32,000 nucleotides of DNA. It comes from an uncultured archaeon (lineage in GTDB: Archaea > Asgardarchaeota > Thorarchaeia > Thorarchaeales > Thorarchaeaceae). Below, piece by piece: positions 1-32,000 of the stretch. The notes under the pieces were generated by a model. It was not told the origin of the DNA and ran no database searches. It was given only the letters and a program-made list of their open reading frames with translations. Positions within the stretch are counted from its first letter, which is position 1; each line of letters starts with the position of its first letter. A program made the position numbers and the translations under genes. The stretch is from NCBI GenBank assembly GCA_964648855.1, contig CAZYLT010000005.1:120001-152000 (forward strand). Direction: 5' to 3'.

Positions 1-138
1 TTCCTCCAGTTTGCGTAGCTCATCCCTCTTCTGTTTGGTTCGATAGGCGACAAGTGCAGCTCTCCCAACAAGAATCAGCAAAGGAGCCAACCACCAAATT
101 ATGAGCAATGTCATATCCACCTGAAGCATGATTGTCAC
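1..138 (-). CDS. Partial (3'-truncated by window edge) membrane-anchored hypothetical protein
   Basis: Manual translation of the minus strand from GTG 138 (or ATG 129): (VTI)MLQVDMTLLIIWWLAPLLILVGRAALVAYRTKQKRDELRKLEE, open to the window edge. GAGGAG RBS-like motif just upstream. One hydrophobic helix followed by a basic/charged helix. Confidence 0.65.
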   Translation of the reverse strand, partial: MTIMLQVDMTLLIIWWLAPLLILVGRAALVAYRTKQKRDELRKLEE

Positions 139-240
139 TGTTCTCCTCTCGTGAATTGTCCTAAATTAAAGGTGATGTCCTCGGCATTCATTAGTGAACT
201 TTATCTTACCATCTACCTCATTCTCAATTCAGTGTGCTCC

Positions 241-1941
241 ATGCCAAGACGAGAACGTGGTATTTCGAAGAAGCTTGCTGCTTTTGGAGAAAAGCAATTT
301 GAAGAGACCGGAGCTTCTCAGGTCGAAGTATTGAGAGTAAAAGCATCAACGATAAGGAAGTACTTCAAGGAATTGAGAGGAATCAGGTTTCTCGTTTCTG
401 TGTTGTACTTGGATCTAGTGAGAGTATATTTCTTCACCGAAAATGGAGTTATGCTACTCGGTGAGAATCTAGAGCCCGATCGCTATGAAGATATCAGGAG
501 TAGATCAAGGCTACTAAGAAAATTTGAGAAGCCAACGCCCCCAACGGAACTTGAAGTACGCATGGAACTAACGGAGGAATTTCGAGGCCTATTAAGTAAG
601 TCCATAAAGAGAGTAGCGCGTTACCTAAATGCAAGCGAACCGACTTTTCCTGCTATCTACTTGACATCAGAAAATATCGCAAGCTCTGGTCAAGGCTTTG
701 GTGTTAGGATTAGTGAAGAAGGGGCCTTTCTGGTGGAGCAGGATATATCAAAATCCCCTTTGGCTGAGGGTATCGCATTAAGAATATCATTTCTGAGCAA
801 CCTGAATCCCAAGAACGCCACATCCAACTTAATTCAAACCCTTTCTAACTCGATTGCATATGCTCTTCTGAATGAGAATGCAAGACAGCAATGGCGAGAG
901 ACATGGCTGAAGGAGTCTAAAGAAACAAACGAAGCGAGATTAGTTGGGCATTTCATCCGCCATATTCCTGTCTACAAGGATGAAGGCTTCTCTAGAATCC
1001 TAACCATTCTAAAAGCCTCCCCAGCGGATGTGTCTTCAACACAATGGGAAGAAGCACTCACTTTGGTCCATAATACCCTGCAAGTTTCCTTGGGAACTGG
1101 AGCGTCTCATACCATATCTATGTTCTGCGATGAGCTTTACAACACAGACCAGATTCTTCAGAAGAAGCATAGCTTACCTGAGATTCACTTGGCTCCGAGA
1201 GCTATCTGTAATCCCAAACCTCTTGGTCACGACATATCCATCAGCTGGGACCAAAATGGGGCCTCCGATGAGGACTCTTGGTTCCATCTATCGATTATTG
1301 AAGGTGGCAACAAGAAGCATTTGACCGCACACAAGGGCGGTGATAATCCAGTTGAGGAATATCAATACTATCTCAATTTGTCAGATGTGTTTCCGAAGAC
1401 AACGGGTTTGGGTTCTCATGGGCGAGACATCATCTCTTGGGCTCTGGATAAGCTGGGGCTATCTAGCACCCGCGAGAAGACATTTGCCGCTTCACTTAGT
1501 GTTCGCGACATAACTGCAAGTCCAACGGAGCTTGCCGTTCTTGAGCGCCTTGCCACTGGTGACCTGGAAGTACTAGCGAATTCTCTAATCGGGTCTCCCT
1601 CTAGGATTACCTCATTGATGCAGAGTGGGGGGTTGATTATGGTGCCAGACTTTTCCCATATGGGTCTAAAGCCCGACCTCCTCATCCAAGGAAAGGATGA
1701 GTCTGTCTTTGAGGAAGTTAAGCGGTACTGTTTAGAAATGACCATGTTCAAGACATCAAAGGATTCATTCTCGGTGGTTTCGGCTCCTTCAGAATGGCGT
1801 TCAATGCTCCTTCTAGCTCTTTCTGAATACGATTGCCATATCTACCCCATCGTAAAACACAATTCTTCTAAGAAATGGCTCCGTGATGAGGAATTGTTCC
1901 CTGGCCTTGGCGAAATTGATGCTTGGAGTCCGAGTGATTAG
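241..1941 (+). CDS. Hypothetical protein (~566 aa), possible degenerate Lrp/AsnC-like wHTH module at the C-terminus
   Basis: Long ORF (track 151..1941). ATG 241 (MPRRERG) preferred as start because 151-240 is the AT-rich divergent intergenic region. The C-terminal TELAVLERL...LANSL...ITSLMQSGGLIMVPDFSHMGL loosely follows the Lrp/AsnC pattern (weak). Confidence 0.75.
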   Translation: MPRRERGISKKLAAFGEKQFEETGASQVEVLRVKASTIRKYFKELRGIRFLVSVLYLDLVRVYFFTENGVMLLGENLEPDRYEDIRSRSRLLRKFEKPTPPTELEVRMELTEEFRGLLSKSIKRVARYLNASEPTFPAIYLTSENIASSGQGFGVRISEEGAFLVEQDISKSPLAEGIALRISFLSNLNPKNATSNLIQTLSNSIAYALLNENARQQWRETWLKESKETNEARLVGHFIRHIPVYKDEGFSRILTILKASPADVSSTQWEEALTLVHNTLQVSLGTGASHTISMFCDELYNTDQILQKKHSLPEIHLAPRAICNPKPLGHDISISWDQNGASDEDSWFHLSIIEGGNKKHLTAHKGGDNPVEEYQYYLNLSDVFPKTTGLGSHGRDIISWALDKLGLSSTREKTFAASLSVRDITASPTELAVLERLATGDLEVLANSLIGSPSRITSLMQSGGLIMVPDFSHMGLKPDLLIQGKDESVFEEVKRYCLEMTMFKTSKDSFSVVSAPSEWRSMLLLALSEYDCHIYPIVKHNSSKKWLRDEELFPGLGEIDAWSPSD

Positions 1942-3602
1942 GACAAGATTTCAACGACTGTACCAATAGCCCGAGTATTGGCTTCTCGCAATACAATTTT
2001 CTCTCCAAGCTCAATGGCTTCATGTCCCCTAAGAAATTGAAGCCTAACTCTTGCGAAATCTCCGACTGATAGGAATTCATTATCGTATATTTTCGATAAC
2101 ATGACTGTGGTCTGGATAGTATTGCATTGTAAGACGGGCATATACCCTGTCGTTATTCGGGTGGGGTGCCTCGTCACCACAATATTCGCTTCAAATTCCC
2201 TACAAGATTTCAGATCCTCGATAGGATCTGCAACAACTTGCCCTCTTCTCACAGAGTGTTTCTCAACGTCCTTGATATCAAATCCAAACAAGTCACCTGC
2301 TCGTACATTGGTGACACGTTTCTGGAACATCTCAATGCTGAATAGCCTGCCTTTACGGAAGTTACCATTTTGGTCGGGACCTATAGCTATACTCTGTCCT
2401 TGCTTAAACACGCCAGCTCTCACAGTACCAGTTACAACCACATTAGTTCCTCTGATACCCCTGTAGACCTTGTCAATATAGGCTCTAGCTGGCAATGACA
2501 AGTCATGAGATTTTGCTTTCACCGGCAGCTTTGAGAGGAGCTCAATTAGCAATATCAATGAATCCATTTCAGTTGCTGCCACTTCAAGAATGGGAACTAT
2601 GACTCCGTGTTCAATTTCCCTTATTACAGGCCCAATCTCATTCCCGTCCCTGACCACTACTGGAATTTTTCCAATATCCTTCAAGGTCTTCTTTACCAAG
2701 TCAAAAACGAGTATTTTGTCGGACATCTTAGCCTTATCTGGCTTAGAAATGATGACCATGAATGGAGCATCTTGATTTGACATCAGAATAAGATGTTCCC
2801 TGGTTATATCGTCAAGCCTCTGTATACTAGTACGTTCCTCTTCGCCCCGAATCAGATTTGCTTCTTCTGGTGCTGGAACAAGGACGATTCCATATTGTGC
2901 ATCTGCGCCAAGAATGCTGCGAATCATCGTTTTGCTGTATTCCTTGTGACCTGGTGCATCAAAAAAGGCAACGATATTGGTTGATTTATCCAGTACACGC
3001 GCAGACTCCTCCTTATTCAAAGGGTTTTCCAGGTGTAATGATTTCCCGTCTTGATCAAATCCCATGAAGGACATGTGAAGATCGGCTGTCTGACCTCGAG
3101 TGATTTCTTGCGGGTGCTTAAGCAGGAATGATCTTGCCTTTCCACTTCCATCATCTGGGGTTCCAGTTACTAGTGCTCCAATCAGAGTTGATTTTCCAGA
3201 ATTGACCCTACCTGCTACGTTCACTGAACATGTTTCCTTGACTTCAGGCGCAGCCAATCTCTTAAGCAGATAAACGCCAACAAGTCCCTTGTCCGTTTCA
3301 ATTCGTTCTTCTTCAACAATCTCTACGTCTGCATCTTGACATATCTTGGTTAGAATCTCTTCAGATTTTTCCAGACCCTCTTCTGTAAGACCGAAAATTT
3401 TCCATTTTCTGCCATTGATATCCTCAATACCGACAAGAAATGTGCCCTCGAATGGGACCTCACAGGTCATATACCTGATCCGCGTGACCAGTTTTTCTCT
3501 TCTCTCTTTTCGAAGGTCTGAAGTATCTAGTTTTCTCTTGAATTCTGTATTCCTGTTCTCGCCATTTACCAGAATCTCAGATATTTCCTCTGCTGATGTC
3601 AT
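1938..3602 (-). CDS. GTPBP1/GTPBP2-family (aGPBP) translational GTPase with N-terminal AlbA_2/Schlafen-like domain
   Basis: G1 GRVNSGKST, G2 RGQT, G3 DAPGH, G4 SKPD. EF-Tu-like domain II (IDKVYRGIRGTNVVVTGTVRAG) and domain III (EFEANIVVTRHPTRITTGYMPV). N-terminal GENRNTEFKRKL...FLVGIED typical of this family. Confidence 0.88.
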   Translation of the reverse strand: MTSAEEISEILVNGENRNTEFKRKLDTSDLRKERREKLVTRIRYMTCEVPFEGTFLVGIEDINGRKWKIFGLTEEGLEKSEEILTKICQDADVEIVEEERIETDKGLVGVYLLKRLAAPEVKETCSVNVAGRVNSGKSTLIGALVTGTPDDGSGKARSFLLKHPQEITRGQTADLHMSFMGFDQDGKSLHLENPLNKEESARVLDKSTNIVAFFDAPGHKEYSKTMIRSILGADAQYGIVLVPAPEEANLIRGEEERTSIQRLDDITREHLILMSNQDAPFMVIISKPDKAKMSDKILVFDLVKKTLKDIGKIPVVVRDGNEIGPVIREIEHGVIVPILEVAATEMDSLILLIELLSKLPVKAKSHDLSLPARAYIDKVYRGIRGTNVVVTGTVRAGVFKQGQSIAIGPDQNGNFRKGRLFSIEMFQKRVTNVRAGDLFGFDIKDVEKHSVRRGQVVADPIEDLKSCREFEANIVVTRHPTRITTGYMPVLQCNTIQTTVMLSKIYDNEFLSVGDFARVRLQFLRGHEAIELGEKIVLREANTRAIGTVVEILS

Positions 3603-3639
3603 TACCGATATACCTTATATGGACTCTCAAGATACTGTT

Positions 3640-3652
3640 TTGATATAAGCTC
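3640..3652 (-). promoter_or_regulatory. Putative TATA box for the GTPase gene
   Basis: Minus strand reads AGCTTATATCAA about 40 nt upstream of ATG 3602. Confidence 0.4.
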
Positions 3653-3677
3653 TACGTGATTCATATGAACTGATATA

Positions 3678-5690
3678 TCAAAGGAAAATCTCATGAGCAA
3701 GACTGCGTGCATTTTCATACTCAGCGCTTGCAACCCCTTCAGCGTCTTTTGGTGGAAACATCTCGTCAAACCTATTGGAGAACTCACGAAGAAGATATCT
3801 GAGGTCAAATGATTCCTCATCAGCAATCAATGCCACCGTGCGTGTTTCTGTATGTTCCATCAAAAGAGTAAATCCTTCGTGACTAATAGACCTCAGAAGG
3901 CCCTTGGTACCCATTAATTCGCTCGTGAACGACATTATTGCAGAAATAAATCCACTAACTATGGAGCTATCCACCTCAAGCTTCATGTCGAAGTAATGGA
4001 CAAATTGTGGAATCCCTGAACCTCTATCCAGTGCAATCAGTGCGCGGATTGTGGGCTTTGGTACATCTTTCATCTGACCTGCAGGTTTGAATCCCGAAAC
4101 TCTGTCCATCAGGTTGGATACCGCAACTTCTCTGGCCGAATGTTTCTCAATCCTTCCCTCTAATAGACCCATTCGATATTGCGCTTGATTAACAAGTCGC
4201 GAGTCATCAACATAGTTCGCGAGACTCAGAGCTCTTTCAATGTCACCCTTGGCTTCTAGCTTCTTATTGGCAAACCGGAATACGTCACTTCTGAGCAGCA
4301 GCACCTCTGCATATAGAGATTTTAGTCCCTGTTCTTTTGCAATTTGAATCAAGTCGTCCAAATGATATGCGGCACTCGCAAGGAATTCTTCATCGTCTTC
4401 ATGTTCATACGCTTTCATGTACGTTCTAGCCAATTCCAGCTCTACTCTGACAAGAATCTCAAAAGCAGCATTATCCCTTCCTATTTTTAGTGCCTCTTCA
4501 AAGCTCGAAACGGCTTCTTGCCAGTTATTCTTCGAAGCATTGAAAACGCCTTCCGCATGATAATACGCTGCGATTTGGAGCGGTTTGTCGGAGGATTGAG
4601 CGATTCTTGATGCCTCTTTCAAACATTCCAAAGCTTCATCTTGTCTGTCTGTCAAGGAAAGAAGAATCGCATTCCAACTGAACACCTCAATCATGCCCTG
4701 TTTTGTTTTCCTCTCAATTCGCATGCCCTCTTTGAGATACTCCTCCGCCTTATCGTACATTCCCATAATGGTGCACAGTTCTGCAAGATTTGCAAGCGGT
4801 GCCAATTTGGTGGCATCGGTTTCCATATGTTCATAGGCTTTCTCAAAATACTCTACTGCATTCTCTATTCGAAGCGAGTTGGTATGAAGTGTTCCCAGAT
4901 TGTTGTATGCAATGCCAAGTCCCAATTCAAATGAGAGGTCCTCGCTAATTTCCTTGACTCGAAGGTAGTGTTCTTCTGCCGTATCAAAATCACCTCTGAG
5001 GTTGCAGATATTTCCTCTGAGGTTTTCTGTTAATGCCATGAACATACGATTGTTCTTCCTTTCCGCCATATCTTCTAGAGTGTCACATATCCGAGAAGCA
5101 CGATTGGCTTCTCCAATTTCTCTCAATAGGGAACCTACCACGTACAGAGCAAACATCGTTTCAGTTAATGGGTCCTCTACCTGTTGGGGATCTGTTTCGA
5201 GAAGATTATCAAATTCCATCACGCACATGGTTACGCTTGTATCTCTCTCTGCAGCAGCTTGGAGTACTCTAACCGTGGATAGGCGAATCTTATCAGAGAG
5301 GTCTGATTCCTCATTGACGATTTCTTGTAGCTTGCTCAGAACCCGTCCCAAACCTTCGACATCTGAGAGAACGAAGTAAATGATGGCACTAAGACTCAGT
5401 ACTTCGGGGTGATTTGACTCAGCTGAAACAAACAGGCCTTCCGCCAACCTTCCTCTTGTTAGGCATGCCTTCATCCCTAAGGATAATATGCTGGGGTCAG
5501 GATTCTCTTTCATACTCTCTTTAGATGCAATCTCAATTACAATGTCAGTAAATGCTGAGAAAGCGGGTTCCCCTTGCAACTTTCTTTCGCCATACTTTTT
5601 GTGTATCTCTTCCCAGGGAACGCCGCTCCGGTCTTTCATATCAGCGAATTCCGGAGGTATGCCTGCTGAAGTCAATCTATCCTCTCTCAT
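3678..5690 (-). CDS. Tetratricopeptide-repeat protein with C-terminal longin-like domain
   Basis: Multiple TPR-like repeats (NLRGNICNLRGDFDTAEEHY; AYNNLGTLHTNSLRIENAVEYFEKA; LANLAELCTIMGMYDKAEEYLKEG; EGVFNASKNNWQEAVSSFEEAL). C-terminal ~125 aa (ALDRGSGIPQF...IVSGFISAIMSFTSEL...LRSISHEGFTLLME...LREFSNRFDEMF) fits the Asgard longin pattern. Confidence 0.82.
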   Translation of the reverse strand: MREDRLTSAGIPPEFADMKDRSGVPWEEIHKKYGERKLQGEPAFSAFTDIVIEIASKESMKENPDPSILSLGMKACLTRGRLAEGLFVSAESNHPEVLSLSAIIYFVLSDVEGLGRVLSKLQEIVNEESDLSDKIRLSTVRVLQAAAERDTSVTMCVMEFDNLLETDPQQVEDPLTETMFALYVVGSLLREIGEANRASRICDTLEDMAERKNNRMFMALTENLRGNICNLRGDFDTAEEHYLRVKEISEDLSFELGLGIAYNNLGTLHTNSLRIENAVEYFEKAYEHMETDATKLAPLANLAELCTIMGMYDKAEEYLKEGMRIERKTKQGMIEVFSWNAILLSLTDRQDEALECLKEASRIAQSSDKPLQIAAYYHAEGVFNASKNNWQEAVSSFEEALKIGRDNAAFEILVRVELELARTYMKAYEHEDDEEFLASAAYHLDDLIQIAKEQGLKSLYAEVLLLRSDVFRFANKKLEAKGDIERALSLANYVDDSRLVNQAQYRMGLLEGRIEKHSAREVAVSNLMDRVSGFKPAGQMKDVPKPTIRALIALDRGSGIPQFVHYFDMKLEVDSSIVSGFISAIMSFTSELMGTKGLLRSISHEGFTLLMEHTETRTVALIADEESFDLRYLLREFSNRFDEMFPPKDAEGVASAEYENARSLAHEIFL

Positions 5691-5843
5691 CAGATTTCAT
5701 TCTTACAAATGATGGGTAGTTTATGCAGTAGTTCACTTATGAGACTATGCTGTTTCCTCTTCAAAAAAGGCGCAGACTGTAACGCTATTAAAGGCATGAA
5801 TGCTGGCATAGTTTGGAATTCCACCGCTTTTTAGAGCAAACTG

Positions 5844-7241
5844 GTGATATTGTTGTTTGATAAATTCGAAAAGGCAATCGAAGTAGGGAGAGACCTAGGC
5901 GCAACTTATGTTGAGCTTAGAGGTGAGAATGGATTCATCGAGTATATTCAGATGGACGATGGACGAATCAACGCACTAACTCAAAGACTTGAGAGAGGAG
6001 TTGGAGTGCGAGTACTAGCTAATGGCGCTTGGGGCTTTGTAACTACTGGACAAGTTGATCAATTGTCAGATGCTGTACGCAATGCTTACTCCATGGCGAA
6101 AGCTGCAGGTGCAACAAGAAGAGAACCAATAGAACTTGCAAATGTGAAGGCTTACGGGGAAACCATCAAGTCTACTGCAAAACGAGATCCGAGGCATGTA
6201 CCTATAGATGAGAAGATTCAGTATATGTCTGATATGACAAAGGAAATTCGCGATTTCGATGAGAGGGTCACAGCTGTCACCGTGAAAGTCAGAACCGCAT
6301 CTGGAACGAAGTATCTAATGACATCAGATGGCACAAAAATCCAGTCTCCTATCTTGCTGGTTTGGTCATATCCGTGGGTGACTGGAAAAGAAGGCACACA
6401 ATTGAGTGCTGCAAGGTACGAAGACGCTTCAACTCATGAAGGATGGGAGTACATGGAAAAGGTTGCTACTCCCAGAGCCATAGGGCACGCCGCAGCAAAA
6501 AGAGTGAAATTACAGCTTGAAGGAATAAAAGCCAAAGCCGGTTCATTTCCCTGTGTGTTGGGCCCTCGAGTAATAGGCGTTCTAGCTCATGAAGCGCTGG
6601 GTCATTTATCGGAGGCTGACCTTACAGTTCAGAGTGCTTTCAATGGCAAACTAGGAGAGGTTGTTGCCGCTGAAGGAGTCAACATGACCGATGATGGGAC
6701 ACTACCCGGTAATCTAGGAACCACAAAATATGATGACGAAGGTGTTCCCACTAGCAGGGTGGAAATCATCAAAGATTCAGTATTGACAGGTTTACTCACA
6801 AATAGGGAATATGCTGCAAAGAATAACTTGCCTCCAACTGGAAATGCCAGAGCTCAAGATTACCTCTATCCGCCCATAATCAGAATGAGAAACACCATGT
6901 TTGAGAGAGGTGACTACGACCCATCTGAGATTTTCGAAGGAATCGATTTTGGATATTATTGCGCAGATTTTCGTGGCGGACAAGCCCAGGCGAACGCTAG
7001 CTTTCAGGTTGGTGTTCAGGAGGCATACGAAATTGTCAATGGCGAAATCGGGAAGCCAGTCAAGGATCTATCAATATCGGGCATAGCAACTGACTCACTA
7101 TTCAAAATAGAAGGAGTCGCAGATGAAGACTTCCCATTTGAGCTGGGTCGATGCGGAAAAGGGCAGGAGGCATTCGTTGCAGCTGGTGGCCCAAGAATCA
7201 GATTCAGTAAGGGTGGTATTACATTTGGAGGCAAAAACTAG
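5844..7241 (+). CDS. tldD: TldD family metalloprotease (catalytic subunit)
   Basis: GVGVRVLANGAWGF; zinc motif HEALGHLSEAD; YDDEGVP; TGNARAQ...PIIRMRNT; C-terminal CGKGQ. True start may be TTG 5853 (after GGTGA). Confidence 0.93.
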   Translation: MILLFDKFEKAIEVGRDLGATYVELRGENGFIEYIQMDDGRINALTQRLERGVGVRVLANGAWGFVTTGQVDQLSDAVRNAYSMAKAAGATRREPIELANVKAYGETIKSTAKRDPRHVPIDEKIQYMSDMTKEIRDFDERVTAVTVKVRTASGTKYLMTSDGTKIQSPILLVWSYPWVTGKEGTQLSAARYEDASTHEGWEYMEKVATPRAIGHAAAKRVKLQLEGIKAKAGSFPCVLGPRVIGVLAHEALGHLSEADLTVQSAFNGKLGEVVAAEGVNMTDDGTLPGNLGTTKYDDEGVPTSRVEIIKDSVLTGLLTNREYAAKNNLPPTGNARAQDYLYPPIIRMRNTMFERGDYDPSEIFEGIDFGYYCADFRGGQAQANASFQVGVQEAYEIVNGEIGKPVKDLSISGIATDSLFKIEGVADEDFPFELGRCGKGQEAFVAAGGPRIRFSKGGITFGGKN

Positions 7242-7247
7242 GAGGAT

Positions 7248-8612
7248 ATGAGCATGAAATCAGAAAAAGAACTACTTGAACTATGCAACTACATTGTCAA
7301 GAAAGCAGGCCAATCTGGGGCTGATGATGCAGAAGCCCTTGCTGTAAGTACTTCTGAGCTTGAGTCGGAGGTGGAAATGGCTCAAGTGAGCACGGTGAAT
7401 CAAAAGAAGGCAACAGAGATTGCCATTAGATTGTATGTTGGTAAGAAGATGGGTAGCGCTTTTCTCAACATAGCAACTAAGCAAGCAGCTGATGAGGCCG
7501 TAGAACTTGCCATCGCCGCGGCTAAGGCTACAACGCCCGATGAGGATTGGATAGGTCTGCCTGAATCTGCTGAGTATCCAAACATCGAGAACCTTTGGTC
7601 TTCTGATGCCAAGGATGCAAGACCCGAAAGCATAGTGAATATGCTAGCTGACGCTGTAGCCAAGAGCGCAAGCGCTGAAGAGGGCCTCATACCCGCTTTT
7701 GGAGGATCTGGAACAAACGCCCTGATTACAGCTTATGTCAACAGCAACGGGGTCGAACATTCCGAGAAATTGACGGTATCGTACTGCATGATTGGGGCAA
7801 TTGCTAGAACAGAATCTGGAGTGACTCCTATGACGCTTTCATTCGATATCGCGCGTAACATGGACGTTGATATCAACAGAATCGTGGATGAAGTTTCCTC
7901 TGAAATACGTGTTCTCAAAAACTCAGCAGAGGGCAAGACTGGAACCCACACTGTGGTAATGCACCCTCGCGCCTATGGGCAGATCTTTCAGTATACACTT
8001 GTTCAAGCAATTAGGGGGGACAATGTTGCACGTGGAAAATCGAAAATTGGCGATAAGATTGGAGAGAAAATAGCAGTGGATTTCCTAACCATAACAGATG
8101 ATGGTACGGACATTCGTGGTTTGAATGCTTCAGAAGCAGATGATGAAGGTGTTCCGCGACAGAGGACTCCAATCATAGCAGATGGAGTACTGAAATCATT
8201 CATCTGGGATACTTATTGGGCCAACAAGATGGGTGTTAAGAGCACAGGCAATGCCAGCAGAAACATGCGGCAGGGACTGGTTGAAATATCTCCATCAAAT
8301 ATAATCGTAGAACCGGGTGAGAGAGATATTGATGATATCATCTCTGAAATAGACCATGGATATCTCATTACTGGAGTGCAGGGTGCGCATAGCTCAAATC
8401 CCGAGTCCGGTGATTTCAGCATTGTAGGTAACCCAGCAATATTAATTGAAGATGGAAAACTGGTAGGCGCTGTTCATGGATTGATGGTATCGGGTAATGT
8501 TTTTGACCTCTTAAAACAGGTGAAAGAGATTGCCAAGGAGCCCCATTTACTTCAGTCTCTGATTGCTCCAGAGATTGTTTTCGAAGATGTGGATATAGTG
8601 GCAAAGGAGTAG
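7248..8612 (+). CDS. pmbA: PmbA/TldE family protein (non-catalytic partner of TldD)
   Basis: Directly follows tldD with a GGAGG RBS; DDEGVPRQRT, STGNASR, GAHSSNPESGDFS, SGNVFDLL; lacks HExxxH. Confidence 0.92.
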   Translation: MSMKSEKELLELCNYIVKKAGQSGADDAEALAVSTSELESEVEMAQVSTVNQKKATEIAIRLYVGKKMGSAFLNIATKQAADEAVELAIAAAKATTPDEDWIGLPESAEYPNIENLWSSDAKDARPESIVNMLADAVAKSASAEEGLIPAFGGSGTNALITAYVNSNGVEHSEKLTVSYCMIGAIARTESGVTPMTLSFDIARNMDVDINRIVDEVSSEIRVLKNSAEGKTGTHTVVMHPRAYGQIFQYTLVQAIRGDNVARGKSKIGDKIGEKIAVDFLTITDDGTDIRGLNASEADDEGVPRQRTPIIADGVLKSFIWDTYWANKMGVKSTGNASRNMRQGLVEISPSNIIVEPGERDIDDIISEIDHGYLITGVQGAHSSNPESGDFSIVGNPAILIEDGKLVGAVHGLMVSGNVFDLLKQVKEIAKEPHLLQSLIAPEIVFEDVDIVAKE

Positions 8613-8708
8613 ACCCTTTGCTACTCCACATTTTTCTGTTCCCGCAGGCAAAAGAATATCAGTCCTAGGACAAGCATTGAACAAGTTCGAATCTAGAGTT
8701 GATGGAAG

Positions 8709-11700
8709 GTGAAGTCAAAAGCAATACTGCTCCTGATTGTCTGTTCGTTATTGGTCCCAGCTTTCGGTAGAACAGAGTCCGCTGATTTCTCGCATGAGAA
8801 CTATAATACATATACCCCACAAATAGACTCCCTTCTGGTTTCTGATTTCCGAACAAGGGGCTTAACGGTTGCAGCTGCTGATGGGAATATGGTTTCAGCC
8901 ATACTGCAATTCAGAGAGGAATTGACAGCACAACAGATGCAGTGGGTGAAATCCCAAGGAATTGAATTCGTCACGAGAGATTCATCTATCGTTCATGTAG
9001 GTTCTATATATTCCGTCCGGGCTCCAAATTTGACTAGCATTCAAAGGCTCGATGAAATAGGTTTATTGCGAGCCAGTTCTGGGTCAAAGAAGTTTACGCC
9101 ATCTTTGACGTCATCTGTTCCTGCTATTGGCGCGCCGAATGTCTGGCATAACATGAAGAAGAATGATGAATCAATCAATGGAACTGGAACCAGAATCGCG
9201 GTTATAGATACAGGAGCATCCTGGCTTCACCCTACTTTCTGGCGATCAAATACTGACGAGCTAAATGTGCTGCAGTCGGGTTCAAGATATTATGTCGACA
9301 TTAATTCCAACTCTATCGCTGATGATGATGAAGGCCCCATCTCAACTGTTCAAGGTCAGGTGGGGCCTACAATTTCATATCAGCAAGACTACATGTTTAT
9401 CGATATCAATGATGATGGCGTATTTCAATATAATAATGGTGAACGGTGGCTAGGAGGAATAGATGCGAATGAGGACGGCGATATATCTTTCACTTCTGAA
9501 TCCGTTGTGATATTAGGCGAGTCCAAAATCGCAGTGCTATTCGACCAAGAGAATGATAATGTCTATGTTCGCGGCGTTAACTTGACACAAGCTACGCATG
9601 TCGGTGACTCCTATGGGCATGGTACGCACGTTGCATCCACAGCAGCTGGCGGTCAACCAGGAATGACTTCACTCGTTGGCGTGGCTCCTGGGGCTGATCT
9701 GATTATCATAAAAAGCCCCCTTGATTCTGCATCAATTATTGAGGGAATACACTTTGCCGTAGAGAATGAAGCTGATATAATTAACATGTCATTCTCTAGT
9801 TACCTTGGATTTCTAGACGGTACCGACTTGGAAGACCTTGCAGTATCTCAGGCATTCATAGCCAACGGCACACTTTCTACTCTTGCTGCAGGAAATCTGG
9901 GAGGAAGGGCAAAGCATGCTAATTTCCAGTGTTCTTCTGGAGAAACCGCAGGCACAACACTCTCTGTGAATAACCCCCCTGACAATTCTTTCATCAATAT
10001 ATTATGGCAAAGCGATGATGATGATGAGCACATAATCTTGACGCCACCCGGTGATGCTGAGCCGATTGACATAGGCGAATTTGGCTCGATAACGGGTTCC
10101 GCATATTCTCTGAATTCAGACAATATTAGCGCATATGTCTTTGCAGACACTAGCACTCGTGGTACTAATCGGTTGATAGTGCAAGTTTCATCTTCAAACC
10201 ATTTCTGGCATTCTGGTACTTGGTTGGTATCTATGTCAAATCCTTCCGGTGCTGCTGTGACCGTAGACGCATATGCATGGGACACTCAGTGGCACTATAC
10301 CAACCTAAGATTCACATCTAGAGTTGATGATCGTCGAACAATCAGTTCACCTGGCACCGCTGATTTGGGTGTTGCAGTTGGATCGTCCAGTAAAACTGGT
10401 GAAGGCATCAGCTCGACATCAAGTGAAGGACCCCGCATTGATGGTTCAATCAAGCCCGAGGTTGTTGCACCTGGGGATACAATCAATGCTGCAAGAAATA
10501 GCTTGTCAAACCTTTGGACTTCAAAAAGCGGCACAAGTATGGCTGCACCACATGTGGCCGGTGTTATTGCATTAATCAGACAGGCATCGGATTCTTTGAA
10601 TGGTTGGATTGACCTGTCATCTCTCTACCAAGGAGCCGGTGGCGCTGTAAACCACTATGCATCACCCTCGAATAGCTGGGGCTATGGGTTCGTTAATCCG
10701 ACCTATTCGATTCAACATTTCCTCAATACGAGTGTTTTAGAAACCAATTGGGAGTATATTGAAAATCTCGCTACTGATGGTGAGGATCCGTCAGTCAACG
10801 ATTCTCTGGATATCTTGTCGGTAAAGGCTTATCAAAACTCATCAGCAGTTCAGCTAAGAATTGGTTTCGACGGTGTAGCCGATTTTACTACTGACTCGGT
10901 CTTTACCTTGGAGTGGGATGTTGATTCATCATTGGCAACAGGCCCGCTGGGAGTTGATATGTTAGTAAATGTATCAGCCGGAGAAGTGCATGCCTATGAA
11001 TGGACTGGGTCCTCTTTCGAACTCGCTCCCTTCGCCCCTGAATTTTTCACAGAACTGGACTATCTGTACATCTCAGTTCTTCGAATACAACCATCACACA
11101 GGGGCAGGATGAGATTCAGTACATCAAATTCGACGGTTTCGACGCTGGACTCGTTGGACTACAGCAATCTGGAGAACCAGTGGCGACCCATATTCAGCTC
11201 GATATCTTACCAATCGGAAGGGACTGAATTTGATATTCGGATTTCGGTGTATGACCATGATACTCCGATAGGTGAAATGAATATTGAAGCCATCATTGTC
11301 GATGGCGGACTAGATGACCTAACATCCCAAAACAATCAGGCCGCTTCTGAACTCAATTGGAACGTGGATATTGGAGAACTGGAGAGCAATCCATTATTGA
11401 GTTTGATTGCTACGGCTGGTGATGAATCAGCAAGTTTGGCATCACCACCTGTGATGCTCTCGTCTGAACTCGGAACAGAGGTTCGTTTTGTCAGTGCTAG
11501 CCTTGAAACTACTCAAGTCCGTGTGGGCCCGTTTGTTTCCGACAGGATCAGTGGTTCCTTAACACTGGAGGGCCACTTGTTTGTAGATGCAGTCACATTA
11601 TCGTTTGTTCCCGAGTCTGGATTTACTCCCAATGTTACCTTGTCAGGAAATCAAGGGCAATATTCCTTTGATATTTCAACATCAGGTTTCTCAGAAGGCG

Positions 11701-11873
11701 AATATTCAGTAGTGGCAATAGCGACACTGAGAACTGGAGAACAAATCTCATATGAGTTTGCGACTCTGAGGGTCGTCAGTGACTACTCTGTCGTAATCCT
11801 TTTGGGGGTGGCCGCGATGGCTGTAGTCGCAATCATCATACTCTATCCCAAAATTGCTACGCGTATTAGATAG
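8709..11873 (+). CDS. Secreted, C-terminally membrane-anchored S8 subtilase with Csp-like internal insertion and DOMON/glucodextranase-C-like accessory domain
   Basis: Signal peptide MKSKAILLLIVCSLLVPAFG; triad IDTG / HGTHVA / GTSMAAPHVAG; oxyanion AAGN; C-terminal TM (VVILLGVAAMAVVAIIILY) plus basic tail. Confidence 0.92.
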   Translation: MKSKAILLLIVCSLLVPAFGRTESADFSHENYNTYTPQIDSLLVSDFRTRGLTVAAADGNMVSAILQFREELTAQQMQWVKSQGIEFVTRDSSIVHVGSIYSVRAPNLTSIQRLDEIGLLRASSGSKKFTPSLTSSVPAIGAPNVWHNMKKNDESINGTGTRIAVIDTGASWLHPTFWRSNTDELNVLQSGSRYYVDINSNSIADDDEGPISTVQGQVGPTISYQQDYMFIDINDDGVFQYNNGERWLGGIDANEDGDISFTSESVVILGESKIAVLFDQENDNVYVRGVNLTQATHVGDSYGHGTHVASTAAGGQPGMTSLVGVAPGADLIIIKSPLDSASIIEGIHFAVENEADIINMSFSSYLGFLDGTDLEDLAVSQAFIANGTLSTLAAGNLGGRAKHANFQCSSGETAGTTLSVNNPPDNSFINILWQSDDDDEHIILTPPGDAEPIDIGEFGSITGSAYSLNSDNISAYVFADTSTRGTNRLIVQVSSSNHFWHSGTWLVSMSNPSGAAVTVDAYAWDTQWHYTNLRFTSRVDDRRTISSPGTADLGVAVGSSSKTGEGISSTSSEGPRIDGSIKPEVVAPGDTINAARNSLSNLWTSKSGTSMAAPHVAGVIALIRQASDSLNGWIDLSSLYQGAGGAVNHYASPSNSWGYGFVNPTYSIQHFLNTSVLETNWEYIENLATDGEDPSVNDSLDILSVKAYQNSSAVQLRIGFDGVADFTTDSVFTLEWDVDSSLATGPLGVDMLVNVSAGEVHAYEWTGSSFELAPFAPEFFTELDYLYISVLRIQPSHRGRMRFSTSNSTVSTLDSLDYSNLENQWRPIFSSISYQSEGTEFDIRISVYDHDTPIGEMNIEAIIVDGGLDDLTSQNNQAASELNWNVDIGELESNPLLSLIATAGDESASLASPPVMLSSELGTEVRFVSASLETTQVRVGPFVSDRISGSLTLEGHLFVDAVTLSFVPESGFTPNVTLSGNQGQYSFDISTSGFSEGEYSVVAIATLRTGEQISYEFATLRVVSDYSVVILLGVAAMAVVAIIILYPKIATRIR

Positions 11874-11882
11874 GTGTAAGAA

Positions 11883-13166
11883 ATGAAAGTTGTAATTATT
11901 GGTTCTGGACCTAGTGGTCTTTCAGCGGCGTGGGCGGCTAAGTCATTTAGTCGGGATGCGGACGTCATAATCATTACGAAAGAAACTAGTGAAGCTCATA
12001 AGAAGCCAGGCTCAGCCATGGCTCTCGAATATCCTGAGACTGAAGCTCTCAACATCCCTGATTGGTCAAATGAGTCTTTACAAAAGATGGGTGTTGAGGT
12101 ACAATCGGGCACCAAGGTCATAGATGTAGATGTGTCATCAAAGACTCTAGAATTAGAAACAACCAAGTCTGAGTCCGATTCAATATCTTATGATAAACTC
12201 ATAATCGCTACTGGTGGGAGAGCATACGTTCCAGAGATTCCTGGTACTGATTTGGAGGGAGTATTTACTATTCAGGATGTGTCTGATAGCGCCAAAATTG
12301 GAAAGCGAATGAAAAACTATCGGAATATCATGGTGGTTGGAGCAGGATTAAGTGGGCTGGAAATAGCTGAGAAACTTCTCGAGCTAGATAAGGAGGTTCA
12401 TCTTATCGTTCGATCTCGTCTTATGAGGCGTCTCTTGGAAAAAAGAATGAGTGATGAACTGGAATCCCGTCTACCGCACTCACTTGAAGTCCACAAGGGC
12501 AAATCTCCTTCATCTGTCCTCGGAGATGAGAGAGTGAAGGGCCTAGCAATAAATGATGCTGAACTTGAAACCGATGCAGTCATCTTCATGACTGGAGTAA
12601 ATCCAAAGGTTGAGCTTGCACGGAAGCTGGGCCTAGAAATCGGCGGCTTGGGTGGGATTATTGTGGACTCAAAAATGCGAACATCTGAGGAGGACATTTT
12701 TGCAGTAGGCGATTGCATAGAGATGGCTGATTTCTATACAGGAAAACCTGTCATGATGCCAATCGGTAGCGTAGCAGCAAGATGTGGCCGTCAAGCTGGA
12801 GTCATAGCAGTTGGTGGGAAAAAAATCTACGAAGATACCGACCTGCGTTTCCAATATGATCGTATTTTCAATACCGATATCGTCTGCGTTGGTCTTTCAT
12901 CCGAAATTGCCTCAAGAGTGGGCGTTGATGTCGATGTTCACTTTGTCACCCATCCTGCAGAACAGATGAAGATAGCAATTGTCACTGCAAAGGATGGACC
13001 GGTTCTTGGTGGTCAAGTTATTTCCTCAAGACTAGGTGCTAAGATGGGGTATCAAATTCTTCAAAGGATGAAAGAGGGTGCTACACTAGAGGACAATCCG
13101 TTGCTGGACCCATTGCATGATAGAATTCTATCATCAATGCAACATAGATACGGGCCTATTGGATAG
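11883..13166 (+). CDS. FAD-dependent pyridine nucleotide-disulfide oxidoreductase family protein (NADH oxidase/CoA-disulfide reductase-like)
   Basis: FAD-binding GSGPSG, YDKLIIATG, NAD(P)-binding GAGLSGLE, IFAVGDC. AGGTG RBS 9 nt after the protease stop. Confidence 0.88.
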   Translation: MKVVIIGSGPSGLSAAWAAKSFSRDADVIIITKETSEAHKKPGSAMALEYPETEALNIPDWSNESLQKMGVEVQSGTKVIDVDVSSKTLELETTKSESDSISYDKLIIATGGRAYVPEIPGTDLEGVFTIQDVSDSAKIGKRMKNYRNIMVVGAGLSGLEIAEKLLELDKEVHLIVRSRLMRRLLEKRMSDELESRLPHSLEVHKGKSPSSVLGDERVKGLAINDAELETDAVIFMTGVNPKVELARKLGLEIGGLGGIIVDSKMRTSEEDIFAVGDCIEMADFYTGKPVMMPIGSVAARCGRQAGVIAVGGKKIYEDTDLRFQYDRIFNTDIVCVGLSSEIASRVGVDVDVHFVTHPAEQMKIAIVTAKDGPVLGGQVISSRLGAKMGYQILQRMKEGATLEDNPLLDPLHDRILSSMQHRYGPIG

Positions 13167-16095
13167 ATGGCCCCTCTTTTTCATCATCTCCCTCCCAACG
13201 AGGCTCCCATTCACCTTCTAATTTGTTTCGAGCCTTCTTTCCAATTCCAAACTTGAGAACGATTACAACAACAATCCCAACTGCAACTACTCCAAGTAGC
13301 GCTATGAATACCATCTGGGCTGTCACAGGATTTACTGTGTCTACTTGAACCAGTATTGTCTTGCTGAAAACGCGTGTGTTTCCATTACTATCTTCCATTC
13401 CTACTAGGATGTCATAGAACCCTGCAGTTTCAAGTATAAACTCTGTAGTGAATTTATATCCAAGCTCTTCCACTGGGTTTTCCGTTATATTCTGCCCGTT
13501 GGGCGTGGATATAGTCATCTCAACAGATTCAAGGTCCTCATCGAAGATGTATGCAGTGACTTCCGAGGTTTCACCCAACTTTACTTCAGTAAGCTTTACA
13601 TCGAATATGCGAGGGGCGTCAGTTAGTACTTGGTTTGCTATGTTTCTAAGTAGCACTAAGTTATCGCTTCCTGTTCGTATTGCATCATAGCTTATACTGT
13701 CATAAAGAATTGACCCATCCGAAACTGCAATGACTTTACCTCTTCCTGAGGTGGCATAGGCAACAATGGCGTGGGTCCGCCCTGAATCTGTCCAAAATAG
13801 CCCCTCTGCGCCTGCGATAGATGAATCAACACTGAATGTGCCACCGTTGAGAATATAGAGATTTTCTACTCCATCGGTTAGCGGGTGGTCTTCTGAAACA
13901 CCGCCATAGTCTTCTCCATAGACCTCTCCAACGAATATATCGCTGCCCTGTCCAATCCAATTATCCTCGCATTGAATCCCGTAGGGTGCCAGTATCTGAT
14001 TGTAAGAGGCTTGAGCAAAGGCTGGTCCACCGTTCTGAGTATCATATCCTTCGGAAAGAATCAACAATATTCCACCGGAGTCGACGTATTCGTGTATTGC
14101 ATTGATTTCAGCTGTAGAATACTGTAACTCAGTATCCATGACCATCAATACTTCTGCTGTTGCTAGTGCATTGCTGGTTATTGTGGGCATGGTAGAGGTT
14201 TCTGCCCAATTCTCTGGATACTCAGAAAAGACCATGCCGAGGTCACGGAGGTACTTTCGGAAGTATCGGTAGTAAGAAATATCGTCCGGGTCCTGGTCCG
14301 AGTGGTGCGCCATATCAACCATCACACTTCCCCCATAGGTCGTTATCGTCAGGTCTAACTCAAGGCTCGCAATTACTTCGTCATCGGTGTTCTGGAGACT
14401 TAACTGACCAACGTAGTGACCTATCGCGCTCAGCGGCAAATCTTCAGGCACAAGTAGATTGACTCCGAAATAAGAATGCCCAACTCCCACAGAAACAGAA
14501 TCATCATAGGTTACTATGAACTGGCTTGCATTTCCGGATGTAGCAATGTCTAGACTGCCGTGGTTTGTGGTAGATATCACTGTTACGTTTTGTCCAGGCC
14601 GCTCTTCACCGATTATGAAGACACTTGATGTCCCTGGCAGTGTTGGATATTCATTCGGGGTCACAATCGTGATTTGTCCTGAGGATGCTCCAATCATCTC
14701 AGAGGATTTTGTGACATTGGCAACACCATATCCCTCAGCCATGGGATCAGAGTTCAAGTCCGTTGAACCCGCCATTAGGAATGCTTTGATTTCCAAAGCA
14801 GTGATTCCCGGATGCTTGTCTATCAGCAATGCTGCTAATCCTGCTATTTGAGGACATGATGCTGACGTGCCTGACCAAATAGTATAGGCTGCAGGCCATT
14901 GAGTGGAATTATATCTAGGGTACTCTGCAGGGTTTGCCTGATCGGATAGAGCTGAGAGTATTTGATCACCAGGTGCAACAAGGTCTGGCTTGGCGTAGTA
15001 CCCGTGTGGTTCTGAGAAGGGACGATAGACGGGGCCTCGGCTGCTGAATGATATGATACCTGCATCGCCACTGGAGGAACCAACCGCTATTGCTTCATTA
15101 ACAACTGCAGGCGATGTGATGGTGATTGGTGCAGGACCAGAGTTACCTCCGGCGATTGTGACAACTACTCCCGCATCGATAGCCTCTCTTACCGCTAGTA
15201 TCGAAGGTTCAATGATGAATTGGTCGTCATTCCACGCTCCCCCAAGACTTAGTGAAATAATATCGGCATCTTGATCCACTGCGAACTCAATACCTTCTGC
15301 AATAACTGAGTCATCTCCACTACCAGTTGAGTCGAGGGCTTTCACTATTAATAACTCAGCGCCAGGAGCCATCCCTTTGTAATCGCCACCATTGCCTGCT
15401 CCTGTTCCAGCGACTAGCCATGCACATGCGGTCCCATGTCCATTATCATCATAGGCGTCAATGCCGTCAGAGGGATCCATGTCATGTTCTTCATCAATCA
15501 AATCATAGAAGCCGACTATCTTTCCTTCCAAGTCTGGATGGTCGCTCATTACACCACTATCTATAACTGCGACTTTTGCACCAGTACCATTGTATCCTTG
15601 TTCCCACAGGTCATCTGCACCAAGTATGCCATCAGGATGTGCATAGCCAGTGCCTGTTGATTGCCCTGGAGCAAAACCTACTTGTGGTTGGTTTATCGAC
15701 CTCACTGGATCAGCATCTAGTGCAATAACTCCCTCTAGTCGCGATAGCCTTTCTATAGCATCCGAATTTGCATAGAGAGAAACCACTGGAATTGTCTTGA
15801 ACATATTCCTTACTAATACCCCCGGATCTTTCAAATCTTCCAGAAGCTGAATTCTATCTGCATAATCAAATCCTTGTCCAAATTCAATAAGGACGGGCAT
15901 CATCTCGTTTGATTCAGATGCAGAAACCATCTTGCTCAGATGCATACCAATTTTGGGGGCTGTTGCTGACGCCACTGGAGGTTCAATGCTCTGAACAATG
16001 GGGAGTGGCATCATTAACAGCATAATGAGAATTACCGAAGAAAGTTGAAGTTGTTTGGTTCTATCGCTGCAGCCCATGTCAGTCAAGCCATCCAT
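13156..16095 (-). CDS. Type-I membrane S8 subtilase with GIFT/DUF4350-like domain (Site-1 protease/MBTPS1-like architecture)
   Basis: N-terminal hydrophobic signal, I9-like prodomain, triad IDSG / HGTAC / [11 protein letters not shown], AGGN. Followed by a beta domain, an alpha/beta domain (VMVDMAHH...[20 protein letters not shown]...[10 protein letters not shown]), an Ig-like domain, a TM helix and a charged tail. Start may be ATG 16077. Confidence 0.9.
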   Translation of the reverse strand: [979 protein letters not shown]

Positions 16096-16249
16096 TCGGA
16101 GAGAATTCCACAGTTAGTTAAGGTTTTTCTTGGAGGCCGATATGCTGGCTCTTAGGGAGCAGCTCGGTGATGCCGAGAGACGATGCAATAAGCTTTCCTT
16201 CTAATGTGTCATTGATTGTGAGATAGAGAACAATCTAGAGGTAGTATAA

Positions 16250-16549
16250 ATGGCAAAAAGTAACCAGAGATATGAGCGCCGTCTGCAGGTCAAGCACTTC
16301 TACGAGGATCGACAGACTGGAAAGACTAAGAGAACCTGGCTAGAAGTCCAGTTGAGCCCACCTGAAAAGACAGATGAGGGCTGGGTTAATGACGGACGTG
16401 TTAGGCTATCCTTGGGCGAAGACCGTGATATCAAAGGCGCCTTTCTACTTTCCGTTGAAGAAGCATTGCGCTTGTACAAGGCGTTAGAGCTCATTGTAGA
16501 AGCTCACGAGAGTGAAAAAGCAGCATTATGGAAGGAATGGAACAAGTAG
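16250..16549 (+). CDS. Small hypothetical protein, possible PC4/Whirly/PUR-like nucleic-acid-binding fold
   Basis: 99 aa, GAGGT RBS; pattern of four beta strands followed by a long amphipathic helix (FLLSVEEALRLYKALE); rich in basic and aromatic residues. Confidence 0.75.
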   Translation: MAKSNQRYERRLQVKHFYEDRQTGKTKRTWLEVQLSPPEKTDEGWVNDGRVRLSLGEDRDIKGAFLLSVEEALRLYKALELIVEAHESEKAALWKEWNK

Positions 16550-16672
16550 CTTCCGTTCTTTTCAGCATAAAGCCGCTCTTTGAGCTTCAATTTCTTTCTA
16601 GGTATTCCTCGCCAGAACAGATATATCAAATGCTACAAAGAGATACTAGTATCTGTAAAAGGAGGATTTGAG

Positions 16673-17776
16673 TTGACCTCTCTGAGTCCAGCAATTGAAC
16701 CCGTAATTCTTATTGATGTCCCATTTCCGGCCATAGATCTATTGGCAGTCATGCCATATGTTATACCTCTCATTTTTGGAGCTACTGTTTTCGCCCTGTA
16801 TCAGCGGCATCTGATGCGTGGCAGTCTTGAGAGAAACATCATGCTGTCACTGAGTATTGCTGGATTTGTCATTGCCTTTCTATTGGTTCTTTATGCTGGA
16901 TTTGGCTCGGTGTGGTGGTGGAGAGATGACTTCACTCTTGGCTCATGGCGCTATCTCATAGGGTACCTCCAATTTGGAACTGACCTGGTATTTGGCTCTG
17001 TTATCACAGGTGTCATTTACTTGGTGATTGCCAGTGTTGTATTTGCGGTCATTGCGACCCGCGTAATTGCTCCCCCTGATCCTGATTTTGTTTCCCTACG
17101 AGAGGAGTTGGAAACCAAGAGTCGCTTGACCGAATCCCTCACTGAGAAGGTGCAGAATCTCGAAGCAGAGAATAAACAATTGAATGAGTTCTTGACCGAG
17201 CGGGAAGAGAATCTGATTTCTCTTGAGGAGGAACTTGATTCGCTTAAGGAGTCCATTGCTGGAAGAGAGGATGAACTTGTACATGCAAAAATGGAGCTCG
17301 AAAAAGCTGCCGAGTCAATAGAAACTAAACAATTAGAAGAAACAATTACAAAGAAGAACGAACAGATCCAATCCCTCGAAAATGAGATTAGTAATTTACG
17401 TTCTGCTCTTGAAAAGGAACCATCTGACGTAGTTGTGACTACTGAAGCGGAAGGCGAAACTAAGGCACTAAGAGATCAAGTTGAAACTCTGAAGAAACGA
17501 TTGGAAGACATGAGGCGACGGACTGAAACAGCTAACGAAGTGTCTGACAGCCTGATATCTGACTTGGCTGAGCTCATCTCTGACATCGAAAGTAGCTCAC
17601 TTGACAACCCTACTAAGAAATCGCTTGTCGCCTTGGTAGAGAATCTTGGTAGAGCAATGGGCAGAGTGTCAACTAGTTCACTCGATTCGAAGAATGAGCA
17701 ACCTCAGGTTGAACTGATAGGTGCGGTATTGATGATGCATGAAATTATCGATGGCATCAAGAAGATTGCTCGATAA
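16673..17776 (+). CDS. Membrane protein with N-terminal TM helices and long cytoplasmic coiled coil
   Basis: Track ORF 16580..17776; start refined to TTG 16673 after GGAGG (16661-16665). At least 3 hydrophobic segments, then heptad-rich E/K/L sequence (~150 aa) and a helical C-terminal domain. Confidence 0.82.
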   Translation: MTSLSPAIEPVILIDVPFPAIDLLAVMPYVIPLIFGATVFALYQRHLMRGSLERNIMLSLSIAGFVIAFLLVLYAGFGSVWWWRDDFTLGSWRYLIGYLQFGTDLVFGSVITGVIYLVIASVVFAVIATRVIAPPDPDFVSLREELETKSRLTESLTEKVQNLEAENKQLNEFLTEREENLISLEEELDSLKESIAGREDELVHAKMELEKAAESIETKQLEETITKKNEQIQSLENEISNLRSALEKEPSDVVVTTEAEGETKALRDQVETLKKRLEDMRRRTETANEVSDSLISDLAELISDIESSSLDNPTKKSLVALVENLGRAMGRVSTSSLDSKNEQPQVELIGAVLMMHEIIDGIKKIAR

Positions 17777-18011
17777 TTCCATGTGTAGATGTAACTCAGA
17801 ATGCACTATATCCGTTCCTTGCTAATAGGATGCTGTAATGCTTTTTTAATTACCATAATGAACATTGTAAGTATGCTTTCAGACCTCATGGCAACCCTCC
17901 TAGAATTTTCAGGGCTTATAAACCGCTAAAAGTTGCGATAGGGCTCTATAAAACAATTCAGGGCAAAAATGATAATCTATAATTCTTTTCACGTACCATT
18001 TTAGGCACAAG

Positions 18012-18019
18012 TTTTAATA
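18012..18019 (+). promoter_or_regulatory. Putative TATA box for the giant subtilase gene
   Basis: TTTTAATA about 200 nt upstream of ATG 18218; alternative TATA-like motifs at 17916-17922 and 17947-17953. Confidence 0.3.
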
Positions 18020-18217
18020 GTAGGGAATGAGGGGAAGAAAATAATCACGTATGAAATGTAGAGAACGCGGAAGAGGAGACGCATTCATCACATAGCCGGC
18101 AACTATTGTTCTTGATGAGTGCGAGAGGTATACTGTGTAGAGGTGCTACTATCGTTTTGGTAGTACCTTCTGCCAGATGGCGTTTTCTATAATCGAAAAG
18201 TGAGGAATGAATAAAAA

Positions 18218-21200
18218 ATGAATAAAAAGAGGATTGCATTCGTTCTTGTCCTCGTTGCAGCCATGAGCTTAAGCTTGTTCTTTGCTCCAATGGCCCCCGT
18301 GCGGACAGTAGAACAGAACGCTCCTCCCGACTTCACACCTGAAGAGGTTGAAGAGATCAATAATTATTACGATATGGTCTCACAGCCGAATTTTGTACCT
18401 GAAGTACATCCGACTCTTGCAGCTTGGCAGGGCGGATCTGATATTTCAAACAAGGTGGTCATGAGGGACGGGAGTCCGAGTGTTCTAATCTACGGAACCC
18501 CATGGATGAACGTGGACAAAATCGATTCAATAGTCGAAATTGATTGGAAGGTAAACCTAAAGGCCTTCTGGATCATTAAGGCTGTGCTTCCTTCTGTAGA
18601 GTCTTTGGACTTCCTGCTTGATGTTGATGGTGTTTCAACCATCGCGGCCGACGAGAAAGCTTTCGCGACGGACGACCTGAATAAGGTACTCGATCAGGCT
18701 CCACCAAGTTTACCCCAAGTTGGTACTGATATGGCAAATATCAACGACCAAGTAAACGCTGACGGCACTAACGCAGCTGCCTATGATGGCACTGATGTAG
18801 TAGTTGGTCACGTTGACACTGGTGTAGACTTTGGACATCCGGCTCTTCAGAACTCATATAGCATAGACTCTTACGATCCGACAGGTTATGGTTTGGTTCC
18901 AACAAACTATCACGGAAATATGACCAATGTCGCCAACGTTACTGAGTGGCTAGCCGAAGGCAACCTGCTCACATATGAGAGCGGTGGGAAATACTACCTG
19001 AATGTCACCGGTTGGGATCCGGTCCTAAACAATATGGGTGGGCCAAGACACCTCATGGGTCTCTTGCCTCCATATGGGGATGGATATCCATACGGTCCAA
19101 CAGTAGGTTTCATCGGTCTTTATGAGTGGGCTTGGGGCGTCAATAACGCTTCAGAGTTTGTCTACAATGAACTCTGGAAGGACTGGGAAATACCAGCACC
19201 TGATGCTCTGAATTTTGTAGGTAACTACAGCTTTGGCTGGGCATTCCAGCAGAGATACAGTCCCTATGCGAAGGTCTTCGCACCAATGGTGGTACTGAAT
19301 GGTACCGGAAATACCCAGCACGTAGTTGTGGATTGGGAAGGTGGAGAGGGCTGGACAGCAATGTGGAATGGTGCTATCTACTATGAGGATATGGACCTGA
19401 ACACAACCGCAGATCGCGACGAAGTAGTAGGTCTATTCGACTGGAACTTCACCGACGACTTCACTGATGGGGACGGTCTCTTCAACTTGGCCAATCCAAT
19501 CATGACTGTCGATTACACTGGTGATGGCGTTGATGACTTCAGCCTTGGTGCTTTCGGAAATGTCTGGGATCCAGGCTTCTTCGATGATGAAACAGTCTTC
19601 GAGGCCTTCAGGTCTGATGGTGATGCTATCGCGATATACTTCGACCATGGTACACATGGTACTGCCACTGCAGCTCACGTAGTTGGTAGCGATGCGACAG
19701 AGCGTTACTATGATCCAGCTAACAACCAGACAATAGCATTAGAGGGCGTCGCTCCTGGTGCGAAATTAATATCAGTCGCTTCCATAACCGCGGGTGCTCG
19801 CTTGAACGGTCACCTCTGGGTCTGTGGTTTCGACTACAACGAAACAACGAAGGAGTTCTATTACTCCGGCAACCACGAGTCCGACCTTACGACCAACTCT
19901 TGGGGCTGGATAACAACACCCTTCAGTGAATTCGACTACTTGTCATTCACTTGGACAATACTATCCGTGCCAGACTACTTGGATGAAGATTACTCCGGTG
20001 TACTCCACGTCTGCTCAGCAGGCAACGAAGGCGCTGGCTTCATGACAATTGGTCCTCCTGGTGCAAGTGCTGCAACTCTTACCGTTGGCGCTTCAACTCA
20101 GAGCCAATGGCTAGAATACCTCTACGGTCCAACTCAACCATATGAGGGTCCAGCAAGCTTCACCAGCAAGGGTCCGGCATTCTCAGGTTACGTCAAACCT
20201 GACGTCATGGCTCCCGGCTCAGCAGGTTATTCTGCTAATCCATGGTATGGACAATACTTCCAGTCTTACTGGATGGATGGCCCGTACTGGGGCGCAATGG
20301 TCTACAATACTACCCTATTTGGTGGTACTAGCCAAGCCGCACCCGTTACAGCCGGTGTGGTTGCATTAGTACTTGAGGCAGTCATAGATCAGACAATTGT
20401 CATTCCTGATGACTATCTGGCGCCTTCATTGAAGGTAACGATACAGGGGACTGCTGATGACCTAGGTTTAGATCCAGCAACACAAGGATTCGGAAGAGTC
20501 AATGCTGACGCTGCTGTAGATCTAGTCGTGAACAACCAAGGCCTGGTTGGCTGGAACTTGGACTCATTCAACAACTTGGCAACAATGCTTGATAAGCCGT
20601 GGGCCAACTGGGGCTCGTTGAATCTTGGCAAGGCGGTTGACAATGAGAACTTCACCCATCCGAGAGACTTTGGTGACAGCTCGTTGTACTTTGGCATGAT
20701 GATGCCCGGAGACACAGCCACGATCAGTCACGCATTCTTTAACGATTGGGGCGCATCGACTCCTCTAGACGCTTCAAGTTGGTCAGAACAGGCCATGATG
20801 ATGCAGATGGCGGAGATGTACACCTTCACGGGTACTACATTCTCGTACAATGACACAGTTGTTTACGACAGTCAGATGTACGGCTGGTTCAACCTTCGTG
20901 ATGAGATTGGTACCAGCGCCTACGATACAGATACTGGTGCCTACAACTATGTGACTCTCGGTGTATCATTCGATGCTGCTGAGGTCGCAGGTGCAGAACC
21001 ATGGATGTTCCTATATGATTGGGATGATGCCAACAACACCGATGGTATGCCTAACTTATGGAATGAAACTGCCCAACTTGGTGATGAACTCCATCGCTTG
21101 ACCAATGCCGGTGACCCGAGCAACACCAACATGATGTCTTGGGCTACAACTGACATTGCCAGCATCGATGGTGCTCTGGACGGGAATCTGACTCTAGTGA

Positions 21201-22987
21201 TTCATGATCCGGTTCATGATACTAACATGACCGCTCCTGGTCACGAGTTCACCTGTACAGTCATCTTCTGGGAGGAAGTTGCAGTACCTAGTGGCTTCTC
21301 ATTCGAGAAAGCGATTAGTTCTAGTGAAAGCTACAACATCACTCTCAACACAACTGGTTGGGAAACTGGTATCCATCAAGGCTATGTAGAAATCACTGCT
21401 GGTTCAGATGTTTACAAGGTTCCATGGAGCGTTAACATTGTAGCTAACCTTACAGGCACAGAGACTGAGGTACACACCATCGTTGATGGTTGGGGCGCTG
21501 AGCTCGAACCATACGACAGTGCAATGTACGGTTGCATGGGTGAGGACCCAGATGACTGGGACTTCCGAAGCTTTGCCATCTACAACCAGCATGCGACAGC
21601 GGGTTATCTCGGTGTACGTGCGATTTGGGATGACACTGGCAACGATATGATGGTCGAGGTCCTAGATGCTAACACAACTGTCCTTGGTAGCAACGCCGGT
21701 GAAACGGCAACGACAACAGCTGTTATTGCTGAACTCAGCGCACCTGTTGGATATCACTACATAATGGTGCATCCGACTGCGTTGAACGGTACAACGAGCC
21801 TACCAGTGAACTTCACTCTAGAGGTCATGTGGTACGAGGAGCTCACAGATGAACCTGTGATCTTTACTTACACCACAGATGACAGAGATGGCACATTTAC
21901 TCTTGGAGAAGGCGACACCGCTTGGGGTGACCACGTGGTTGTCAACGCAACCTATCCAGAGTTTGACTTGCCGAATCTGCCAGAATACGAAGTCACATCA
22001 ATTGAGGTTGGCTTCCTGTCCGGTGTCTACTACGAGGAATCTGGTCCCCTTGTCATACCTGACTCTGGCTATGACCCATTCTCTGGAGCTATTGACACCT
22101 CTCAATTCGCTTGGGAGTACGTCTCTGGCATCAAGGATGCCGACGACGTCTACGTAGAGGTCGACTTTACGAACGGCGATTGTGATGTCATGGCATGGTG
22201 GTACAGCATTGATGGCGAGATACAGGACAACTCAACCTGGTCATACGGTAACAACCTACTAGGCGCCCAGACTGCCACAGGCGCTCATCCAGAGATTGGC
22301 GAATTCACAGCCGACTTCGATGGTGATGTAGCAACGCTGGCTGTTGGTGTCTTTGACTACGACTTGCAGTCTGGTCAATACACAGTGATTGTTGACACCC
22401 GTGTTGGTGTCTTCGAGTCTGCTGTTGGCAGCACTGTGACCTATGATACCTATGACCTCGGTCGCAATGGTACATTCCAGGTCAAGATTAGCGCTTGGAC
22501 TGACACCAATGAGATGTTCGTCATCAACTACGCTGCCATTACATTCCAGAACTACTTCTCACCTGTTCTCTCGAACATTGAGGTAACTGGAACTGGTGCA
22601 GTCAAGACAATCACGTGGGATGCTAGTGACCTGAACGCTCAGGACACCCATGTATTCGAGATTCTCATCTCTGATGATGGCGGAGAGAACTTCCAGCTAT
22701 TAGCTACAGGTCTCACTGCACTTGAGTACGAATGGGATTCCACTGGCTTTGAGATCAACAATTACACAGCCCTAGTGCGTGTGACTGACTCATACGGACT
22801 CACAGACTCAATCGAGTCGGACGAGTTTGAGGCAGGTACTGTTGAACCTCCAGAGCCCACTGAACCGACCGATACGGAAACTGATACAGGCTTCTTCGGC
22901 CTCGACCCATTGGTTCTAGGCCTTATTGCCGGTATTGGCGTTGGTGTTGTCGTAGTGCTCATTCTCTTCCTCGTGAAGAGACGGTAG
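18218..22987 (+). CDS. Giant (1589 aa) cell-surface S8 subtilase, pyrolysin-like, membrane anchored
   Basis: Signal peptide MNKKRIAFVLVLVAAMSLSLFFA; triad VDTG / HGTATAAH / GTSQAAPVTAG; SAGNEG; ~270 aa insert between the catalytic Asp and His; beta-rich C-terminal domains, Pro/Thr/Glu linker, TM helix and KRR. GTGAGGA RBS. Confidence 0.93.
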   Translation: MNKKRIAFVLVLVAAMSLSLFFAPMAPVRTVEQNAPPDFTPEEVEEINNYYDMVSQPNFVPEVHPTLAAWQGGSDISNKVVMRDGSPSVLIYGTPWMNVDKIDSIVEIDWKVNLKAFWIIKAVLPSVESLDFLLDVDGVSTIAADEKAFATDDLNKVLDQAPPSLPQVGTDMANINDQVNADGTNAAAYDGTDVVVGHVDTGVDFGHPALQNSYSIDSYDPTGYGLVPTNYHGNMTNVANVTEWLAEGNLLTYESGGKYYLNVTGWDPVLNNMGGPRHLMGLLPPYGDGYPYGPTVGFIGLYEWAWGVNNASEFVYNELWKDWEIPAPDALNFVGNYSFGWAFQQRYSPYAKVFAPMVVLNGTGNTQHVVVDWEGGEGWTAMWNGAIYYEDMDLNTTADRDEVVGLFDWNFTDDFTDGDGLFNLANPIMTVDYTGDGVDDFSLGAFGNVWDPGFFDDETVFEAFRSDGDAIAIYFDHGTHGTATAAHVVGSDATERYYDPANNQTIALEGVAPGAKLISVASITAGARLNGHLWVCGFDYNETTKEFYYSGNHESDLTTNSWGWITTPFSEFDYLSFTWTILSVPDYLDEDYSGVLHVCSAGNEGAGFMTIGPPGASAATLTVGASTQSQWLEYLYGPTQPYEGPASFTSKGPAFSGYVKPDVMAPGSAGYSANPWYGQYFQSYWMDGPYWGAMVYNTTLFGGTSQAAPVTAGVVALVLEAVIDQTIVIPDDYLAPSLKVTIQGTADDLGLDPATQGFGRVNADAAVDLVVNNQGLVGWNLDSFNNLATMLDKPWANWGSLNLGKAVDNENFTHPRDFGDSSLYFGMMMPGDTATISHAFFNDWGASTPLDASSWSEQAMMMQMAEMYTFTGTTFSYNDTVVYDSQMYGWFNLRDEIGTSAYDTDTGAYNYVTLGVSFDAAEVAGAEPWMFLYDWDDANNTDGMPNLWNETAQLGDELHRLTNAGDPSNTNMMSWATTDIASIDGALDGNLTLVIHDPVHDTNMTAPGHEFTCTVIFWEEVAVPSGFSFEKAISSSESYNITLNTTGWETGIHQGYVEITAGSDVYKVPWSVNIVANLTGTETEVHTIVDGWGAELEPYDSAMYGCMGEDPDDWDFRSFAIYNQHATAGYLGVRAIWDDTGNDMMVEVLDANTTVLGSNAGETATTTAVIAELSAPVGYHYIMVHPTALNGTTSLPVNFTLEVMWYEELTDEPVIFTYTTDDRDGTFTLGEGDTAWGDHVVVNATYPEFDLPNLPEYEVTSIEVGFLSGVYYEESGPLVIPDSGYDPFSGAIDTSQFAWEYVSGIKDADDVYVEVDFTNGDCDVMAWWYSIDGEIQDNSTWSYGNNLLGAQTATGAHPEIGEFTADFDGDVATLAVGVFDYDLQSGQYTVIVDTRVGVFESAVGSTVTYDTYDLGRNGTFQVKISAWTDTNEMFVINYAAITFQNYFSPVLSNIEVTGTGAVKTITWDASDLNAQDTHVFEILISDDGGENFQLLATGLTALEYEWDSTGFEINNYTALVRVTDSYGLTDSIESDEFEAGTVEPPEPTEPTDTETDTGFFGLDPLVLGLIAGIGVGVVVVLILFLVKRR

Positions 22988-23002
22988 AACTAGCAGTTTA
23001 AC

Positions 23003-23035
23003 GGGGACTTCTGTCCCCTATCTCTTTCTTTTTTT
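23003..23035 (+). terminator. Hairpin plus T-tract terminator after the giant subtilase
   Basis: GGGGAC-TTCT-GTCCCC (23003-23018) followed by TATCTCTTTCTTTTTTT. Confidence 0.8.
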
Positions 23036-23164
23036 CACCATTATTGAATTGAAGAAATATAAGATTCCAAGAGGCGAATTATTAGACTAAGATTTTGCTT
23101 CTTTTCTTGATGGGTATAAAACGTGATTGTCCTGAGCGGCCCTGAATGAGTACAGTTATGGAGC

Positions 23165-23722
23165 CTAAATTGTTGACTCTAGATCGCTGAATTTTTCCAT
23201 AAGTACTACCTCTGAGGCAGGCTTTCTTGGCGTTGGACTAGGGCTCTCATCTGGCACGCCAATCGGTATAATTGAGACCGGCTGGAATCCATCTGGGGCA
23301 GAAACAGCATTCGCGGCTGCTTTTTCATCGAAGGCACCCACCCAACAACCTGCGTAACCCATTGCATGCGTGGTAAGCAGTATTGTGTATGTTAGTGCTG
23401 CAGTATCTTGGTAAACATAGAGCGACCTACCCCTCTTACCATATTTCTCAGCAGATTCACTAGGTACTGCCACAATAACGAGAACTACGGGTGCATTCTT
23501 GACGACACTCTGCCCATAGGCTGCATCAGCTAGCTTCCTAATTTGGTCGTCACTAGTTGTTCTGACAATTCTCCATGGTTGCAAATTGCCGGCAGAGGGG
23601 GCCCATAGCCCAGTACGAATTATTTCATCAATTACTTCATCAGGTATCTCTTCATATTTGAATTTTCTAATCGAGCGTCTCGACCTGATTTGTTCAATAC
23701 AATTTCCTTCAGGCATTATCAA
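23165..23722 (-). CDS. Nitroreductase family protein
   Basis: IRSRRSIRKF, WAPSAGNLQPW, GYAGCWVGAFDE, IIPIGVP. Overlaps the end of the upstream dehydrogenase; start may be ATG 23716. Confidence 0.93.
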   Translation of the reverse strand: MIMPEGNCIEQIRSRRSIRKFKYEEIPDEVIDEIIRTGLWAPSAGNLQPWRIVRTTSDDQIRKLADAAYGQSVVKNAPVVLVIVAVPSESAEKYGKRGRSLYVYQDTAALTYTILLTTHAMGYAGCWVGAFDEKAAANAVSAPDGFQPVSIIPIGVPDESPSPTPRKPASEVVLMEKFSDLESTI

Positions 23723-24701
23723 TTACCTCTTCATTTACTATGTTCGGGGGCTTATCACCCTTTAGACCTGCGATGAGATTCTGGGCACAAATGACCCCCA
23801 TTTCTGACCGGGTGGCTATGCTTGCGCTGCCAATATGTGGAGCGACCACGACATTACTCAGTGAAAGAAGTGGGTTGTCTATTGGAGTTGGTTCCTGCTG
23901 AAAAACATCAAGACCTGCAGCCCAAATTTCACCATTCTGAAGAGCCCATATTAGAGACTCTTCATCAACGACGGCACCTCTAGATGTATTGATGAGAATG
24001 GCGCTCTTTTTCATTGAAATGAGTTCATCCTTACCAATCATTCCATCCGTCTGTTCATTCAAAGGCACATGGATTGACACGAAATCTGATTTGCTGAACA
24101 AATCACTTAGGGGCACACTTGAACCTCCAAGCTCATTGTCAACTTCATCAGTATACTGGTTTCTTGACCGTGTGTGGTATAGTATCTCCATATCAAATCC
24201 CCTTGCCCGTCGAGCAACTGCAGATCCAATCCTGCCTAGTCCAATGATTCCTAGGGTCTTCCCGTGTACATCCTGGCCGGTCAGCAGACTCGGTCCCCAT
24301 GCAACTCTCCAATTTCCATCGCGGATATACGAATCAGCCTCCACTAATCTGCGACTGGTTGCCATGATTAATGCCCATGCCAAATCTGCAGTTGTATCTG
24401 TGAGAACCCCAGGCGTATTTGTTACTATGATGCCTCTCTCTGTTGCACCCTCTAGGTCGATATTGTCGTACCCCACCGCGTATTGTGATATGATTCTTAG
24501 GTATGGTAACTCATCCATAAGAGCATTATCGATAGGGTCGGAGAGTAGGCTTACGAGACCCGTGCAGTTCTTCGCTCTACTGACAATCTCCTCTCTACTC
24601 GGAGGTATCTCTCTGTCCCAGACATCCACCTCATACTTCGACCGTATCATAGAAATTACATCACCAGGTATTTCTCGAGTAACAAAGACACTATGCTTCA
24701 A
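23709..24701 (-). CDS. gyaR: Glyoxylate reductase / D-glycerate dehydrogenase (D-2-hydroxyacid dehydrogenase)
   Basis: AVGYDNID, TNTPGVLTDTTADL, GIIGLGRIG, LINTSRGAVVDE, AGLDVF, PHIGSAS. Start refined to TTG 24701 after GAGGA (track ORF begins at 24767). Confidence 0.9.
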   Translation of the reverse strand: MKHSVFVTREIPGDVISMIRSKYEVDVWDREIPPSREEIVSRAKNCTGLVSLLSDPIDNALMDELPYLRIISQYAVGYDNIDLEGATERGIIVTNTPGVLTDTTADLAWALIMATSRRLVEADSYIRDGNWRVAWGPSLLTGQDVHGKTLGIIGLGRIGSAVARRARGFDMEILYHTRSRNQYTDEVDNELGGSSVPLSDLFSKSDFVSIHVPLNEQTDGMIGKDELISMKKSAILINTSRGAVVDEESLIWALQNGEIWAAGLDVFQQEPTPIDNPLLSLSNVVVAPHIGSASIATRSEMGVICAQNLIAGLKGDKPPNIVNEEVIDNA

Positions 24702-24863
24702 CAGATATTCCTCATCAAATTTCAATTGCTTAACATCAAATATTGCTCTTTTGATTGCCACAAACATTTATCTGTATACAATCTACTCTTTTAGCGACGA
24801 AACAACAAAGGACTCAATATCGGGTAACTACTCAATGGCGATAGAACATGCGGTGAACCGTTT

Positions 24864-24874
24864 GCTTATATTGA
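24864..24874 (+). promoter_or_regulatory. Putative TATA box for the wHTH gene
   Basis: GCTTATATTGA about 50 nt upstream of the ORF; same GCTTATAT core as upstream of the GTPase gene. Confidence 0.4.
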
Positions 24875-24920
24875 ATATCGCAAAAGATACTCTGTAAGAC
24901 AAATATGGTCCTATTAGCGG

Positions 24921-25205
24921 GTGATGAAGGTGAAGATGTCTAATTTCGAACTACCACGCAGCGCAGTCATTGTCCTAGATCGCTTAACAGATGAAGGACC
25001 AATGACCCCAAAAGACCTAAGCAAGAAAGTAGACCTTGCACCGCGAACAGTTTCCTTTGCTCTTAGGAAGCTGCTGGGACAGAAATTGTGCAAGAAAATT
25101 CCAAACCTTCGGGATATGCGTCAGCCATTATACCTTGCTGATGCAGAGAAAGCTAGAGAGCTGCGGATGAAATACGAACATGTATTCCGGCAGATCCTAA
25201 TCTAG
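24921..25205 (+). CDS. Small winged helix-turn-helix (MarR-like) transcriptional regulator
   Basis: GPMTPKDLSKKVDLAPRTVSFALRKL helix-turn-helix followed by wing IPNLRDMRQPLY. Start may be ATG 24924 or 24936. Confidence 0.85.
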   Translation: MMKVKMSNFELPRSAVIVLDRLTDEGPMTPKDLSKKVDLAPRTVSFALRKLLGQKLCKKIPNLRDMRQPLYLADAEKARELRMKYEHVFRQILI

Positions 25206-25258
25206 GCAAGGCTAGATTATTGACCTGGTCGCTTGAATCGCTGCCTTTGCATGATTTT

Positions 25259-25276
25259 ACCGATATTCGGTTTTTT
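25259..25276 (+). terminator. Possible short hairpin plus T-tract terminator
   Basis: ACCGA-TAT-TCGGT followed by TTTTT downstream of the wHTH gene. Confidence 0.4.
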
Positions 25277-25316
25277 CCCAATACTGTTTTATTCCTGTGA
25301 ATACTAACCTGAACCT

Positions 25317-25520
25317 GTGGCAATAATGGCTCATGAAGGACTATCTGCTTTTCTGGCAATCCTTGGGGTGCTGCTCATCATGTCTTTCTATTTGGGGCCT
25401 GGACAAGAGGTCAGAAAAGTCAAGAGACTTGAAGGAAAAATCATGCTTCTTCCTACGGGAGTTATCCTTCTTATTATAGCTGTGATTGTTTTCTCAGGAA
25501 TTTTGAACAATGCTCCTTAG
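25317..25520 (+). CDS. Small two-TM membrane protein
   Basis: Two hydrophobic helices flanking a basic loop (EVRKVKRLEGK); likely start ATG 25326; stop overlaps the convergent citG-like stop. Confidence 0.7.
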   Translation: MAIMAHEGLSAFLAILGVLLIMSFYLGPGQEVRKVKRLEGKIMLLPTGVILLIIAVIVFSGILNNAP

Positions 25521-26491
25521 CTACCGAATGTATCCTGAACAAGCTTGCAAAATATTCCCGCAGAGAGGAAATCCGCGGTTGACCCCGGATTCATTAGATT
25601 CCCGTGTCTTCTGAGAATGCCATCCAATTCACTCATGACTCCACTGAGGTCCGAACCATCTCTTTCAGTAAGTACTGATTGTGCAAGCTCCTGAATCTTC
25701 TTTGCTGTTTCCCAACCAGCTTTCTTGATAATTAGTCCATCTGGCTTTTTCGCCAACAGCCATACAAATGTCTTCACTATTGCCTCTTCCATATCATCAA
25801 GATTATTGGAATGAGATTGCAATTTTGGTAGAATTTCATCGAGAATCAAAGAAAAGTAAGACGACCATTCTTCACATATTGGGTCAACCTTTGCTGAGAT
25901 TTTGAAAAGTTTTCCAAGAGAGATTTGATCTTCACGGATGTTATCAAACACGTCGGGGTTATTGATATCGAATCTGCTATGAAATTCATTCCACCTGGAT
26001 GTCAATTTGTGTTTCTCGCCAGAATGATGGACTTTCCTCAATGCATGATACACATCCAGAGTGTCCTCAACGGTAGTCGAGTCAATAATTCGTTTTATCC
26101 ATGATTGAGTTGGCTGGGCATCAAACCTAGCATATTCTGAGATTGTGGCTGAGATAGCCACACAGAGAGGTATGTAGAGGAAAATAGTGCCCATGATTGT
26201 GTTGGTGAAATTTGGCCCACCAAACACCATCTCAGAGCTTTGGCGAATTAGTTTGCCGAGATGTACTTTTTCAGCCTCCATCTTTTTCCGCCCTAGTTGC
26301 CAGCCTGTTGTTGACCCATCGAAGAGCCCCTTATTCAGTAGTGAGGCGCTGGCCAAGAAATGTCTATAAGATGTATCTGAAAAGCTCTCTATCCGATTTA
26401 CGTTTCCCGGCTTAGGAGAGCTTACTTCTAAGAGAATGCCTAGTTGTCCTAAACCACATATTTTCCAAGGAATCTGCGTGCCATCCAACAT
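25517..26491 (-). CDS. citG: CitG family (triphosphoribosyl-dephospho-CoA synthase-like) protein, archaeal type
   Basis: LLEVSSPKPGNV near the N-terminus, TNTIMG, and C-terminal NPGSTAD; AGGTGA RBS. Confidence 0.82.
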   Translation of the reverse strand: MLDGTQIPWKICGLGQLGILLEVSSPKPGNVNRIESFSDTSYRHFLASASLLNKGLFDGSTTGWQLGRKKMEAEKVHLGKLIRQSSEMVFGGPNFTNTIMGTIFLYIPLCVAISATISEYARFDAQPTQSWIKRIIDSTTVEDTLDVYHALRKVHHSGEKHKLTSRWNEFHSRFDINNPDVFDNIREDQISLGKLFKISAKVDPICEEWSSYFSLILDEILPKLQSHSNNLDDMEEAIVKTFVWLLAKKPDGLIIKKAGWETAKKIQELAQSVLTERDGSDLSGVMSELDGILRRHGNLMNPGSTADFLSAGIFCKLVQDTFGS

Positions 26492-26559
26492 TTTTCACCT
26501 GAATAGTTTCTACTCACAAGGGCTGGGCAATCCTAATTAGATAGGATAGAGAATCAACG

Positions 26560-26901
26560 GTGAGTACAATGAGTATCTCAGCGCGGCTTACATTCTCTCA
26601 GGTCGGCCTCCTTGTTTCAATATTCGTCTATTTGATTATACGAGGCTTCTTTGTCGTTTTGAACATTGGGTTTTTGTGGACGCAAGCTGGTGGCTTTCTT
26701 AGTATTGCCTTTCCAATAGTCCCTACAATGGTCCTTGGTTTTGCAGGTTGTGTGGTATCCTATGGCTATTCTTACCTAGGACTCTGGTTAATGGATCAAG
26801 AACAGTTTCTGCTGGGAGCTATCTCCATGTTTGGTGGTGTAATCCTGATACCCGCAGGACTAGGTGCATATTCTTGGTTCTTCTTTCCAGTGGCTACTTG
26901 A
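26560..26901 (+). CDS. Small multi-TM membrane protein of unknown function
   Basis: 113 aa, almost entirely hydrophobic (about 3 TM helices); GGTGAG before ATG 26569; fills the gap between citG-like and sirtuin genes. Confidence 0.7.
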   Translation: MSTMSISARLTFSQVGLLVSIFVYLIIRGFFVVLNIGFLWTQAGGFLSIAFPIVPTMVLGFAGCVVSYGYSYLGLWLMDQEQFLLGAISMFGGVILIPAGLGAYSWFFFPVAT

Positions 26902-27643
26902 ACTGAACAATCTCCGGCAAGATATCTGCTGCTCTTCCCTGGAGAACTATATCTGCGACACCACTTCTGTTTGTTCCTTCCAGATTGACCAAAATCACTT
27001 TGGCTTCTGAATTCTTGGCTACTTGTGGAAGGAAAGCAGCTGGATAGACTTGCAGGCTCGTTCCAATCACTAACATCAAATCACTATTTCTGCATATTTC
27101 AATTGCTTGGGTCATCGCATTATTAGGAAGGGGTTCTCCGAATAAGACTGCATCAGATTTTAGAATGCCTTCACATTTATCACACTTTGGCGGTATTTTG
27201 CCCTTTGCGACCCGTTTCTGGATCGATTTGCCCACATATTTTTCGCCACACTCCATGCAATATGCGACTAGGTAGTTTCCGTGCAATTCGACCACTTTTT
27301 CATTCCCGGCTGATTGATGCAAGTTATCTATATTCTGCGTGATGACTCCGATCAGCTTGCCCTGTTTCTCCAACTCTGCTAAAGCCATGTGGGCTTCATT
27401 AGGCTTCGCAGCGAGAATCACTTCCGCCAGCTCCTTTCCCATTGTCCAGAACTTCGAGGGGTCTTTCAGAAAACTCTCATAGGTTGCATACTCGTTTGGG
27501 TCATACCTTGTCCATAGACCTCCCTCGGAGCGAAAGTCAGGTATACCCGAGTCAACACTGATTCCAGCGCCGGTAAATGCTGAGATTCTATCTGAATCTT
27601 GCACAAGTCTTCTTGCCTCTTCAATGTCCTCTTCATGTGGCAT
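26894..27643 (-). CDS. cobB: NAD-dependent protein deacylase (sirtuin, Sir2/CobB family)
   Basis: FTGAGISVDSGIPDFRS, ITQNIDNLH, ELHG, zinc ribbon CMEC...CDKC, VLFGE, GTSLQVYPAA. Start refined to ATG 27643 (track 27673). Confidence 0.94.
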   Translation of the reverse strand: MPHEEDIEEARRLVQDSDRISAFTGAGISVDSGIPDFRSEGGLWTRYDPNEYATYESFLKDPSKFWTMGKELAEVILAAKPNEAHMALAELEKQGKLIGVITQNIDNLHQSAGNEKVVELHGNYLVAYCMECGEKYVGKSIQKRVAKGKIPPKCDKCEGILKSDAVLFGEPLPNNAMTQAIEICRNSDLMLVIGTSLQVYPAAFLPQVAKNSEAKVILVNLEGTNRSGVADIVLQGRAADILPEIVQFK

Positions 27644-27754
27644 TATGTAACACCCTTGATGTCTAAGATGCATTTCATGCTTGGTCTATATTAAGTGAAC
27701 GAGATATGCAAAGAAGAATGATTGACTCCATTCCCGAATAGAAAACAACTGTGT

Positions 27755-27771
27755 CGAAAGGTTTTTTTAAA
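27755..27771 (+). promoter_or_regulatory. Putative BRE/TATA promoter of the grpE-dnaK-dnaJ operon
   Basis: CGAAAG followed by GTTTTTTTAAA; implies a TSS near 27793-27796 and a ~110-nt leader. Confidence 0.55.
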
Positions 27772-27802
27772 TTCTTCAAATTCACGAATACGAGTCACTG
27801 AG

Positions 27803-27829
27803 GGTCACCAAATAACAACAACCGTGACC
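27803..27829. repeat. Inverted repeat GGTCAC-N15-GTGACC upstream of grpE
   Basis: Perfect 6-bp arms at 27803-27808 and 27824-27829 around an A/C-rich spacer. Confidence 0.6.
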
Positions 27830-27905
27830 TAACCGAGAACACACTTCGGACGCTTCTATACGTGCTACAGATTGGTCATCTACCCGAAGGTAGCGTGGGA
27901 AAGAC

Positions 27906-28514
27906 ATGTCGAAAAACAAGGACGATAATCAGGATTCAGAAGAAATCTCTACGGATTTTGAGAATGAATCTGAAGTCATAGAATTGACGCCAGAGAATGA
28001 GATAGAAAACAGGCTTGAAAACGCGCTAAAGCGTTCTGAAGATCTCTTTGACAAGCTGCAGCGTCTACAAGCAGACTATGACAATTATAGAAAAAGAATG
28101 ACGGAACGGTTTGAAGAGGTAAACAGATTTGCCTCTGAGGGAATTGTTCTGCGTTTGCTTGATGTATATGACAATCTTGAACGGGCAATGCAGGTAGACT
28201 TTAGTGCAAACCCTGAGTCAGCTAAAGATGGTGTGAAGGCCATTTACAAGCAGCTGGACAAGCTACTACAAAAGGAAGAAGTTAGGCCAATTGATTCAAT
28301 TGGAAAGGAATTTGACCCCTATTACCAACACGCTATAAGTTCTACACATGATCCGGAGAAGCCCGATAATCAAGTGGTGGAAGAGCTCCAGAAGGGCTAT
28401 ATGATTAGAGAAAAGGTCCTTCGACCAGCGCTAGTTGTTGTTAATAGGTATCAGGACCTTTCGAATGATGACGATACAGACGAAAATAATTCAGAAGAAG
28501 AAGATGGTGAATAA
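27906..28514 (+). CDS. grpE: Nucleotide exchange factor GrpE
   Basis: [49 protein letters not shown]; first gene of the operon. Confidence 0.96.
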
Positions 28515-28516
28515 TA

Positions 28517-30403
28517 ATGAGCAAAGTTGTTGGCATAGATTTGGGAACGACAAATAGCGGCATAGCCTACATGGAAGGTGGACAACCCACTATCATTCCA
28601 AATGCAGAGGGAAGGAGACTAACGCCTTCTGTCGTGGGCATTACGCAAAAAGGAGAAATCGTTGTGGGCGAACTCGCAAAACGACAGGCAGTTTCCATGC
28701 CAGATCGTACCATTCGCTCCATCAAGAGAAAGATGGGTCAAGACTACTCTGTGAAAATCGATGATAAGGAATACACACCCCAAGAAATCTCTGCAATGAT
28801 TCTAACAAAGCTCAAGAATGACGCGGAGGCATTTCTTGGAGAGGAAATAAAGCAGGCAGTCATTACGGTTCCCGCTTATTTCAATGATAGTCAACGACAA
28901 GCCACAAAGGACGCGGGCAAAATAGCGGGTCTACAGGTTCTAAGAATTGTCAATGAACCCACAGCGTCAACACTAGCCTATGGTCTGGATAAAGGTGAAG
29001 AACTCAAGGTACTCGTCTATGACCTCGGTGGCGGAACTTTCGACGTTTCCATTCTTGATATTGGAGAGGAGGTTTATGAAGTTCTTTCCACAAGCGGCAA
29101 TACTCAGCTTGGCGGCGATGATTGGGACCAGCGGATTATTGACTGGGTTGTAGGACAATTTGAAGAGGAAACTGGCATAGATATTACGAAGGACCTTTCG
29201 GCTATGCAACGAATCCGAGACGCCGCAGAACAAGCGAAAATTGAGCTCTCAACAGTCAAGGAAACAAACATCAATCTGCCATATATTACAGCTGATGAAT
29301 CAGGTCCCAAGAATGTCGATTTAGACCTAACCCGATCCAAATTTGAGCAAATGACAGAGGACCTTGTACAATCTACAATAGGGCCAATCAGGCAAGCTTT
29401 GAGCGATGCAAAAATGGAGGCTGAAGATGTGGATAAGATTCTCCTTGTAGGTGGCGCAACTCGAATGCCCATGGTGCAGGACACTGTCAGAGCTATTTTT
29501 GGTCAAGAAGGTGATAAAAGCATAAACCCTGACGAATGCGTTGCTCTTGGTGCCGGAGTTCAGGCGGGAGTCTTGTCCGGTGAAACAAAGGACATTCTGT
29601 TACTCGACGTGACTCCTCTAACTCTAGGAATCGAAACCTTGCATGGTGCCGTTACTCCTCTGATAGAACGCAATACTACTATTCCTACAAGAAAGAGTAA
29701 GGTGTTTACAACTGCTGCTGATAATCAGACAGCGGTGGAGATTCATGTTGTTCAAGGCGAGAGGCCAATGGCTAAGCAGAATACCACTTTGGGCAGGTTC
29801 CAACTGGTTGGTATCCCGCCAGCACCAAGAGGGGTTCCTCAAGTAGAGGTCACTTTCGATATCAATGCAGATGGAATTGTGAATGTTACTGCCAAAGACA
29901 AGGCAACAGGCAATGAGCAATCAATCACTATCACGGCTACTACTAATCTCACTGATGAAGATGTTGAGCGGATGGTGAAAGAAGCAGAAGAATATGCTGA
30001 AGAGGATGAAAAGCGAAAAACCCAGATTGAAATGAAGAATAAAGCCGATGGGATGATATACCAAGGCGAGAAGCTGCTACGAGACTTGGGCGATAAGGTT
30101 CCCGACGACCTGAAGAAGGAATTAGAAACCAAATCCAAAGCCCTGCAGAAAACACTTGATGAGGAAGACTTTGAGAAAATGGAGTCGGCAACTGAAGAAC
30201 TCCAGCAAGTCATCTTCAAAATTTCTGAGAAAGTGTATGGCTCTCAAGGAGCTCAGCAAGGCGGTTTCGATCCAAGTCAGATGGGATTCGACCCCTCTCA
30301 GATGGGTGCAACCGGTGCAGCGGGTCAAGGAGATCAGAGTCAGCCAAAGAAAGAGCCGGACGACGAAGATGTCGTTGATGTTGACTTCGAAGACCTTGAT
30401 TAA
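28517..30403 (+). CDS. dnaK: Molecular chaperone DnaK (Hsp70), archaeal/Gram-positive type
   Basis: [46 protein letters not shown]; lacks the ~23-aa insert of proteobacterial and eukaryotic Hsp70s ([20 protein letters not shown]). Confidence 0.98.
30263..30304 (+). repeat. Degenerate 21-nt tandem repeat encoding GFDPSQM x2 in the DnaK tail
   Basis: GGTTTCGATCCAAGTCAGATG / GGATTCGACCCCTCTCAGATG: identical peptide, synonymous differences. Confidence 0.8.
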
Positions 30404-30414
30404 GCAGCTGAAGG

Positions 30415-31464
30415 GTGAATCTTTTGGCTGAAGACGACTACTATGACATTCTTGGAGTCAATAAGAGTGCTTCACAGGATGAAATCAAGAGGGCGTATCG
30501 GAAGTTAGCCAAGAAGTATCACCCAGATAGAAACCCAGAAAAAGCAGCTGAAGAGCAGCTGAAGAAAATCAATGAGGCATATGATGTCCTAAGCGACCCC
30601 GAAAAGCGAGCTACCTATGACAGATATGGAACTGCGGACTTCGAGGGAATAAACATGAATGGATTCGGGTCCATCTTTGATGAGATATTCAAAGGATTTG
30701 GCGGTTTTGGAGGCTTTGGTTCTGGATTCCAGCAAAGAAGTGGACCCAAACGTGGGGCGAATCTGAGGATCTCGATTAATCTCTCCTTTGACGAGGCCTT
30801 CTTTGGAACGGAGAAAGAGATTGCCTTTGAGAGGAAGGTCGCTTGTAAGACCTGCAAAGGTAGCGGTGCTGCTCCAGGGACGTCCCCAGTTCGTTGTAAG
30901 ACTTGTGGGGGAAGAGGACAGGTAATGCGTTCAATGGGTGGATTCATGACTGTATCCCAGACCTGTCCGCGCTGTCAAGGGCTTGGTGAAGTCATAGAAA
31001 ATCCCTGCAAAGAATGCAAAGGTTCTGGGCTTCAAACTGAGAGGTTGGAAGTAGAAATCCCAATACCTGCAGGTATAGAGGATGGTATGGGACAGCGGAT
31101 TCGTGGACATGGAAATGCAGGACCAAGGGGCGGGCCTCATGGTGATCTCATAGTGATGTTCAATGTTGAACCTCACGATAAGTTTGTGAGACGGGGACTT
31201 CATGTGTATCTTGAAGAGAGTATTCCGTTCTCAGTTGCTGTTCTCGGTGGTGAAGTGGAGGTTCCAACGATGCGTGGGATGTCTAAGATGAAGATAAAGG
31301 CTGGTACCGAGGGTGGGACCGTGCTTCGAATGAAGGAAAAGGGAGTTCACGCCGATGATGGCCGGAAAGGAGACCAGCTTGTGCGTGTCAATATACACAT
31401 ACCTGAGAAACTCTCAAAGGAACAGAAAGAATACCTAGCTGAATTCGGGGAAGTCTTTGGTTAG
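30415..31464 (+). CDS. dnaJ: Molecular chaperone DnaJ (class A)
   Basis: J domain with HPD, G/F-rich linker, four CxxCxGxG motifs, C-terminal domain (GDQLVRV). Start may be TTG 30424. Confidence 0.97.
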
Positions 31465-32000
31465 AAATCCAGCGGTTTTGCTATACAGCCTCTCATTTTA
31501 AGTTCTGGAAATTTGTTTGTGTTAGCCGGCTGTACAACCCAGGCTGTATCTGCGCCTCGTCCTGTTCCTGCTATGGCCACTATATTTTTGTCGACGGGAA
31601 CAAGTCCGGCATCTGCAGCCATCAGTGCTATCTCTGCGCAGACCTTTGTACCTTGACCGAATGTTCGATACACCACCGCAAAAAACTCGGCTGTTGTCCA
31701 TGTACCAAATTGTTTCCTGATGCCTCTATCTACACCTGCGAATGCATGTGTGCACGTGAGAACCGAAGCTCCGTTATTCTCTATCTCCTTTCTTATTGAC
31801 TCCTGCATTTCATTTTCATTATCCATTACAAAACCTGTCTGATGTGAAACGACGATGCACTTGTGATTGTTGTATCTCCTTGAAGCTGCCAAACCCGTAT
31901 CGCCTTGAGTGCTCGCAACCACAACATGTTGAATATCTGGATTCGCACCCAGAAACTTCTCAACAACATCGAGCGTTCTTTCGGTATGGTCGGATGAAGC
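31461..32000 (-). CDS. Stand-alone pyruvate kinase C-terminal-like (PK_C, MTH1675/COG1751-type) protein, 5'-truncated by window edge
   Basis: Frame is open from 32000 ([36 protein letters not shown]...); motifs VVASTxGx[39 protein letters not shown]. Confidence 0.88.

Follow-up and report, generated by a model that had tools for sequence, protein, structure and literature searches.

A membrane-anchored subtilisin-like protease of Asgard archaea with an ectodomain resembling site-1 protease

Site-1 protease (S1P, also SKI-1 or MBTPS1; MEROPS: S08.063; PDB: 8UW8, 8UWC, 9CSD) sets off the proteolysis by which SREBP, ATF6 and further membrane-bound factors are activated. Its published structure displays S8, P-like and GIFT subdomains (PMC11231238), as does the archaeal protein described here. 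In the literature searched we found no account of the evolutionary origin of S1P. Two further groups of described proteins resemble parts of the archaeal protein. Tk-SP of Thermococcus kodakarensis (PDB: 3AFG, 9UES) is similar to it from the propeptide through the beta-sandwich, but is a soluble, secreted enzyme without GIFT domain, Ig-like stalk, transmembrane (TM) helix and cytoplasmic tail. The GIFT domains of IFT52 and OST48/DDOST (PDB: 5FMS, 6S7O) and of prokaryotic DUF4350 and ABC_transp_aux proteins have their fold in common with residues 589-825 of the archaeal protein; unlike the latter, they are not fused to a protease.

Domain layout of the archaeal protein

The analysed window, a stretch of 32,000 nucleotides of Thorarchaeota DNA, contains an intact ORF of 979 aa on the minus strand (13156-16095). 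From the N- to the C-terminus it encodes a signal, a propeptide, an S8 domain with a complete triad, a beta-sandwich, a GIFT/GATase-like domain, an Ig-like domain, a TM helix and a tail of 30 aa. A preliminary description of this DNA had read the ORF in the same order and had placed the GIFT domain at nt 14325-13630; translation, Pfam and AlphaFold2 (AF2) agreed with the order, and AF2 gave 13621-14331 for the GIFT domain. Two AF2 models were used (pLDDT 83.5 and 85.7). In the model of the whole protein (pLDDT 83.5) the propeptide spans residues 50-133, the S8 domain 150-470, the beta-sandwich 476-585, the alpha/beta GIFT domain 589-825, the Ig-like domain 829-916 and the helix 923-949. The features of the locus are:

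15988-16095, minus strand: N-terminal export signal, residues 1-36, with a hydrophobic core at about residues 19-34, from the translation
15691-15960, minus strand: propeptide of the I9 / Tk-SP N-pro type, residues ~46-135, AF2 alpha/beta module 51-133
14686-15648, minus strand: Peptidase S8 catalytic domain, residues 150-470, with D179, H220, oxyanion N318 and S411
14341-14670, minus strand: beta-sandwich ('P-like') domain packed behind the catalytic domain, residues 476-585, AF2 strands 476-584
13621-14331, minus strand: GIFT / GATase1-like alpha/beta domain, residues 589-825, from near-threshold Pfam scores, structure and hhalign
13348-13611, minus strand: Ig-like stalk domain, residues 829-916, seven AF2 strands (pLDDT ~87-90)
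13249-13329, minus strand: single TM helix, residues 923-949, hydrophobic in the translation, helical in AF2 and conserved in the family alignment
13159-13248, minus strand: short cytoplasmic tail, residues 950-979, in which an acidic EWE motif is conserved and the C-terminus is of PPSIE type
16250-16549, plus strand: divergently transcribed basic protein of 99 aa, which tblastn located next to the protease gene at 49 of the 62 Thorarchaeota loci (67-96% identity)

The Pfam Peptidase S8 family (PF00082) matched residues 170-457 with 172.2 bits (gathering cut-off: 21.8 bits; E 2e-50). The aspartate (D) 179, histidine (H) 220, asparagine (N) 318 and serine (S) 411 residues are unchanged across 46 homologues and follow the Asp-His-Ser order with oxyanion Asn of the S8A type, which assigns the protein on sequence grounds to peptidase family S8 (subtilases, subfamily S8A type). 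By sequence, the closest solved relative of the catalytic domain is Tk-SP (E 2.4e-47) rather than S1P. By structural Z score, too, Tk-SP is the nearest solved relative: it superposed on the model from the propeptide through the S8 domain to the beta-sandwich (Z 46-47, 415 residues at 2.8 A), and the propeptide region aligned with that of ProN-Tk-SP (3afg_B; model range 46-577, Z 46.2). Relatives of the protease matched the Pfam families Tk-SP_N-pro and Inhibitor_I9, and in the family alignment a (K/R)-R-x-(I/L/V/A) motif at the propeptide end is semi-conserved. The beta-sandwich aligned structurally with S1P 478-616 as well as with the beta-jelly-roll of Tk-SP. A beta-sandwich behind the S8 domain is frequent in subtilases, Tk-SP being one example.

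At the N-terminus, AF2 predicted a helix (12-28) followed by a low-confidence linker, and residues 1-36 would act as export signal. The Ig-like stalk region of one relative showed a weak Filamin match. In the tail, the family alignment shows conservation of 90% or more for proline (P) 975, P976 and isoleucine (I) 978.

Similarity to site-1 protease

S1P and the archaeal protein have signal, propeptide, S8 domain, P-like beta-sandwich and GIFT domain in common, and in both a single TM helix and a short cytoplasmic tail follow the ectodomain. They differ in that S1P has A and B pro-domains and the archaeal protein one propeptide, and in the Ig-like stalk, which is extra in the archaeal protein. 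The latter is also without SPRING partner, Golgi context and known substrates, and its sequence identity to S1P is only 18-27%.

A Foldseek search with the whole model revealed S1P (9csd_A) as first match (E 1.5e-39, 770 columns), with 8uw8_A also among the top matches. The post-catalytic model alone again found 9csd_A first (E 1.6e-12, 402 columns), and among the Foldseek entries only solved S1P structures jointly covered S8, beta-sandwich and GIFT domains. A superposition on S1P, which the preliminary description had proposed as a check, aligned 591 residues of 8uw8_A in VIA-align (Z 40.3; model 151-825 on chain 190-872); both post-catalytic domains alone aligned over 314 residues (Z 17.7). 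In the ESM Atlas, S1P clusters ranked 2-10 for the whole protein (score 0.94) and were the nearest named ones behind the protein's own cluster; with the post-catalytic part as query, the MBTPS1_3rd/4th cluster came top (score 0.86). In the predicted models, domain order and overall shape of the ectodomain thus match S1P and constitute an S1P-like body plan, which hints at an archaeal root of S1P.

Sequence comparisons used an alignment to PDB 8uwc, the Latimeria S1P (P0387; BLASTP and Pfam map) and a consensus of 16 metazoan species. The eight archaeal motifs quoted in the preliminary description were all found in the translation, and the S1P motifs that it had given were right within about one residue in these references, which mostly read GYGRV, not GYGRM. 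BLASTP with the Latimeria S1P showed 27% identical aa over 331 aa of the S8 domain (E 4e-23); a further stretch aligned within the GIFT domain (E 3e-4). Alignment of the post-catalytic region to metazoan S1P with hhalign gave E 7.2e-7, and E 1.4e-16 with an Asgard-wide profile; the Odin-like group reached E 1.7e-17 in an alignment that begins within the P-like domain. These comparisons indicate a similarity to S1P that is colinear and beyond chance, extending past the catalytic core as had been proposed. The S1P-specific Pfam models responded less: MBTPS1_4th (PF23090; cut-off: 27 bits) had no match at E ≤ 1 in the window protein and weak, sub-cut-off matches in 44 of 46 relatives (best E 1e-6; 24.9 bits for P0045), lower than those of generic GIFT families. 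MBTPS1_3rd (PF23094) and MBTP1_N (PF23001) gave none at E ≤ 0.1 in the 46 post-catalytic regions, nor in full-length scans, and a local HMM of the S1P P-like domain found no significant match.

GIFT domain, S8 phylogeny and the ancestry of S1P

Pfam matches of the GIFT clan fell on residues 629-797 of the window protein. With ABC_transp_aux, DUF4350 and IFT52_GIFT, the isolated GIFT region scored slightly below all three cut-offs (34.2, 28.1 and 26.8 bits). Residues 589-825 superposed in VIA on the GIFT domain of IFT52 (Z 21.5, 204 residues at 2.7 A), on OST48 (Z 18.8) and on S1P (Z 17.7), and matched generic prokaryotic GIFT domains in hhalign (E 6e-41). By fold and profile similarity, this region is a member of the GIFT domain superfamily with a GATase1-like fold.

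Among the named matches, the S8-GIFT build occurs in Thor-, Hermod-, Odin-, Hel-, Loki-, Baldr-, Ran-, Heimdall- and Hod-type Asgard archaea and in Asgardarchaeia. It is tentatively conceivable that this pan-Asgard S8, P-like, GIFT and TM family is the direct archaeal forerunner of S1P and an unlisted eukaryotic signature protein; a site-specific, membrane-tethered processing subtilase with a preference for basic P4 and aliphatic P2 residues would then already have been at work at the cell surface or on an endomembrane in the archaeal lineage from which eukaryotes arose. A realistic alternative, somewhat short of probable, is a convergent architecture: a membrane anchor and a GIFT domain of a kind common in prokaryotes were added to an ordinary archaeal surface subtilase of Tk-SP / pyrolysin type, and eukaryotic S1P arrived at this set of modules on its own or starting from a bacterial S8 protein. 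In that case the resemblance to S1P would be uninformative on the origin of eukaryotes.

Convergence is favoured by the sequences nearest to the catalytic domain, those of Tk-SP and subtilisins. It is also favoured by the catalytic domain of S1P, which is 33-36% identical to GIFT-less S8 domains of Streptomyces, Pseudoalteromonas and cyanobacteria versus 27% to the window protein. The S1P GIFT profile matched generic non-S8 GIFT domains (E 6.5e-20) at least as well as the Asgard S8-linked ones (E 1.4e-16), and the non-S8 proteins P0199 and P0242 passed the MBTPS1_4th cut-off; in profile terms the GIFT domain of S1P appears equally near to both groups. Moreover, a P0180-type S8-GIFT protein and a weak S8-GIFT paralogue sit elsewhere in the S8 tree, which indicates that S8-GIFT combinations originated independently at least twice. 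Against convergence stand the four modules in identical order and membrane topology in S1P and the archaeal protein, and the ranking of S1P above every other S8 multi-domain protein, structurally and by language model. Among the named prokaryotic matches, the build is also nearly restricted to Asgard archaea, the archaea most closely related to eukaryotes, and a quick tree of GIFT domains set S1P among the non-Thor Asgard S8-linked ones, with weak support (SH-aLRT 80-92).

The S8 phylogeny is compatible with several placements. In a tree with a small outgroup sample and only metazoan S1P sequences, S1P formed a long branch of unresolved position. With the same sampling, the AU test rejected S1P as sister to the Thor clade (p 0.0002) and did not reject its placement with all Asgard S8-GIFT proteins (p 0.43), the Heimdall group (p 0.42), short subtilisins (p 0.31) and Streptomyces-type proteins (p 0.23); the first two placements fit descent from the Asgard family, the last two convergence. 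Within the Asgard family, the Thorarchaeota branch does not appear to be the nearest to S1P. The preliminary description had pointed to a 'same insert' in both proteins. An insert resembling that of S1P is indeed present in the Thor clade, but is otherwise confined to one Deinococcus protein, and is probably convergent.

The tree and AU results, the nearness of generic GIFT domains, the closer bacterial S8 domains and the distribution of the insert together speak in part against the reading of the protein as a proto-S1P. What stood of the proposed S1P counterpart is the body plan, the best Foldseek match and the pan-Asgard occurrence including Heimdall and Hod, whereas a specific descent found no support. 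S1P and the archaeal family may owe the three-domain build to a common ancestor, and the present data are compatible with independent assembly too.

Genomic context and proposed function

Orthologues were found in about 62 Thorarchaeota species genomes, in single copy and with conserved neighbours. Two further membrane-tethered S8 genes flank the protease gene, one on each side (8709-11873 and 18218-22987), and this block is preserved in 33-56 of 62 Thorarchaeota loci. The divergently transcribed 99-aa basic protein matched no Pfam family; it is a conserved neighbour of the protease gene, described here as genomic context.

We consider it likely that the protein is an active type-I membrane-anchored zymogen of the subtilisin family, from a pan-Asgard family with S1P-like order and shape of the ectodomain. 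The protease would leave via the Sec pathway, and the propeptide would fold and inhibit the enzyme and be cleaved off by the enzyme itself around residues 133-150. Once mature, the enzyme would be tethered at the outer membrane face and cut surface or secreted proteins, with the beta-sandwich stabilising the catalytic domain in the fashion of a P-domain. The GIFT domain may serve as a platform that binds a partner or a glycan; we know of no established function of this domain in IFT52, OST48/DDOST or prokaryotic DUF4350 / ABC_transp_aux proteins.

The protein could instead be a bulk nutritional protease, one of several tethered surface subtilases breaking down proteins from the environment so that peptides can be taken up, without a role in site-specific processing. 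The neighbouring membrane-tethered S8 genes of the conserved block, the TldD/PmbA peptidases located upstream and the ten S8 genes of the genome would suit such a role. We regard it as rather unlikely, since the single orthologue, its strongly conserved tail motif and an ectodomain kept across all Asgard classes fit a dedicated cellular role better than scavenging.

In bacteria, site-1 cleavage is carried out by proteases unrelated to S1P. The two-step S1P/S2P signalling route of the preliminary description, in which the protease clips the outer domain of a tethered regulator that an M50 (S2P) protease then releases, is very improbable: the S1P-like build, the resemblance of the propeptide-end motif to the R-x-(L/V/I)-x motif of S1P and three M50 loci in the genome agree with it, but M50 was found in 14 of 14 control genomes, none of the three loci lies close to the protease gene, the conserved neighbours of that gene include no membrane-tethered transcription factor, and the present data tie the protease to no signalling substrate.

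For the likely membrane-anchored zymogen, the occurrence of an S1P-like three-domain ectodomain with a membrane anchor throughout a pan-Asgard family turns the origin of S1P into a testable question. If descent were refuted, the family would be a clear example of a complex protease assembled convergently; if it were confirmed, a processing protease of the secretory pathway would join the parts of eukaryotic cell biology that have been traced to Asgard archaea.

Domain layout and genomic setting of the protease

The open reading frame of the protease lies at 13156-16095 of the window on the minus strand and encodes 979 residues. Pfam assigned an S8 subtilase domain to residues 170-457 (172 bits) and, slightly under threshold, the GIFT-clan families ABC_transp_aux, IFT52_GIFT and DUF4350 to residues 629-797. 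The AlphaFold2 model of the full-length protein, calculated with 46 homologues as input (pLDDT 83.5), revealed the following layout.

Domains of the protease in the AlphaFold2 model
Start of the protein: N-terminal hydrophobic helix
Residues 51-133: propeptide, alpha/beta
Residues 137-149: disordered linker
Residues 150-470: catalytic domain
Residues 476-585: beta-sandwich
Residues 589-825: alpha/beta (GIFT) domain
Residues 829-916: Ig-like domain, seven strands
Residues 923-949: single long helix
Residues 950-979 (window 13159-13248): C-terminal tail, 30 residues

D179, H220, N318 and S411 show no variation within the family, and the protease therefore looks like an active enzyme as judged from its sequence. 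Every protease motif quoted in the preliminary description was found in the translation, and the motifs of eukaryotic site-1 protease (S1P, MBTPS1) that it had given agreed, to within about one residue, with real S1P sequences.

The gene neighbourhood is kept in 33-56 of 62 Thorarchaeota loci and comprises the following genes.

Neighbours of the protease gene in the window
8709-11873, plus strand: membrane-tethered S8 gene, part of the conserved block
11883-13166: pyridine-nucleotide oxidoreductase gene, between the S8 gene and the protease
16250-16549, plus strand: 99-aa basic protein without Pfam family, divergent from the protease gene
16580-17776, plus strand: membrane coiled-coil protein of 398 aa, after the 99-aa gene
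18218-22987, plus strand: giant membrane-tethered S8 gene, part of the conserved block

The S8 genes at 8709-11873 and 18218-22987, which flank the protease locus, bear large catalytic-domain insertions; the block of three subtilases is conserved across Thorarchaeota. The 99-aa protein adjoins the protease in 49 of the 62 loci with 67-96% identity and is thus more conserved than the protease itself. Next to it, in 42 of 62 loci, stands the 398-aa protein, with N-terminal membrane helices followed by a long cytoplasmic coiled coil.

Resemblance to site-1 protease

In the published S1P structure (PMC11231238), an S8 domain is followed by a "P-like" beta-sandwich at 479-616 and by a GIFT subdomain at 617-998. 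These are exactly the modules of the protease, and Pfam returned the same domain map for a real S1P sequence. The P-like sandwich of S1P has an unusual topology, in which its two sheets have a discontinuous N-terminal strand in common (PMC11231238). A Foldseek search of the PDB with the whole model placed S1P first (9csd_A, E 1.5e-39, 770 columns; 8uw8_A next), with Tk-SP, a secreted subtilisin-like protease of Thermococcus kodakarensis, lower. VIA-align matched 591 residues of 8uw8_A (Z 40.3; model 151-825, chain 190-872), and all entries other than S1P reached model residue 586 at the furthest. The post-catalytic part, i.e. the residues after the S8 domain, was also folded separately (pLDDT 85.7), and S1P again headed the Foldseek list (E 1.6e-12, 402 columns). 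In an exhaustive VIA search with this model, two GIFT structures of one domain each, from IFT52 (Z 21.5) and OST48 (18.8), scored slightly over S1P (17.7); both post-catalytic domains were covered by S1P only, with 314 residues aligned.

BLASTP of Latimeria S1P against the protease aligned 331 residues at 27% identity (E 4e-23), and a further colinear segment lay within the GIFT domain (E 3e-4). Against a metazoan S1P profile of 14 species, hhalign gave 92% probability (E 7.2e-7) for the post-catalytic profile of Thorarchaeota and 98.8% (E 1.4e-16) for the Asgard-wide one; the Odin-like subgroup reached E 1.7e-17, in an alignment that starts in the P-like domain with low per-column confidence there. 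The match of a Thorarchaeota profile to S1P was confined to a 48-residue motif (E 5e-3), and a phmmer search of PDB sequences with the post-catalytic region yielded only a weak IFT52 hit (E 0.028) and no S1P. In the ESM Atlas language-model search, eukaryotic S1P clusters occupied ranks 2-10 (score 0.94) after the protease's own Thorarchaeota cluster. With the post-catalytic part a plant MBTPS1_3rd/4th cluster ranked first (0.86), which we take as a lead only; when the Atlas was searched by shape, the post-catalytic model hit generic GIFT clusters only.

An N-x-T sequon aligned with S1P N515 occurs in 39 of 46 Thorarchaeota proteins. It is sporadic in other Asgard lineages and was dropped as an S1P-linked trait.

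Distribution and placement of the S8 and GIFT domains

The post-catalytic part, used in a word-indexed search, matched 111 clusters, nearly all named Thorarchaeota, and a genome scan detected an orthologue in 62 species-level genomes, its Thorarchaeota-specific peptide patterns reporting Thorarchaeota-type loci only and being uninformative on other phyla. A profile search returned 1068 matches among 1.8 billion representatives, and in about 45 of the best 150 of these an S8 domain precedes the beta-sandwich and GIFT modules. Taxon names were available for some clusters only; beyond Thorarchaeota they are Asgardarchaeia, Odin, Hel, Ran, Baldr, Loki, Promethearchaeota, Heimdall, Heimdallarchaeaceae and Hodarchaeales, with a single Bathyarchaeia cluster as the exception. 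The S8/beta-sandwich/GIFT build is therefore pan-Asgard.

Among solved structures, the nearest sequence relative of the catalytic domain is Tk-SP (E 2.4e-47). Among the 10 S8 paralogues of the source genome the protease scores highest against the S1P S8 domain (67 against 50 bits); the best Asgard S8-GIFT protein reaches 111 bits and Bacillus subtilisins 97, so that these scores do not single out Asgard archaea and were rejected as an Asgard-specific signal. S8 proteins without GIFT from Streptomyces, Pseudoalteromonas and cyanobacteria are 33-36% identical to the S1P catalytic domain. Three Streptomyces plasmid peptidases of 1100-1250 aa (L063:2380-5679, L072:2838-6215, L073:2859-6620; 34-36% identity) have long C-terminal regions that are unannotated and do not match GIFT.

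A quick S8 tree of 72 rows placed S1P within an Asgard-dominated group (SH-aLRT 87), and the addition of six further bacterial sequences shifted it out. In a careful tree (LG+C20+F+G4, ultrafast bootstrap), S1P formed a long branch (2.0 changes per site) arising from a polytomy that also contains all Asgard S8-GIFT lineages, the Streptomyces group and some paralogues. S1P, the sole eukaryotic S8 family in these trees, was sampled from metazoa only, and the bacterial outgroups came from plasmids.

AU tests of constrained S8 trees (49 rows, 296 columns, LG+F+G4; a site-homogeneous model, less robust to long branches)
S1P + Thorarchaeota clade: p 0.0002, rejected
S1P + all Asgard S8-GIFT: p 0.43, not rejected
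S1P + Heimdall group: p 0.42, not rejected
S1P + Streptomyces group: p 0.23, not rejected
S1P + short subtilisins: p 0.31, not rejected

The preliminary description had regarded the FSSRG...KPD insert as a link to S1P. Its length of 27-28 residues is confined to the Thorarchaeota clade, S1P (27) and one Deinococcus protein (27). Every other Asgard lineage has 21-22 residues. Since the grouping of S1P with Thorarchaeota also fails in the AU test, the insert was rejected as a shared derived character and is best read as convergent.

In hhalign, the S1P GIFT profile matched generic non-protease GIFT domains (E 6.5e-20) as well as Asgard S8-linked ones (E 1.4e-16), and the latter are far nearer to generic GIFT domains (E 7e-45). 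Top matches of an S1P GIFT HMM include non-S8 GIFT proteins, and its ranking was likewise discarded as Asgard-specific signal. Two prokaryotic GIFT proteins without a protease domain, P0199 (L078:4001-7102; 30.2 bits) and P0242 (37.9 bits), exceed the MBTPS1_4th gathering score. In a quick GIFT-domain tree, S1P fell together with S8-linked domains of Asgard archaea other than Thorarchaeota and with three unplaced proteins, at an SH-aLRT of only 80-92; P0199 and P0242 cluster with the S1P GIFT domain in it.

S8 and GIFT domains have been joined independently at least once more. The metagenomic protein P0180 (L071:3001-9285, 2094 aa) combines S8, CARDB, two GIFT domains and cohesin, and its S8 domain is far from the Asgard S8-GIFT clade, hence a separate fusion. 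An exosortase-like gene adjoins its gene. A weak case of separate fusion is a paralogue in the source genome (G000:C15:50640-52649, plus strand) whose residues 502-645 match GIFT weakly (E 0.003). Another S8 paralogue of this genome (G000:C1:298801-303171, plus strand; 1457 aa) groups with 99-100% support with certain Asgard proteins, which have an insertion of about 440 aa between S8 and the beta-GIFT module.

Ancestry and proposed function

The S8 trees, AU tests, insert and GIFT control leave S1P unplaced, and common ancestry of the whole proteins therefore rests on shared architecture and topology rather than on a resolved tree. Of the proto-S1P proposed earlier, the S1P-like architecture is supported, with S1P at the top of the Foldseek ranking; specific descent is not supported, as S1P plus Thorarchaeota is rejected and the S8 trees leave S1P unplaced. 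Among the papers searched, none links Asgard archaea to S1P, MBTPS1 or GIFT domains. An S1P/S2P cascade gained no support: the source genome has three loci of the site-2 protease family M50, none linked to the protease gene, and the universal presence of M50 is uninformative about a two-step route.

In the best-supported reading, the protease would be exported via Sec as a zymogen, remove its own propeptide and stay tethered outside the membrane, where the beta-sandwich would stabilise the catalytic domain and GIFT would be a putative interaction module. In almost all Thorarchaeota members of the family, the strongly conserved cytoplasmic tail contains an acidic EWE motif and has PPSIE or PPSIQ at its C-terminus; it may serve as a signal for docking or sorting. 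The propeptide end (residues 127-136; window 15688-15717, minus strand) shows a semi-conserved (K/R)-R-x-(I/L/V/A), V-R-S-I-N in the protease, resembling the S1P recognition motif R-x-(L/V/I)-x. Clustering with two other tethered subtilases fits general surface proteolysis; the conserved tail and propeptide-end motif, taken as leads only, favour a dedicated role over a scavenging one.
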